Positions 1 to 64,000 of a DNA stretch of 64,000 nt are shown here, piece by piece (the stretch's first letter is position 1; each line of letters starts with the position of its first letter). This DNA comes from an uncultured archaeon (lineage in GTDB: Archaea > Asgardarchaeota > Heimdallarchaeia > Heimdallarchaeales > Heimdallarchaeaceae): contig CAZJUB010000001.1 in assembly GCA_964549075.1 (NCBI GenBank), forward strand, positions 42,610 to 106,609. Direction: 5' to 3'. The translations under genes were made by a program, and so were the position numbers. Below the pieces are notes generated by a model, which was given only the letters and a program-made list of their open reading frames with translations, did no database searches and was not told the DNA's origin.

Positions 1-406
1 CGTTATAACTATGTTTGAAGCTGGAACTCATGTTGAACTTACAATGCTTCTAATACCTTCTCTTAATGATAATCCTGAAGAGATAAAATCTTTTGCAGAA
101 TGGGTTAAAGACAATCTCAATACAAAAGTTCCTGTTCATTTTAGCAGGTTTTATCCACACTACAAACTTCAACACATTCCTCCTACTCCTGTAGAAACTA
201 TTCTTAATGCAAAGAAAATTGCTGAGGAAATTGGTATACAATATGTCTATACAGGTAACTTACCTTATTCAGAGATTAATACAACATTTTGTCAACATTG
301 TAAATCAACTCTAGTTGAACGAGTTTATTATAATGTAAAAATCAAACAGTTAGGTAAAGATGGTAAATGCAGAAAATGTGGTGAACCATCAGATATTCGA
401 GTGTAA
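1..406 (+). CDS. amrS: AmmeMemoRadiSam-type (PflA-like) radical SAM enzyme, C-terminal part (runs off window start)
   Basis: Frame open from base 2. HVELTMLLIPSLND, PVHFSRFYPHYKL, YVYTGN and C-terminal CxxC...CxxC match this family's C-terminus. Confidence 0.8.
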   Translation, partial: VITMFEAGTHVELTMLLIPSLNDNPEEIKSFAEWVKDNLNTKVPVHFSRFYPHYKLQHIPPTPVETILNAKKIAEEIGIQYVYTGNLPYSEINTTFCQHCKSTLVERVYYNVKIKQLGKDGKCRKCGEPSDIRV

Positions 407-468
407 TTAAACACTTTATTGTTGTCGTATAACTACCCTTATATGGCAATAGAAAAACGAAGAAACGT

Positions 469-1863
469 ATGTTAGACACCTTAGAAGAAATTATAAATAA
501 GATTCAACTTTCTAATAGAGATTTTCTCGATATTCGTTATGGTTATGCAATGGGAGAATCTTTTACAGTAAGAAATGGAAGGTTTGATAGTGTAAGTAAT
601 CAAACAACAGGAGGGATAGCTGTAAGAGCTTTAATTGACAATTTCTGGGGTTTTACAACAATTGTGAAAACGGATAGAGAATCTATCCTCAAAGCTGTTA
701 ATAAAGCAATGAAAATGGCTCGTGCAGGATCCAAATATACAAAACAAGAAAGAATTATTGGTGACGATTGGGTTTTTGAGGGAAGTGGTTCGACAAAAAT
801 CGAAATTGATCCACGTGAGATAGACAAAGAAACAAAGTTCGATAAGATAGTACAGACAGAAAAAACTGCACGAGAATATTCAGATTCGATAGTAGAAGCT
901 TCCTCATCTTATCAAGAATCGCATAGCAAAGAAATCATTGTAAATAATAAAGGAACTAAAGTTAGCAATGAGACACATGTTATAAGATTAATTAAAAACA
1001 TTGTTGGGAGACAAGGAGTAAAAATGCAAAATGTATTCGATTCCACTGGAGGAGCTGGTGGATGGGAACTAGTTGAAAAATGGGACCCTGAGAAAGAAGG
1101 ATTAAAATCTGCAATTTTAGTTGAAAAATTGTTGATGGCTAGAGAACCACCTTCAGGAAAGATGAACATCATAATGGATCCATCATTAACAGGAGTTTTT
1201 ATCCATGAAGCTTTTGGTCACGCTTGTGAAGCTGATGGGATTATTGCTAAGAACTCGATTCTAGAAGGAAAGATGAACAAACAAGTAGGTGTTGAAGGGA
1301 TAAATGTATATGATGATCCTACTATTCCTAACTTAAGAGGATCCTTTGAATATGATTCAGAAGGTACAAAAGCACGAAAAAGAACCTTAGTTGAGAATGG
1401 GATTTTAAAAGAATATTTCCACACCTTAGAAACAGCAACAGCATTAGGAATGGAGCCTAATGGATCTGGAAGAGCAATGAATTTCAATGTAGCTCCTCAA
1501 GCTCGAATGGGAAATACCTATGTAGATAATGGAGATATGACCTTAGATGAGATCGCAGAAATTACTAAAAATGGCGTTTATCTCAAAGATTCTTATGGTG
1601 GATATGTTGTTCCAGCTAAAGGACAATTTTATTTCACATGTCAATTAGGTTATTTTATTGAAAATGGAGAGATCTCTGATATGATGGGTAACGTAGGAAT
1701 GTCAGGTATGACACTTGAGGTCTTACAGAACACTTATGCTATAGGAAAAGAGTGGGAACCAGCCTTTGAAGGTACTTGTGGGAAAGGAGGACAATGGGTA
1801 CCTGTAATTGGTGGAGGGCCAAATTTAGGTGTTTCAGATTTAGTAGTTGGAGGTACAAATTGA
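469..1863 (+). CDS. tldD: TldD family metalloprotease
   Basis: HEAFGHACEAD zinc motif, DDPT, FEYDSEG, GSGRA, RMGNT, CGKGGQ. Confidence 0.93.
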   Translation: MLDTLEEIINKIQLSNRDFLDIRYGYAMGESFTVRNGRFDSVSNQTTGGIAVRALIDNFWGFTTIVKTDRESILKAVNKAMKMARAGSKYTKQERIIGDDWVFEGSGSTKIEIDPREIDKETKFDKIVQTEKTAREYSDSIVEASSSYQESHSKEIIVNNKGTKVSNETHVIRLIKNIVGRQGVKMQNVFDSTGGAGGWELVEKWDPEKEGLKSAILVEKLLMAREPPSGKMNIIMDPSLTGVFIHEAFGHACEADGIIAKNSILEGKMNKQVGVEGINVYDDPTIPNLRGSFEYDSEGTKARKRTLVENGILKEYFHTLETATALGMEPNGSGRAMNFNVAPQARMGNTYVDNGDMTLDEIAEITKNGVYLKDSYGGYVVPAKGQFYFTCQLGYFIENGEISDMMGNVGMSGMTLEVLQNTYAIGKEWEPAFEGTCGKGGQWVPVIGGGPNLGVSDLVVGGTN

Positions 1864-3212
1864 TGTCATTTGATGATAATCTTCACGAGTTAGCAGAATT
1901 TGTAGTAAATCATGGTTTATCCTTAGGTGCAGATCAAGTAGAAGCTTACACACTTTATGGTTCAGCAAAAAGCGTTCAAGTAGAAAGAGGAGCTATAAGA
2001 AGATTTACAGATATCAGTAATTCCGGTTTAGGTATACGAATAATTAAAAATAAGTCTCTTGGGATGGCTTCTACTACTATTTTTACGAGAGAAAGTATTG
2101 AGAATTGTGTAAAAGACGCTTATGAACTAGCTCAAGTTAGCCCTCCTGATCCAAACTTTAATTCATTACCATTTGATGATAAACCATCACCTGATATTCT
2201 AGATAGATTTGATCAAGCAGTCGTTGATATTGATGTTGAAGAATTTACAGAAATGATACTACAATCTATCCAACAAGCTCAAATTACAGATGATGCAATA
2301 ATAAGCGGGAATTTTACCACAGGTTATGGAAAGAGATTTATTATTAATTCTCAGGGAATTGATAGAACCTCAACACAATCATCAGTAGGTGGTTATTTAG
2401 GTGTAAAAATAGAGGAAGGCGATGACATTGGTAATGCGTATTATTATGATGCATCTACTGTACTTTCCAAATTTAAGTATGAAGAAATTGGAAAAGTCGC
2501 AGGAGAAAGAGCTAAAAAAATGCTTGGATCTAAAAAAATAGATACAGCTATTCTTCCAGTTTTACTTGATCCTGATAGTACATATGGTACAATCGAGCCA
2601 ATACTTGCGAATGGGATTAATGCCTTTAGTGTTTTCAATAAAACAGCATTCTTTGTAGATAAAATTGGTGATAAGATTGCTGATGATAAACTAAACATTT
2701 CTGATGATCCTTTCTATCCTGGTGGAACAGATTCAGCACCATTTGATGATGAAGGCGTTGTACCTCAAAAACTAAAATTAGTCGAAAATGGCATTCTCCA
2801 AACATATATCACAGACTCTTATACAGCTCCATTAGTAGGTTTAGAAAATACTGGTCATGCTTCAAGAAGTTCTTTTTCGTCTGGACCAAGACCTGCACCA
2901 TATACACTCAATATAGCACCTGGTGAGATTTCTAAAGATAATTTGCTAGAAGAATTAAAAGAAGGTATTCTTTTGATAGGATCTCCGATAGGTTCTAGAG
3001 GAAGTAATCCTCAGATTTCTGCACAGATTAATCAAGGATTTTTTGTGAAAAATGGTGAAATACTGTATCCTGTGAAAAATACTGTTATTGGAAGCACAGT
3101 ATTTGACATCTATAATAAGATAGAAAATCTGAGTAAAGAAACTGAAAATCGCAATGGTCATCAAGCACCTTGGATGTTACTCAAAGACTTAAAAATAAGT
3201 GGAGGTAAATAA
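1863..3212 (+). CDS. pmbA: PmbA/TldE family protein
   Basis: PFDDEG, ENGIL, TGHASR, no HExxH. Start placed at ATG 1863, overlapping the tldD stop (TGATG). Confidence 0.9.
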   Translation: MSFDDNLHELAEFVVNHGLSLGADQVEAYTLYGSAKSVQVERGAIRRFTDISNSGLGIRIIKNKSLGMASTTIFTRESIENCVKDAYELAQVSPPDPNFNSLPFDDKPSPDILDRFDQAVVDIDVEEFTEMILQSIQQAQITDDAIISGNFTTGYGKRFIINSQGIDRTSTQSSVGGYLGVKIEEGDDIGNAYYYDASTVLSKFKYEEIGKVAGERAKKMLGSKKIDTAILPVLLDPDSTYGTIEPILANGINAFSVFNKTAFFVDKIGDKIADDKLNISDDPFYPGGTDSAPFDDEGVVPQKLKLVENGILQTYITDSYTAPLVGLENTGHASRSSFSSGPRPAPYTLNIAPGEISKDNLLEELKEGILLIGSPIGSRGSNPQISAQINQGFFVKNGEILYPVKNTVIGSTVFDIYNKIENLSKETENRNGHQAPWMLLKDLKISGGK

Positions 3213-3272
3213 CCTCTTTTTCTCTTTTTCTTCCGGAAAAGTATTTAATCATAACAAATTAAAGAGGATATA

Positions 3273-4157
3273 ATGTCAAAAGTAAACCTATCTACAATCG
3301 CAAATATTCTCTCAATAGGCGTTAATGCTTTACTTATTATACTTAAACTACTAATAGGTTTTATCTTTGGTTCAATAAGTCTTATAGCTGATGGTTTTGA
3401 TTCTGTTCTGGATATTGTATCTGCAACCGTAGCTGGAATAGGTGAGAGAATTAGTAGAAAACCACCAGATGAAGATCATCCTTTTGGGCATCAAAAATTT
3501 CAACAAATATCTAGTTTGGTAATAGTATTTACTATGGTTGTATCATCCTATTTTATAGCAGAAGAATCGATTAAGCGTTTAATAAGTGCAATTCCTTACA
3601 AATTAGAGATATGGATATTGATAGCTGCAATAATATCATTAGTAGCGAAATTAAGCATCTCATTGGCTTTATTAAAGATTGGTAAAAGGATACAATCACC
3701 AGTCTATGTTGCAAATGCAAAAAACTACAGAACAGATGCTATAGCTTCAGTTTTTGTTATTATTGCTTATATTGGTACTCAATTTGATGTTTGGTGGTTA
3801 GATCCAGCATGTGCATTTGTTATAGTAGCCCTGATTCTTTATACAGGATATGAAATTTCAAAAATGTCTTTACCTGAATTATTAGATAAAGGACCTTCAG
3901 AAGAGGTAAAAGAAGAACTCAGACAAATTGTACTCTCTTTTCCAGAAGTGAAAGAAGTTCATATAATCCGATTACGTTCGGTATTAGGTATGTTTACTGG
4001 TGATTTCCATATTTTGGTAGAACCTAGATTATCAATTCGTAAAGCTCATGAAATATCTGAAAAGGTAAAAACAAAACTTGAGTCTAGTGGCCAGTTCAGA
4101 GATCTTGTAATACATATCGAACCTTTTACTCCAGAAGAACTAATGGAAGCAGATTAA
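3273..4157 (+). CDS. Cation diffusion facilitator (FieF-like) transporter
   Basis: SLIADGFDS, PPDEDHPFGH, six TM segments, C-terminal dimerisation domain ending IHIEP. Confidence 0.92.
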   Translation: MSKVNLSTIANILSIGVNALLIILKLLIGFIFGSISLIADGFDSVLDIVSATVAGIGERISRKPPDEDHPFGHQKFQQISSLVIVFTMVVSSYFIAEESIKRLISAIPYKLEIWILIAAIISLVAKLSISLALLKIGKRIQSPVYVANAKNYRTDAIASVFVIIAYIGTQFDVWWLDPACAFVIVALILYTGYEISKMSLPELLDKGPSEEVKEELRQIVLSFPEVKEVHIIRLRSVLGMFTGDFHILVEPRLSIRKAHEISEKVKTKLESSGQFRDLVIHIEPFTPEELMEAD

Positions 4158-4621
4158 TTTTCTGATAAGGATCTTTTCTTTCTTTTCCAAGCAGTTAATA
4201 TAAAACCAAGCTCTCCGCTATGTTGATTAAGATGAAAGATGTATTCATATAACCAATCTTCCACAGAGATAGTATAATCTTTGTAATTTCTCATTTCCTC
4301 CAACTGACTATCATCTAGTTTGGAGAGGTTATCTTCTGCCATTATGACCATTTTATCATATTCTTCAATCAACTCTTCCAACATCAAACTATCAGATTTA
4401 TCTTCAAAATGAAAACTCTCTTTGTCATTTTTTATGATTACATTAACAATCCAGATTTGATCATGTATAATATGCTTAATTATCCATTCTGATGAATACA
4501 TTAGATCAGTTACTTTCCAATCTAAGATATCTTCAGGTAAATGTACTAAATATTCGCGGAATGCTGCATGAGATTTCTTAATTAAATCGAGGTAGAATGA
4601 TGTTTTCTGATTTGGAGACAT
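4154..4621 (-). CDS. DinB family protein
   Basis: Four-helix size with IIKHI and HLNQHSGEL histidine motifs. Confidence 0.75.
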   Translation of the reverse strand: MSPNQKTSFYLDLIKKSHAAFREYLVHLPEDILDWKVTDLMYSSEWIIKHIIHDQIWIVNVIIKNDKESFHFEDKSDSLMLEELIEEYDKMVIMAEDNLSKLDDSQLEEMRNYKDYTISVEDWLYEYIFHLNQHSGELGFILTAWKRKKRSLSEN

Positions 4622-4722
4622 AATGAGAAATGGAGAGATATCTTCTATTTAAGATATAGCTTCTATTTAAATTTCAATTCTTGCTGAAAGATTTTTATTT
4701 AGGGTATAATAATAATAGCTGA

Positions 4723-6078
4723 ATGAGAAGTTTAAATTTAAACACTGATGTTCTAATTGTTGGGGCAGGACCTGCAGGCGTAAGTTTAGCAATTAATTTA
4801 GGAAAGAGAAACATCTCTACAATTTTAGTTGATCAAAAACCAAAAAATCGAATTGGATACAAACCTTGCGGTGATGCATTATCTCCAAATTCCACAAGAA
4901 AACTTTATGAATTCTGTGGGATAAAACAACCTTATGGAGACGAGATATCAGAAAACTTAAAAACAGCTCATTTTCGTCCAGTAAGCGATTTTGAACTCTC
5001 TTTAAATTTTAAATCTCAAACTATCGACCGTTTAAAATATGGACAACGACTCATTAATTCCCTCAAAGATTATCCTTGGATAGAACTCAAACCTGAACAT
5101 AAGGTAATTGGTACACTAATTCAAGAAAATAATGTCGCTGGATGTAAGATTAGACAGAAAGATGGAAAGAAAATAAATATTTATGCTAAGATTACAGTGG
5201 ATTGTTCTGGGATTACTGGCATTGTAAGAAGAGGAATACTTGATACTGTTTGTGATAAATTTCCTAAAAAATTGAAAAACTCAGAGACAATTGTATCTTA
5301 TAGAGAGATTATTGAAACAGATGATCCTCACGAATATCAAAATCAGATGAGGATAGAATATCATGATGAAATGCCACCTCCGGGATACTTCTGGATTTTC
5401 TCTAAAGGAGAACGCAAGTTAAATGTAGGCGTCGGTTGGTTATTGAATGAGGATAACAAAAAAGCTAATGTAAAAGCCATTCTCGAGATTATACGAAAAA
5501 AGATTTTTCCAAATGCCACAATTCTAGATGCAGCAGGAGACACTTTACCAGGTAGGTTACCGCTCTATTCTATGGTTTGTAACGGTTTCTTAACTTGTGG
5601 AGACGCAGCAACTCTTGTAAATCCAATTTCTGGAGAAGGCCATGGTCCAGCATTATTAAGTGCGTATTATGCTACAGATGTTATCGAGAAAGCTATCAGG
5701 AACAATGATTGCAGTGAACGAGCATTGTGGGAATATAACTTCAAGATATGGGATTACTACGGATATGAAGGAGGATTGGGGATCGCTGTTCACAAACTAC
5801 TTGCTACTGTTCCTTTCAGTGATTTCTCTTTCCTTTTCGAGAAAGGCATTATTTCACAAGAAGATCTAGATGCTATAATGAGTTCTACATCTGTAAAACT
5901 ACCTATTTTACAAAAAGTAATCAAAGGAATGAGAAAACCAAAATTATTAATTAAAGTAGCTAAAGGATTATTGCTTTCAGAAAAGATAAAAAAACTCTCA
6001 AAACATTATCCTAAAAGTCCTGAGAAATTCTACAGATGGAAAAAGAAAATAGAGAAAATAGAAAGAAAAAAACTTTAG
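4723..6078 (+). CDS. Geranylgeranyl reductase family flavoprotein (DGGGPL reductase-like)
   Basis: GAGPAG, KPCGDA, PPGYFWIF, GDAA...NPISGEG. Confidence 0.88.
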   Translation: MRSLNLNTDVLIVGAGPAGVSLAINLGKRNISTILVDQKPKNRIGYKPCGDALSPNSTRKLYEFCGIKQPYGDEISENLKTAHFRPVSDFELSLNFKSQTIDRLKYGQRLINSLKDYPWIELKPEHKVIGTLIQENNVAGCKIRQKDGKKINIYAKITVDCSGITGIVRRGILDTVCDKFPKKLKNSETIVSYREIIETDDPHEYQNQMRIEYHDEMPPPGYFWIFSKGERKLNVGVGWLLNEDNKKANVKAILEIIRKKIFPNATILDAAGDTLPGRLPLYSMVCNGFLTCGDAATLVNPISGEGHGPALLSAYYATDVIEKAIRNNDCSERALWEYNFKIWDYYGYEGGLGIAVHKLLATVPFSDFSFLFEKGIISQEDLDAIMSSTSVKLPILQKVIKGMRKPKLLIKVAKGLLLSEKIKKLSKHYPKSPEKFYRWKKKIEKIERKKL

Positions 6079-7946
6079 GTAACAACTATTTTTCCGTCAC
6101 CAATCTTAATCAACCTATCACATGTCTCTGCAATACTTTTATCATGTGTAACTAGTATCACAGCTGTACCTTGTTCTCTTGCGAATCTGCTAATCAAATC
6201 AATAACAACCTTTCCAGTTTGAGAGTCAAGATCCCCAGTTGGTTCATCTGCAAAGATTATAGCTGGGTTGTTTATCATTGCACGGGCAATTGTAACTCTT
6301 TGCATTTGTCCTCCCGATAGTTTAATTGGATATTGGTTTTTAAAACGTTCAAGACCAACTTCTTCTATTAGTTCTATTGCTCTCTTTCTTACTTCTCTTT
6401 TCGGTGTTCTTATCATCAATCCTGGAAGCATAACATTTTCTAGAACAGTCAATTGAGGAACGAGATTATAATATTGAAAAATAAATCCCATATTTTTTCT
6501 TCGGAACATAGAAATTGCTGAATCAGTCATTGTTTCGAGATTTGTTCCAAGTAGAAATACTGCTCCACGATTTGGTGAATCTAGTCCAGATAAAAGGTTT
6601 AGAAGCGTTGTTTTTCCACTTCCAGAAGGTCCAATAATTGCAACCATCTCTCCCTTTCTGATTTCTATATCTACACCTCGTAAAGCATATACAGTTGAAC
6701 CTACGAGTCTATAAGTTTTAAAGAGTGATACTCCTTTAAGTATAGAATCTTCATCTACATCAAGCTTCTTTCGTGTTTCAATGCTAACATCACTAGGAAC
6801 AGATTGAAAATATGCTAGATCCCTAAATTTATCTGCATAGTATTTTAGTAATTGAATCTCAGTTAGAGTCTGTGTAAAAATATCAGATAGATATTCGATT
6901 TGATCTATTTCTTTTTCAGGTAAATCTTTGTACTTATTAATAGTGTTCAATAATTCACGAAATATTTTTTTAACATTCATTTGAAGATGATTTAAACGAG
7001 CTGTCAAGTCTTCACACTGTGTCAATGATTCAACCAACATCAAATAATCCATTAAAGGATTATAATCTAAATTTTCAACTTCTATTCTTAGCTCTTTTGT
7101 AACTTCGGAAACTCTTCTAAGTTGTTTTAAGATCACTGAAATAGATTGTTGTGTAGAGGATAATAAACCAAAAATAACTCTTATAGTTCTCCAAAGCTTA
7201 TCACTCATTTGTTCTTCTAGTAATTGAATGTTATTTTTGTCAAGAACTAAATTCCCTAGAAGATCAATTGCAACTTCATTTGATTCCAAGATTGGTTTAA
7301 GATTAGTAGCACAAGTTTTACCAAATTGAGCTATAAGAAGATTTTCTGCAATGGTTCGCAACGAAACACCCGATGTCTTATCGTTAATATCACGTTTTAA
7401 GATAAAATCAGGTAGCATGATTATATCTGGAAAGTCATCAGGAAAGTCCCATATGATTAAGAAGGTATTCTGAAGAACATCACTAACTCGTTCTATGACT
7501 CTATCATCAATGTCTTCTGTTTTCTTTGATATTTCAGAAATAATTTCTTTACTTGTAGAAGATCCCGAACTTTTAACTAAATTTGCTAAAATATTAGTGA
7601 TATCTTTTATTTCTACATTTTTCCTAATTGCTTTTGAATATTTATTACATTCATTATTACAGTAGGTATGGATAATTGTTTCAAGCTCTTGCATCAAATT
7701 TTTTCTTTGTTCACTTGATTCAACTGAACTGAGAGGGATATTGCACCTTACAAAAAGAAAAGAATTAACCTCAAGAAATTCTAATGAACCAGACTTAGTA
7801 GAAGAAACAAATTTCTTCAAGATTTTTTTAATTTTTCGAACTAAAGTATTAAAAGAATCTCTATCAAGCTTGTTAATAAGAACACCCATTGTCATCTTAG
7901 CAAATTGCTCTTGAAGTTGAGTCTTTTTAATTTCTGAATCAGCCAT
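6075..7946 (-). CDS. LolD/MacB-type ABC ATPase with a long N-terminal helical extension
   Basis: C-terminal [23 protein letters not shown] and VTHD. Start placed at ATG 7946 after a GGTGA Shine-Dalgarno. Confidence 0.85.
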
Positions 7947-8658
7947 TTTTTTCATCACCTTGATTAACAATCTCTCCATCCACTATTCGTATAATGCGAT
8001 GACAGAAAGAAGCGATATATTCAGAATGTGTAACAACAAGAAATGTCTGTTTATAATTTTCATTAATTGAAACAAACAAATTCATTATCTCAGTAGAAGT
8101 ATCTTGATCCAAGTCACCAGTAGGTTCATCACCAAGAATAATTGCAGGATTCATTAGAAGTGCTCGTGATACTGCTACTCTTTGTTGTTCACCTCCACTA
8201 AGTTCATTTGGTAAATGATATATTTTATCTCCAAGACCCATCTGTCTAAGCATCATTTTTGCTTCTTCTTCAGCTTCTAACCTTGAGATATCAGTAAGAA
8301 GTAAAGGGAGAACCGTATTATCTAGAGCAGTTAGGAAATCAAATAGATTAAACAATTGAAAGATATAACCAATATTATTCAATCGAAATTCTGTCATTTC
8401 TATATCGGATAATTCGTTAACATCTTGACCTTGGATGAATATTGTTCCTTCGGTAGGTTGATCTATTCCACCTAAAAGGTTTAAAAGTGTAGTTTTTCCA
8501 CAGCCAGATGGTCCCATGATTGCGACCATCTCTCCTTTTCTTATCTCGATATCAATTCCTCTTAAGGCATGAACTTCCATCGGGGTATCTTTTGCATATA
8601 TCTTATGCAAATTTTTAGTCTTTAGGATTATTTCCTCAGCAACATTCTTAACCGACAT
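7939..8658 (-). CDS. LolD/MacB-type ABC ATP-binding protein
   Basis: GPSGCGKT, LSGGEQQR, GDEPTG, VTH. Confidence 0.95.
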   Translation of the reverse strand: MSVKNVAEEIILKTKNLHKIYAKDTPMEVHALRGIDIEIRKGEMVAIMGPSGCGKTTLLNLLGGIDQPTEGTIFIQGQDVNELSDIEMTEFRLNNIGYIFQLFNLFDFLTALDNTVLPLLLTDISRLEAEEEAKMMLRQMGLGDKIYHLPNELSGGEQQRVAVSRALLMNPAIILGDEPTGDLDQDTSTEIMNLFVSINENYKQTFLVVTHSEYIASFCHRIIRIVDGEIVNQGDEKNG

Positions 8659-11600
8659 ATCTTATAGCCTCCGCTGGAGTTATTTGACTTGCTCTTATAC
8701 CTGGTATTATTGAAGCTATTAGAGCTATACCTACCATAATTCCCGTATAAAGTAACAACTTAGTTAGTGGAAGTATCAATCTCCAATTGTAGATGTTTGA
8801 GAAGGACCAGCCAAGGATTAGACTGTTAATGAAACCCATTATCAAACCTAAAATTGCGAGTATGAATAATTCTAACATTATGGTTCCTATAATTTGCTGT
8901 TTTTTGAAACCAATTGCTCGCATCATTCCAATTTCTCTTCTTCTTTCTGAAATGTTTCTTACTGCAATAATTATCATCCCCAACGCTCCAACTACTAATC
9001 CAAATCCAACGAAATATTCTAAAAATGCAAATGTCTTCACTTGGAAATCCACCATATCTAACATCTCATTCCAATATGCATCTGCATCTGCAGCTACAAA
9101 ATCTTCATTTTGAACCAACACAGAATCTTTTCCATTTAGATATTCCTCAATATTTTTTGATAGAACATAATTTTGATTAGATCTAAAATCATATGAAGTT
9201 TTGACAAGAAATCTTGTGTATTTAGGATATAGCGCAAAATTATTTCTCAATATTGGATAGAAATCTGGTGTTATCAACAAGCTTGGAAGTCCCGAACCAA
9301 AAGCAAATGGGTATTGCATGACAGAAGCTAATACAATTACTTGTCTAGGAGCATAACCTAAACCATGTAGATTGAAAACATGTCCTGGTCGAAGAATTGG
9401 AGTGGTGGAAATTACAGTTTCATAGCCATTTTCGTTATCTATATAACCTTCTGCGTTAAATTTGGTTCTGTTGTAGAAGAAATCCCAAATCTCATGACTA
9501 TAGTCTCTTTGGTATTGTTCAGAAGCAGCAGGTTTGTATTGTTTTGTAAATTCAGCAATTGATTGTTCGAATATAAAATCAAAAATGTATTCCGTTCCAT
9601 TTTTGAAAGTATTATTATATAGCATATCTATTCTTGCTGGAAGGATTTCAGATGGAATTTCAAATTCAAATCCTTCAACTTGCGTGATATAAGTAATAGT
9701 GGAATTTATACCTTTAACATAGGTTATAGCACTATCAACATCATAAAGATCTCTTTCTATATCAACTAGGGAAGAATTTGCGATAGGAGTATCAAGATCG
9801 ATATTAATAGCTGCTCCACCACTATAAAATTCAGCTGATTCTAACGTATTATAGGAGTACGTAGATTGATAAATGCCTGCAAAAATATTCATTGTTAATA
9901 CTAAAGCAAAGATACCAAATGTTAAGGTACTTCGCATAGACTTAGATGTCATATATTTGCTTGATATTAGTGATACTCCTTTTTTCAAACGAGTTCGATA
10001 CAACAGATTTCTTAATGAGTTGGTTACTGCTGCTAAATTAACTCCAACCACAATTATTGATCCTAAAGCTAATACAACTGCTAAAGTTGCAAGAATCTTA
10101 GTATTTTCTGTAACCTCTTTTAATGATGATAATGAAGTTAATAGCATAACTATTGCAATACCCATAAATGTAAGTCCTATACCATTCCCCATTATTTTCT
10201 TCGAGAATAGATAACCCAATATAAGACTAATTCCTATGAGAATGGCAGCAGAAGCTCCCATAAACATCCACTGCTCTAAAGCTGTATCCCATCCAGATGC
10301 TACAAAAAACGAACCATAAAGTAAGTATTGAGATACAAAGATACCTATACCACCTACAATAAAAGTTAATCCTAAACCGAGTGAGAAATTACCTGTTCTT
10401 TTTGGTTTAACTTTCTTTATTCCTCTGATAACTTCAATTACGTCCACTCTAGCAGCTCTTATCGCAGGGAATATTCCAGCTCCTACTGATAAAATAAGAC
10501 CGAGAACAACTGAATAGATAATAGATGCACCCGTTACTGTAGGTTGTAAATTAATTACTCCTTCGAAGAAAGTTTGACCTATTTGATAGACTAAGAAAAC
10601 AGACATTCCATACCCTCCAGCTACACCTAAAAGTGATCCAAATATCCCAAGTACAACTGATTCAATAAGAAAGAGACTAACAATTTCTCTACGTCTAGAA
10701 CCTATCGCTCTTAAGATTCCTAATTGTGAAATTCTATCTTCAACTTGAATTAGTTGAATATTGACCAAAAGGAGGATACCTGCAAAAATGATCAATGCCC
10801 CAAAAAGGTTGAAAGCAAGGAGTACATCCCCTAAAATTTGATCCGAAGTTTCAAGTATTAATGCTCTAAATGCTATGATTACAAGGCTATTTGCTTCTGC
10901 ATTCAATAAATCTTTTAATTCCAGTTCTACTTGTTTTGCGTAATCATTATCTACCGGATTTAATTTGTGATTAGCACTTAATGCAATATTAATCTCTGTA
11001 CATTCATTAGAATTCAAACCTATAATTGAACGTAAATTATCAATACTGGTCCAAATAGCCCTTCCCCCTAATTCTTTTCCTTTGCCTTCTTCTGCTACAA
11101 AACCTACAACCTGCAAATCAAAAGTCTTATACTCATATTGAAAGGTTCCATTAGTATTTAATTCGCCAATACGTATTTTAATAATTGATCCTGTAGTAAC
11201 ATTGAGATCTTCTTGCAGACTAGCTCCTAAAAGAACTTGGGTTTCATTTAAGAAGTAATTTTGAAGTTCACTCTGGGTTATTTCAGTATTATTTTCATCA
11301 TAGAAGTTTCCAAACACAGGATCTTCATTTAATTCGATTCCCACAAAATTTATCCCTTTTTCAAGATCACCAGTTTCTAAATTATATACAGCAACATCTT
11401 GCGTTACTCTGGCATTCATAGCTGCAATAGTAATATTAGATTGTTCAATTTCATCCATAATATTTGTGTAATTTTGGATTGGAAGAGCAAATCCACTGAT
11501 TATAATATCATTTTCACCTATTGCATCTACAAAGAAATCCAAAGCTTCAGCAGTAAAACTTGTAATTGTAATCTGAACACCAACCATTAAAGAGACTCCA

Positions 11601-11683
11601 AGAGAAATAGCTATCAACGTACCAATATTTTTACCAAGTCGTCGTTTGAATGTTTTTTGGAATAGATTTGTGATGTAGCTCAT
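8648..11683 (-). CDS. FtsX/MacB-like ABC permease (duplicated architecture)
   Basis: Two motifs of the type (D/E)RxxxxGx(L/M)RAIG, two large extracellular loops rich in NxS/T sites, multiple TM helices. Confidence 0.92.
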   Translation of the reverse strand: MSYITNLFQKTFKRRLGKNIGTLIAISLGVSLMVGVQITITSFTAEALDFFVDAIGENDIIISGFALPIQNYTNIMDEIEQSNITIAAMNARVTQDVAVYNLETGDLEKGINFVGIELNEDPVFGNFYDENNTEITQSELQNYFLNETQVLLGASLQEDLNVTTGSIIKIRIGELNTNGTFQYEYKTFDLQVVGFVAEEGKGKELGGRAIWTSIDNLRSIIGLNSNECTEINIALSANHKLNPVDNDYAKQVELELKDLLNAEANSLVIIAFRALILETSDQILGDVLLAFNLFGALIIFAGILLLVNIQLIQVEDRISQLGILRAIGSRRREIVSLFLIESVVLGIFGSLLGVAGGYGMSVFLVYQIGQTFFEGVINLQPTVTGASIIYSVVLGLILSVGAGIFPAIRAARVDVIEVIRGIKKVKPKRTGNFSLGLGLTFIVGGIGIFVSQYLLYGSFFVASGWDTALEQWMFMGASAAILIGISLILGYLFSKKIMGNGIGLTFMGIAIVMLLTSLSSLKEVTENTKILATLAVVLALGSIIVVGVNLAAVTNSLRNLLYRTRLKKGVSLISSKYMTSKSMRSTLTFGIFALVLTMNIFAGIYQSTYSYNTLESAEFYSGGAAINIDLDTPIANSSLVDIERDLYDVDSAITYVKGINSTITYITQVEGFEFEIPSEILPARIDMLYNNTFKNGTEYIFDFIFEQSIAEFTKQYKPAASEQYQRDYSHEIWDFFYNRTKFNAEGYIDNENGYETVISTTPILRPGHVFNLHGLGYAPRQVIVLASVMQYPFAFGSGLPSLLITPDFYPILRNNFALYPKYTRFLVKTSYDFRSNQNYVLSKNIEEYLNGKDSVLVQNEDFVAADADAYWNEMLDMVDFQVKTFAFLEYFVGFGLVVGALGMIIIAVRNISERRREIGMMRAIGFKKQQIIGTIMLELFILAILGLIMGFINSLILGWSFSNIYNWRLILPLTKLLLYTGIMVGIALIASIIPGIRASQITPAEAIRYVG

Positions 11684-11817
11684 AATTTTAACCTTTTCTT
11701 GCGTAACTAAATGGAATTATTATAAATTTCGAGTATATAAATTGTTATTTTTGTAAAACAAATTTGAAAGTATATTAAATTCTGCTATATTCTGCTAATA
11801 TTTAGATACTTTTAAAA

Positions 11818-13452
11818 ATGAAACAAATGTTTGTTCATAACTTGGAGAATGATGAAATGTTTGGACACAGGGAATCATCTTTGCTAGAACTTGGAAAAAG
11901 TTCAAGATTCGCTATTTCTTTCTTTGTATCATTCGCAATTACAAAACTTATAGGAGTTGCTTTCACAAAAATATTTACTAATACTTTGTCAGAAAGTGAA
12001 ATGGGTCAATACTCAATCATAACCTCAGCAATTGCCTTACTCATTGGTTTTTCATCTTTTGGGTTCACTTCTGCAGTTAATAGATATGCAATAAAATACA
12101 AAATTTCTAAAAATCTTGAAACTTTCAAGAATTTCATATTTACAGGTATTCTAATTTATATCATTGCTGAAATTATCGTAATATTAGCGATTCTTATCGT
12201 TTTCTTTGTAACTGGCAAAGGACCATGGTTCCTTCAAGTTGAGAATTATATTGGAACAGTTCTTTTAATCGCACTTATAGTTTTCGCTCAAATTTTTAGT
12301 ACTATTTGTTATACAATCGCAACATCACTCCAAAGTAGCAGATATTATTCAAATATTATCATCGCTAGAGTTTTATTACAAATTCCATTTAGTATATTTG
12401 CTGTAATTTTCTTTAAGATGGGATTATTTGGTCTTATTATAGGTTTAGCATTAGCAGAAACTGTTGTAGCAATTTATAGTATCTATAAAATAATCAAAGA
12501 CATAGGTATTGGAAGATTCTCATTTACTGAATTCAAGAAAATCATGACTTTTTCTCTTCCTTCCTATTATGTGGGAAATATTTGGCAAGGATTTAATATG
12601 CTAGTATTATTGTTAGTTAATTATTTCTTCCCAATAACTGGTACGGAGACAATAGCACTATACAGATATGGTGCTTTGTTAGTTACAAATCTCATTCTAG
12701 TTGCAGGAAATCTGATTAGTATGGTATATAGTCCTATTATCTTTAGATTATTTGAAAGAGGACAACATGATCGAATCCAACTTGTTTCTCAGAAAATTCT
12801 TAAAATGTTTCTTATTACACTCATCCCTTTGGCAATAGCACTTTATGCCTATTCACCCATTCTTATCATGCTTTTTACAAATAGTAGTTATATCCTCAGT
12901 GTCTATATTATACCTTTCTTACTAGGGGCAGTAATCTTCAAATACCTACATAGTATTATAGCTTTTGGGCATGTTTTGTACTTAAAATTATATTGGAACG
13001 CTATTTTTGCAACAGTCGCATTTGGAGCTGCTTTTGCAGTTGCTTGGTTTGTTATTCCAATCAATGCTCTATTAGGTCTAGGTGCTTCATTTTTTGTTAT
13101 CAGAGCTGTTTATTCTATTGGTGCGATGATAATATCACAAAGATATTACAAGCTCAATTACGACTATATCGGATTGTTAAAATTACTTGGTATTTTTATT
13201 GTTTCAGCTGGTGTTGGAATTGTTTGCTATTATTTTGTTTTTGGTTTTGCTGGTATTTACAACGTTACCATTTCGTTTTCAATCACTCTTGTTCTATTTA
13301 TAGCAGGAATTTTGCTTACAAAGCAAATTAAAAGAGATGATATAAGTTTTTTCACAGATCTTTTCAAAGATTATTTCAAAAAATTCAGCAAAAATAAAGA
13401 AAAAATAGATACAATGCCTGATACTATTGAAGAAAGAATAGATCTTGATTAA
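11818..13452 (+). CDS. Oligosaccharide flippase (Wzx/MOP family)
   Basis: About 14 TM segments, with an LSESEMGQYS...GFTSAVNRY N-terminal pattern typical of RfbX-like flippases. Confidence 0.85.
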   Translation: MKQMFVHNLENDEMFGHRESSLLELGKSSRFAISFFVSFAITKLIGVAFTKIFTNTLSESEMGQYSIITSAIALLIGFSSFGFTSAVNRYAIKYKISKNLETFKNFIFTGILIYIIAEIIVILAILIVFFVTGKGPWFLQVENYIGTVLLIALIVFAQIFSTICYTIATSLQSSRYYSNIIIARVLLQIPFSIFAVIFFKMGLFGLIIGLALAETVVAIYSIYKIIKDIGIGRFSFTEFKKIMTFSLPSYYVGNIWQGFNMLVLLLVNYFFPITGTETIALYRYGALLVTNLILVAGNLISMVYSPIIFRLFERGQHDRIQLVSQKILKMFLITLIPLAIALYAYSPILIMLFTNSSYILSVYIIPFLLGAVIFKYLHSIIAFGHVLYLKLYWNAIFATVAFGAAFAVAWFVIPINALLGLGASFFVIRAVYSIGAMIISQRYYKLNYDYIGLLKLLGIFIVSAGVGIVCYYFVFGFAGIYNVTISFSITLVLFIAGILLTKQIKRDDISFFTDLFKDYFKKFSKNKEKIDTMPDTIEERIDLD

Positions 13453-13491
13453 ACACATTTCAATATTACGACAGAAATAGTTTTGTTGTTG

Positions 13492-14313
13492 TTATGTTTT
13501 CCAAAGATCCAAGTTTAATCCAGTTAAATTACTTAATTCTCTGTTATAATCAGCGAAGTAGTGATCTAGTTCATTTCGTAATGCATTTGATAGTTTTGGA
13601 TAACCGGGTTTTTTTCCCTTAGTAGCAAGAAATTGCAATCCTCTATACACCAAAGAATTCTGTCTAAATATCTCAGAAGATTTTCTGAGCAAAAGTGGTA
13701 TTCGTGGTATCACAGTTATATTTCTTATTTCATTAATATATTTGAAATCATTAAATGGAACTTTTAAAAATTTGAACAGACTATACATATTATCTAACGG
13801 ATTTTTCACAAAATCCTCAAACAACATGAAAAACATCTGTTTTTTTTCAAAGTATTCCAAATAATATTCAATTTGCTCAACATAAACACTTCTTTTTAAG
13901 TATCCTTTGAAAATATCTTTTCTAATACGTTCAGTTTCTTTTTGAACAGCTTTTTCAAAACTATATCTTTCCCTTCCTGATTTCACAGCATGCCAATAAT
14001 TTGAATATGCTCGTTCAATAGGATTTCGAAAAATCCATATTAATTTTATTTCTTGACTATACTCCTGTATTCTTTTCGGAACTTTTTCTAAATAACTATA
14101 AGTAGGAGTTTTCTCTCCAATTATTTTCTGTTGGTCACATTCTGTAAAATTTTCTTCATACCATTTAGTTCCTTTAGAATAATTATTGTCATTATCAAAA
14201 AAATGGATTTCTTTTAGAGGTATGCAAATATCAGGATTATGTTGAAGTTGAAATGCAAGACTAGAAGTTCCTGCTTTCATTGCACCTACAATAATAAAAT
14301 CTAATTTCTTCAT
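13492..14313 (-). CDS. PAPS-dependent sulfotransferase
   Basis: 5'-PSB GAMKAGTSSL, KEIHFFD, GEKTPTY, 3'-PB RNPIERAYSNY. Confidence 0.92.
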   Translation of the reverse strand: MKKLDFIIVGAMKAGTSSLAFQLQHNPDICIPLKEIHFFDNDNNYSKGTKWYEENFTECDQQKIIGEKTPTYSYLEKVPKRIQEYSQEIKLIWIFRNPIERAYSNYWHAVKSGRERYSFEKAVQKETERIRKDIFKGYLKRSVYVEQIEYYLEYFEKKQMFFMLFEDFVKNPLDNMYSLFKFLKVPFNDFKYINEIRNITVIPRIPLLLRKSSEIFRQNSLVYRGLQFLATKGKKPGYPKLSNALRNELDHYFADYNRELSNLTGLNLDLWKT

Positions 14314-14323
14314 TAACCATTCC

Positions 14324-14839
14324 CTAATGAAATTTCTTTTCTTCTTTTAATTTGAAGTAATGATCTTTATCTCGATACTTGAAAGGTTCGGCAGGATGAC
14401 CTCCAGCTATTGCACAAGGTGGTACATCTTTTATAACTACACTTCCTGCTTGAATAATTGCTCCTTCTCCAATAGTTGCACCACTGACTATTATACAACG
14501 AGCACCAATCCAAACATTATCTTCTACCACTATTTTTTTTCTTATATATGTTTCATCATAAGGAATTTTTGTTCCTTCATAATTATGATTTCGAGTTAAA
14601 AACAAGATATCTGGACCTGAATGGAAATTATCTCCTATTATAACCTCACCATCACCTCTAATAATCACTCCATTAAAATTCACATTATTTCCTAAAATAG
14701 TATTTTTATTGACTTTAGATTTATGATTAACTTTAAGTCCTTCTCCAACTTTTTTTGCTGCTTTTTGAACTTGTTTTCGATATCTTCTTCTGTTATATTT
14801 TAGGAACAACGTAGCAATAACTCCAAACACATTAAACAT
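14324..14839 (-). CDS. Hexapeptide-repeat (left-handed beta-helix) O-acyltransferase
   Basis: [37 protein letters not shown]...GGHPA. Start placed at ATG 14839. Confidence 0.88.
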
Positions 14840-14969
14840 AATCTTACACAAAATTAATCCATTCAACTCTATTTAAAAGCTTTTTTTTATCCTATTATTA
14901 AAATTGTCTAGAAATCTAATCAGTAATTTAAACTAAAAATTCTTAAGATTAGATTACTAAGATACATGT

Positions 14970-15542
14970 ATGATAGATATCTATTCCACAAAATCTCCTT
15001 ATATTGGAGAAAAAATAAAACTTCGTCCTTTAGAAAAGGATGATTTAAAGAGTATCATGAAATATTGGAACACATATGAATCTAGGATAGGACTAGGTTT
15101 ACTTATACCTATGTCGTCAATGATGGAAGCAGAATTTATAGAAATGGTTCACAACAAAGCTAAAAACGGAACGGGATATATTTTTGCAATTGAAGATGTT
15201 GTTTCAGGAGATTTTCTTGGAACCTGTGGAATAGACGATATAAATAATATTAGCAGATCAGCTGAACTTGGAATTGCTATTCATAATCCTGACAATCATG
15301 GCAAAGGTTATGGTACTGATACTATGAGATGTTTACTTAAATTTTGTTTCAACATTTTAAATCTTCATCGTGTTGAACTTTGGGTGATGGAATACAATGA
15401 AAGAGCCATCCATGTTTATGAAAAGGTAGGATTCAAAGAAGTAGGACGAAAAAGAGATGCACATTTTCTACAAGGAATGTACCATGATGTTATTGTAATG
15501 GACATTTTGGAAGAGGAATTTCAACAGACTCACCCTCGATAA
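14970..15542 (+). CDS. RimJ/RimL-type GNAT N-acetyltransferase
   Basis: AELGIAI...HGKGYGT, NERAIHVYEKVGF. Confidence 0.92.
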   Translation: MIDIYSTKSPYIGEKIKLRPLEKDDLKSIMKYWNTYESRIGLGLLIPMSSMMEAEFIEMVHNKAKNGTGYIFAIEDVVSGDFLGTCGIDDINNISRSAELGIAIHNPDNHGKGYGTDTMRCLLKFCFNILNLHRVELWVMEYNERAIHVYEKVGFKEVGRKRDAHFLQGMYHDVIVMDILEEEFQQTHPR

Positions 15543-15597
15543 CACAGTAACTTGCATAAATCTTATAATTAACTAATATTGTCTCATTCTGTCACTG

Positions 15598-17151
15598 ATG
15601 AACGAAGATAAACATATGGAAAAACCTCCCATAAAAGTAGGTGTTCTCATCTCTGCTACAGGAATTGGAGCGTTTTTGGCATCCCTTGATGGAACCATAG
15701 TGAATATAAGTTTACCTCAAATTATGGGTAGTCTTGGAGTAGCTCAAAATCTGGTTCAATGGATAATCCTTAGTTATCTTCTCACTATGATTGCTTTCAC
15801 TACAGTGTCAGGTGATTTAGGTGACAGAATTTCAAATAAATTGGTTTTTCAATCAGGTATGATTATTTTTTCTCTTGCTTCACTTCTCTGTTTTTTCGCA
15901 AGGTCTTTGATTTTATTAATTTTATTCAGAATTATACAAGGTATAGGCGCTACAGGTATGGTAGCTAATGGTATGGCCATAATTACGAGATTTACGACTA
16001 GAGAAAACCGTGGACTCGCTATTGGTTTAAATTCTCTACTCATTGCCGTAGCTATTGGTCTTGGTCCTATTCTCGGAGGAGCTCTTACTGAATATTTAGA
16101 TGGAGTTTTGATTTTCAGAGGACAACCTTATTCAGGATGGCCATTTATTTTTCTAATTAACGTCCCAATTGGTTTACTTGGCTTTTTCTGGGTTCAACAT
16201 GTTATACCACCTACACCACCTATTCAAGAAAGAAGAAGAAAAGCTGATGTCCCTGGATCAATCTTTTTATCAGGTTTTTTGTTTTTGATGGTTTTTAGTT
16301 TCAGCGTATTTGCTAGTATATTCGAGCACACATTTTTTGGTGCAAATCCAAATCTATTTCCTGGGAACATTCCACTTACGAGGTTTAAGCTGGAAGTAGG
16401 AACTTTTGGACATTATGCTAAGTTATGGTCAAGTATGTCATTTGGATTAAGTATTTTGTTTCTAATCTTCTTTATTTTGTGGGAAAGAAAAACAAACAAT
16501 CCTGTAGTTGATCTTTCAATGTTCAAAAACAAGAGGTTTACTGTTGGAATTTTCTCAGGAGTCTTAGCTTACCTTGGGCTTTGTGTAATTATTTATCAGC
16601 TACCATTTTTTGTTCAACAGATTCTTCATTATGACACTTTTAGAACAGGTATTGCGATTATGGGAACTCCTATAGGTATGGCAATAGCAGCTGCAGCATC
16701 AGGAGCTGTAGCTCATAAAATAGATGTGAAATATATATCAACTGCAGGAATTGGTATAATGGCTTTAGCACTCTTATTGGGTGCTTTATTTATCTCAGAA
16801 CATGTCCCCACCATTATAATTGTAATTATAGCAACTGTTATTGGGATTTCTCTAGGAATTTTTATCGCACCAAATAACACATCAGTGATGTCTGCAGCTC
16901 CAGAAAGTAAGCTAGGGATTGCAAATAGTATGTTAAGTTTGTCAACTAACGTCGGATTTAGCTTAGGTACAGCTTTAGCAACAGCTGTATTTGTTTACTC
17001 ACAAAATGTTTTTCAAAGAGCAAATGGGGGAAGTGTCAACGACATTATAAACTATGTACCTGCAATGAGAATTTTATTTGGAGTTTTTGCGGGATTTATG
17101 TTGTTCTCAACTATTTTCTCCTTCTTTAGAGGTCCTAAGCCAGAAAATTAA
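15598..17151 (+). CDS. MFS transporter, DHA2 (EmrB/QacA) type
   Basis: LDGTIVNISLP, FRIIQGIG, GPILGG, FLINVPIG, about 14 TM segments. Confidence 0.92.
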   Translation: MNEDKHMEKPPIKVGVLISATGIGAFLASLDGTIVNISLPQIMGSLGVAQNLVQWIILSYLLTMIAFTTVSGDLGDRISNKLVFQSGMIIFSLASLLCFFARSLILLILFRIIQGIGATGMVANGMAIITRFTTRENRGLAIGLNSLLIAVAIGLGPILGGALTEYLDGVLIFRGQPYSGWPFIFLINVPIGLLGFFWVQHVIPPTPPIQERRRKADVPGSIFLSGFLFLMVFSFSVFASIFEHTFFGANPNLFPGNIPLTRFKLEVGTFGHYAKLWSSMSFGLSILFLIFFILWERKTNNPVVDLSMFKNKRFTVGIFSGVLAYLGLCVIIYQLPFFVQQILHYDTFRTGIAIMGTPIGMAIAAAASGAVAHKIDVKYISTAGIGIMALALLLGALFISEHVPTIIIVIIATVIGISLGIFIAPNNTSVMSAAPESKLGIANSMLSLSTNVGFSLGTALATAVFVYSQNVFQRANGGSVNDIINYVPAMRILFGVFAGFMLFSTIFSFFRGPKPEN

Positions 17152-17167
17152 GAAAATTAAACTAGTG

Positions 17168-18223
17168 CTAAATCTTACAAAAGTTAACTACTAGTTTTAT
17201 GGTTTTAATAATATCATCAACCAAAAGTAAAGCTGTATTTCCGTGAATATATCTGCATGGAACTGAAACAACTCCTGAAGGAACACCTGATCTTGATCTA
17301 GAGATAGAGCCTGCATCTGTACCACCATATGTAGGTTTCTTATACTGCCATTGGATATTATCTAATTCAGCTGCTTTTTTGATTCTTTCCAAAATTTTCT
17401 TAGGTACGATTAATGAACGATCTGCAGCTGTTACAGCAGGTCCATTTCTCAAGCTTGTTACTACTTTTTGATTAGGAACTCCTGGAACATCACTCGCTAT
17501 GGTATTTTCAAGTGCTAAGGCAATACTTGGCTTTAATGTGTAACTAGCCACCATCGCTCCCCGAGTTCCCACTTCTTCTTGAACTGCGAAACTAATAAGC
17601 AAGGTGTGAGGTATCTCTTTGCCTTTTAACTCTTCAAGAACATGTAGAAGTACATTACAAGCTGTTCGGTCATCAAATGCTTTTCCAAGAAGCGTATTTT
17701 CATTTAATAATATACATTTCGTGTAAAATGTTCCTACAGAACCTATATCTAGACCTAAATTAACAACGTCTTCTTGTGAAGTACAACCAATATCGACAAA
17801 CAGCTCGTTAATATCAGGTACTTTCTCTCTATCTTCAGGTTTTGTTATATGCGGTGGAGACGCTCCAACTACACCTATTATCCTCTCTCTCTTATCATTC
17901 TGAAATTCTAGAAGAGTACCAAGCATTAATCTCTTATCTATTCCTCCAAGAGGTTCGATTGTTAGAAAACCTCGTTCATCAATATGAGAAATCATAAAAC
18001 CTACTTCATCTACATGAGCATCTAACATAATTTTTAAGCCGTTAGGATCTGTTCCTTCTCTTATTGCTAATACATTACCTAATGGATCTATCCATGCTTT
18101 ATCTACGCCTAGTTTTTCAAGTTTTACAAGAATATAATCAGTCACTTCTTCTTCATGACCTGGAACACCAATTAGGTTACTTAACTCAGTTTGAATTTCA
18201 ATAACGCTCTCTCTGTTTACCAT
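17168..18223 (-). CDS. M42 (TET-type) aminopeptidase
   Basis: AHVDEVG, KAFDDR, QEEVGTRGA, GGTDAG, PCRYIH. Confidence 0.95.
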   Translation of the reverse strand: MVNRESVIEIQTELSNLIGVPGHEEEVTDYILVKLEKLGVDKAWIDPLGNVLAIREGTDPNGLKIMLDAHVDEVGFMISHIDERGFLTIEPLGGIDKRLMLGTLLEFQNDKRERIIGVVGASPPHITKPEDREKVPDINELFVDIGCTSQEDVVNLGLDIGSVGTFYTKCILLNENTLLGKAFDDRTACNVLLHVLEELKGKEIPHTLLISFAVQEEVGTRGAMVASYTLKPSIALALENTIASDVPGVPNQKVVTSLRNGPAVTAADRSLIVPKKILERIKKAAELDNIQWQYKKPTYGGTDAGSISRSRSGVPSGVVSVPCRYIHGNTALLLVDDIIKTIKLVVNFCKI

Positions 18224-18333
18224 TTTAATTACAAAAGAACTAGGGTAGAATTTTCTTAAGTGTTTCTCTTTCGATTTAAAACAGATTATTTTGGTAAGTA
18301 GTAATGTTTATTTAACAGCGTATTTCAGTTTCC

Positions 18334-19143
18334 TTGAGTAATATGAAGATTATTGTGTTTATAGATCAGATAGTAAGCACACAAGTAAAACTCCAAGGTG
18401 TTGATTTCTTCGACTCTAGCTTGATAAATGAAGATGACTTAGTTATCAATCCAACAAGCAAGAATGCAATTGAAGGAGCTTTAAAGCTTAAAGACACTTC
18501 AGGTGCGAGTGTTACCGCTGTATGTGTTAGAGGTCTGAAACCGATTAAAGCTTTGAGAGAAGCTATAGCTATGGGATGTAACGAAGCAATAGAAATTGCA
18601 GACGATTCATTCTATACAGAAGATCCAATGTTATTAGCTAAAATTTATGTTAGCGCATTGGAAAAGATTGGTGACTTTGATTTAGTTTTCCTAGGAGCTG
18701 AAGAACAATCTACTAGTTCTTATGCTGTAGGTGCCATGTTAGCAGAAAGACTTGACCTTCCAAGCGTTCTTTATGCCGAAGAGATGGAAAGTATAGAGAA
18801 CGGTTTTAGAATTGGACATATTCTAGAAGGTGGAAGGAAGATTGTTGAGATTCCAAAAAAAGCATTAATTAGCACAGGTGACAGTCCATATTTTACACCG
18901 AGATATACATCTATGAGAGGAATATTAACCGCAAAGAGAGCAGAGGTACCCAAATGGTCTTCTGCCGATTTAGGACTAAGTGCTAGTGTTACTGGAAAAG
19001 AAGCAGCTTCTTTACAACAAGTGTCTTTGTCCAATATAGTTATCGAAAAGAAAAGCTACATTATCAATGAAGGAGAACCTGAAGAAATGGTTGACAATCT
19101 TCTTAGTAAGTTAAAAGAAGATGAAGTAAAATTAGGAGTGTGA
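18334..19143 (+). CDS. etfB: Electron transfer flavoprotein beta subunit (EtfB/FixA)
   Basis: INP...AIEGALKLKD, ALREAIAMG, PRYTSMRGILTAK. TTG start (alternative ATG 18343). Confidence 0.9.
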   Translation: MSNMKIIVFIDQIVSTQVKLQGVDFFDSSLINEDDLVINPTSKNAIEGALKLKDTSGASVTAVCVRGLKPIKALREAIAMGCNEAIEIADDSFYTEDPMLLAKIYVSALEKIGDFDLVFLGAEEQSTSSYAVGAMLAERLDLPSVLYAEEMESIENGFRIGHILEGGRKIVEIPKKALISTGDSPYFTPRYTSMRGILTAKRAEVPKWSSADLGLSASVTGKEAASLQQVSLSNIVIEKKSYIINEGEPEEMVDNLLSKLKEDEVKLGV

Positions 19144-19147
19144 TAAC

Positions 19148-20107
19148 ATGAATATATTAGTATTTGGACAAATTAGAGATAATTCAGTTGAAGAAAATCT
19201 TTTAGGTATTCTAAACAAATTATCAGAAGTTTTTGGTGATAGTGAAATCTCAGCTGCGCTTCTAACTAATCAGGTGAATAATGATTGGATTGAAAGTTTA
19301 GGTAAGCATGGTGTAAATCGTGTTTATACAGTTGAAACTCCAGAATTAGAAGTCTATCTCAGTCGACCTTATGTTAAAGCAATGTTGGAAATAATCAAGA
19401 AAGCTGAACCCACTTTGGTTTTAGCTGCAGGAACTGTATATGGAGAAGATCTTATTCCAAGATTAGCTATTCATCATGGAGTCTCTTGTGCTCAAAGATT
19501 CGTAGATATTTCAAGAGATGGAGATGATGTTCTATTTCACACTCCTGTACGTGATGATCAAGCGATGAAAATTACTAAAATTGTTGGTAATATTAAATTC
19601 GCTACATCAAGAACAGGTGCTTTCTTTATAAATGAAAATCCATCAGGACAAAGTCCTGAAGTAGAAAAACTAGATGTTTCATTCGACTCAAATGATATGA
19701 TAGTTAAACATGTTGAAATAAAGAAAGCAGAACGTACTGTAAATCTCAAAGATGCTAAGTTGATAGTTGCTGGTGGTAGAGGAGTAGGTGGTAAAGAAAA
19801 TTTCCAGATCATAAAAGATTTAGCAACTACACTTGGTGGTGAGATTGGTGCTACACGTGCTTGTACTGACCTTCATTGGATTGAAGAAACTTATGAGATA
19901 GGACAAACAGGTCAATCAGTTTCTCCAGATGTCTATATAGCAGCTGGAATATCAGGAGCTCCTCAGCATTTAAGTGGAGTAAAAGCAAAAACACTAATTG
20001 CTATTAATAATGATGAAGGTGCACCAATCTTTAATTTTGCTGATTATGGCATTGTTGGAGATTTGCATGTAATTCTTCCCATTCTAAAATCTAAAATAAA
20101 GAGCTAA
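19148..20107 (+). CDS. etfA: Electron transfer flavoprotein alpha subunit (EtfA/FixB)
   Basis: VAGGRGVG, GATRA, IGQTGQSVSP, GISGAPQH, AINND..APIF. Confidence 0.95.
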   Translation: MNILVFGQIRDNSVEENLLGILNKLSEVFGDSEISAALLTNQVNNDWIESLGKHGVNRVYTVETPELEVYLSRPYVKAMLEIIKKAEPTLVLAAGTVYGEDLIPRLAIHHGVSCAQRFVDISRDGDDVLFHTPVRDDQAMKITKIVGNIKFATSRTGAFFINENPSGQSPEVEKLDVSFDSNDMIVKHVEIKKAERTVNLKDAKLIVAGGRGVGGKENFQIIKDLATTLGGEIGATRACTDLHWIEETYEIGQTGQSVSPDVYIAAGISGAPQHLSGVKAKTLIAINNDEGAPIFNFADYGIVGDLHVILPILKSKIKS

Positions 20108-20160
20108 ATAATTCTTTTTAGTTCCTTTTTTTCTCTTTTTCTTTCTAATTCGGATTTTCA

Positions 20161-21624
20161 TTAATCTATTTTTGGAGTTTCAATATTCTGGAAAATTCTA
20201 TCAAATCTACCTAAAGCTTCATCTATAATTTCAGGTGTGTTTGCCATACTAGTGTATAATCTACTTCCTGCTAAAGTAACCATTCCTTCAGCCATATAAG
20301 CTGCACCATATTCTTCCATGGCTTGTTTTCTAATTTTTATTTCTTTCAATATTTTTAGGATTTTAAGGTAATTAAGATGCAAAAACAGAGTTCCAACTGT
20401 TTCTAAATGGCATATTGAACCTTGATTATATGCAACAAAAGGCAAATTGTATTGATCGATTATTTTTTGTAATCCTTGAGTTAGTCTATCTCCTACTTTT
20501 CCTGCTTTAATTGCTGCATCTGTTTTTTCTATTTCCTTTATAGAATAATATCCTGCTGCAGCACTTACTGGATTTGCCGATAAAGTTCCTCCTACATAAG
20601 CTCTTTTTGTATGTCCTTCTACACCTGCAGCTAAAAGACTTATAAGATCACTTCTACCACCAACTCCTCCTGCCCCTGGGTATCCACCTGCAACAATTTT
20701 GCCGAAAACTGTAAGATCTGGTTTCACATTAAAATACCCCTGAGCTCCTCCCAATCCTAGTCTAAATGCAGTAACAACTTCATCAAAAATCAATAAAGCA
20801 TCATATTTATCGCATAGTTCACGAACCTGCTTATTGTATTCTTTAGAAACGGGACGTGTACCACTTTCAGGACCAAGAGGTTCAAGTAATACTGCAGCAG
20901 TTCCACCTCTTAACCTGTTTAACTTCAATTTTCTCTCAAGTGCATCAATGTTATTTGGGAAAACTTCTTGTGTATGTTTTGAGCATGAAGCGGGGATTCC
21001 ATGAGCTTCAAATCTTCCAGTTTTTGGGAGGTGAAGTCCGTATACTAATTGATCGCTCCACCCATGATAAGCTCCACCCGATTTTATGATCTTTTTCTTT
21101 TTGGTGGCGAGTCTAGCAATTCTGAGAGCAGCCATATCCGATTCAGTGCCACTACCAAGCATACGAAACATTTCGACTGCAGGCATACAGTGATTAATTT
21201 CTTTTGCTAGTTTAAGCTCAAATTCATGAAATAAACCAGTAGCTGGGCTACATTCCTTTATAACATCAATAATTTTTTCTTGAACAGGTTTATAATTACT
21301 TCCTAGTAATGTTGGTCCTCCTGCTTGTAAAAAATCTATGTATTGATTTCCGTCAATATCATAAAGATAAGATCCTTCCGCTTTTTCAACTACAATAGGA
21401 AAAGGATAATTAAAAGCAAGATTGTGTTGGACACCTCCTGGAATGTATTTTTTAGCTTCAGTAATAAGGGATTTTGATTTAGTGCATTTTTGTTCAAAAA
21501 AATCCATGTACCGTTCCATTGCAGATTTTTTAAAGTGATATGGAGGAATTTGCAGCAAATTTTTTGCTTTGGCATAAATCTCAGAAACATTAGGATATTC
21601 AGTTATCGCATAGCTCGAAACCAT
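20161..21624 (-). CDS. Class III PLP aminotransferase (GSA-aminomutase-like)
   Basis: IPGGVQH, SGTES, YHGWSD, IFDEVVTAFR, PDLTVFGK (PLP lysine), GGTLSANP. Confidence 0.9.
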   Translation of the reverse strand: MVSSYAITEYPNVSEIYAKAKNLLQIPPYHFKKSAMERYMDFFEQKCTKSKSLITEAKKYIPGGVQHNLAFNYPFPIVVEKAEGSYLYDIDGNQYIDFLQAGGPTLLGSNYKPVQEKIIDVIKECSPATGLFHEFELKLAKEINHCMPAVEMFRMLGSGTESDMAALRIARLATKKKKIIKSGGAYHGWSDQLVYGLHLPKTGRFEAHGIPASCSKHTQEVFPNNIDALERKLKLNRLRGGTAAVLLEPLGPESGTRPVSKEYNKQVRELCDKYDALLIFDEVVTAFRLGLGGAQGYFNVKPDLTVFGKIVAGGYPGAGGVGGRSDLISLLAAGVEGHTKRAYVGGTLSANPVSAAAGYYSIKEIEKTDAAIKAGKVGDRLTQGLQKIIDQYNLPFVAYNQGSICHLETVGTLFLHLNYLKILKILKEIKIRKQAMEEYGAAYMAEGMVTLAGSRLYTSMANTPEIIDEALGRFDRIFQNIETPKID

Positions 21625-21749
21625 AGCTCATCACAATTTTATTAGAGAACATTTATTTAAATTTATACTACCATGATAAGTTGGAAAAGACCTTTTTACA
21701 TTATAGTGGAAACATAAGATATAAGAGTAAATTATAATACCTTCAAAAA

Positions 21750-23249
21750 ATGAATATTCAGACTGCGAGACTAGCTCACGGAAAAAGTGTTAGTATACCT
21801 ATTCTTCTCAGTGCTACAACCATAGGAACCTTTATTGGTTCTTTAGATGCTTCAATAGTCTACATAAGTTTGGATACCATGCAATCAGAGTTTGGTTTTG
21901 CCAGTCAAGCTCAAATTGAATGGGTAGTTTTAGGTTATTTACTTGCAGTTATATCATTATTAGAAATATCTGGATATTTAGGTGATGTTTTCAGCAATAA
22001 ATTAATTTTCAGAATTGGGATGACTATTTTTGGAGTCGGATCATTATCATGTGCCTTAGCTCCATCTCTTCCGTGGTTAATAGTGTTCAGGATATTTCAA
22101 GGAGTAGGGGCAGCTGGTCTAACAGGCAATACAAATGCACTCATTACAAGATTTACTACTACTAAGAATAGAGGTACAGCTCTGGGAATTAGTGCTTTAG
22201 TCTTTGCTTCAGCTATGTCTGTAGGTCCTGTATTAGGTGGAGTGTTAGTCAAATACTTAGGTTGGAGAAGTATTTTTTGGATAAATGTACCCATCTGTGT
22301 TGTTGGTCTTATTTGGTCTCACTATGCAATTCCTCCCACTCCTACTCTTCAGAAAGGGAAAAAGAAGATGGATTTTGGAGGAGCTATTTTCTTCTCTATT
22401 TTCATAACTTTATTGATTTTTGGTCTTAGTTTTGTCATAAATAAAAATATTTCACATGGAAAATTGATAGGTGGAATTTCCCTCATTGTAAGTGTTTGTA
22501 TCCTTTTACTTTTCCTATTCTGGGAAAAGAAAGTGAATAATCCACTTATTGATTTATCTTTGTTTAAAAACAAGAAGATAGCTTTAGGACTTTCTGCAGC
22601 TGTGCTTGCATTTCAGGGAATGAACATTGTAACTTATCAAATTCCTTTCTTTCTTCAAGATATCAAATATTTTTCTCCCGATATGGCAGGTCTAATTTTG
22701 ACAGGTTTTCCACTTGCAATTGTAATTACTAGTCCTATAGCTGGAAAGCTATCAAATCAGATAGATGCAAAATATCTTTCTAGTGCTGGAATTTTAGGTA
22801 TTTCGATATCCTTAGGACTAATAAGTTTAGTCCTTTCAAGTACTCTCAAAATATGGGTAATAATAATCATCTCTGTATTCATGGGTGTTTCTGTTGGATT
22901 TTTTACTGCTCCTAACACAAATTCTGTTATGTCAGCTGGTCCTAAACCAAAGTTAGGTATTGTAACAGGAATGGTGAACTTATCTAGAAATATAGGATTC
23001 ACACTTGGAACTGCTTTATCAACTTTAATCTTTGTTTTTCTACTTAATAGATATCAAATTTCAACAGGGTTAGATAAACTCAATCCTGCTGTCTATGTAC
23101 CTTCTATGAGAATCATGATTGCAGTCTTTGCAGTTTTTGCATTGATAGGTGCAACTATCTCATTTTTAAGAGGTCCAGAAGAAAGAAACGAAAACAATAA
23201 TTTTGAACGGAATTCTAGTTCAGATAATAACAAAGACTTAAATAAATAA
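21750..23249 (+). CDS. MFS transporter, DHA2 type (paralog of 15598..17151)
   Basis: LDASIV, FRIFQGVG, GPVLGG, WRSIFWINVP. Confidence 0.92.
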   Translation: MNIQTARLAHGKSVSIPILLSATTIGTFIGSLDASIVYISLDTMQSEFGFASQAQIEWVVLGYLLAVISLLEISGYLGDVFSNKLIFRIGMTIFGVGSLSCALAPSLPWLIVFRIFQGVGAAGLTGNTNALITRFTTTKNRGTALGISALVFASAMSVGPVLGGVLVKYLGWRSIFWINVPICVVGLIWSHYAIPPTPTLQKGKKKMDFGGAIFFSIFITLLIFGLSFVINKNISHGKLIGGISLIVSVCILLLFLFWEKKVNNPLIDLSLFKNKKIALGLSAAVLAFQGMNIVTYQIPFFLQDIKYFSPDMAGLILTGFPLAIVITSPIAGKLSNQIDAKYLSSAGILGISISLGLISLVLSSTLKIWVIIIISVFMGVSVGFFTAPNTNSVMSAGPKPKLGIVTGMVNLSRNIGFTLGTALSTLIFVFLLNRYQISTGLDKLNPAVYVPSMRIMIAVFAVFALIGATISFLRGPEERNENNNFERNSSSDNNKDLNK

Positions 23250-23266
23250 AATAGGTCTTTTTCAAC

Positions 23267-23950
23267 GTGAAATCAATTTTCCGTAATGATAGAATAAAAG
23301 AGATAGAGAATAATAGAATGCCTGTTAAATTTTTAAATTATGGCAAATTTGTATTACATTTAATTGCTGAAGAATCTCCTACTATTGATCACTACTATAA
23401 CATTGAAATAATTTCTCGAAATCCTAAATATCTCAAACCTATAAAATATATGGGAATGGAAATTAGCCACACATTTGATGGATTATTGACTTATACAACA
23501 GACCTTTCTGGTGTTGCTAGATCTTATGTTCATCTATACAGAAAAGGGATTATTGAAGCAGTTGAAGGAAGCCTTTTGAAACCAATTGCATCAAAATTAG
23601 AAATACCAAGTATAGTTTATGAGGAAGAGATTTTGAAAGCTCTTCCTGATTATATTGAAGTTTTTAAGAGGATTTTAGTTCAACCTCCATTCAGCTTATA
23701 TCTTACTTTAGTACAAGTTCAAGGTTATGAGATGAAGTTAAATAAACCTATTCTTGGAGTTAATCCTGTACCCATTGACAAAGATGAACTAAAACTTGAA
23801 GAAATTTATGTTGAAGACTATTCTGAAACAGAAGATATCCCAAGATTAGTTCAACCATGGTTTGATGAGATATGGAATGCATGTGGAATGTTCAAGTCAT
23901 TTAATTATGATGAAAATGGCAATTGGGGATATGGTTTAAATTCTGATTGA
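23267..23950 (+). CDS. Hypothetical protein resembling the C-terminal domain of Schlafen/AlbA_2-containing proteins
   Basis: SYVHLYRKGIIEAV, YEEEI, QPPF.LYLTL, PWFDEIWNACG...SFNYDENGNW. Family resemblance recalled from memory. Confidence 0.55.
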   Translation: MKSIFRNDRIKEIENNRMPVKFLNYGKFVLHLIAEESPTIDHYYNIEIISRNPKYLKPIKYMGMEISHTFDGLLTYTTDLSGVARSYVHLYRKGIIEAVEGSLLKPIASKLEIPSIVYEEEILKALPDYIEVFKRILVQPPFSLYLTLVQVQGYEMKLNKPILGVNPVPIDKDELKLEEIYVEDYSETEDIPRLVQPWFDEIWNACGMFKSFNYDENGNWGYGLNSD

Positions 23951-24009
23951 TGAACATGATGTTGACAAGTAGTATCATTTATAAAGCGATATTTTGAACT
24001 CACAATATA

Positions 24010-25305
24010 ATGTCAGAAGAATATGATTTTGAAGTTGCAATAGTTGGAGCAGGACCTGCTGGGATTGCTGCTGCTTTAACTCTAGCAAATGCTGGTATTG
24101 AGACAGTAGTTCTAGAACGAGGTCAATATCCAGGTGCTAAGAATGTAAGTGGAGCAGCTATTTATGGTCCGTCTTTGCACAAATTAGTTCCCAATTATTG
24201 GGAAGATGAAAAATCATTTGAGCGATATCTAACAACAAAAAAAATAACACTTCTTTCTGAATCTAGTTCAGTAACTATTGACGCTGATTTAAGGAATTTT
24301 TCGCAAGCACCTTATAATGGTGTAACTGTTATTAGGCCAAAGTTTGATAGATGGTTAGCAGAAAAAGCAGAAGAAGCAGGTGCAATGATTCTTCCTGATA
24401 CAATGGTCGAGGATTTGGTATGGAAAGATAAACAAGTTGTTGGAGTAAAATCAGGTGAAGAGGAATTAAGAGTTAAATTAGTAATTCTTGCAGAAGGAGC
24501 GAATGAAATCTTAGTTCAAAAAGCTAAACTGATGAAGAAACCAAAAGCAAAACATTATGCTTTAGGTATGAAAGAAACATATGAGCTTTCTAAAGATAAA
24601 ATAGAACAGAGATTTCATTTAGCTGAAAAGGAAGGACTCAGTAACGAAATATTAGGAACTACAAGAGGTATTCCAGGTGGTGGTTTTTATTATACAAACA
24701 GAGATACAATCTCATTTGGTTTAATACTCAACATGGATGTTCTAACAAAGAAAAAACTTGAAGCACCAGATGTTCTTGAGGAATTTAAAACTCATTCCTA
24801 TATCCAGAAGTTACTCAAAGATGCAAAAATGATAGAATATTCAGCTCACATAATACCTGAAGGTGGCTTCAAACATATGCCAAAACTCTATGGAAATGGA
24901 GTTCTAGTTGCAGGTGACGCTGGAGGAATGGTTCTTAACGCAGGTCTTTATATTGAAGGTATAAATTTTGCTTTAGAATCTGGAAGAATTGCTGGTGAAT
25001 CTGCAATTGAAATACTTAAAACCGAGAGATATACTAAGAAAGAAACCAAAATTTACATGAAAAACCTTAAACAAAGTTTTGTCTATAAAGACTTGAAGAC
25101 CTTTAAACGAGCTTCTCACTTCCTTGAGAACAAACACATGTTCACTACAGCTCCAGATTTAGTAACTTCTCTCATGGAGAGATTATTAAGAAATAATGGA
25201 CAACCAAGGAAAAGAATAGTTGTGACAGCTGTATGGCATGTTTTGAAGAAAACGCCTCTATTTGCTTTGATAAAATTACTATTAGGAGCGGTGAGATCAT
25301 TATGA
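24010..25305 (+). CDS. fixC: ETF:quinone oxidoreductase FixC-like flavoprotein
   Basis: GAGPAG, ERGQYPGAKNVSG, FDRWLA, GGGFYYTN, EYSAHIIPEGG, GDAGG. Confidence 0.92.
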   Translation: MSEEYDFEVAIVGAGPAGIAAALTLANAGIETVVLERGQYPGAKNVSGAAIYGPSLHKLVPNYWEDEKSFERYLTTKKITLLSESSSVTIDADLRNFSQAPYNGVTVIRPKFDRWLAEKAEEAGAMILPDTMVEDLVWKDKQVVGVKSGEEELRVKLVILAEGANEILVQKAKLMKKPKAKHYALGMKETYELSKDKIEQRFHLAEKEGLSNEILGTTRGIPGGGFYYTNRDTISFGLILNMDVLTKKKLEAPDVLEEFKTHSYIQKLLKDAKMIEYSAHIIPEGGFKHMPKLYGNGVLVAGDAGGMVLNAGLYIEGINFALESGRIAGESAIEILKTERYTKKETKIYMKNLKQSFVYKDLKTFKRASHFLENKHMFTTAPDLVTSLMERLLRNNGQPRKRIVVTAVWHVLKKTPLFALIKLLLGAVRSL

Positions 25306-25613
25306 GCAAAGTAAAACAACACAAAACCATTGAAGAGAAATTAGATTTAACAAAGTTTACATCAGATCAAAATTATGCGCATATTACTATCGAACCAGCA
25401 ATATGCAAAGCAAAATGTACAACATATGAATGTGTGTATGGATGTCCAGCTAGCTGCTACAAATTTACGGAAGGTGAAGAAGCTGAAGGTCCGGTATCTT
25501 TTGATTATATTGCTTGTTTAGAATGTGGAACTTGTAAGCTAGTTTGTCCTCATGGAAGTGTAGATTGGCATTATCCAAAGGGTGGATTTGGAGTAGAGTT
25601 CAAATACAGCTAA
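25302..25613 (+). CDS. fixX: FixX-like ferredoxin
   Basis: CVYGCPASCY, CLECGTC, WHYPKGGFGV. Start placed at ATG 25302, overlapping the fixC stop. Confidence 0.9.
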   Translation: MSKVKQHKTIEEKLDLTKFTSDQNYAHITIEPAICKAKCTTYECVYGCPASCYKFTEGEEAEGPVSFDYIACLECGTCKLVCPHGSVDWHYPKGGFGVEFKYS

Positions 25614-25751
25614 ATTCTGTTTGTGAAAACTCTATTTTTTCTTTTTATTTTGTCGGTTATTATGATATTAGTTCCAATACCTAACGTAAAAATAGCATTT
25701 GCATCCTTAAATATTCAAATCGTTCATATCCTCTAACAGAAGGTTGTTATT

Positions 25752-26984
25752 TTGAAGATTGAGAGGACCCAAGCTAAAACTCTAATTCGTACAAGTAATA
25801 GGAGTCCTCATCATATTCACTTCAATATCTACCAAGGTTGTTATCATAATTGTGTTTATTGTAATGGTTTTGCTAACAATTATAACATGCATGATGATTT
25901 TGGAGAGAAGATTAAGGCTAAAATCAACGCTCCCGAACTATTTGAAAAATACTTGATAAAAGAAGGTTATTATCCAATATTTAGAGAGGGGACTACAACT
26001 TTAGATGAGTTTTTTCCTCATTCGAAATTATATAATAAAGAGAATAAAAAACCTGAATTTCTTCTAAGTTTATTTGGTAATGTATGTGATATATATCAAC
26101 CTGCTGAAAAAGAATTGCAGTTAACCCGAAAATTACTTCAGATAGCATACGAATACGGTATTCCAGTAAGATTATTGACCAAGAATGATTTAGTACTTCG
26201 AGATTTAGATCTGATTAAGAAAATACACAAGGTTTCTTTCGCTCGTGTTGCTTTTACTATTACTCTTATCAATGAAGAAAATCAACGAATTTTCGAACCG
26301 AGAGCTAGTTCGTCTATAGCTAGATTACATGCTCTTAAGAAATTCAGAGAAGAAGGAATCCCCTCAGGAGTATATATTACACCAGTTATACCTTTTATCG
26401 GAGATACAGAAGAAAATCTCAATAGAATATATGGCCAGTTGAAATCTTACAATTCTGAATTTGTAATAACTGGTGGGTTGACTCTTAAACCAGGAAGAAA
26501 CAAAGAACGGTTTATGCAAGTGATACGAGATAATTACCCACATCTATATTCCAAGTTCAATGAACTATATTCAAATAATAATCGATATGGTCAACCAAAT
26601 CCTCTAATTGCCCAGAAATTCAATTTAATTCAACCTGTCAAAAGAGGATATGAACTAGCTCATAAATTCGGACTAAATTATTTCGAACCAAGATATATCC
26701 CAAATGTGAAAAACAGAATCAATCTCACTATAGCTACGTATCTCGCTCGAATTGGTTTTATAAAAAATGAGATTTCTCAAGAAGATGGCACAATAGGTCA
26801 TGAATTCAGAAAAGCTGCGTCAGTTCTAGAGTATCTTGATACTAACATCTCGTTAATGTCTAATTCTGATTTTGAAACCTTACAATTATCTTCTTCAACA
26901 ATTCCTATCATTAAGGATATTATTAAGACAGGTAAATGTAATTATTTAGAACAAAATGGGGATTTTGGTTCTCTTTTTGTATAG
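25752..26984 (+). CDS. Radical SAM protein, spore photoproduct lyase/Rv2578c-like
   Basis: NIYQGCYHNCVYC, DIYQPAE, LTKNDLVLRD, FEPRAS, PVIPFIGD. Confidence 0.85.
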   Translation: MKIERTQAKTLIRTSNRSPHHIHFNIYQGCYHNCVYCNGFANNYNMHDDFGEKIKAKINAPELFEKYLIKEGYYPIFREGTTTLDEFFPHSKLYNKENKKPEFLLSLFGNVCDIYQPAEKELQLTRKLLQIAYEYGIPVRLLTKNDLVLRDLDLIKKIHKVSFARVAFTITLINEENQRIFEPRASSSIARLHALKKFREEGIPSGVYITPVIPFIGDTEENLNRIYGQLKSYNSEFVITGGLTLKPGRNKERFMQVIRDNYPHLYSKFNELYSNNNRYGQPNPLIAQKFNLIQPVKRGYELAHKFGLNYFEPRYIPNVKNRINLTIATYLARIGFIKNEISQEDGTIGHEFRKAASVLEYLDTNISLMSNSDFETLQLSSSTIPIIKDIIKTGKCNYLEQNGDFGSLFV

Positions 26985-27058
26985 CAACTTAATGGTTTTC
27001 TTACATCTATTGTTATTTTTATGCGATAGATTTTTGAATAAAGATAGTTATTACAATC

Positions 27059-27928
27059 TTGAGTTCTATGAGTGGAATTGACCAACTTAAGGAAATTATT
27101 CCAGATGTTATAGCTGGATTTGTTAGGTTTGCAGATTATGTTATGATTCCTGACACATCTCCTATAAAAAATAAGAATGTTCTCCTTCCAATCCTTAAAA
27201 GGATGAAAGAGGGAGGAGCTAATGGGTGTCTATTCTATCTTTATGATGAGGAAATGGCCAAATTTCTAAATACAGTTAAAGCAGAAATTAAAAATTTCCC
27301 AATTATGATAATTGTTCGAGCTGCAGAGATGGGTAAAATCATATCTCTGTTGAAAGTCTTAGAATTCAAACCTTTAGTTATTTTTCTAGATTATGCAATT
27401 TCTGACCAAAGAGATAATGATCTTGTGAACAAATATATCAATGGTCTGACTAAATATTCTGATCACATAGGACTTTTCACAATTGAACCGATAGGTACTG
27501 TATCATTCTTTATTACTGCAAACTCCAAAATTAGCGTTTATCTAATTCCTTTCAATATGTTAGGATTTGGTGTACAAAATAGAAGCTTACTAGAAATGAT
27601 AGTCAATTCTTCTGAAATGATTTATGTTTCTATGAATCCACTTGCTCAAGGAAGAATAAAACCACGACAAGCATTCGATTATATAACTACACACAAAATC
27701 CATGGATCACTAATAGAAATAGCTAATATGGATGTTAATTTAGAAGCAATAAAGTTTGCGAAATATTTCTTTGAGACACATGATTTCTTGCAAATAGCGT
27801 TAGAATTTGAAGATCATTCAGAGGTTTGTGAGACATGTGGTTTGGGAATGTACAGATATTTTCCACCCTCAGGTGGTAGTGGATTCTATTGCCCACAATG
27901 CCAATCTACAAAGGAAACTCCTAAGTAA
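27059..27928 (+). CDS. Hypothetical protein, degenerate aldo/keto-reductase-like barrel with C-terminal zinc ribbon
   Basis: LIPFNMLG and MNPLAQGRI segments, C-terminal CETC-x15-CPQC. Confidence 0.55.
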   Translation: MSSMSGIDQLKEIIPDVIAGFVRFADYVMIPDTSPIKNKNVLLPILKRMKEGGANGCLFYLYDEEMAKFLNTVKAEIKNFPIMIIVRAAEMGKIISLLKVLEFKPLVIFLDYAISDQRDNDLVNKYINGLTKYSDHIGLFTIEPIGTVSFFITANSKISVYLIPFNMLGFGVQNRSLLEMIVNSSEMIYVSMNPLAQGRIKPRQAFDYITTHKIHGSLIEIANMDVNLEAIKFAKYFFETHDFLQIALEFEDHSEVCETCGLGMYRYFPPSGGSGFYCPQCQSTKETPK

Positions 27929-27936
27929 TTGAATAG

Positions 27937-28509
27937 GTGAGAAAGATTAGCAAATGTCCTTTCTGTGGAAGGTCTAATCCAGATAACTCTATTTTTTGTG
28001 CTTATTGTGGGAAAAAGATGAGTGAACAAGTTGCACTAAATTCTTCCCAGACTAACTTGGAAACAACTTTTAAACAGTCTATCTTTAAGATCAAACAACA
28101 AGTTTCCAAATTCATTTCTAATTTAGAATCCAAGGTAGAAGATTCAGCTTCAATATCTTTTGTAAATAAGCAGAGAATACTCAACCTATTAAATCAGGTT
28201 CAGTTTCAGGATCAGCGAGAGTTCGATAAAGATAATGAAGAATTATCCAGTTGGGTTGAGAAAGTTGAAAAAGCCATATCTGGAGAAAAGTGTATTATTT
28301 GTTTACAAGATTTTGTTGTTAAAGAAGGAGAAAAATTAAATGTGATTTTATGTCCATCCTGCAATTATGCAGGGCACCCTAACCATTTTATAGCTTGGTT
28401 AGACACTAGAAAAAACTGTCCAATGTGCCGAAGTAATCTCTCCAAAGAAAACCTGCTCAGAGGTTATTTAGAGCTTAAAAATAATCAGTTAATATTTGTA
28501 AAAATTTAG
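27937..28509 (+). CDS. Zinc-ribbon plus RING-finger protein (putative E3 ubiquitin ligase)
   Basis: N-terminal CPFC...CAYCG, C-terminal CIIC...CPSC-x4-H-x2-H-x3-W-x6-CPMC. Confidence 0.8.
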   Translation: MRKISKCPFCGRSNPDNSIFCAYCGKKMSEQVALNSSQTNLETTFKQSIFKIKQQVSKFISNLESKVEDSASISFVNKQRILNLLNQVQFQDQREFDKDNEELSSWVEKVEKAISGEKCIICLQDFVVKEGEKLNVILCPSCNYAGHPNHFIAWLDTRKNCPMCRSNLSKENLLRGYLELKNNQLIFVKI

Positions 28510-28511
28510 AT

Positions 28512-29324
28512 TTATTTATCATCTTGAGGTTTTTTCTTTTCTAATATTTCTTCTTTATATTTATTTAGTAATTCTTTGAATTCTTGTGCTTTCAATCTTG
28601 GACCATCAGAATATACTATTGGTCCTCCTACACAAATCATTGCTCTATCTTCAAAGTGATAGAATAAACTTTTAACTATTAGATGCTCACTTCCATAAAT
28701 AGGAGCTATTGCTAGGATATTAGAGCCTATTTTTTCTTTTAATTTTCTAACATCTTTAACATCAATATGATCTGCATTTCCTATCCAAAATCCATCAACT
28801 TGAGTTTTTCTGCACCTTTCAGCAACATACAAGAATAATGGTTGTTCATTCACAGTAGCGACTTTGTAAAGCATTGATTCTGGATTTGATAGTAACATTA
28901 AAACAATAATACCAAGATTTCTTTGTTGTGCAAGTAAAGATGCTTTATCAATATTAGCACTAAATGGAGAGAATGTAAAGGCATCGAAGTTTTCTTCTTT
29001 AAACCAAAAGATTGCCGCATCATTGGAAGTATCTATGTCTCCCAATTTATGGTCTATTATAGATAGTAAGTTGTTCTGATGTATTAGTATATTAAGTGAC
29101 CGTATCTGATCTGCTGTTAAACCAATTAGATATTGTCGATTCAATTTAATAACACTACAATAAGGAGCTACGTCTGTTATTATTCGTTTCATAAAAACCA
29201 TTCGATCATCATCTGGCATTACAGCTCGTGACCTTTGAGATGGTAGAGCAGGATCTAAACTGACACATAATTGAGTGTTCTTGCTTCTAGATATCTCAAG
29301 ATATTTTTCTATAAATTGTGACAT
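28512..29324 (-). CDS. pyrF: OMP decarboxylase-like protein (degenerate phosphate-binding motifs)
   Basis: CVSLDP, VIKLNRQY, DHKLGDI core, LSNP. The PGxGxQ and VGR motifs are altered. Confidence 0.8.
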   Translation of the reverse strand: MSQFIEKYLEISRSKNTQLCVSLDPALPSQRSRAVMPDDDRMVFMKRIITDVAPYCSVIKLNRQYLIGLTADQIRSLNILIHQNNLLSIIDHKLGDIDTSNDAAIFWFKEENFDAFTFSPFSANIDKASLLAQQRNLGIIVLMLLSNPESMLYKVATVNEQPLFLYVAERCRKTQVDGFWIGNADHIDVKDVRKLKEKIGSNILAIAPIYGSEHLIVKSLFYHFEDRAMICVGGPIVYSDGPRLKAQEFKELLNKYKEEILEKKKPQDDK

Positions 29325-29437
29325 CTACATATTCACAAGAAAAGAATATTAGACATTGTTTATAATAGTTGTTTTTGTTTCTTGTAGCAATTTTTAAGTA
29401 TCAAACCTAATATGAAATCATTTTATCAACAGAAAAA

Positions 29438-29455
29438 TTTGCAACATTATGCAAA
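29438..29455. promoter_or_regulatory. Palindromic operator candidate TTTGCA-N6-TGCAAA
   Basis: TTTGCAACATTATGCAAA lies between the divergent pyrF-like and HTH-PRTase genes. Confidence 0.6.
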
Positions 29456-29579
29456 GTTCGTATTTTAAATACATATGGTATTTTTGTTTTTATTTAGATG
29501 AAAAGGAAATGTTACAAAACAAATTTCAAGGATATAAGGAATAAATTTGCATAAAATATAATCAAAGAAAAGACATATA

Positions 29580-29595
29580 TTGCACAATATTGCAA
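29580..29595. promoter_or_regulatory. Second operator copy TTGCA-N6-TGCAA
   Basis: TTGCACAATATTGCAA lies about 45 bp upstream of the HTH-PRTase start. Confidence 0.6.
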
Positions 29596-29639
29596 ATCTT
29601 TTTGAATAAGATTAGTTTGAACAAAAAGAAGTGACATAA

Positions 29640-30419
29640 ATGTCTTCCACAAACACTCCTGAAAGTTATATTGATGCTCAAGAAAAATTAATGACTCTAA
29701 ATCTCCTTCAAATAGCTTTTAAAAAATTTGATACATTGGAGAGCTTCAGATCATATTTGTTAACACATGATGTTGAAGTATCTGTTGCAAATCTTTCTCG
29801 CTACATAAATGGTAAAGCTATTCCCAAATCTAAACTTAAAGATTCTCTACTAGAAGTCTTGGTTGATAATAAAGAACTAGGATTAACAATTAAGGACTTG
29901 ATATTAAGCCATATTGATATAAATATAAATGAACAAGGTACTATTTCTGTAAACAATAGTTATCTTCTCAATGATTCGAAGAATCTTAATGCTATCTTGT
30001 TCTTAGCAATTCAACAGAACATAATACCTTGTGGAATTACTAAAATAATAACTGCTGAAGTTGATGGCATTCCAATTGCAACGACTCTTGCTCATTTATT
30101 GAATATTGATTGTGTGTATGCTAGAAAAAAGAAACCTATAGGCACAATGAACTATCACAGTGAAGACATTCTATCTCCAAATACCGGTAGAATAGAGACA
30201 CTCTATTTTCCAGAGAAATTCATACGAAGTAAAGAACAAGTTCTCATTATTGATGATATTATTCGCTCTGGAGCAACACAAACAGCTTTGGTTAATCTTG
30301 TTAGCAAATGTGAAGGGATACCTCTTAAAGTTCTAATTCTAGTTGGTATTGGTGAGCATTGGAAAAAGACGACTAAACTAAGGTTTACTGAATTTCAAGC
30401 TCTTGTACCACTAAGTTAA
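29640..30419 (+). CDS. HTH plus phosphoribosyltransferase domain protein (PurR/Apt-like regulator)
   Basis: N-terminal SVANLSRYINGKAIP HTH, TAEVDGIPIA, YARK, PRPP loop LIIDDIIRSGAT. Confidence 0.85.
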   Translation: MSSTNTPESYIDAQEKLMTLNLLQIAFKKFDTLESFRSYLLTHDVEVSVANLSRYINGKAIPKSKLKDSLLEVLVDNKELGLTIKDLILSHIDININEQGTISVNNSYLLNDSKNLNAILFLAIQQNIIPCGITKIITAEVDGIPIATTLAHLLNIDCVYARKKKPIGTMNYHSEDILSPNTGRIETLYFPEKFIRSKEQVLIIDDIIRSGATQTALVNLVSKCEGIPLKVLILVGIGEHWKKTTKLRFTEFQALVPLS

Positions 30420-30466
30420 AAACTTTAAATCAGATAAATGTATTGTTTAACAGCATTTATCTATAT

Positions 30467-31684
30467 CTAATCTTCGACTTTTAAAAGAAGTTGAGAATCT
30501 TTTACAATATACTTAATAGAACCATACATCATTTTATTCTGAAAAGGAGACCATTTTGCTTTGGATTGTATCCAATTTTCATCGACTAAGAAAGGAGTAT
30601 AAGGATCAATTATCAAAAAGTTCTCTTCTATAGGGTTTTCTCCTATATTAAGCAGTTTTAATGGGAAGTTATGATATGCTTCTATTGCTCTCTCCCATTC
30701 CAATTCTCCTGAGTGAATAAGAGTAATTAAAGCGGGGAGTAGTTCTTGAACACCAGGCATACCACTTAGATTTTCTTTCATTTTTTCTTCTAATGTATGA
30801 GGTGAATGGTCAGAGCTTATCATATCGATAATACCTGTTGATAATCCTTTAATCAGCGAGTTGTTATCAGATTCCTTTCTTAGAGGTGGAGTAACAATCT
30901 TTAATTTCTCATCTAATTCAGAGTTTTGGTTGAAGAAGAGATATCTTGGACAAGTGTCAGTAGTAAGATTTGATGAATTTGCTAACTCTAATAATTTTAA
31001 TGATAGAGAGCTACTAATGTGTGTTATATGAAACTTAAGTGAACTATAATCTTTAGCCCATTGTAATATCTTTTGTATAGCAATAGCTTCAGCTTCAGGA
31101 GGTCTCCGTTTATAATTGGAAAGCTCTCTCTCCATATTTGATAATGTTGTTGAATCTTCTGCATGAAAGATTATTGGTTTAGAAGCTCCAATATCCTCTA
31201 ATTTTTCTAATGCAGACAAAATACTCTCTTCAGAGATTTTTAATTCACCCAAATATTCCGACATATAAATTTTATAAGCATCACAAAATGGTTCTAAAGA
31301 AGCAACTTCATTATAATTATTTTCAGTTATAGCAGCTGCTATTAGAATCTCAACAATTTCTTGTTTTTTAGATAAATTTCGTTTATTTTTAATAGCTTCA
31401 ATAGAATCAGCTAATGGTTTATTATTTGGCATATCTACAACTGTTAGAATACCTCCAAAAAGAGCTGCTTCAGCACCAGAAAGCATATCTTCTTTGTTTT
31501 CATAACCAGGTTCCCTAAAGTTTACATGTAAGTCTACTCCAAATGGTATTCCAAGAAAATCTCGACAATTTATTGTATTATCTTCAAGTCTGAAAATCGA
31601 AGAATCATAATTTACTTCAATATCCTGTATCTGAAAATCCTTTTTTTCTTTATCCCATATTTTAAGTTTCGAGAAAATGACCAT
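30467..31684 (-). CDS. pyrC: Dihydroorotase-like amidohydrolase (altered metal/substrate site)
   Basis: DLHVNFREPG, DMPN, YKIYM, FHAED, HITHIS, PPLR, SDHSPH. Confidence 0.8.
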   Translation of the reverse strand: MVIFSKLKIWDKEKKDFQIQDIEVNYDSSIFRLEDNTINCRDFLGIPFGVDLHVNFREPGYENKEDMLSGAEAALFGGILTVVDMPNNKPLADSIEAIKNKRNLSKKQEIVEILIAAAITENNYNEVASLEPFCDAYKIYMSEYLGELKISEESILSALEKLEDIGASKPIIFHAEDSTTLSNMERELSNYKRRPPEAEAIAIQKILQWAKDYSSLKFHITHISSSLSLKLLELANSSNLTTDTCPRYLFFNQNSELDEKLKIVTPPLRKESDNNSLIKGLSTGIIDMISSDHSPHTLEEKMKENLSGMPGVQELLPALITLIHSGELEWERAIEAYHNFPLKLLNIGENPIEENFLIIDPYTPFLVDENWIQSKAKWSPFQNKMMYGSIKYIVKDSQLLLKVED

Positions 31685-31685
31685 C

Positions 31686-32537
31686 TTAAATCCTCAATTT
31701 TTCTCCTGATGCTAACCTTTTATAGGTACCAAAATCACTAATTTTTTCCAATTGTTCTGTATTAAATATAGGCCCATCTACACAGATTCTCCAACCAGTT
31801 GGATCGACAGCACAATAAGAACATGCCCCAAAACCACATCTCATATATCTATCAGCTAAACTCATTTGCATATCTACTACTTTAGGGTATTTTTTACCTA
31901 TATTGAAAATTACCTTCATCATTTTCTCTGGCCCAGCTACATAAAATACAGAAGGAGTATCATTTTGTTGCAAGAATTTTTCTAAATCTACAGTTGGAAA
32001 TCCTTTGTACCCATAAGAACCATCATCTGTACAAACATGAAAAGTCAATTTATTATTATCATTAAGATTTTGAAACCAATCGAGATACATTAATTTATTC
32101 TTCGTTCTTGCTCCTTCAAAAACATGAATATTTTGCTTTTTCTCTCTGTTTAGGAGAGTAGTTGTTAAGAGTTTAAGAGGAGTCATCCCGAACCCTCCAC
32201 CAATCAATAAATGATTTACATTTTCTGGAGCTTTGAAAGATTTCCCATAAAAACCGCGAATACCTACTAAATCACCTATTTTTTTATTATTCATTGCTTC
32301 AGAACCCAATCCCATTTTTGCAACACCAATTTCAAGAACATTGTCTTCAAATCCTGCTATTCCTATTGGAAATTCATCTACTCCTGGAACCCATAACATT
32401 ATGAATTGACCAGGTAAAGCTTTTGCTTCTTTTATGGGTAATTCTATAAGGAAAGTGTATGTCTCTTCACACTCTTTTTCTTTTGCGATTATTTTACCTA
32501 TTATTGGTTTAGTATTGGGGATTGTTTGTTTTGTCAT
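31686..32537 (-). CDS. pyrK: Dihydroorotate dehydrogenase electron transfer subunit
   Basis: PGQFIMLW, GGGFGMTP, TDDGSYG, MRCGFGACSYC...CVDGPIF [2Fe-2S] motif. Confidence 0.9.
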   Translation of the reverse strand: MTKQTIPNTKPIIGKIIAKEKECEETYTFLIELPIKEAKALPGQFIMLWVPGVDEFPIGIAGFEDNVLEIGVAKMGLGSEAMNNKKIGDLVGIRGFYGKSFKAPENVNHLLIGGGFGMTPLKLLTTTLLNREKKQNIHVFEGARTKNKLMYLDWFQNLNDNNKLTFHVCTDDGSYGYKGFPTVDLEKFLQQNDTPSVFYVAGPEKMMKVIFNIGKKYPKVVDMQMSLADRYMRCGFGACSYCAVDPTGWRICVDGPIFNTEQLEKISDFGTYKRLASGEKLRI

Positions 32538-33454
32538 TTGTGTGCTCCTCCTGTAATTTCTGTTATAGACGAATAATTATTTTCATTCATGTATTTTTTC
32601 ACTTTCATTTGGAAAAATCTTATCATATTTTCAGGATATGCTACTCCTAGCGATGTTCCAAGTTCTACTGCAGTCGCTCCTGCGAGTAGGTATTCAATGA
32701 TATCATCTCCTTTTAAAATACCACCAACACCTATAATTGGGATTTTATCTCCAAAATGCTCGTACAAATCATATACATACCTTATTCCAATTGGTTTGAT
32801 TGCAGCTCCTGCTAATCCTCCGCGTTTACCTCCCAGAATTGGCATTTTAGTTTGGATATCAATAACCATAGCTTTTACTGTGTTTATTGCAACTATAGCA
32901 TCACATCCTCCTTTAATCGCTGCAGAAGCTACTTCGACAATATCACTCACATTTGGTGAAAATTTCACCCATAGAGGAATGTTAGTCTCTTTTCTTAGTG
33001 ATGAAATTATATCAGTAACTGTTTCTGGATCCGTTTCGGCTAGTAAACCTTCCTTATCAGTAATTGGACTATTTAGATTTACCTCAAAAGCTTGAATTGG
33101 TAAATCTTTTATCCCACTGAGAACCTCTACGTATTCCTCTTTATTTTCTCCAAAAATTGAAACTATAGTAGGAACTCCTTTCTCAACCAGTTTTTCTATA
33201 TCAGTTCTAAAAATTTCATATCCTGGATTTGCTAAACCGATAGAGTGTATGATACTTTTGATTTCTTGTAATGCAAAGACGCTAGGATTTGGATTTCCGT
33301 TCCTTCGTTTTGGCCCTATACTTTTTGTTATTACAGCCCCAACTCCTGCTTCATAGATTCTTTGAAGTGTTGAAAAAGTGGTACCTAGGATGCCAGAAGC
33401 TAAAATCAAAGGATTTCTAAATGTTAGTGTCCCAATTTTTGTTTCCATGTTCAT
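32534..33454 (-). CDS. pyrD: Dihydroorotate dehydrogenase family 1B-like FMN subunit (altered active-site loop)
   Basis: NPLILASG, ITKS, VKFSPN, AINT, IIGVGG, LLAGA. The active-site loop reads NLNSPI. Confidence 0.85.
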   Translation of the reverse strand: MNMETKIGTLTFRNPLILASGILGTTFSTLQRIYEAGVGAVITKSIGPKRRNGNPNPSVFALQEIKSIIHSIGLANPGYEIFRTDIEKLVEKGVPTIVSIFGENKEEYVEVLSGIKDLPIQAFEVNLNSPITDKEGLLAETDPETVTDIISSLRKETNIPLWVKFSPNVSDIVEVASAAIKGGCDAIVAINTVKAMVIDIQTKMPILGGKRGGLAGAAIKPIGIRYVYDLYEHFGDKIPIIGVGGILKGDDIIEYLLAGATAVELGTSLGVAYPENMIRFFQMKVKKYMNENNYSSITEITGGAHK

Positions 33455-33605
33455 ATGAATGAATACTAATCTAACTTGAAAAGCTTTACTGATTTACTGA
33501 TTTATCCAGATTTAAATATTGGTGATTATAGATTTCATATAACAAGTTTATTAAACACCTATTTAGGAAAAAATATAAGAAATCTGAAAGTCAGATGGGG
33601 ATTAC

Positions 33606-34310
33606 TTGACAAAAATAGCTGTTATCTCTGATATCCATTCGAATATCTTTGCTTTAGAAGCAGTTTTGAAAGATATTCAGAGAAGAAGAAACATTGATGA
33701 AATTATCTGTTTAGGGGATGTCGTAGGATATTATCCATATCCCAATCAATGTATAGAGCTAGTTAAAGAACAGTGCTCCCTCACTATGCTCGGAAATCAC
33801 GACGCTGGCGTAATAGGGGACGAGCCTTCTTTCTACTTCAATCCTGCTGCATATGAAATGATTACTTGGACACAAGAAAATATCAAAACAGGGCATCTGA
33901 ATTGGTTAACAACGCTTCCTAGGAGAAGAACCATCGAAAGAAATGGTAAATCAATCTATTTAGTACATGGATCACCTTTCAAGATTTTCGATTATATGGA
34001 TCCCCACTCCGAAAAACATTGGAATACTACCTTAAGTGAAGCTTTCAAGATAACAGAAACTGATGTTTTAATGGTAGGGCATACTCACGTACCCGTTAGG
34101 AAGAAATATAAAGAAAAATATTTCTTAAATCCAGGATCCGTTGGACAGCCAAGAAACGGTGTTCCAGGAGCTTATTATGCTATTATGAATACTTCTCCTT
34201 TCAACATTTCAAAAATTCATCTCAAATATGATTTCTCACCTTTACAAGAGAAAATGGATGAACTTGATCTACCTAAATCATTAAGTGATAGGCTCAATCA
34301 TGGAATTTAG
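33606..34310 (+). CDS. Calcineurin-like metallophosphoesterase (YfcE/MJ0912 type)
   Basis: SDIHSN, GDVVGY, GNHD, HGSP, GHTH, NPGSVGQPR. Confidence 0.93.
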   Translation: MTKIAVISDIHSNIFALEAVLKDIQRRRNIDEIICLGDVVGYYPYPNQCIELVKEQCSLTMLGNHDAGVIGDEPSFYFNPAAYEMITWTQENIKTGHLNWLTTLPRRRTIERNGKSIYLVHGSPFKIFDYMDPHSEKHWNTTLSEAFKITETDVLMVGHTHVPVRKKYKEKYFLNPGSVGQPRNGVPGAYYAIMNTSPFNISKIHLKYDFSPLQEKMDELDLPKSLSDRLNHGI

Positions 34311-34317
34311 ATAAAAA

Positions 34318-34704
34318 TTATCCATAATGTAAATCAGGATTGATATCTTCATCATCTAACTGCTTCAAATCTTCTTCAAGCTTATCATTGTAAAGATCAT
34401 ACAAAATAACTAATGCTACTCCTTTATTGATACCTGTTTGCAAAGACAGTTTCTCATAACTCATTTCCGGATTTTCAGGAAGTATTATTTCCCTTACATA
34501 TCCTTTGAGGTTCTGATAATTAGGGATTGATCTAATACCATCTATAAGATCTTGTAATTTTCCCTCAAAACCGACAAAATTAACATTTAAACGCTTATTT
34601 TTCTTCATCTGATCAACCAATTCTTTCAGTTCTTTTTGGTCTTCAGCTTCTTTATTTTTGACTTTTTTTTCTGTTTCCCCAATATAATTGAATAGTGTAT
34701 TCAA
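34318..34704 (-). CDS. Hypothetical protein (possible HTH)
   Basis: 128-aa ORF with an MSYEKLSLQTGINKGVALVIL helix-turn-helix-like segment. Confidence 0.55.
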   Translation of the reverse strand: MNTLFNYIGETEKKVKNKEAEDQKELKELVDQMKKNKRLNVNFVGFEGKLQDLIDGIRSIPNYQNLKGYVREIILPENPEMSYEKLSLQTGINKGVALVILYDLYNDKLEEDLKQLDDEDINPDLHYG

Positions 34705-35310
34705 GTAGTAACCCCTTTCTCTTATGAGTCGTTACTAAGTGAAATAATTTGAGTATAAAATTCTTTTGTATTACGGGTTAATCAAACAAACGTTTATTTT
34801 ATAGAAAAAACATTTTTTAGTTCGAAAGATGTTTTGTTAAAGGTAAGATTCCTTTCTTTTGCAAGAAAAATAAATTGGTCACTAAGACAAATCATAGTAT
34901 ATATCGCAAATAGTTTGCAAGTGCTTTGTATTGACTTATTAATATTATTATCATTAGAAGTATTAAACAGTTTCTTGTTTATTAAAGCATATTATTGCAA
35001 ACTGTTTTTCGAAAACGACCATGAAAAGCACAAAAAATGACGATAGAAGAACATTTTACAATTTTTCTTTTAAATAGAAAAATTTTATAATAATTTGTAC
35101 AAGTATTTAACTAGATAGAATCATAATCTATTAAGTATAGTTTATTTTTTGAAATTTAAAATAATAATCCAATAGATTAATTAAACAGCTAAAAGAAATT
35201 TCGGTTAAAATTTAGCATCAAAGGTTTATCTAGTAGATTCAACATAACATAAACGCACAGCAAATATATTAAAGAAAAAATTAATCAAAACAAAAAAAAT
35301 ATACATAAAT

Positions 35311-36795
35311 TCATTGCCATTTTTTAGCTCTTTCGATAGCTCTTTTCCATCTAGAAAGAAGGATAGTTCTTTTATCTTCACTCATTGTTGGAGTATATTC
35401 TTCTGCTACCTGAAAATTAGATTTAATATCAGCCAAATTCTCCCAGTAATCTACAGCTAATCCTGCTAAATATGCAGCACCTAAAGCTGTGTTTTCTTGA
35501 ACAGATGGTTTTTCGACAACAACATTTGAGATATCAGCTTGAAATTGTAGCAAAGGAGAACAACGAGTTACACCACCATCTACACGCAGAATGGCTATAT
35601 CAATTCCTGATTCTTTTCTCATTACTTCAAAAACATCTTCTGATTGATAGCAGATAGATTCGAGAGTAGCACGAATAATATGATCCTTGGTTGTTCCTCT
35701 AGTTAATCCTAAAAGAATCCCTCTTGCTCGAGAATCCCAGTAAGGAGCACCTAAACCAACAAAAGCTGGTACAAAAACCACACCATCTGTGGTAGGTGTA
35801 GAGATCATAATATTAGCTAAACTATTTTTATCTTCCAAAATTCCTATACCCTCTTCTAACCATTGAATAGCTGCCCCAGTTATAAACACACTACCTTCCA
35901 AAGCATATTTTATAGTGTCATCAATTTTCCAAGCGATGGTTGTTAATAAACCATTTTTGGATTCAACTGCTTTGTTACCAGTATTCAACAACATAAAATT
36001 TCCTGTACCATAAGTATTCTTTACAGAACCTTCATCAAAACAAGTTTGTCCAAAAAGTGCAGCTTGTTGATCACCAGCAGTCCCTGATACAGGTACATCT
36101 GTATCCAATATTTGTTTGTGCACATTTCCATAGGTTTCTCTATCACTGCTTGGACGAACCTCTGGTAAAATATCTTCTGGAACACCTAAAATTTCTAACA
36201 ATTCCTGATCCCATTCTCCAGTATGAATATTGAAAAGAAGTGTTCTTGAAGCATTAGAATAATCAGTGATATGATTTCCTGTTAGCTTCCAAATTAACCA
36301 AGAATCAATTGTTCCTATAAGAAGACTTTGCTTCGAATAAGCATCTTTTACTTTAGCACTATTATCTAAAAGCCATCGAATTTTGGTTCCTGAAAAATAA
36401 GGATCTAAAACGAGGCCTGTCTTCTTCTTAAATAAGTCCTCATAACCTTCTTCTTTTAAGGTGTCACAAATATCAGTTGTTCTTCTGCACTGCCAAACAA
36501 TTGCGTTATGAAGGGGTAATCCTGTTATTTTGTTCCATGCAACAACAGTTTCCCTTTGATTAGTTATACCAATTGAACAAATATCAGAAGAATCGATTTT
36601 AGCTTTTGTCATGGATCCAGAGATGGTTGTCAAAGTTTTTTCCCAGATTTCTGAAGGATTATGTTCTACCCAACCTGCTTTAGGGAAGATTTGTGTATGT
36701 TCTATATAATCTTTTGAAATTTCTTTTCCTTCTTTGTTAAAAATCATTGATCGTGAACCAGTGGTTCCTTGGTCAATACTCAGGACATACTTCAT
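35311..36795 (-). CDS. glpK: Glycerol kinase
   Basis: DQGTTGSR, GITNQRET, WQCRRT, DPYFSGTK, GDQQAALFGQ, KNTYGTG. Confidence 0.97.
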   Translation of the reverse strand: MKYVLSIDQGTTGSRSMIFNKEGKEISKDYIEHTQIFPKAGWVEHNPSEIWEKTLTTISGSMTKAKIDSSDICSIGITNQRETVVAWNKITGLPLHNAIVWQCRRTTDICDTLKEEGYEDLFKKKTGLVLDPYFSGTKIRWLLDNSAKVKDAYSKQSLLIGTIDSWLIWKLTGNHITDYSNASRTLLFNIHTGEWDQELLEILGVPEDILPEVRPSSDRETYGNVHKQILDTDVPVSGTAGDQQAALFGQTCFDEGSVKNTYGTGNFMLLNTGNKAVESKNGLLTTIAWKIDDTIKYALEGSVFITGAAIQWLEEGIGILEDKNSLANIMISTPTTDGVVFVPAFVGLGAPYWDSRARGILLGLTRGTTKDHIIRATLESICYQSEDVFEVMRKESGIDIAILRVDGGVTRCSPLLQFQADISNVVVEKPSVQENTALGAAYLAGLAVDYWENLADIKSNFQVAEEYTPTMSEDKRTILLSRWKRAIERAKKWQ

Positions 36796-36834
36796 AATTT
36801 ATGATTTAGTAGATGTTTTAAAATTGTTTAGGTG

Positions 36835-38091
36835 TTATTTTATGGTATCTTGTTGCCTACTACCCTGAGTAATTCTTTTTGTAGGTCTAAAAGATTTTTC
36901 TTTATCCAGTTCTTTGAGGGTTTCTGTTCCTTGAGTTGAATAGTATCTTCCTCTCCAAGAAACCTTTTTACCTCTTAAACCATAGAAAATTGCCACTCCA
37001 ATAACTATAAAATTGACTAACTGGGTTATTGGGTAAAAAAGTGAGATCCACCACTTCATATCTCCTTTATTCTTGAAGTAAAAGTGTATAGTAGCTGCAT
37101 AAGCGAGATATAAACCAGTATTAACAATTATTCCTATTGTATAGTCAGCCCAGAATAAGAAATTTCCATGATTAAAGAAGGATTGAATCATGAAGTATGG
37201 TGAAAATAAGAAATATAATAACCATAAAATCATAAATCCTATTCTCCAAGGAGTTAAAGTAACAATTCCACCCCATATAGCTCGCCTAAAAGCTCTGAAA
37301 AATTGTCCGAAGCCTTCAGGATACATTCTTGTTTGAACAAGTCGAGTTCCATCCATAAAACTAAGACCTAACTCCTTTTCTTTACACAATTTAGCTAACG
37401 CAACATCTTCTACAAGAGAACTACTTATAGCCATATGTCCTCCAAGCTCTTCATACCCATTACGTGTAAAAAGCATATATTGACCAGAAGCTAAGAATGA
37501 ATCTTTATTATATGGATTACTAATATCTTCCCTAGGTCCACCACAGAGAAAACTCAGAAAGTAGAGATAAGTTGGGAAAAATTCATAGAATTTATATGCT
37601 TCTAGATAAGGAAGGAGCGAGAAAAGTGCCACTTCTGAACCAAGAAGGTGAGAAACAGTGATTCTCAATGACTCAGGTGTATGTTTAGTGTCTGCATCTG
37701 TGAAAAGCAACACATCACCTTGTGCAGCTAGATAACCTATATGACAGCCATAGGATTTTCCAATCCACCCAGTAGGAAGATTTTCATCTATAATTGTTTT
37801 AACTCCATAGGATTCAGCAATTTCAACTGTTTTATCTTTTGAACCACCATCAACAACTATAATTTCATAATGTGGGTAGTTCAGTCTTGTCAAACTGGTT
37901 AAACATTTTCTAATATTTACTTCTTCTTCCAACGTAGGAACAATGATAGACACAAAAGGAAGCTGTTCATCTCTTAAAAATAAGATTTGCCATTCCTTGC
38001 GACTGTGTTGAAGGAGTACAAAGAAATAAATGAAACAAGTAATTACTAATCCTATATAGAGGGATTCAAAGAACCAAGCCACTAAGTACAC
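36835..38091 (-). CDS. Membrane GT2 glycosyltransferase (HpnB/CrtQ-like)
   Basis: VVDGGSKD, LPTGWIGK, FTDAD, SGQYM, LVEDVAL, RMY, VSWRGR, flanking TM helices. Confidence 0.88.
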   Translation of the reverse strand: MYLVAWFFESLYIGLVITCFIYFFVLLQHSRKEWQILFLRDEQLPFVSIIVPTLEEEVNIRKCLTSLTRLNYPHYEIIVVDGGSKDKTVEIAESYGVKTIIDENLPTGWIGKSYGCHIGYLAAQGDVLLFTDADTKHTPESLRITVSHLLGSEVALFSLLPYLEAYKFYEFFPTYLYFLSFLCGGPREDISNPYNKDSFLASGQYMLFTRNGYEELGGHMAISSSLVEDVALAKLCKEKELGLSFMDGTRLVQTRMYPEGFGQFFRAFRRAIWGGIVTLTPWRIGFMILWLLYFLFSPYFMIQSFFNHGNFLFWADYTIGIIVNTGLYLAYAATIHFYFKNKGDMKWWISLFYPITQLVNFIVIGVAIFYGLRGKKVSWRGRYYSTQGTETLKELDKEKSFRPTKRITQGSRQQDTIK

Positions 38092-38244
38092 CTTCTCATG
38101 GATTAGGTAATAAGATAAGTCAGCTTGTTTATATAGTTTATTAGTTCAGTGTTATTCTTTACATAAAAGGATTGACTAACAAATGAAGAGTTTTCTATAA
38201 GAATTAAATTAAACAAAAACAGAGATTAGAAAGAGATAATCTTT

Positions 38245-39219
38245 CTAAGTTGTTTGAATAGGACCTTCTGGAGTCATGTACACAGTGTGTTCATGTTGAC
38301 TAATAAAAGATTCAGGTGTATCTGATAGAACGTGATATTGATAGAGTGCACCTACATTAATTAGTTCTCTTATACCCATTTTAGCTTTTGCTGGACCAAG
38401 TTCTTTATAGATCCATCTTGTAGCTACTGGAAGACGGTTATATTCTCTCTCCAATAATCGTCTCACTTGCTTTGCAGCATCAGTACGTAAAGGAAATCTT
38501 CCTTCAGCTAAACGAATAATATATAATTTTGTTCTATCTTGATGAGATTCTCCTGCCCCAGTAGTTGCGAAAGTTTCGATAGCATAAGCTTCATCTTGAA
38601 GGACTAAATTACCTTTTCTACCGGAAACATTAGGAATTGATTTAGGACCATGGACTCTATAAGGCAAGAGTAAATGACCAGATAGATCTTTTACAGTTGT
38701 AAAACCATATCCTTCAATTATATTTTCTATTAAATCGCCTAATTTTCCTGTATAAGCACCAGCTCGAATAACTTTAACAGCTGTTTCTGTAGCTTCTTTA
38801 CTTGCTTTTATTAAATCATTATGAACATCATTAAATGCTACTGTTAATGCAGTATCCGCTATAAATCCCTCATATTGAACACCACAATCAAGTTTGACTA
38901 CATCTTCCTCTTTCAGAACCAACTCGTCTTCCCAAGGACAAGTATAATGAGCAGCATGATTATTTACTGCAACATTAAGAGGAAATGCTGGTTTCATACC
39001 TGCATCAGCAATCATTTTATCAGCAGTTTCACACAAATCTAATGCTTTAACTCCTGGTTTAGCCATTGTTTTGAGATGTTGGAGGATATCTTTAGCTACA
39101 TTACCAGCTTTTTGATATTTTTCTAAGGGAGTTAATTCCTTCTCTTCCTCAACTTCTTCTTTAACTTCTTCTGTTTTTTCTTCTTTGACTTCCTCTTTAG
39201 TCTTCTTTTCTTCAGCCAT
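38245..39219 (-). CDS. map: Methionine aminopeptidase type II
   Basis: AFPLN, AAHYT, D...IADTA, SGH, AIETF, QHEHT, with the type II helical insertion. Confidence 0.95.
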   Translation of the reverse strand: MAEEKKTKEEVKEEKTEEVKEEVEEEKELTPLEKYQKAGNVAKDILQHLKTMAKPGVKALDLCETADKMIADAGMKPAFPLNVAVNNHAAHYTCPWEDELVLKEEDVVKLDCGVQYEGFIADTALTVAFNDVHNDLIKASKEATETAVKVIRAGAYTGKLGDLIENIIEGYGFTTVKDLSGHLLLPYRVHGPKSIPNVSGRKGNLVLQDEAYAIETFATTGAGESHQDRTKLYIIRLAEGRFPLRTDAAKQVRRLLEREYNRLPVATRWIYKELGPAKAKMGIRELINVGALYQYHVLSDTPESFISQHEHTVYMTPEGPIQTT

Positions 39220-39315
39220 TTATTTCACCAGAATTGAAAACCACTCCTTATTAATATATTTAACTCTGATGTTTTGACACAAAAATTGAAAAAAAAAAAT
39301 GATTAAAGAAAAAAA

Positions 39316-41133
39316 CTAGAAAGGTAGTAAGTTTGGTAAACCAGCCATAATAGCAATTATAGCTCCGAGGAATATTAAAACAACAAAAACCCAAGCTGCA
39401 ACATCTTTATTTGAACTAAATCTAGATTGTCCGTCCATAGTATACATTCTTTTTATCATTACATATGGTCTCATTGTTCTTCTATACCAACCTATAATTT
39501 CTACTTGAGAACCAATGATTTTCTCGACTCTGAAGAGAGCAGTTATCCATCTCATAAATCCAAATAGAGGGTTATAATCTAGAGTAATAATTCCTGATGG
39601 ATCTTGAAGGACCACATCTTCACTGAAATAATATCCAGGGGTTCCTCGACCAATAATAGTTCCTCTTAAGCGTATAGGTTTCCCTCTAAAAGGCGAAGCT
39701 TCAACATACCCATTATCTGAAGTATCTGTAACTGCATGCATGATAGATACCAAAGGGATATCCTCACGTAGTTTTGGATAACGTATTTTTATTCGCCAAA
39801 TCCAAAGTAAACCAGCAATAGCAAGCCCTGCTCCAACAACGAGCCACACCACATTCATACTGACAGTCCATACATTATAGTAATTTAGTAAATAGAGTAC
39901 ACCTCCTGTACCAGGAAGAATAAAGAGTAATATTGGAGCGACATACGAAAGGAGCAGATCTATTAGGAATTCATCCCATAAACTCTCTTTAACTTGGTCT
40001 TCCCCTAGAATTGGAAAAGCTCTAGGTATCTGCATTTCTTCTGACAAATCATCTAGTGCAAGTAATCGTTTTGCTACTAACGGATGTGTGGATTGTAATT
40101 CAAGAAAAGCTGCCCAAGGGCTTTCTAAATCCCAAGCTGCAGCTTTTGCTACTAGTTCAGGCTTAACTTCTCCAGCTCTAGCTTGAGCTTGAGCAGACAT
40201 AACAAGACCTTGTGCTGCTTTGATATCAAAGATATTCAATGATCGAGTTGTATTGACAAAATTTGAACGAGAATATGCTCTAGTTCTGGTTCTTCTGTCT
40301 ACTCCTTTATCATTCATAGTAGTTGCATAAGCTTCCTGTGTCTGGACCATACCATAAGCAATTTTGACTAACGCAGTCGCTAAACCTTTAGGATTTCTTG
40401 TTTCTTCACCTGAAAATCTATCTGCATAGTATTCTCTCACTCTACTTAAGAACAAAACCAAGAACTGGCTTATAATATAGAAAATGAAAGACACAACCAT
40501 AGTCACTACTGCAGCAATAGCAATATATCCTGCTGCTTTATTATTATCTCCACTACCTCTAATAAATCCAAGTCTCAAAAAACCTCTAGAGAAAAGGTAG
40601 AAAGTATAGAGTATCATTGGAACAGCACTAGCAATTGTCATAAATGCAAAATCACGGTGAGCTATATGTCCTAGTTCATGCGATACAACTGCTTCTTGTT
40701 CTTCAGGTGTAAGTAAATTTAGTAAGCCATCTGACATTACTAATCTTGCATTTTTCTTGAATCTTCCATAGGTCAATGCAGTTGGCATTTGGTCATGAAT
40801 CATACCAACTTTCTGGATAGAGAGATTTTGCAACTGACTTTGATCTGCAATTAAACTTGCTAGATGAGGAGGCAACTGCATTGGATCTATCCAAGTCATT
40901 TTGTATAACCATCTAAAATTCAAATCAAGAAGCCATGGAGAGATGAGAAATTGTACAATCACAATGCCTATTGTTATTAAAATGGGGAATAATATAAGTG
41001 CAAAGGAAGAAGATGAAGCTATTTGGTATCCATAATAGGATGCAATTAAAACAGCACTAATCACTACTGCATAAACTAATCCCCATAAGAAAGCTAAAGT
41101 AAGCAATCCTCTAAAAATTATTCTAAATTTCAT
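39316..41133 (-). CDS. htpX: HtpX/M48 family membrane zinc metalloprotease with C-terminal extension
   Basis: HELGHIAHRD, SRVREYYAD, LATALVKI, STHP. Confidence 0.9.
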   Translation of the reverse strand: MKFRIIFRGLLTLAFLWGLVYAVVISAVLIASYYGYQIASSSSFALILFPILITIGIVIVQFLISPWLLDLNFRWLYKMTWIDPMQLPPHLASLIADQSQLQNLSIQKVGMIHDQMPTALTYGRFKKNARLVMSDGLLNLLTPEEQEAVVSHELGHIAHRDFAFMTIASAVPMILYTFYLFSRGFLRLGFIRGSGDNNKAAGYIAIAAVVTMVVSFIFYIISQFLVLFLSRVREYYADRFSGEETRNPKGLATALVKIAYGMVQTQEAYATTMNDKGVDRRTRTRAYSRSNFVNTTRSLNIFDIKAAQGLVMSAQAQARAGEVKPELVAKAAAWDLESPWAAFLELQSTHPLVAKRLLALDDLSEEMQIPRAFPILGEDQVKESLWDEFLIDLLLSYVAPILLFILPGTGGVLYLLNYYNVWTVSMNVVWLVVGAGLAIAGLLWIWRIKIRYPKLREDIPLVSIMHAVTDTSDNGYVEASPFRGKPIRLRGTIIGRGTPGYYFSEDVVLQDPSGIITLDYNPLFGFMRWITALFRVEKIIGSQVEIIGWYRRTMRPYVMIKRMYTMDGQSRFSSNKDVAAWVFVVLIFLGAIIAIMAGLPNLLPF

Positions 41134-41281
41134 GTTATCAAGATAATCTAATACAAACTAGTATAAATAACTTCATTTTTTAAAGAAATTTCACATACAT
41201 TTTTTACTTTAGATCATAAAATTATTTAGTTAAACTTAAGCTCTAATTGCTTGTAAAAAGAGATGAATTGTATCATCAAAG

Positions 41282-41935
41282 TTAGTAAAGTGATAAAAGA
41301 TCAGTCATAGAACCAATAGTTGCTGAAGCTTTAATTTCTTTCCTTCTTGTCCCTGGTGCGCCTTCTGTACCAAAATAGATAAAATCTATCTTAGCATTTA
41401 GAGCTGTTTCAGCGTCTACCCAAGAATCTCCAATGAAAATAGTTCTTTCCTTTGTTGCTTGAAATTTTTCCATCAGAGTGTAAATACCTTCAGGATCAGG
41501 TTTACTTTTAGTAACATCATCTCTTGTTAAAATATATTCAAAAAGATGATTGAAATTGTATTTCTCTAGCGCATAACTGGCAATTTTTCGGGAATTATTC
41601 GTGTATAAAACTAGTGTATGACCTTTATCCTTAAGTTTCTCTAATGTAGTGATTACATCTTCTTCAACAAAAGCGTTTTCATACCCTTTAAATTCATATT
41701 CTTCTAATAATTTCCATGCTTTTTCATGTAATTTGCCTGTTGAATCTTTTTTATCTATTAGAGCTATAAGTTCAAGTATAGTATAGATGGTTTCAGATAT
41801 TTTTCTATACTCTTCTTTATCAACAATATCTCTGAGAATCTCTCGAAGTCTATCTCTAATCCCCATATAGTCAATCTTGGATTGAATTAAAGTTCCATCC
41901 ATATCAAAAATTAATAATAACTTCGAAGTAACCAT
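41282..41935 (-). CDS. HAD-superfamily hydrolase (phosphoglycolate phosphatase-like)
   Basis: FDMDGTL, TNN, KPDPEG, IGDSWVD. Confidence 0.92.
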   Translation of the reverse strand: MVTSKLLLIFDMDGTLIQSKIDYMGIRDRLREILRDIVDKEEYRKISETIYTILELIALIDKKDSTGKLHEKAWKLLEEYEFKGYENAFVEEDVITTLEKLKDKGHTLVLYTNNSRKIASYALEKYNFNHLFEYILTRDDVTKSKPDPEGIYTLMEKFQATKERTIFIGDSWVDAETALNAKIDFIYFGTEGAPGTRRKEIKASATIGSMTDLLSLY

Positions 41936-42044
41936 TTCCCATTTCGGTATTTTTTGTTAAGATTTTTAATAATTTGGGTTAACACAAATACAGAACAATA
42001 GTTAATTTTTTATTTTTACATAGGAATACTATTTTGGTGTCCCT

Positions 42045-43268
42045 TTGAGTACAAAGAGTCTTGAATTCGTGTTTGTTCCTTATGAACCTATATTCTCTAA
42101 TTTAAAAGAAACATATAATCAATATTCAAAATTATATAATGATTTTAAAGATGCAGGGGAGGAAAATATAGCTTTCAAAGTATTATCATATCATTATGCT
42201 GGAATGTTATATATAATCAAAGCAGATGAATTAAGAATAAAAAAGAAGTATAAAGATGCTCTTATTAATTATGAAGAAGGTCTAAAACTTATTAATAGAT
42301 CTCGAGCATCCAGAGGAAGGGAAGGCGATAGAATATTCAACGAGATGGTCTTGTGGATAAACTATTGCGAGGCAATGATAAAACTATGTCAAAGTTTTAG
42401 TGAAACAGATTTGTCAAAAAAGATTAAACTTCTTGAAGAGAGTGGTGAATTAAATAGAGATTTTTATGAAGCACGCAAATTAGAGGAGGATAAGACAAAC
42501 CTAATAGCAGCTAAAGCTAGAGATTGTTATACACAATTTATTTACAATCTTGCATTATCAGAATTACATAAAAATAATTCAAAAGTAGCTAAAAAATATC
42601 TTCTTGAAGCTAGAAAAGAGATTATGAAAGCAAATTTCATCTACAAATCACTAAATGAAGAGCTAAATGAAATACAGAATAAAATAGATGAAATAACAAA
42701 AGCACATATAGTAGCCAGAGCTGAAGGATTTTGGGATAAAGGGTCAATTCTCATCTCTGAAAGTAAGTTTAATGAAGCTCAAAGGTATTTTACCATTGCC
42801 TCCAAATACTATGCAAGAGCGAGTGTTATTTGTGCAAATTTTATGGAACAGAGATTGTATCTTGCTTTATCTAGAATCACAGAAGCAAGTCAATATGAAG
42901 CTGAAGCAAATGAGATGTATAAAAGACAAGACAAACCTAAAGAAGCAAGTGAAATGTTTAACAAAGCTGTTGACATAGTAGATATTGCATTAGGATTGCT
43001 TACTAGTATTAAAAGTGAATCTCTAATAAACAACATGACAGCTCAAAGATCATTTTATGAAGCACTTGCTTTAGAAACTGAAGGAATCTTTCTATTTGAT
43101 AGTGAACAATTCAATGAAGCACTTCAAAACTTTGAAAATTCTATGAAAAAACTTGAAGAGACTCAAGTTAGTGCTTCTGAAGGGAATATTGATCAACTAC
43201 TTGAATTCGTTCGGACTGCAAAAAGTGAAGTAGAAGGATATATTTCCATGGCTCAAGCAATGTTATAA
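42045..43268 (+). CDS. All-helical TPR/SNAP-like repeat protein
   Basis: Repeated helices such as YKDALINYEEGL, FNEAQRYFTIAS, FNEALQNFENSM. Confidence 0.65.
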   Translation: MSTKSLEFVFVPYEPIFSNLKETYNQYSKLYNDFKDAGEENIAFKVLSYHYAGMLYIIKADELRIKKKYKDALINYEEGLKLINRSRASRGREGDRIFNEMVLWINYCEAMIKLCQSFSETDLSKKIKLLEESGELNRDFYEARKLEEDKTNLIAAKARDCYTQFIYNLALSELHKNNSKVAKKYLLEARKEIMKANFIYKSLNEELNEIQNKIDEITKAHIVARAEGFWDKGSILISESKFNEAQRYFTIASKYYARASVICANFMEQRLYLALSRITEASQYEAEANEMYKRQDKPKEASEMFNKAVDIVDIALGLLTSIKSESLINNMTAQRSFYEALALETEGIFLFDSEQFNEALQNFENSMKKLEETQVSASEGNIDQLLEFVRTAKSEVEGYISMAQAML

Positions 43269-43322
43269 TTGATGAGTATAGTTTGTTTCGGAAGATTTTA
43301 AACTCATCTAAGAAACTTTAGT

Positions 43323-43406
43323 TGAAGAATCATCTATGACGAAATAACGGTCTTGGATTGCCCTAAAGGCAATGACATGTGATGGGCGAACCGAGATGGT
43401 TCTTCA
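43323..43406 (+). ncRNA. Candidate k-turn / box C/D-like small RNA
   Basis: 12-bp terminal stem with one G-U pair, box C-like ATGACGA, box D-like CCGA, internal ATGA/GTGATGG pair, ATTGCC/GGCAAT hairpin, upstream TTTTAAA at 43296. Confidence 0.5.
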
Positions 43407-43411
43407 TCACT

Positions 43412-45118
43412 TCACACTATAACAGACTCAATTATCGAATTATATTCATAAAATGATAGTCTTTTATGTCCTGTTGCTGAAACTAAACCTAGTGAATTTC
43501 CACCTGATAAATCATCTTGTAAAGAGAAATAGACGAATCCTTTGAATTTCACTTCCTTTAGAACAAGTTCTAACATAGCTGATAATGCTCCAGCTTGTAT
43601 TCTTTCTCCATACATAACCGCAGAAATACCAAATTCGCAAATCCATAACTCTTTTGTCGAAGATGTTGCTTTCTCTAGAAATGGTGTTAAATCCAATTCT
43701 CTTGCATGTACAATATAATAGTCTATACCAACAAAATCAACAGTAGTATTTGCCCAAATTGATTCAAAGACACTATCTGGGTAATTAAAAGTATTGAAAT
43801 CATTGTAGGAAAGATTTACACCAATTTCAGTGTCGTTAGAATAAGTACGTAATTCGGTTACAGTGTCTTCAATTGCTTCAGCCCATTCATCTGGTGTCGG
43901 GATATCTTTAACATATGCCGATGAGAAACCATAAGGTTCAGGAAAAATTAATAGAAATTCTGGATCACAAAGTTGGATGAGTTCTATTGCTTGGTTTTCA
44001 ATCTCAGCAATGAAATCTGAAAAATCAACAGATTGAAAGTTCCAAATTGGATATCCAAAACCATAGGTTGATAGCATTATTTTAAATCCATTTGCTTTGA
44101 GTTCATTCGTTATGTATTGTAATTCTGTAGTATAATTATAAAGCAATTCTGATTTGATGTCCATACGGACAGTAGTAACATTTAAATCTAGCAACATTTC
44201 GAGTTCATTATTAAATGTCTCCATATAATTTTCAGGAAGTGACTGTTGATAAGTTATTGTTTGAAGAGACACTCCAAATTCAAAATCATTTCTTATAGGA
44301 TATTCAGGACTATAATTCTTTGAAGTATAATGTCCAAAAGAAGCCATTGTTCCAATATTGAGTAAAGTAAAAACTATGATTAAAATTATACCTAGAGCAT
44401 AAATACCTTTAGCACCATTATCTAGAAAAACCTTAATTTGAGGTAAAATTGCAGGTTTAGCTTGTTTAGTAGTATCAATCTCCTCTGTAAATACGCTCTC
44501 CCTGCTTTTAACCTTGGTTCTATCTGTTGCTATTATTTCCTTTTTCTGTTGTTTTTTATTTGTGTCTTGAGTAGGTTCATAAGGTTTCTTGAATTTTATT
44601 GGGACAGCAAATGGTAGAAGAATTAAAACTGGATAAAAGTAACCCACAGCTCCATAGAGAAAAGCTTCGAAAGAAGCATATCCCACAGAAGGTATAATCA
44701 TAAACCACTCCAATGCTTTTGGAAGAATAAATGAAGTCTGTGCTTCAACAAAATTGAGCAACAGCATACTTGATTGTAAAGCAAGAATTGTAAATAAAAC
44801 ATTGATTATCTTTCCCCACCTTGTAGCTTCTATTGAACCTTTAAATGCAAGAATTGTTACTACAAGGTTGTTAATAAAAAGAAGAATACAACCTACTAAA
44901 GCACCCCATACAAATTCAATTGATAAGGACAAGTTGAACCAAAGAAATGATATTATCGTGCTTACTAATATCACTACAGCTGAACTTACATTCCAAGCTT
45001 TTTTAGTAAAATTTGGTTTCGAGAATGTATCATAAATAAGTTTTCCCGATACACTTGCATTATAAAGTAATGCTAAATATGAAAAAACAATAGCTGCTTC
45101 AGGTGGTAATATAGACAT
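43412..45118 (-). CDS. Multi-TM membrane protein fused to a glycoside-hydrolase-like TIM barrel
   Basis: N-terminal TM bundle, then VTTVRMD, FPEPYG, DFVGIDYY and WICEFG (clan GH-A-like glutamate pair). Confidence 0.65.
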   Translation of the reverse strand: MSILPPEAAIVFSYLALLYNASVSGKLIYDTFSKPNFTKKAWNVSSAVVILVSTIISFLWFNLSLSIEFVWGALVGCILLFINNLVVTILAFKGSIEATRWGKIINVLFTILALQSSMLLLNFVEAQTSFILPKALEWFMIIPSVGYASFEAFLYGAVGYFYPVLILLPFAVPIKFKKPYEPTQDTNKKQQKKEIIATDRTKVKSRESVFTEEIDTTKQAKPAILPQIKVFLDNGAKGIYALGIILIIVFTLLNIGTMASFGHYTSKNYSPEYPIRNDFEFGVSLQTITYQQSLPENYMETFNNELEMLLDLNVTTVRMDIKSELLYNYTTELQYITNELKANGFKIMLSTYGFGYPIWNFQSVDFSDFIAEIENQAIELIQLCDPEFLLIFPEPYGFSSAYVKDIPTPDEWAEAIEDTVTELRTYSNDTEIGVNLSYNDFNTFNYPDSVFESIWANTTVDFVGIDYYIVHARELDLTPFLEKATSSTKELWICEFGISAVMYGERIQAGALSAMLELVLKEVKFKGFVYFSLQDDLSGGNSLGLVSATGHKRLSFYEYNSIIESVIV

Positions 45119-45171
45119 TTGTATTCAACCTAAAGTTACTAGGACGTTTAAATAACTTACCATTTCTGGTC

Positions 45172-45891
45172 TTATGAAATCAGTAAATTTTTCAAATCAA
45201 ATAATGTTCCTTTATAATCAGGACGTGTTTCAGCTGTTATTGTATCTTCATTCTCCGCATCAGGTTCTATAAGGAAAGCCTGATAGCCATACTTCTTAGC
45301 ATGTAAGTCTCGATAAGCATCATTACCAATCATCATAGATCTTTGAGGATTAATTTCTAAACTTTGCGCAATATTTAACCAGTAATTTTCATTATTTTTA
45401 CAATAATAACTATTTTCAGCATGAGTAATATGATCAAAGAATTTTTCTGAAATACCTCCCCAAATCATCCGTTTTTGAATTGCTATAAACGGGAATACCG
45501 GATTAGTAGCTAGAATAAGTTTTGTTTCGGGTAAATTTTTCTTCAAACTTTGTAAAAGCTCTTTAGCTCCATCTACTTTATGAATTAAAGGTTTAATAAC
45601 ATCAAAATCAGTTTGATAAAAATCAAGAAATCTTTGCGAGATTTTATCACAATCCACATCAAATTTCGGACAAAAATCATTTAGAAAATCTTCAAGAGCA
45701 GTGGTAGTTGGATTATCACTGTTTTCCATAACATCTGTAGATTTCAATAATTCTTGATAGAAAGATTCAGGATTTGGAATCAAATCAATGAAAAATTTCG
45801 CTGCAGCACCTAGATAGGTTTTAATAAATTGCTCAGGTTCGAAATAAATTAAAGTTCCATCTAAATCAAATAATAAAGCTTCATATGTCAT
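45172..45891 (-). CDS. HAD-superfamily hydrolase
   Basis: FDLDGTL, LATNPVFP, MIGND..RD. Confidence 0.9.
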   Translation of the reverse strand: MTYEALLFDLDGTLIYFEPEQFIKTYLGAAAKFFIDLIPNPESFYQELLKSTDVMENSDNPTTTALEDFLNDFCPKFDVDCDKISQRFLDFYQTDFDVIKPLIHKVDGAKELLQSLKKNLPETKLILATNPVFPFIAIQKRMIWGGISEKFFDHITHAENSYYCKNNENYWLNIAQSLEINPQRSMMIGNDAYRDLHAKKYGYQAFLIEPDAENEDTITAETRPDYKGTLFDLKNLLIS

Positions 45892-45905
45892 ATCTTTACA
45901 GTTCC

Positions 45906-46784
45906 TTATTTTAGAAATTTATAATACTTATCTAAACAGATACCTATGCATCCTGGTCCAGCATGCGTAACAATGGTCATTCCAACATCAGAAATTGAAG
46001 TATTATATTCTCTAGGTTTGATTTTATTTTCTATGTAATCTTTAAGAAAATTAGCTGATTCTAGGTTTTGTGCATGCATGATATATGCATTGAATTTATC
46101 AGGTCTTCCAGTTTTCTCATATACAGTGTTAAAGGATTCTATTACAGCATTACTATGTCCTCTAACAGTCTTTTCTACTTCCATCTTTCCATCAATAAAA
46201 CATATGACAGGTTTCATATCTGCTAATTTTGCTATCCAATATTTAGATTTACTCAAACGTCCTCCTCTATGTAAATAAACTAAATCTGGAACAGTAAATG
46301 CTATTTCTAACTTATCTCTATATTCATCAAGTTTAGGGATTATCTCTTCAGCTGATTTTCCTTCTTTTGCTAACTCAGCAGCCATTATAGCTAATACTCC
46401 TAGACCAAAAGTAGCTAATTTAGAATCATAGATGTAAATCTTTGCAGGATTTTTAACAACTTTTTCATACCTTTTTCTAGCATTTATTGCAGTATTATAA
46501 GAACCAGAAATCCCAGAGGAGATCACAATATTAATCACTTCATCTACATCTTTACCTAATTTCTCAAACAATTCATACTGATGAGCAAGTGTAGGATTAG
46601 CAGTTTGAGGTAATTCATCTGAAGCATAAAATTTCTCATAATATTGCTCCATAGTGATATCAACACCTTCATAGAAGACATCATCGCCAAATCGAATTAC
46701 AGTTGGAACTAGAGCGATATCATATTTTTTCACTAAATGTGCTGGTAAATCTGCTGCAGTATCAGTCATTATCTTAACTGTCAT
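45906..46784 (-). CDS. DegV/FakB family fatty-acid-binding protein
   Basis: IMTDTAADL, PQTANP, ISSGISGS, DSK, LHRGGRL, HAGPG. Confidence 0.93.
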   Translation of the reverse strand: MTVKIMTDTAADLPAHLVKKYDIALVPTVIRFGDDVFYEGVDITMEQYYEKFYASDELPQTANPTLAHQYELFEKLGKDVDEVINIVISSGISGSYNTAINARKRYEKVVKNPAKIYIYDSKLATFGLGVLAIMAAELAKEGKSAEEIIPKLDEYRDKLEIAFTVPDLVYLHRGGRLSKSKYWIAKLADMKPVICFIDGKMEVEKTVRGHSNAVIESFNTVYEKTGRPDKFNAYIMHAQNLESANFLKDYIENKIKPREYNTSISDVGMTIVTHAGPGCIGICLDKYYKFLK

Positions 46785-46839
46785 TGGTGAAACCTAAAGA
46801 AAAAGAAAAGGAGATAAATTTAAACTTTGCTCGAAAAGA

Positions 46840-47730
46840 TCAATATTCAAAATCTTTTGTCATAATTAAAACGATTGTACCCGGACCAGTATGAGCACTT
46901 ATTACACCACCGACATTGAAGATTTCACCAATATTTAAATCTGGATTGTCTTCTTTTATTTTCTTAGCATAATTTTCTGTTTCGAATCTAAATACAGCTT
47001 GGGTAAAGTGCAGAGTAAGTTTACTCAAATCACTTTCACCAAGATCTTCTTTAAGTAGTTCAACCATAGTATCTACAGCTTTATCAAGTCCTGTTACGCT
47101 TTTTAAAACCTCAACCTTACCATTAATAAAATGAAGAATAGGATTTTTCGATAGAAGTGACCCTAAATAGTATTTAGCTCTACTTAACCTACCACCTTCG
47201 AATAACCAGCGCAAATCTCCTACTGAGAAGTAAAATGAGATACAACTCTCTTGCCATTTATGTAGTTTTTCAATAATTTTTTTAGCATTTAATCCTTGTT
47301 TAACAAGACTAGCAGCTTTTAAAACAACTAATCCGAAGGGAGTACTAGCAGATTGAGAATCGTAGAGGTGTATTTTTGCGCCATCAGGGTTGGATTTTTC
47401 ATACATTTTTTTAGCCATTCTAGCATTAGCGACAGCTCCACTAAGTTCGCTAGATAGATGCATAGATATTATTTCATCATACTTCTTACCATGAATCTCA
47501 TAAGCTTTTAGCAAATCAGCTTGAGTACTTTGTGAGGTAGTAGGATGTTCTGTAGTCTGAGACAATTTTGCATAAAATTGTGAAAGTGTGAGAGTTTCCA
47601 GCTCTTTGTACTCCTCTGTACCAAACATTACTTGCATCGGAACCCATTGAATATCATATTTATCATAAAGAGTGACATCATTAGGAAAATTCAAATCTGC
47701 GCTTGTATCGCAAATAATCTTAACTGTCAT
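46840..47730 (-). CDS. DegV/FakB family fatty-acid-binding protein
   Basis: DTSADL, PTTSQ, LSSELSG, DSQ, EGGRL, HTGPG. Confidence 0.93.
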   Translation of the reverse strand: MTVKIICDTSADLNFPNDVTLYDKYDIQWVPMQVMFGTEEYKELETLTLSQFYAKLSQTTEHPTTSQSTQADLLKAYEIHGKKYDEIISMHLSSELSGAVANARMAKKMYEKSNPDGAKIHLYDSQSASTPFGLVVLKAASLVKQGLNAKKIIEKLHKWQESCISFYFSVGDLRWLFEGGRLSRAKYYLGSLLSKNPILHFINGKVEVLKSVTGLDKAVDTMVELLKEDLGESDLSKLTLHFTQAVFRFETENYAKKIKEDNPDLNIGEIFNVGGVISAHTGPGTIVLIMTKDFEY

Positions 47731-47766
47731 AGGTTTTAACCGTGGTAGGTTTTTTTTAAATATTTG

Positions 47767-47788
47767 CTATTATATTTTGATATAATAG
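47767..47788. promoter_or_regulatory. Inverted repeat CTATTATAT-TTTG-ATATAATAG in the divergent DegV / TRAP-beta promoter region
   Basis: Perfect 9-bp arms with a 4-bp spacer. Confidence 0.35.
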
Positions 47789-47873
47789 TGATGTTCTACA
47801 AAAAATACCAAAGAGCAAAATATTTAAGTTGGCTGTATAGAGCATGTTTAGAAATTGAAGGATTAAGAAGTCC

Positions 47874-48617
47874 ATGCAACACAGAATCGGAACAAAACTA
47901 GTTGTATATCTTATAATTACTCTATTTGCAAGTTTAGCTTTCAACCAATCATCGATTCAACGAAATGTTTTAGCTTTATCAGAAGATCATTCCAACACTA
48001 ATAAAATAAATAATTTTCCTAAACTTAGTCCAATAAACGATTCATTTCTACAAAGACCAATACTCGATATTGCAAAAACAGTAAACACAACTGAAGTAAA
48101 TCTTGATAATAATGTGTGGATTAGAGTTAATGTAACAATCAGAAATATTGGTAATGCAACAGCTTATAATTTAACCTCAGTTGATCCAGAATTTAATGAA
48201 TGGGCAGTTTCAAGTTTAAATGTTACTCAACAGAGATGGGTGATAATTGAAGTAAATGCTTCTGCATATTATTATTATTATTTTAGACCAATACTAGAAG
48301 GCAATTTCACTTTAGAACCTACTGATATTGTGTATGTGGATATAAACGGTACTGAATATCATGCACAATCACAACGTTTCACCATTTTATCTTTTAGACC
48401 TGAGAATATTGCAGTGATAGATGCTGAGCTATGGTTAAATATTCTATACTATAGTTTAATTATTGCTGGTTCTTTAGCATCTATAGTGTTGTTTGATTAC
48501 TTTGTTATTAAACGATCAAAAGATGTTAAAAAAGTTAAAGAGAAAGTGGAGAAGAAAGGAGTAGCTGCTCAAAAAAGTAAACAACGAATCAAGAAGCAGA
48601 AGAAGAAACGAAGATAA
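47874..48617 (+). CDS. TRAP-beta (SSR2)-like single-pass membrane protein
   Basis: Signal peptide, Ig-like domain (AKTV...VTIRNIGNATAYNL...RW...FRP...GNFTL.PT.IVY), one TM helix, basic tail. Confidence 0.65.
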   Translation: MQHRIGTKLVVYLIITLFASLAFNQSSIQRNVLALSEDHSNTNKINNFPKLSPINDSFLQRPILDIAKTVNTTEVNLDNNVWIRVNVTIRNIGNATAYNLTSVDPEFNEWAVSSLNVTQQRWVIIEVNASAYYYYYFRPILEGNFTLEPTDIVYVDINGTEYHAQSQRFTILSFRPENIAVIDAELWLNILYYSLIIAGSLASIVLFDYFVIKRSKDVKKVKEKVEKKGVAAQKSKQRIKKQKKKRR

Positions 48618-48663
48618 TCTTCTTCTCAACCAAATCTCACATTTTATATATCCTTTTTTTAAA

Positions 48664-49656
48664 TTGAGCTTAATGTCGTTAAAAGAAATTCTTGAGATGA
48701 ATTTAAAATATTTATTAGTGGGGGGAAAAGGAGGAGTAGGTAAAACAAGTATTGCTTCTGCATTAGCAATTACATTAGCAGAGCATGGACGTAGAGTTCT
48801 TCTCATCTCAACTGATCCTGCACATAGTATCTCTGATTCCTTTGATATGGATTTTTCTAAAGGAGAGATTACAAAAGTAAAAGGTGTGGCAGGAGATCTC
48901 TTTGCTCTTGAGATTAATCCTGCAGCTGCTGGAGATGAAATTTCTCAAGCTATTGGACAACCTATGCAAGCTGATCAATTTTCACAATTTGCCTCTATTC
49001 CTGGATTAGGTGAACTTCAGCAAGGATTAGGACAAGATCTTCAATCAATTCCTCCACCTGGCATGGATGAAGCTTTATCTTTCGCAAAGATTCTTGAATA
49101 TGCTGAGGATGATAATTATGACACAATTGTTCTTGATACAGCTCCAACTGGACATACACTTAGACTTTTGAATTTACCTGAGTTCTTAGATTCTTTTCTA
49201 GGAAGGATACTGAAAATGAAGACTTTTTTGTCTAATGCTATGAAAATGATGAAATCTTTATTCGGTGGAGACCAAGAAAAAGACAGGACTATTGAAACAT
49301 TAGAGTTAATGAAAGAAAAAGTATTGATAGCTAGAGATAAATTGATGGACGAAACACAAACCCAATTTGTTAAAGTATTGATTCCAACTTTGATGAGTGT
49401 TTTCGAAACAGAAAGATTAGTTGAAGAACTTAACCAACATCTCATTCCTCATAGGTTTTCTGTTATTAATATGGTTAATCCTGAAAACACCAACTGTTCT
49501 TATTGCATGCACAGATATAATGAGCACAAGAAAAACATAGAGTATATTAAATCTGTTTTTCCGTTAGATCAAACAACAATTGTAGAAGCATTTGATAGAG
49601 AAATTCGAGGATTAGACATGCTAAAAGAGCTAAACACTAAGCTCATATTAGAGTGA
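48664..49656 (+). CDS. Get3/TRC40-type ArsA-family ATPase
   Basis: GKGGVGKT, STDPAHS, PPGMDE, DTAPTGH, Met-rich insert LKMKTFLSNAMKMMK, CSYC dimer motif. Confidence 0.88.
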   Translation: MSLMSLKEILEMNLKYLLVGGKGGVGKTSIASALAITLAEHGRRVLLISTDPAHSISDSFDMDFSKGEITKVKGVAGDLFALEINPAAAGDEISQAIGQPMQADQFSQFASIPGLGELQQGLGQDLQSIPPPGMDEALSFAKILEYAEDDNYDTIVLDTAPTGHTLRLLNLPEFLDSFLGRILKMKTFLSNAMKMMKSLFGGDQEKDRTIETLELMKEKVLIARDKLMDETQTQFVKVLIPTLMSVFETERLVEELNQHLIPHRFSVINMVNPENTNCSYCMHRYNEHKKNIEYIKSVFPLDQTTIVEAFDREIRGLDMLKELNTKLILE

Positions 49657-49660
49657 TAAA

Positions 49661-50461
49661 ATGAGTACATATTCTGATGTAATGAAGTTAAGAGAACAAA
49701 ATTCTAAAAGATCTTATGCTGATGCACATTGTCACCTTATTCCTGAATGGTTCACTATGGACGAGATAAAGGAAATTGTTGATAAATCTAAACAAGCTCA
49801 AGTTGATTTAATCGTTAATAGTGTGGTTGACCCTGAATATTACGAATTCGCACTAGAAACCACGAAATTTGAAAGTATTCATCTTACAATTGGTTCTGAT
49901 CCCACCAAAATCTCCAATAAAAGATTTGATGATTTTACTGGATTCTTCAAAAAACATGAATCAGACATTGTTGCTATTGGTGAGATTGGATTAGATTTTC
50001 ACTGGGTAAAGGAACAAGAAAAACAAGTGGAGCAAGAGAAATTTTTCAGAATGTTTATTGATTTTGCTAGAGAGAATGATAAACCGATAGTGATACATTC
50101 GAGAGCAGCAGAATCTAGAGTTATTGAGATACTTAAAGAAAAGGGAGCTGAAGAAGTCTTAATGCATTGTTTCAGTGGAACTGAAGAACAAGCCAGAGAG
50201 ATATCGACTTTAGCTTGGTATGTTAGTGTTCCTACAAGTGCAATATATAAAAAGAATTTCCAAAAAATTCTGCAGTCAGTCTCTATAGATAGTTTATTAT
50301 TAGAAACAGATAGTCCATTCCACGCCTTAGTAAAAGATCAGAAAAATGATCCATCTAACATCCCAATTTTATGTAGACATGCATCTAGAATTTTGGAAGT
50401 AGAAGAGAAAGATTTAGCAGATATTGTTTATAAAAACACTCGAACATTCTATCGAATTTAA
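49661..50461 (+). CDS. tatD: TatD family nuclease
   Basis: DAHCHL, AIGEIGLD, IHSR, MHCFSG, LETDSP. Confidence 0.93.
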   Translation: MSTYSDVMKLREQNSKRSYADAHCHLIPEWFTMDEIKEIVDKSKQAQVDLIVNSVVDPEYYEFALETTKFESIHLTIGSDPTKISNKRFDDFTGFFKKHESDIVAIGEIGLDFHWVKEQEKQVEQEKFFRMFIDFARENDKPIVIHSRAAESRVIEILKEKGAEEVLMHCFSGTEEQAREISTLAWYVSVPTSAIYKKNFQKILQSVSIDSLLLETDSPFHALVKDQKNDPSNIPILCRHASRILEVEEKDLADIVYKNTRTFYRI

Positions 50462-50466
50462 GAGAA

Positions 50467-51303
50467 TTAAAGGAAAGCAATACTAGAAAAATCTTTACCA
50501 AGTAAATAACGTGAAATAATAGATTGATGAGTTTCAGTTTTTTCCACTTTTCTTATTCGTCTTAGAGTTTCTTTTGTCTCCCTAATATGATTTGAGCTAG
50601 TTGAATAGAATACTTTTGTAATCTCTTTTGTTTTATTTGTTAAATTTATTCTACTATTTATGTCTTTGAATAAATTTTTCGATTTTCTATTGGTTGAAAT
50701 GATTTCCCAATTTGTGTGAAAATAATGGTATAAATTGTAATTTTTTAATGGAAAAGAAGAGGATTTTAGAACATTTTCTCTATCTTTAACTTCCTTGACT
50801 AATTTATCGTTTTCAGTAATAGTATATGCATTAATATTCCTATTCAAATCTATAGCTTTTTTCCTAATATCATTAATGGTACTCGCTTTAGGAATAAATT
50901 TGATTAACTCAGAAGTAAATAAACCTGCGGCTGATCCAATTGTTGGTGAATCTACCAAATCTATTGTTATTCCAGAAACCATTTTTTTTGCAACAAGTGC
51001 ATGTTCATACACTGCAGGAGTAAAATAGGAAGAATGAATACTGATCAAAGAATCATATTCTTCTGCAAGAAAAGTATATAGTTCAACGAATTCTTTGATA
51101 TTAGGAGCAAAAATCCTTGCTTTTTTGTCACCATTAATAATAGATATCAACTCATCTGTATGGAGTTTATCTACACTTTCCCTTTCATAATGAGACTCTT
51201 TTTTAGAATCTTCTATGGAGTAACCTACAGGAAAAATATGCTCGTTTCTATATAATTCTAGAGGGATTTCTCTTGAACTATCTATAACTATTGCTTGCTT
51301 CAT
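50467..51303 (-). CDS. Degenerate DegV-like protein
   Basis: IVIDSS, APNIKEF, YDSLISIHSS, VDS..IG. Lacks the GGR and HxGP motifs. Confidence 0.65.
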   Translation of the reverse strand: MKQAIVIDSSREIPLELYRNEHIFPVGYSIEDSKKESHYERESVDKLHTDELISIINGDKKARIFAPNIKEFVELYTFLAEEYDSLISIHSSYFTPAVYEHALVAKKMVSGITIDLVDSPTIGSAAGLFTSELIKFIPKASTINDIRKKAIDLNRNINAYTITENDKLVKEVKDRENVLKSSSFPLKNYNLYHYFHTNWEIISTNRKSKNLFKDINSRINLTNKTKEITKVFYSTSSNHIRETKETLRRIRKVEKTETHQSIISRYLLGKDFSSIAFL

Positions 51304-51345
51304 GGTAACAGTCTATATTCATCATATGTTTTAGATAAATCTTTC

Positions 51346-51603
51346 CTATTCGTTGTTTTTGTTACCAGATTCTTCTTGTTGCTGTTTTTTAATAAATTCC
51401 TCGTAGTCTTCCACTGATACTTCTACTGCTATCGTACCTGACCATCCACATTCCTCATTCCTGCAAACGTGTTGAGGCATACCAAACACAGCAGGAATAT
51501 ACTTTGTAGCATGAAAACAGACTGGACAAACCGTCACTGTATCCTTTATACTACGTTTTTTAAATGAAGGTTTAGGAAAATTCTCAGATTCGTCTTCTTT
51601 AAT
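51346..51603 (-). CDS. Small zinc-ribbon protein (possible ATT start; alternative GTG 51537)
   Basis: CPVC...CRNEECGW. Frame open to ATT 51603, which sits 5 nt after a GGTGA SD. Confidence 0.65.
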   Translation of the reverse strand: MKEDESENFPKPSFKKRSIKDTVTVCPVCFHATKYIPAVFGMPQHVCRNEECGWSGTIAVEVSVEDYEEFIKKQQQEESGNKNNE

Positions 51604-51617
51604 TTATGTCACCTATT

Positions 51618-51935
51618 TTAGAATTGTACTTCAATGTTGTTTGCTGGAAAACCAAAATCTTCAAGAATTTGCTTAATTTTATATCGATGATCACCTTGAA
51701 GCTCAATTCTACCCTCTTTTTGAGTACCACCACAAGCTAGCTTAGATTTTAGTTTCTTAGCTAATGCGCTTAAATCTACTTCATTAGGGTCAATTCCTGT
51801 GACAAGAGTATAGTTTTTACCATACCTTCTCTTTTCCAAAAAAACTCTTATAATCTGTTCTTCTTTAGCTATTTCCTCACAGACACATAAATCTTGAGGA
51901 AGACCACATACACTGCATAAATCGTCTTCTAACAC
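51618..51935 (-). CDS. sui1: Translation initiation factor aIF1 (SUI1)
   Basis: CSVCGLPQDLCVC, KRRYGK, LKSKLACGGT, IELQGDH. Probable start GTG 51935 downstream of a TATA box at 51958-51965. Confidence 0.95.
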   Translation of the reverse strand: MLEDDLCSVCGLPQDLCVCEEIAKEEQIIRVFLEKRRYGKNYTLVTGIDPNEVDLSALAKKLKSKLACGGTQKEGRIELQGDHRYKIKQILEDFGFPANNIEVQF

Positions 51936-52033
51936 ATCTATTAAGAAGTGATAAGCATATTTATATTTTGTCATTTCCCCTTTTTTAAAAACACACAAAA
52001 ATCATTTAATAATAGTAGAATTTAGTAGAGTTA

Positions 52034-53635
52034 ATGACTATCTTAATCGTGGATGCTTTAGCAGCAAACGAAGGACGTAGAAAATTCTCTAGAGATGCTA
52101 TAGGAGTAGGTCCACGATTATTAGCAGGGATTTGTGAAAAAAATAACAGAGTTGCTAAAATAGTAAGAGTCGAAGATTTACTTGATAAAGAACATTTTTT
52201 AGATAGAATAAACTCTAAAATTTTTCTCATAAGCGCAATGTCAGTGGATAAAATAGCTGTACAAAGAGTTATTATACGGATTAAAAAGAACATTTCAAAA
52301 CCAATAATAATTCTCGGAGGACCAATTGTAGCTGAACAGACAATTTTACGAGAAATTGATATATCAGCAGGAATTGTGGGAGAAGGTGAGTACATTTTAG
52401 ATGGTCTTCTTAGGAACGATTTTTCTTTTGAGAACCTTGGTACTGTTCTAGATGAAAGAATCAATATCGATAAAATTAAAAATTCATTGATAATTCAAAA
52501 TCGCAAATTAAGTACAGAATCTATCTTTGAGGAATTTCCTCCTTCTACAAATAAAATAACAGATTATCCAGATTATTGGTTTTCCAAAGTGTATGTTGAG
52601 ATAACACGTGGTTGCTCTAATCATTTTAGAGGAGACATAGTAAAAAAACAAGGGGGATGCAGCGATTGTGGAAATTGTAATGATCCTGATGACGTTTTTA
52701 GAGCTGATTGTCCTGAAGATATCCCACCAGGATGCGGATTTTGCTCAGTTCCAGCTACTTTTGGACCTCCTAGAAGCAAATCACAAGCATTGGTTGTTAA
52801 AGAAATAAAGGAACTTTTTCGAAAGGGAGTAAGAAGGATAATTCTTTCTTCTCCAGGTTTCTTTGATTACTTTAGAGGAGAAAACAGCAAAACTCTTTAT
52901 TCTCCAACCAAACCTTTACCAAATTTAAAGAAGATTTCAGAGTTGCTAACTGAGCTTGCGCATATTAGGGATGAGCAATCTGAATTATGTAGCATATCAA
53001 TTGAGAATGTTAAACCATCACTAGTAAGTGAATCAGGTGCAAGAATCATAGGAAAAACTCTCCCAGAAACAGCCATAAGTATTGGATGTGAAACATTTGA
53101 TGTAAATCACAGTACTGCAATAGGAAGACCTTCTTCCTCAAATCAAGCTTTAGAAGCAGCAAGAATGTTCAAGGAGGTAGGAATTGCCCCACAGATTTAT
53201 CTTATTCATTCGTTACCAGGAGAAACTACAGAAACCTTGAGAACTACAAGAAAAGTCGTGAACGGAAAACTGAAGGATTTTGCTGAAAAAATAACAGTGT
53301 ATAAATATCTTCCTCTACCAAATTCACCTTTTACTGTAACAGGATCATCTGCTCCTGCTGATAGAAAATTGTTATCAGAAATACGTAAAAGACTCATACA
53401 AGATATAATTGATTTTAATAAGAAAAAGAAAGAAGAATTAATAGGTGATAAATTATATCTAATTGTGGCTGAGAAGGATCTTCAGCATAAGAATTACTAC
53501 TTTTCATATCCAATATACAGTGGACCAGCTGTAACAATCTATTCTGAAAACAATATTCTAGGTAAAACTGTTCTTGCAGAAATTACTAGAGCAATCACTG
53601 ACAGATTAGTAGAAGCTAAGATTATTAAAGAGTAG
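52034..53635 (+). CDS. B12-binding-domain radical SAM protein with C-terminal TRAM-like domain
   Basis: LISAMS, ILGGP, GEGE, EITRGCSN...GCGFCSVP, IGCET, C-terminal beta-rich domain. Confidence 0.8.
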   Translation: MTILIVDALAANEGRRKFSRDAIGVGPRLLAGICEKNNRVAKIVRVEDLLDKEHFLDRINSKIFLISAMSVDKIAVQRVIIRIKKNISKPIIILGGPIVAEQTILREIDISAGIVGEGEYILDGLLRNDFSFENLGTVLDERINIDKIKNSLIIQNRKLSTESIFEEFPPSTNKITDYPDYWFSKVYVEITRGCSNHFRGDIVKKQGGCSDCGNCNDPDDVFRADCPEDIPPGCGFCSVPATFGPPRSKSQALVVKEIKELFRKGVRRIILSSPGFFDYFRGENSKTLYSPTKPLPNLKKISELLTELAHIRDEQSELCSISIENVKPSLVSESGARIIGKTLPETAISIGCETFDVNHSTAIGRPSSSNQALEAARMFKEVGIAPQIYLIHSLPGETTETLRTTRKVVNGKLKDFAEKITVYKYLPLPNSPFTVTGSSAPADRKLLSEIRKRLIQDIIDFNKKKKEELIGDKLYLIVAEKDLQHKNYYFSYPIYSGPAVTIYSENNILGKTVLAEITRAITDRLVEAKIIKE

Positions 53636-53641
53636 AAATTT

Positions 53642-53920
53642 TTACATTCCACTTTTATAATCTATTCCTAAAGCCAAATATTTGACTAAATTTGGATCTT
53701 TTATCCTCAAAACTCTTCTAATTGCAAAAGGTAGTATGAAAGCGATAAAAACAACTACACCTCCAAACCACGGATATATCCAGATATTCCATTCTAATAA
53801 AAATCCTATTAAGAATATTACAAAACCAAGCATAATTAAAGCCAAAGATACCCATCTAAAAGTGTTGTAAATCCTTACTCTTCTTTGAAAAAAAGTTTCA
53901 ACATTAATTTCTTTATCCAA
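53642..53920 (-). CDS. Small two-TM membrane protein
   Basis: Two hydrophobic helices. Start placed at TTG 53920 after GGTG. Confidence 0.6.
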   Translation of the reverse strand: MDKEINVETFFQRRVRIYNTFRWVSLALIMLGFVIFLIGFLLEWNIWIYPWFGGVVVFIAFILPFAIRRVLRIKDPNLVKYLALGIDYKSGM

Positions 53921-54048
53921 TTTTACACCATGTAAAATAGAACACAAGTATTTATTAAATTTAACTAAATGTCAGCTAATTATTTATGTTTCTAAATGTC
54001 TTATTTCTTTTTATTTAATATTAGTTGGAAAGTGGATTATTTCATTAT

Positions 54049-54423
54049 CTAAGGAGAATAAACTCCTGTAAACCTATCATATGTTCCTTGAAGTTTTCCA
54101 TTATTTTGAAGAAATAATAACCAATTATGTATTTCACCAGGTAAGAGAGGAATTAATTCTGCAAGTCCGATATCTTTTGATCCTATAGTCAGAGGTCTTA
54201 AGCTATTATACAAACCACGTTCATATGTTGCCTCTGCTATAGAAATAGTTGTTATTGCTTGAAGGTGAAGTCTTCCTGATACGCTTAGAATACACCAGAG
54301 AAAGGATTTTGCAATATCTTCTATTACTCTTCTAAGCTCATCATTTACAGTTGGGCTTCGATATCTATCTTGAAGAAAAGGAACAAGAAAATCTCTTAAC
54401 TCTTGATAATTTTTCTCTATCAT
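54049..54423 (-). CDS. Hypothetical protein, winged-helix/PCI-like C-terminus
   Basis: EIHNWLLFLQNNGKLQGTYDRFTGVY resembles the end of PCI winged-helix domains. Confidence 0.5.
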   Translation of the reverse strand: MIEKNYQELRDFLVPFLQDRYRSPTVNDELRRVIEDIAKSFLWCILSVSGRLHLQAITTISIAEATYERGLYNSLRPLTIGSKDIGLAELIPLLPGEIHNWLLFLQNNGKLQGTYDRFTGVYSP

Positions 54424-54506
54424 AGATTAACAAAACCATTCTCAACTATTAATTTTTCTCAAAAATCTGTTTTAGATAGTTAAATGATTTGCTTTGAAAA
54501 AAGTTC

Positions 54507-54653
54507 TTACCTTGCTTTGACAGGTTTAGCGATTAATGAACGTTGTTTGATAAGAATTCTATTAGAACATTTAGGACATTTAACACCAGGTAAAATTCTG
54601 AGTTCTCCTGGAGTTATTTCATTTTTACATCGTTGGCATACGTATTTTGTCAT
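54507..54653 (-). CDS. rpoP: DNA-directed RNA polymerase subunit P (Rpo12), not in ORF track
   Basis: Translated by hand: MTKYVCQRCKNEITPGELRILPGVKCPKCSNRILIKQRSLIAKPVKAR (48 aa), with YxCxxC...CPxC.xRIL.K.R...VKAR. Confidence 0.9.
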   Translation of the reverse strand: MTKYVCQRCKNEITPGELRILPGVKCPKCSNRILIKQRSLIAKPVKAR

Positions 54654-54705
54654 CGAATTTCACATTCTTCTTATATTCTTAATCTTTTCTGTTGCTGTTC
54701 TATAA

Positions 54706-55221
54706 TTATCCAGAACTCTTTTTCTTGTTTTCTAGTAATTGGCAAATGATACCATGTAATTTTACAATTTGACCCCAATGATGAATTGCATGCATTGTAA
54801 GTATACCATATCTTTGAATAAAAGCATCTTGATTATCTTTCAAATCGCTTAGATTTCCACCTAACTTACCCAGTTCAACTCCCCTAAGAATTTCTTCGGT
54901 TTCATTTATAATTTGTTCGTAAAGCTTTAGACTTGATTCAATAACATTATTTTCATCTATCTCATCAAGTTTTTCAATGGAAAATTTCAAAGAATTATCT
55001 TTCATCATATTGTTTGTTGATCTGAGAGGAGAGAGTGCATGGTGAATCATATCTAAGAGTCTTTCTTCAACTTCAGAATCCTTCCACACTTCTTTTAAAG
55101 GAATTTTCATTGCTTCCTCTTTATATTCATTTCTTGTTTTAAATACATGTTCAAGATAACCTTTCTGGAATTTATTTTGAGTAACTAGATGAGAAAAATC
55201 TTTGGTAACCATTTTAAGCAT
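54706..55221 (-). CDS. DinB family protein
   Basis: MIHH and MHAIHHWGQI motifs. Confidence 0.7.
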   Translation of the reverse strand: MLKMVTKDFSHLVTQNKFQKGYLEHVFKTRNEYKEEAMKIPLKEVWKDSEVEERLLDMIHHALSPLRSTNNMMKDNSLKFSIEKLDEIDENNVIESSLKLYEQIINETEEILRGVELGKLGGNLSDLKDNQDAFIQRYGILTMHAIHHWGQIVKLHGIICQLLENKKKSSG

Positions 55222-55285
55222 TTTAACTAGAGGAAATAGACTATTTAAGAGTAAGTTTCTACAAAAAAATTGTGAGAGAAAGCTT

Positions 55286-56821
55286 TTACTTCTCTATTTG
55301 CTCAAATTCTTTAAATTCATCAAAATCTGCTTCTCCATCCATTAACTCACCAAGAGCGATTTCCAAATCTTCAAGAGGGAGTTTAATTTGTTTCATAGTA
55401 TCTCTATCTCTAATTGTCACAGAATATTCTTTGAGAGAATCATAATCCACTGTAACACAGTAAGGAATACCTATTTCATCTGCTCTTGCATATCTTTTTC
55501 CTATTTTTCCACTCTCATCGTAGAAAGATAAGTATCCTGCATCTTTTAGTTCTTGGTGAATTTCTTGAGCTAATTCTGCTAAACCATCCTTTTTCATCAA
55601 AGGAAAGACTGCAACTTCTAAAGGTGCAACAACAGGTGGAAATTGGAACCAAGTCCAACCCCTATTATCTTCTCTGAAACATTTTTCTAAGACTGTATAA
55701 AAAATCCTTCCAACACCTAATGAAGGTTCACAGACGTGAGGAACAACTTTTTTACCATCTGGCATTGCAATTTCAAAGTTAGAATTTGTGGCTTTTGCAT
55801 GTTTTTGAAGATCATAATCTGTCCGTAAAGCATTCCCAATAATTTCCATATGTCCTATAGACAGATCAGCTTCCAAATCAAAATTACCAGCTGAGTAATG
55901 AGGAGCTTCATTATCTTGCATATGACGGAACCAGAAAGAATCTTCGGGAACACCCATTGCTTGAAGCATTTCAGTTTCCATAGCTAAATAATACGCCAGA
56001 TATTGATTTGGGATGAGTTTTTCTTCAACTGCTGCTTCTGTTGTAACCTTTAGTGGTTCATCCCATCCTTTTTCTTGCATTTCACGAGTAACCACATTTA
56101 TTTCTATATCCGCTACCTCATGAAATCGTGGATGTTCATTCTCCTTATCATGATCATAGAACATCTCTATTTCCATTTGCTCGAATTCTCTTCCTCTAAT
56201 TAAGAAATTGCGGGGAGAAATCTCATTTCTGAACGAAGATCCCATCTGAGCGATTCCAAAGGGAAGCTTGTTACGCATAAAATTCACTAATCGTTTGAAA
56301 TTAATGAAAATGTTTTGAGCTGTTTCTGGTCTAAGATATCCATTAATTCCTCCAGTTGGACCAATTTCAGTTTTAAACATCAAGTTGAATTCTCTTGTTT
56401 TTGATAAAGTTCCTTTACAGTTTGGACAACTGATATTATTTTTACTAATTATTTTGTCCAATTCATCTAAAGAAAGACCTTCAGCTATCTGACTAGTTGC
56501 ATCTTTAATAATGGTATCAGCTTTGAACATTGAGTTACATTGCTCACACTGAACCAAGGGATCTTCAAATGAGTCTAAATGCCCTGATGCTTTAAAAACT
56601 GCTTCAGGAAGTAGAACAGAACCTGCAACTTCGAAGATGTTATCTTCATCTAAAACAAAACTCTGTCTCCACAAATCAATAATCTTTTGTCTCATCAAAG
56701 TTCCAAGAGGGCCATAATCGTAGAAACCTCCTGCTCCACCATAAATTTCAGCTGTTGGATTTACAAAACCTCGACGAAGGCACACTTCGATGATTTTATC
56801 CATAAATCTTTCTTCAGACAT
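55286..56821 (-). CDS. glyS: Glycine--tRNA ligase (homodimeric archaeal/eukaryotic type)
   Basis: RRGF, YDYGPLG, FNLMF, LRPETAQ, FRNEISPR, REFEQME, EPSLGVGR, IGKRYARADEIG. Confidence 0.96.
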   Translation of the reverse strand: MSEERFMDKIIEVCLRRGFVNPTAEIYGGAGGFYDYGPLGTLMRQKIIDLWRQSFVLDEDNIFEVAGSVLLPEAVFKASGHLDSFEDPLVQCEQCNSMFKADTIIKDATSQIAEGLSLDELDKIISKNNISCPNCKGTLSKTREFNLMFKTEIGPTGGINGYLRPETAQNIFINFKRLVNFMRNKLPFGIAQMGSSFRNEISPRNFLIRGREFEQMEIEMFYDHDKENEHPRFHEVADIEINVVTREMQEKGWDEPLKVTTEAAVEEKLIPNQYLAYYLAMETEMLQAMGVPEDSFWFRHMQDNEAPHYSAGNFDLEADLSIGHMEIIGNALRTDYDLQKHAKATNSNFEIAMPDGKKVVPHVCEPSLGVGRIFYTVLEKCFREDNRGWTWFQFPPVVAPLEVAVFPLMKKDGLAELAQEIHQELKDAGYLSFYDESGKIGKRYARADEIGIPYCVTVDYDSLKEYSVTIRDRDTMKQIKLPLEDLEIALGELMDGEADFDEFKEFEQIEK

Positions 56822-56962
56822 TTTAATACAATGCCACAAAAGAGATGTGATTAATAAAAGCTTTGAAAAAAGTCAAAAAAAGAATAACTTAATTCATTAT
56901 TCTCAAAAGCTGAAAATCTCATCAACTTTAAAAAGGCGCTCAAAAATTTAGCGGAAAAATCA

Positions 56963-57270
56963 CTATTTCATAGCTTTTTTTCTCATTTCCTCAGGCATTT
57001 TTTCTATTGCATATCTTAGTGAAAGTCTTGGCATTGAATCTTTTCTTTTCATCACCCAATCGAAAACCTCTTGTTGATATGTATTTGATGCTTCTTTTAA
57101 TATCCAGCCATAACCTTTCAATACATATATTTCTGAATCTTGAAATAAATCATTAGCAATATCAAAAGCTCCATCTAAGAACAAAAATCAATTTCTTTAA
57201 GTTTAGCGTTAGCATGCTCTTGTAATGTATCTAAAATGTGTTTAGTAAACTCCTCAATTTCCTTCTCCAT
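56963..57270 (-). pseudogene. DNA alkylation repair (AlkD-like) pseudogene
   Basis: ATG 57270 gives MEKEIEEFTKHILDTLQEHAN... and stops after 31 codons. The C-terminal D.EIYVLKGYGWILKE...MPR.SLRYAIEK is in another frame, and the middle of the domain is missing. Confidence 0.75.
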
Positions 57271-57431
57271 AAATTAACAATTTGATATTGATATAAAATA
57301 TTGTAGATTTATTCGTGAGATTGGAAAACAATCTTCGAAAGGAAAAATGTGATAGAATGGTTTTTCATTTATATAATATTTAAATACCAAAAAAGACATT
57401 TTTTTATGAAAAAAATAGAGTGGGCTATATC

Positions 57432-58043
57432 ATGAAAATCAATGTAAAAAACATAGAAGATGACTTAGAAGGAAATTGGTGGAATCACATTAGTATAGCT
57501 GATTTCAGTTTCCAAGAAACAATCACAAATCTTAGTGAGCATGAAGTGAAATTAGATGATATTTTAATCCACAAACAGATTCTAGAAGGGGACAATTTCC
57601 CAACTATAGTCTACCACAAAATTGTCAAGGAAGGAACGAATATAATCACAAATGCTCAAATGAAAAATCTTCTAGAAGACAGATTAGTAAAATACATCAA
57701 AAAGAATAAAACTTTTCCAAATTTCTGTAGTGTAGCTAAATTTTTCAAGAATGGAGCAGCACAAGTAAATTACAAACCAACAAGGTATGATAGTTTTGCC
57801 TTGAAGATTATACCTGAAGTACATAATATCACTGATGAGAAAGAATTTTTATCTAAAGTTAAAACAACTAAAACCAAGACTCCTTCTAAAGCAAAAGAAT
57901 GGGATATTGCAAGCAAAAGTAATCCTAGGAAGAAGTATATAGTCACCTATTCACCCGGAAGAGGTTGGAGTTGTATATGTCCTCAATATACCTTTCGAAA
58001 AGTAACATGTAAACATATACAAGAATGTAAAAACAAAATTTGA
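57432..58043 (+). CDS. SWIM zinc-finger domain protein
   Basis: SKSNPRKKYIV...WSCICPQY...CKHI at the C-terminus. Confidence 0.8.
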   Translation: MKINVKNIEDDLEGNWWNHISIADFSFQETITNLSEHEVKLDDILIHKQILEGDNFPTIVYHKIVKEGTNIITNAQMKNLLEDRLVKYIKKNKTFPNFCSVAKFFKNGAAQVNYKPTRYDSFALKIIPEVHNITDEKEFLSKVKTTKTKTPSKAKEWDIASKSNPRKKYIVTYSPGRGWSCICPQYTFRKVTCKHIQECKNKI

Positions 58044-58284
58044 TTCTCTAGCTAAAAAAATAGCGTTTTTACAAAAAATGTATAAGTGTAAAAATAATTT
58101 TTTACGTATGAATTCCAAGTTGGGAAATATTCTTTTCAGAATTCTCGCTGGATTTCTGTTGATTTTAGCTTGAGGGGGAATAATATTATATCTTTCGTTT
58201 ATGAGAAATGAGGGATATTTAAACATAATAATCATTTACGAAATAGGAGTTGAAAAAGCAGTAATATCTCTTATTCTTCTTTGT

Positions 58285-58794
58285 ATGTCTATATTTATAG
58301 ATACTACAAAAATAAAAAATAAAACGCTAGAATCACTAAAAAAAATAAACATTCTAATTTTTTCAATAGCTTTATTTTTGTCATTATTTGCTGCAAGCTT
58401 GATTATTGCTGATGCTATTATTGGTCCTGGTGTGATAGATTTTAATTCAAATGGAATGGCAATTGTACGTAGTATAACTGCTCCCAATTCAGTCATATTA
58501 CTTGTTGGAATAATTTTACTATCATATATTTGGTCTAAGTTAAATTTTAACAAGATACGAATATTTTATACTGTGATTGTTGTTGTAAGTTTATACCCCT
58601 TTTGTGAAGTAATTCTGTGGAATTTTTCATTCATGTGGTTAGAAATGAACTTAGATTTAAGTTATCTTTCCATGATTTTTCTAGCTTTGATGGGTTTAGT
58701 ATTCTTAATTTTACCAATAAAAATTCGAAAGAAAGAAAAAAAGAAGATGAAGAGGAAATTAGATTGTTACTTCTATTTTGAGTTTTCGTACTAA
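58285..58794 (+). CDS. Hypothetical four-TM membrane protein
   Basis: Four hydrophobic segments. The 3' end overlaps the convergent tfb gene by 36 bp. Confidence 0.55.
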   Translation: MSIFIDTTKIKNKTLESLKKINILIFSIALFLSLFAASLIIADAIIGPGVIDFNSNGMAIVRSITAPNSVILLVGIILLSYIWSKLNFNKIRIFYTVIVVVSLYPFCEVILWNFSFMWLEMNLDLSYLSMIFLALMGLVFLILPIKIRKKEKKKMKRKLDCYFYFEFSY

Positions 58795-59703
58795 TTCCTT
58801 GTAACGGTTGCGAACAGTCACTTCAGTTACAGTGGCTGTTTCAGCAATTTCTCGCTGAGTTCGCCTCTCTCCTTCAGTGATACCAGCAATATATATTGAT
58901 GCTGCTGCTAATCCAGTTGGATCTTTTCCAGCTGTAAGATTATGTTCTTTAGCTCTGTTAAGTAGTTCAACAGCCTTTCTAGATGTTCTTCCACTTAAAC
59001 GGAGTTCTGCAGCAAAACGGACTATATAATCAGTCGGATTGGCTAAAGGAATTTTGATATCAAGTTCTCTGACTATAAGTCTGTAACATCTTCCGAGTTC
59101 TTTCTTGGAAATTCTTGAATGTCGAGCTATTTCATCAAGTGTTCTGGGAACACGTCTGATTCGAGCTCCAGCATAAGCTGTAGCACCAATCATAGCTTCG
59201 ATAGAACGACCTCGGATCAATCGTTTTTCTATTGCTTTACGATAGATATTTGCAGCGGTTTCATTCACACTTCGTGGGATTCCGAGTTGTGAAGATAGAC
59301 GATCTAATTCTGACATAGCATAAGCCAGATTTCGATCTATAGAACTGTGGACTCTAGTTCTAATCTGCCATTTTCTGAGACGATAGATCTGTGCTCTTCT
59401 CTTGGGAGAGAGCTTCTTTCCATACACATCTCGATCCTCCCAACCAATTTGAGTTGAAAGTCCTTTATCATGGATGGTGATGGTAGTGGGTGATCCAACA
59501 CGGCTCCTTTTAGAGCGCTCTTCAGCAGTAAAAGCTCTCCATTCAGGACCATCGTCTATCAGCTTTTCTTCTACAACGGTACCGCAATTTCGGCAAATAT
59601 GCTCTCCTCTTGTCTCATCCAGAATAACATCTTCACTGCCGCATTCAGGGCATTGAATGATTTCCTCCTCTTCTCTATAGGATGTATCTGGTGTTTCACT
59701 CAT
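58759..59703 (-). CDS. tfb: Transcription initiation factor IIB
   Basis: CPEC...CRNCG zinc ribbon, PEWRAF, HDKGLST, RGRSIE, GKDP.GLAAA, VTEVTVRNRYKEL. Confidence 0.98.
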   Translation of the reverse strand: MSETPDTSYREEEEIIQCPECGSEDVILDETRGEHICRNCGTVVEEKLIDDGPEWRAFTAEERSKRSRVGSPTTITIHDKGLSTQIGWEDRDVYGKKLSPKRRAQIYRLRKWQIRTRVHSSIDRNLAYAMSELDRLSSQLGIPRSVNETAANIYRKAIEKRLIRGRSIEAMIGATAYAGARIRRVPRTLDEIARHSRISKKELGRCYRLIVRELDIKIPLANPTDYIVRFAAELRLSGRTSRKAVELLNRAKEHNLTAGKDPTGLAAASIYIAGITEGERRTQREIAETATVTEVTVRNRYKELVRKLKIEVTI

Positions 59704-59910
59704 TCTTTCTTCTACCTACAATTATTTTGTTATTTTCTTAGCGAAAATGAAGTATCTGCATTACATATGCTAGGATACAGCTTTGGTGGATTATGTTAAA
59801 TCAAATTTGTTGATTTTTCGGTGAGAATCTCCACAATAAACTATTTCCTTAACCTTACTAAAATGCAGAGAGACCAACCAATTTTACCCTTCGGATGCTG
59901 AGTTTTCGAC

Positions 59911-59977
59911 TTTTAAATCTTTCTCTTTATATACTTTTCGCAATAAACTTTCGTGTTTTTTCACATATAAATCTTTC
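59911..59977 (-). promoter_or_regulatory. Tandem BRE/TATA-like elements upstream of tfb
   Basis: Minus strand reads GAAAGATTTATAT, CGAAAGTTTATT, CGAAAAGTATATAA and GAAAGATTTAAAA in series. Confidence 0.5.
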
Positions 59978-60099
59978 TGTTACTTAAGAAACATTTCACT
60001 AGATTTTGGGAAATAATTTCCTCAACCAAAAAGGGAATTTCTTCAACAAAAAGAGATGATGCGATTTTTTTCAAGAAAAGTACTATTTTAATCTTACTC

Positions 60100-60303
60100 T
60101 CATAATTCTGTCAATTTTTTTTTGTTTCTGTTTTTCTTTATTATTGACCTTCTTTCAGTTGCATAATGACCATTATTTTTTTCTCCACCAAGCTGAACAT
60201 GTTTTCCTAGTATTGCTTCTAATTCTCTTTCCAGCTCTTTATTTATTTTAATTTCTCTTACTATTTTCCAATTTTTATGAAGAGTGATGTTTTGTGTTTT
60301 CAT
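60100..60303 (-). CDS. Small basic hypothetical protein
   Basis: 67-aa ATG ORF with no recognisable motif. Confidence 0.35.
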   Translation of the reverse strand: MKTQNITLHKNWKIVREIKINKELERELEAILGKHVQLGGEKNNGHYATERRSIIKKNRNKKKLTEL

Positions 60304-60448
60304 TTATCTCTATTTTATTCTGTTCTTGATCGTTAATATCAACTCTTATTTAGAAAATTATAGCATTATACTTTACAAAACTGTAGTTGTTAAAATCGGT
60401 AAACAAGGTTGATTTAAAGGATTTGAATTGTTGTGATTTGATTCTTTA

Positions 60449-60952
60449 CTAAATTTCTTGATCATAAGTTTGATATTTAGTCTTACTTTCTCGTTCTCCA
60501 CTTACTAAAGGTAAGACACCTTTTTGTATATTATAATCGTAAAGACTTTCATCTTTTATTTCTTCTTTCTCAACAATTGATTTTCTCTCTTTTTGATATA
60601 TTTCATAGAGTGATGTTTTATCATCATTATATGTATCTCTTTTATTATAGTCTTTGTAAATATAGAAAGCGAACAGCTTTCCTCTCTGATTAATATATTT
60701 TAGGTCGTAGTAATTACAAAAATCACTTAAGCTGTCAAAGACTTCCATTGGAATTTCTTCCATGTTTTCTAAATATAAGAAAATTGGTTTGGGATAAGCT
60801 ATTCTTTTTGGTATCAGGATATCTGCTTCAACTCCCCATTCTTTTACGTAACTCTCTAAAACTTTCTTAATTCTGTTTAGAGTTGCTTGTTGAACATACT
60901 GTTGCATATTCTCAAGATATTCTTTCATTTTATTGTTATTAGACTCTGACAT
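60449..60952 (-). CDS. Hypothetical protein
   Basis: 167-aa ATG ORF with an upstream TTTATA box. Confidence 0.6.
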   Translation of the reverse strand: MSESNNNKMKEYLENMQQYVQQATLNRIKKVLESYVKEWGVEADILIPKRIAYPKPIFLYLENMEEIPMEVFDSLSDFCNYYDLKYINQRGKLFAFYIYKDYNKRDTYNDDKTSLYEIYQKERKSIVEKEEIKDESLYDYNIQKGVLPLVSGERESKTKYQTYDQEI

Positions 60953-61244
60953 TCCTTGTCCCCATTAGATTAAATATAAAGTTGTTCCCCAACTTTGTTT
61001 TCAAAATAATAGATGAAAATTCGATAATATTAATGTTTTCGAATAAAAATTTTCTAGACAATAATATAATACTATAAATGTTTTTTATTTTCTGATTTCT
61101 TAATTTGTGATATTTGCGATCTTATTGCTTCTATTGAAGTCTAGAAGAAAATTAATCACAAAATACAGATTTTATACATCAAAATTTGCAATCATATCTT
61201 TGTTTTCAGCAAACTATTAAATAGTTGTTTAAGTAAACTATTCT

Positions 61245-62123
61245 TTGAGTAAAATGTACTCTAAAAAAATTCCTGTATTTATGCTAATTTTACTTATTTT
61301 TTTCAGTTTTCAGGATAATTTTGACTACGCTTTAGCAGATTTAGCAGAAGGCCCTATAAAAGATTTCTTTAGTTTTAGTAACATTGTCTATAAAGGTGCA
61401 ACTTTCGAGTGGCAAATACGAAATGTTCAGACTTCTGGATATTGGGATAACGATAAACTTCATGATGGTGATTCTTTAACAATTGAGATTGTTAACCTTC
61501 TGAATGGTTCTGTTACTTATGACTTTGAAGAGATACTATACCTTCCAGATGAATATCCTTATTATAACATTCTTCTGAACAATCAAGAATTGGATGATTT
61601 TCAACAGTATCTATTAATAATGGGTGAATCTACATATAGTCCTTATTTCTATAAATATGTTTTTCAGCTAGTAAATTCCCTTGAGTTAAATGTTTATGAA
61701 CCTACCTTTATCTTTCCCCTTGAATTTATCAATGGTTCTGAAACAATTTCATATTTTGATAAATTCTATGAAGTATTAAGTCAAGCAGCAGATGAAGTAG
61801 AGAGCGCTGAAGTAACAAAAAAAGAAAATGGTAAATACATCGAAATCGTGAATAAAAGAGAACAAATCTATGATAATTCAGAAAAAGTATCTGAAAATCG
61901 ACTCTCAATAAATACCAAAGTAGGAGTATTAGGATTTTATAGTTGCTATTACAAATATACAGATAAATTGAATGATACAAATTCAAATCTTTTATCATAT
62001 GAAATCTATTCTGAAGAATACTCTGCAAGAGAATATAGAGTGGGCTACTCTTATCTGAGCTTCCTTCTGATATCTGTTTTAGTTTTGTCTTGCATGATTT
62101 ATTTTACAAAACGAAGGAAGTAA
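61245..62123 (+). CDS. Secreted, C-terminally membrane-anchored surface protein
   Basis: Signal peptide, acidic and aromatic-rich ectodomain, C-terminal TM followed by KRRK. Confidence 0.7.
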   Translation: MSKMYSKKIPVFMLILLIFFSFQDNFDYALADLAEGPIKDFFSFSNIVYKGATFEWQIRNVQTSGYWDNDKLHDGDSLTIEIVNLLNGSVTYDFEEILYLPDEYPYYNILLNNQELDDFQQYLLIMGESTYSPYFYKYVFQLVNSLELNVYEPTFIFPLEFINGSETISYFDKFYEVLSQAADEVESAEVTKKENGKYIEIVNKREQIYDNSEKVSENRLSINTKVGVLGFYSCYYKYTDKLNDTNSNLLSYEIYSEEYSAREYRVGYSYLSFLLISVLVLSCMIYFTKRRK

Positions 62124-62166
62124 GACTCCCTCTTTTTTTTTACACAAGGTTAAAATTATATAATTG

Positions 62167-62240
62167 TAGATGTTTTTTTATTAATTACAATTCGAAGCTT
62201 ATTTCATGGATGTAAAAGAATTCAATGTTGTTGTAGTGGT
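62167..62240 (+). repeat. Degenerate copy of the sdhA promoter and first 11-12 codons
   Basis: TTATTTC-ATG GAT GTA AAA GAA TTC AAT GTT GTT GTA GTG versus TTATTTC-ATG AAT GTC AAA GAA TTT GAT GTG GTT GTA GTT at 62981. Confidence 0.75.
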
Positions 62241-62353
62241 CAATAAATTTACCATTTAGGAAAGGTAAAAGCTGGTCTAGAACAAATTATATAGAGATTT
62301 TTCTGACTCTGATTATGAAAATTTAATCCTTTTTAATTATTTAAGAACATTCT

Positions 62354-62866
62354 CTAGTAATCCACATTAGAATCTTTGTTTTCATGATATAACTGATCAT
62401 GTAATTTATCAATGGCTGCATCATGTTTTGCTCTTTCCTCCCTAAATTCATCAGCTCTGTGTCCATGTTCTTCTGCAATAGAATTAGCACTCTTATATAT
62501 AACATATGCTGCAAACCACGAACCTGGAAATTCTATTAGGTTGGCTAATGCAGTATTATCTAGCTGTCCTCTAAAAACGAATATACAAACTATTATTGGA
62601 AAAACTACTCCAAATATCAAAACAATAATTATGAAATTCCACATAATTTTTTTTACATCCTCAAAATAAGCTAACCAACCAATTACTGCTCCAACCAATG
62701 AAAAAGCAACTATAGAAGGGATAAAAAGTGTTTCGCCCCTATCAATTTTCCCTTTCAATTCCCACTCTAAAAATTGAGATGAAAGATAAATACCAACAAA
62801 TGAAAGTGTTCCAGCTAAGAAAATAGCTAAACTGTTTCTAACCACTCTAGTCTTATTTTCAAACAT
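62354..62866 (-). CDS. Hypothetical four-TM membrane protein
   Basis: Four hydrophobic segments and a charged His-rich tail. Confidence 0.65.
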   Translation of the reverse strand: MFENKTRVVRNSLAIFLAGTLSFVGIYLSSQFLEWELKGKIDRGETLFIPSIVAFSLVGAVIGWLAYFEDVKKIMWNFIIIVLIFGVVFPIIVCIFVFRGQLDNTALANLIEFPGSWFAAYVIYKSANSIAEEHGHRADEFREERAKHDAAIDKLHDQLYHENKDSNVDY

Positions 62867-62980
62867 GTCAAAGAAACGATAGTTAACGAAATTATTTATA
62901 AGTTTCCTATTTTTTTAAGGAAAAAGTAAAATAATAACAAAAGTAGTGTTCTTTATAAATTACCTCTAATTGTTTATTTC

Positions 62981-64000
62981 ATGAATGTCAAAGAATTTGA
63001 TGTGGTTGTAGTTGGTGCAGGATTAAGCGGATTACGTGCTGCTCTTGAACTCACTGAACATTGGAGAGTAGCAGTTGTAAGCAAAGTATATCCAGTTCGT
63101 AGCCATTCTGGAGCTGCTCAAGGAGGGATTAATGCAGCACTTGGAAATACTGATGCAGGAAAAGAGGATACTCCTGAAAAACACGCATATGATACTGTGT
63201 ATGGATCAGATTACCTTGCTGACCAAGATGCTGTTTCATTTATGTGCAATGAAGCACCCAAAATTGTTGTTGAATTTGAGAGTATGGGAGCACCTTTCTC
63301 TCGATTAGATTCTGGTCTTATAGCTCAAAGACCATTTGGTGGAGCTGGTTTTCCCCGAACTTGCTACGCAGCTGATCGAACTGGTCATGTTCTCCTTCAT
63401 ACTCTTTATGAACAATGTACTCATAAGGATGTACAATTCTTTAATGAACATTATTTGATTGACATTAACAGAGTAGAGAATCAAGTTACGGGAATTCTTG
63501 CTTTAGATCTTAATACTGGTGTTTTGATAACATTTCGTGCAGGTTATGTTATTCTTGCTACAGGTGGATTTGGCAGGATGTATAAACGTTCAACTAACGC
63601 AATTATAAATACAGGCGATGGTGTTGGAGCAGCATTTCGAGCTGGAGTTCCATTACAAGATTGTGAATTTGTTCAATTTCATCCTACTACGTTATATGGT
63701 ACAAATATACTTATAACAGAGGGGGCTCGTGGCGAAGGAGGACTTCTTTATAATAATCTTGGTGAAAGGTTTATGATGGAAGTTGCTCCTAAGGCTAAAG
63801 AGCTTGCTCCCTGTGATATAGTTGCTCGAGCAATATATACTGTAGTTAAAGCAGGGTGTGGTTTTGAAAATGCTTATGTTCATCTTGATTTAACACATCT
63901 GGGAGCAGACAAGATCAATGAAAGATTACCAGGTATTAGAGAGATATCCATTTATATTGCAGGTGTTGATCAGATAGAAGAACCTATACCAGTTCAACCA
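62981..64000 (+). CDS. sdhA: Succinate dehydrogenase/fumarate reductase flavoprotein subunit, 5' part (not in ORF track)
   Basis: Translated by hand: [21 protein letters not shown] (FAD-binding His), [38 protein letters not shown]. Open to the window end. Confidence 0.95.

Follow-up and report, generated by a model that had tools for sequence, protein, structure and literature searches.

The cluster of pyrimidine-type genes in the window, a 64,000-nucleotide stretch of a Heimdallarchaeaceae genome (G000), is probably the remnant of a purine/pyrimidine supercluster in a species that has given up de novo nucleotide synthesis, a relic whose products are turning into pseudo-enzymes or repurposed enzymes. 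Lesions in PyrC and PyrD are seen where pyrE and purM have been lost. A preliminary description, made from the sequence alone, had reported full-length frames throughout; this was confirmed for all five genes of the cluster, each lying where it had been placed. The features are as follows.

27059-28509, plus strand: two flanking genes (289 aa and 190 aa), the left-hand synteny anchors of the supercluster
28512-29324, minus strand: pyrF2 (pyrF-like), 270 aa, a genus-specific OMP decarboxylase paralog without the phosphate gripper
29381-29553: junction 1, without DNA similarity to the sister genome G023, whose counterpart is 10.2 kb
29439-29454: distal palindrome TTGCA-N6-TGCAA, operator-like
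29580-29595: palindrome TTGCA-N6-TGCAA adjoining prt, operator-like
29640-30419, plus strand: prt (PRT-like), 259 aa, PurR-like, with an N-terminal HTH-like region and a phosphoribosyltransferase domain
30420-30466: junction 2, a 47-bp spacer between the convergent prt and pyrC; the G023 counterpart is 5.2 kb
30467-31684, minus strand: pyrC-like, 405 aa, the genus dihydroorotase ortholog with His55Asn (HVN) and Asn265Thr (TPPLR)
31686-32537, minus strand: pyrK, 283 aa, the electron-transfer subunit, unremarkable
32534-33454, minus strand: pyrD-like, 306 aa, the genus class 1B dihydroorotate dehydrogenase (DHODH) ortholog with Asn70His and the loop SCPN changed to NSPI

The unusual residues listed earlier for the three enzymes are all real by alignment and recur in independent assemblies. 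The best solved match of the PyrD-like protein is DHODB of L. lactis (1EP1, E 1e-44), in which LNAIGL stands opposite IHSIGL and NISCPNVKHGG opposite NLNSPITDKEG. Unlike DHODB, the window protein has Ser for the catalytic Cys, Asn and Ile for the flanking Ser and Asn, and His for the Asn of xNxIGL, and in related lineages the loop is scrambled or deleted. As in DHODB, the FMN-binding lysine motifs TKS and VKFSPN are present (INT is also retained), and the adjoining PyrK has FAD/NAD and 2Fe-2S domains. PyrK was said to keep its Fe-S cysteines, and it does: it matches the DHODB Fe-S domain with four Cys in ...RCGFGACSYC...RICV..., scoring 221.3 with PRK00054.1-1 (cut-off 224). In the PyrC-like protein, compared with the dihydroorotases of M. 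jannaschii (7UOF) and Aquifex (3D6N), HVN stands opposite HVH, TCPRYL opposite TPHH/NPNH and VTPPLR opposite NPPLR; the Arg of FREPG, the Asn of MPN, the Lys of AYK, HAED, HITH and SDH are retained. HVN and TPPLR, like IHSIGL and NSPI in PyrD, are private to this species, but TCPRYL, which had been counted as a deviation, is normal for the genus, TCPRY being present in 17/17 genus PyrC sequences examined.

It is hardly credible that the gene order and the unusual residues stem from an assembly or binning artefact, such as a chimeric contig or consensus errors. The assembly is a MAG of 217 contigs with 3.4% contamination, but both gene junctions are bridged by a contig from run X5 (4716 bp, covering 27601-32316 with 4 differences) and by a contig from X13 (1247 bp, covering 29366-30613), the latter of a different study and habitat label. 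Gene order is identical in G001, which is assembled in 20 contigs, and the PyrC substitutions are identical in three further full-length members from other assemblies (98-99% identity), HVN also occurring in a 154-aa PyrC fragment.

The genes had been interpreted as a paralogous pathway. This did not hold for pyrD, pyrK and pyrC, which are syntenic housekeeping orthologs of this Heimdallarchaeaceae genus: they are single-copy and syntenic with housekeeping genes in 22, 22 and 16 of 24 genus relatives, in the order pyrD-pyrK-pyrC, with a single ortholog of PyrD and of PyrC in each genome. PyrC is missing in 8 of the 24, and type D genomes have dropped pyrC altogether. The window PyrD is orthologous to genus PyrD proteins that carry the canonical SCPN loop of class 1B DHODHs. 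When canonical pyr copies were sought elsewhere in G000, as had been suggested, a genome search found no second one.

At the same locus, G023 has pyrF2, pyrBI, purDFNMELQ-C/S, the PurR-like prt with purP-purP-guaA-pyrE, and pyrF-pyrC-pyrK-pyrD. This full supercluster sits between the same flanks as the window cluster, and the window is without both of the G023 blocks that flank prt. Junction 1 replaces pyrB, pyrI, purD, F, N, M, E, L, Q and C/S of G023, and junction 2 replaces purP, purP, guaA, pyrE and the canonical pyrF. By blastn, window 28099-29380 corresponds to L043 2410-3694 and window 29554-30414 to L043 13886-14745 (junction 1), and window 30465-31000 corresponds to L044 1977-2512 (junction 2). 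The two flanking genes, to which family searches gave no assignment, share 82% and 65% identity with their G023 counterparts, which lie ahead of pyrF2; in G021 and G004, both of type A, they directly precede pyrB. PyrF2 is absent from type A genomes, in which orf190 lies right next to pyrB.

Of 20 G023 proteins searched against G000 by tblastn, pyrI, purD, F, N, M, E, L, Q, C/S, purP1, purP2, guaA and pyrE were absent and pyrB had as its sole match a 37%-identical paralog on contig C24, while family searches of G000 gave nothing above the cut-off for pyrE and no match for purM; such genome-wide absences are limited by the state of the MAG (89.7% complete, 217 contigs, 3.4% contamination). On the contig of the window (C1) there was no match for pyrB, pyrE or carB, in agreement with the preliminary description. 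pyrE and purM co-occur in the same 13 of 24 genus relatives, and both are absent in the other 11 and in G000.

The relic would thus have arisen by two deletions, one on either side of prt, which took away pyrBI with purD-F-N-M-E-L-Q-C/S and purP-purP-guaA-pyrE-pyrF. What remained would be the orthologous pyrD, pyrK and pyrC, the HTH-PRT regulator with two palindromic operators, and the older paralog pyrF2. Since neither a canonical supply of carbamoyl-aspartate nor an OPRT was found, PyrC and PyrD would no longer serve UMP synthesis. The failure to find upp (pyrimidine salvage) in G000 counts against the relic interpretation. Loss of de novo purine genes in an Asgard lineage, as in auxotrophic or partner-dependent relic clusters, is described in a passage on Panguiarchaeum, in which PurF and PurM are missing (PMC12411855). 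Unlike that case, the loss here took place inside one Heimdallarchaeaceae genus with 3-Mb genomes, both deletion junctions can be seen, and altered pathway enzymes survive in G000.

The SCPN loop of PyrD is intact in 14/14 genomes with pyrE/purM (G003 being counted for its type A arrangement) and broken in 5/9 genomes that lack them and have a PyrD sequence, each differently: NSPI in G000, SYLN in G011, SCSS in G010, SYSS in G006, and GYSK with a deletion in G015. Asn70 is lost in the same five. An independent-pairs test gave p 0.125-0.5 with only 4 pairs. In G001, G009, G013 and G024, pyrE and purM are missing yet the PyrD active site is pristine; perhaps DHODH activity can be of use there even when the pathway is gone, or perhaps the loss was recent. 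Among prototroph-invariant columns, 14/152 are changed in the PyrD and 9/114 in the PyrC of G000, as against 0-4 in prototrophs. PyrC lesions likewise vary within the G000 subclade, with H55N and N265T in G000, H55S in P0186, D292A and N265I in P0188, and D292S and N265K in G001.

It had been proposed that the three enzymes were jointly rewired into a new pathway for another heterocycle or a non-phosphorylated substrate, under its own PRPP-sensing regulator. That is unlikely, though several observations speak for it. Substitutions fall at substrate-contacting positions (six of the 14 PyrD changes lie in residues 128-140, and seven at Asn70 or in that loop), the frames are intact and constrained at dN/dS ~0.1, the PyrF2 replacement motifs are conserved within subclades, and pyrC differences within the species number 8 synonymous and 3 non-synonymous (in a partial sample that takes in 38/106 differences) with H55N in all strains. 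However, PyrC, PyrD and PyrK are orthologs rather than paralogs, and pyrC is gone from type D genomes. The coordination itself was not borne out: the PyrC and PyrD changes belong to one species, sister strains with PyrC 98-99% identical have PyrD only 89% identical, with SNSI instead of NSPI, and sister species have other lesions or none, where a new specificity would be expected to be conserved. The operators, moreover, mark pur/pyr promoters in relatives.

Contig C24 carries a second ATCase-like gene (260 bits, above the family cut-off) and a dihydropyrimidinase-like gene, which could act as feeders of PyrC and PyrD. A late pyrimidine pathway might then still work, turning scavenged or ATCase2-made carbamoyl-aspartate, dihydroorotate or orotate into UMP by a single-metal PyrC, a Ser-base PyrD, the HTH-PRT protein as OPRT and PyrF2 as OMP decarboxylase. 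Besides the ATCase-like gene, this has in its favour that PyrD exceeds the NCBIfam DHODH cut-off (295 vs 269), that canonical PyrD sites persist without pyrE in the four genomes named above, and that prt adjoins pyrF2 in 8/8 pyrE/purM-lacking genomes whose locus holds both. It is nevertheless quite improbable, since the PRT domain scores as one of purine or PurR-like type (XPRT 59.6 and purR_Bsub 48.4, with pyrE only 21 bits), the catalytic loop is scrambled or deleted in 5/9 such genomes, type D genomes are without PyrC, and canonical PyrF stands beside PyrF2 in at least 6 genomes. PyrC and PyrD of this species are without a metal-binding His, the catalytic Cys and two Asn that bind orotate. 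Other DHODH classes have Ser as a competent catalytic base, and Asn can ligate metals, so the loss of activity in G000 is one that we only infer from the residues.

Plain decay, in which the genes are functionless leftovers whose disruption has simply not yet come, has a small but real chance of being correct. Catalytic residues are hit, the lesions differ by lineage, type D genomes are already without pyrC, the terminal branch of G000 PyrD is 3.4 times the median (0.22 vs 0.065), and PyrD has diverged by 11% between strains that are 1-2% apart in PyrC. Against this, no frameshift or stop was found in pyrD, pyrK, prt and pyrF2 of the 9 pyrE/purM-lacking genomes examined, and dN/dS across such genomes is 0.07-0.26 (0.09-0.20 for pyrD pairs), including 0.094 at dS 1.05 for pyrD of G010 and G006, which share a loop lesion; between G000 and its nearest species dS is saturated at 1-2.5. 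A 297-aa loop-deleted PyrD forms a conserved group of seven database clusters with the FMN motifs kept, and PyrK has no private change in any otherwise invariant column. The preliminary description had associated canonical close orthologs and a dN/dS near 1 with simple decay or assembly error; the close orthologs are indeed canonical, but dN/dS is ~0.1, which together with the intact frames argues against plain decay.

Under the preferred relic interpretation, PyrC and PyrD would persist as intact, constrained folds, either as pseudo-enzymes or as repurposed amidohydrolase and flavoprotein scaffolds; the pseudo-enzyme option raised earlier fits these two proteins best. A possible parallel comes from Pseudomonas aeruginosa, whose dihydroorotase homolog pDHO (PyrC') stays folded and is described as catalytically inactive yet required for ATCase activity (PMC7053772). 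The window PyrC differs in missing one metal ligand only (His55) and in that a canonical ATCase partner was not found in G000; its lesions are recent and lineage-specific.

The prt product scores 128 bits with PRK08558 (cut-off 184), and its N-terminal region gave no Pfam match. In G023, prt heads the operon purP-purP-guaA-pyrE, divergent from purC/S...purD. The palindrome TTGCA-N6-TGCAA has 2 perfect matches in the window (0.09 expected), both in one intergenic region, and only 3 in the whole genome. An equally spaced pair lies between purC and prt in G023, G014, G008, G005, G021 and G004, and the prt-adjoining copy aligns with a conserved element upstream of prt in relatives. By gene order and motif, prt is predicted to regulate the entire pur/pyr supercluster in relatives, with the palindromes as its operators. 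The earlier view of a PRPP-sensing regulator therefore stands as to type, but not as to a private pathway. PRPP is the effector of B. subtilis PurR, which prt resembles, as it does the PyrR and GfcR regulators built on a phosphoribosyltransferase domain, in its putative DNA-binding N-terminus, its PRT domain and its place at divergent purine-operon promoters with palindromic sites. Unlike PurR, it is of an archaeal lineage and far under the PurR cut-off (48 vs 258.7), and its pur and pyr targets are deleted in G000. It probably still senses PRPP, and its present cis targets would be only prt itself and pyrF2, at the former start of the pur operon.

For the PyrF-like protein, paralogy and loss of the gripper were upheld, and a non-phosphorylated ligand appears plausible. 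PyrF2 forms one clade (SH-aLRT 98) inside the genus PyrF sequences, is under strong purifying selection (dN/dS 0.03-0.15) and persists also where pyrE is missing. It shares with OMP decarboxylase (type 2 PyrF) PF00215 (39.3 bits) and, in alignment with 4LUI and 3R89, LDP, the Lys of KxN (IKLN) and DxKxxD (DHKLGD); its model has the OMPDC fold, the top 50 Foldseek PDB matches all being OMPDC. Unlike that enzyme, it has PIYGSEH for PGVGAQG and VGG for VGR, and it scores 51.4 with pyrF_sub2, below the equivalog cut-off of 110.6, which the canonical PyrF paralog of G023 exceeds at 114.3. None of the 18 PyrF2 sequences (18 genomes) has the gripper Gln loop or the Arg, the replacement motifs being P-I/L-Y-G, GFWIGN and VGGP. 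Ribose-, ring- and carbanion-handling residues would thus be kept without the phosphodianion gripper, and the most likely ligand or substrate of PyrF2 is a non-phosphorylated compound resembling orotidine or uridine. It would be a natural counterpart of the engineered yeast variant Q215A/Y217F/R235A, in which kcat/Km for OMP falls from 1.1e7 to 0.037 per M per s once the three side chains of the gripper are removed (PMC12874384), a drop that also argues against PyrF2 serving a working late pyrimidine pathway.

The pyrimidine-type cluster of the window consists of five genes, and the full-length frames noted for them in the preliminary description (28512-33454) were seen in all five:

28512-29324, minus strand, pyrF-like gene (pyrF2), full-length frame
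29640-30419, plus strand, PRT-domain gene (prt), full-length frame
30467-31684, minus strand, pyrC-like gene, full-length frame
31686-32537, minus strand, pyrK, full-length frame
32534-33454, minus strand, pyrD-like gene, full-length frame

The cluster is probably what is left of a nucleotide supercluster in an organism auxotrophic for nucleotides. On this reading, its PyrC and PyrD, both orthologs, no longer have their ancestral catalytic residues and are becoming pseudo-enzymes or repurposed proteins, accompanied by PyrF2 and a PurR-like regulator. The substitutions first read in the PyrD-, PyrC- and PyrF-like proteins were all reproduced by pairwise alignment to solved structures. The interpretation then placed on them, a paralogous pathway whose active sites were rewired together, was not supported, since PyrC and PyrD are orthologs with private lesions and other lesions are found in sister lineages. 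The odd residues could also have come from assembly error, and this was ruled out by PyrC sequences from other assemblies and by contigs from two sequencing runs. The motifs HVN, TCPRYL and VTPPLR of PyrC recur in three further full-length cluster members from other assemblies (98-99% identical), and HVN also in a 154-aa fragment. Run X5 has a 4716-bp contig that spans 27601-32316 and differs from the window at four places; run X13, which belongs to a separate study with the label marine sediment, has a 1247-bp contig that spans 29366-30613, both gene junctions included. The species occurs in salt-marsh and marine sediments, and among the sequencing runs listed for the locus there was none of RNA. 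Close homologs of the window proteins carry the source names Candidatus Heimdallarchaeota or Heimdallarchaeaceae, in keeping with an Asgard genome.

The search covered 40 relatives, of which 24 (G001-G024) belong to the same genus, and their loci were compared. In G023, which is among the nearest species, the same flanking genes (a radical-SAM-like gene and the genes for a 289-aa and a 190-aa protein) enclose a nucleotide supercluster with the order pyrF2 (-); pyrB, pyrI (+); purD, purF, purN, purM, purE, purL, purQ, purC/S (-); prt, purP, purP, guaA, pyrE (+); pyrF, pyrC, pyrK, pyrD (-). On DNA alignment, positions 28099-29380 of the window match the pyrF2 end of G023, 29554-30414 match prt with 85 bp upstream, and the sequence from 30465 on matches the pyrC end; hence, two G023 blocks of 10.2 kb and 5.2 kb are absent from the window, one on each side of prt. 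Four arrangements were distinguished in the genus.

Arrangements of the locus in the genus
Type A, full supercluster with only the canonical pyrF: G003, G004, G007, G016, G021, G022
Type B, supercluster with pyrF2 in addition: G002, G005, G008, G012, G014, G017, G020, G023
Type C, pyrD-pyrK-pyrC-prt-pyrF2: the window's genome (G000), G001
Type D, pyrD-pyrK-prt-pyrF2 without pyrC: G006, G009, G010, G011, G013, G024; fragments in G018

In G021 and G004, both of type A, the gene for the 190-aa protein directly abuts pyrB; in G015, prt-pyrK-pyrD and pyrC-pyrF2 lie on different contigs. The genes pyrE and purM go together: 13 of the 24 genus relatives have both, and neither was found in G001, G003, G006, G009, G010, G011, G013, G015, G018, G019, G024 or G000 (lacking genomes). 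G003 (72% complete, with its contig stopping directly past pyrF) and G019 (1.2 Mb) are probably merely incomplete. The lacking state requires four changes on the PyrD+PyrK tree; how often the loss happened independently is uncertain, given a gene tree and clear recombination. An independent-pairs test of pyrE/purM loss against loop lesions gave four pairs, a number with which significance is out of reach, of which 2-4 ran in the same direction and none in the opposite one (p 0.125-0.5). G014 (contig C57, loci L045 and L046) has a full supercluster, yet is nested amid type D genomes on the PyrD+PyrK tree; compared with G013 (C175, L052), its pyrD has a dS of 0.13 and its prt a dS of 1.65, which points to recombination or transfer inside the supercluster.

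The pathway genes missing from the window were not found in the rest of G000 either, which is 89.7% complete in 217 contigs. When 20 G023 proteins were searched with tblastn, no match was obtained anywhere in G000 for pyrI, purD, purF, purN, purM, purE, purL, purQ, purC/S, purP1, purP2, guaA or pyrE, and the sole pyrB match was a paralog of 37% identity on contig C24; family searches agreed. The canonical pyrC, pyrD and pyrF copies that the preliminary description proposed to look for were not found in G000. The other two OMPdecase-family matches are both hexulose-6-phosphate-synthase-like, the DHO_dh match on contig C64 is instead PreA-like, with a C-terminal ferredoxin domain and an adjoining SsnA-like amidohydrolase gene, and the C24 amidohydrolase is instead dihydropyrimidinase-like with HVH intact. 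The window genes are therefore the sole candidates for PyrC, PyrD and PyrF. Salvage-type genes in G000 comprise an XPRT/HGPRT-like PRT, a PRPP-synthase-like gene and purA; upp is present in G001, G013 and G007 and was not found in G000 or G023. The large subunit of carbamoyl-phosphate synthase, carB, was not found in G000, G001, G013, G023 or G007 (the best matches reached some 70 bits, the cut-off being 1027), so that carbamoyl phosphate must have another enzyme source, even in prototrophs.

The window PyrD scores above the dihydroorotate dehydrogenase cut-offs (295 and 294.7 bits against 269 and 270 for NF005574 and TIGR01037), with relatives reaching 304-333 bits on the family profiles. PyrK, at 221.3 bits against 224, matches PF10418 and PF00175, has the 2Fe-2S domain and adjoins pyrD. 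Aligned with L. lactis DHODB (1EP1), PyrD has NLNSPI opposite NISCPN, so that the catalytic Cys of the SCPN loop is absent, and IHSIGL opposite LNAIGL, so that the orotate-holding Asn is changed; the FMN-binding motifs TKS, VKFSPN, INT and GVGG align. Within the genus, SCPN is intact in 18 of 23 PyrD sequences, including all 14 genomes with pyrE and purM (G003 being counted by its type A arrangement), and is broken in five of the nine lacking genomes that have PyrD, in each case differently: NSPI in the window, SYLN in G011, SCSS in G010, SYSS in G006, and GYSK with a 9-residue deletion in G015. The same five have lost Asn70, replaced by His in the window and by Ser in the other four. Counted at the columns that do not vary among 13 prototroph genomes (G016, with a truncated PyrD, was left out), the window PyrD has 14 changes in 152, six of them in residues 128-140, against 0-4 in prototrophs by leave-one-out; among the other lacking genomes, G006 has 17, G010 15 and G015 29, and G001 has none and G009 and G013 one each. 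The terminal branch of the window's PyrD+PyrK is 0.22 long, compared with a median of 0.065. The PyrD match of G016 (C162:5013-5927) has one in-frame TGA, which may be a real break, a match overrun or an error.

The loop also varies at closer range. The PyrDs of database entries P0063 and P0064 share only 89% identity with that of the window, and the longest contigs, 38,622 and 18,545 bp, are the same in their records and in those of the 98-99% identical PyrC variants. They keep IHSIGL but have NLSNSITDEDGS at the place of the window's NLNSPITDKEGL. Hence, the PyrD loop is still changing inside the species complex, which is unlike a newly fixed specificity. In a survey of 68 PyrD clusters from Heimdallarchaeaceae (290 aa or longer), 44 have Asn70 and SCPN and 24 deviate in many ways. 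Seven of the deviant clusters (P0122-P0128, 82-100% mutually identical) share a 297-aa form in which a 9-residue deletion takes out the entire SCPN loop and Ser stands for Asn70, with the FMN-binding motifs intact.

The PyrC of the window scores 242 bits against a TIGR00857 cut-off of 279, which says little because canonical relatives (253 and 261) also fall short. In alignments with the M. jannaschii (7UOF) and Aquifex (3D6N) enzymes, HVN stands opposite HVH, so that the HxH metal motif is lost, CPRY opposite PHH/PNH, and TPPLR opposite NPPLR; the other metal ligands (Lys, His, His, Asp) and the substrate Arg and Asn are kept (AYK, HAED, HITH, SDH, FREPG, MPN). Among 17 genus PyrCs, only that of the window has HVN, the other 16 having HVH, and the supposed deviation TCPRYL is the norm, as TCPRY is found in 17 of 17. 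The Asn of NPPLR is kept in 14 of the 17; the window has Thr in its place, G001 Lys and G021 Ser. In G001 the catalytic Asp is replaced as well (SSSHSPH), and database PyrCs of the same subclade bear other lesions, H55S in P0186 and D292A with N265I in P0188; those of prototroph type (P0182-P0185, P0187) are canonical. Changes at prototroph-invariant columns number 9 of 114 in the window, 4 in G001 and 16 in G015, against 0-4 in prototrophs by leave-one-out. An inactive dihydroorotase fold would have a precedent in the pseudo-dihydroorotase PyrC' of Pseudomonas aeruginosa, which, according to PMC7053772, is needed for ATCase activity; the window's genome differs in that canonical pyrB was not found.

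PyrF2 belongs to the OMP decarboxylase family (PF00215, 39.3 against 27 bits), and the catalytic Lys and DxKxxD are present, IKLN and DHKLGD aligning. It falls under the equivalog cut-off of TIGR02127 (pyrF_sub2; 51.4 against 110.6), a profile on which the canonical PyrF and the PyrF2 of G023 score 114.3 and 53.4. Relative to the M. jannaschii enzyme, PIYGSEH stands opposite PGVGAQG and VGG opposite VGR, and the phosphodianion gripper is absent. All 18 PyrF2 sequences form a single clade (SH-aLRT 98) nested amid the genus PyrFs, of which the 12 canonical ones all have PGxGAQGG (PVIGAQGG in G020) and V(G/S)R. The gripper loop is missing from every PyrF2, and the Arg from every one except that of G015; the substitute motifs P-I/L-Y-G, GFWIGN and VGGP are kept inside subclades, and LDP, the Lys of KxNRQ, DHKLxD and SNP are invariant. 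An AlphaFold model (mean pLDDT 73.9, pTM 0.80, residues 168-187 poorly predicted) gave only OMP decarboxylases as top Foldseek PDB matches (TM 0.57-0.72), and, apart from one unnamed cluster (0.91), a protein-cluster search gave OMPdecase clusters throughout. For yeast OMPDC, PMC12874384 reports a kcat/Km for OMP of 1.1e7 per M per s, which falls to 0.037 per M per s once the three side chains of the gripper are removed; with the phosphodianion-truncated substrate, the drop is just 9-fold. By analogy, PyrF2 would not be an efficient OMP decarboxylase, but could bind or handle a non-phosphorylated ligand.

The PRT domain of prt approaches PF00156 (24.6 against 26.3 bits) and PRK08558 (128 against 184), the next best profiles being XPRT and purR_Bsub (48 against 258.7); the N-terminal region has no family match, and the putative HTH in it was read by eye. 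By analogy with PurR of B. subtilis, the protein may bind DNA and sense PRPP. Two copies of the palindrome TTGCA-N6-TGCAA are present in the window of 64 kb, where 0.09 are expected, and both (29439 and 29580) lie in the 315-bp pyrF2-prt intergenic region. A pair spaced by about 141-155 bp is found between purC/S and prt in G023, G014, G008, G005, G021 and G004 (at most one mismatch), with further copies before pyrB and the second purP in relatives. Hence, it was concluded that the bidirectional control region of the pur operons is retained in full in the window, with pyrF2 now occupying the place where the purC operon began. No palindrome with at most one mismatch was found in that spacer in G001 or type D genomes. 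The whole of G000 holds three copies; the third (C20:27969) is flanked by an aldo-keto-reductase-like ORF and a membrane ORF, and was rejected as an operator and taken as probably due to chance because about three copies are expected genome-wide. A complex prediction of the PRT domain (residues 98-259) with PyrF2 gave 0.00 against a mark of 0.32, which has no bearing either way on binding.

Simple decay of the cluster is opposed by low dN/dS and unbroken frames in the lacking genomes.

Pairwise dN/dS (Nei-Gojobori) in lacking and prototroph pairs
pyrD: lacking 0.09-0.20; prototroph 0.04-0.12
pyrK: lacking 0.07-0.15; prototroph 0.06-0.11
prt: lacking 0.10-0.26; prototroph 0.06 (one pair)
pyrF2: lacking 0.03-0.15; prototroph 0.07-0.11

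PyrF2 is thus equally constrained with and without pyrE, and its role is therefore independent of de novo UMP synthesis. For G010 and G006, which have a loop lesion in common, pyrD dN/dS is 0.094 at a dS of 1.05; for the window and G001 the values are 0.11-0.14, at a saturated dS of 1-2. No stops or frameshifts were seen in pyrD, pyrK, prt or pyrF2 across nine lacking genomes. The preliminary description had looked to orthologs and dN/dS for a decision; close orthologs have canonical residues at the altered PyrC and PyrD sites (TCPRYL aside), as its refuting condition asked, but the values for lacking pairs, 0.03-0.26 overall, are not near 1. The PyrF2 match of G010 (C72:2616-3416) has one TAG, which may be a real break, a match overrun or an error.

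Between the window and the X13 strain, synonymous and non-synonymous differences number 8/3 in pyrC, 6/1 in prt, 3/1 in pyrK and 3/5 in pyrD, a small sample of 38 of 106 differences. Divergence from the X13 contigs rises from 0.5-1% (29366-31324) to 4.5-6.7% (31307-32699), which suggests a recombination breakpoint inside pyrC (31300-31550); part of the between-strain PyrD divergence thus reflects a deeper-diverged segment and not just faster protein change. Metagenome contigs searched with PyrC yielded only two distant loci (27-29% identity), of no use for shallow dN/dS.

A further reading, which we regard as unlikely, is that the genes surviving in those Heimdallarchaeaceae that abandoned de novo nucleotide synthesis are a repurposed scavenging and redox module and not debris. 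PyrD, its substrate loop scrambled or deleted, would then form with PyrK an NADH-driven flavoprotein with a new acceptor, and PyrF2, a natural gripper-less OMP decarboxylase linked to scavenging, would sense or act on a non-phosphorylated orotidine- or uridine-like compound, its expression being set by the PRPP-sensing PurR-like regulator.

Read as the relic of a supercluster, the locus bears on annotation, as pipelines would give its genes the names PyrC, PyrD, PyrK and PyrF and ascribe pyrimidine synthesis to the organism. The locus was taken to show that the pyrimidine pathway and all purine synthesis are gone, which alters metabolic reconstructions of Heimdallarchaeia, the Asgard class with the closest known relatives of eukaryotes, in which partner dependence is a central question. 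The genus displays all stages, from the full supercluster through the extra pyrF paralog and the loss of the pur, pyrBI, pyrE and pyrF blocks to the loss of pyrC, together with independent, differing catalytic-residue lesions in the survivors, and is thus a natural series for how enzymes turn into pseudo-enzymes. For enzymology, the leads are PyrF2, a natural homolog of OMP decarboxylase that is conserved and lacks the phosphodianion gripper, and the loop-less PyrD group. Among the papers listed in a literature search, none joined Heimdallarchaeaceae with pyrimidine, nucleotide biosynthesis or dihydroorotate; of two related papers, PMC12411855 deals with Panguiarchaeum and PMC12892359, to judge by its title, with Micrarchaeota.

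A second gene set, conserved genus-wide, is found in G000 (C24:4950-12356 and C64; loci L005 and L007), G001 (C10:38367-58265) and G013 (C19:46229-58082). It contains an ATCase-like gene (260 bits, above the TIGR00670 cut-off), an OTC-like gene, a dihydropyrimidinase-like and an SsnA-like amidohydrolase, and a PreA/PyrD-like flavoprotein with a ferredoxin domain, and occurs whether or not the genome has the pur/pyr supercluster. A breakdown route for pyrimidines or purines that gives carbamoyl phosphate is one possible role, and the set could interact with the relic PyrC and PyrD. Elsewhere in the window, a FixC-like FAD-dependent oxidoreductase gene (24010-25613; 317 bits to the FixC subfamily, under its cut-off) is overlapped at its end by a small Cys-rich frame, and the two look like an ETF-linked oxidoreductase pair unconnected with the pyr cluster.
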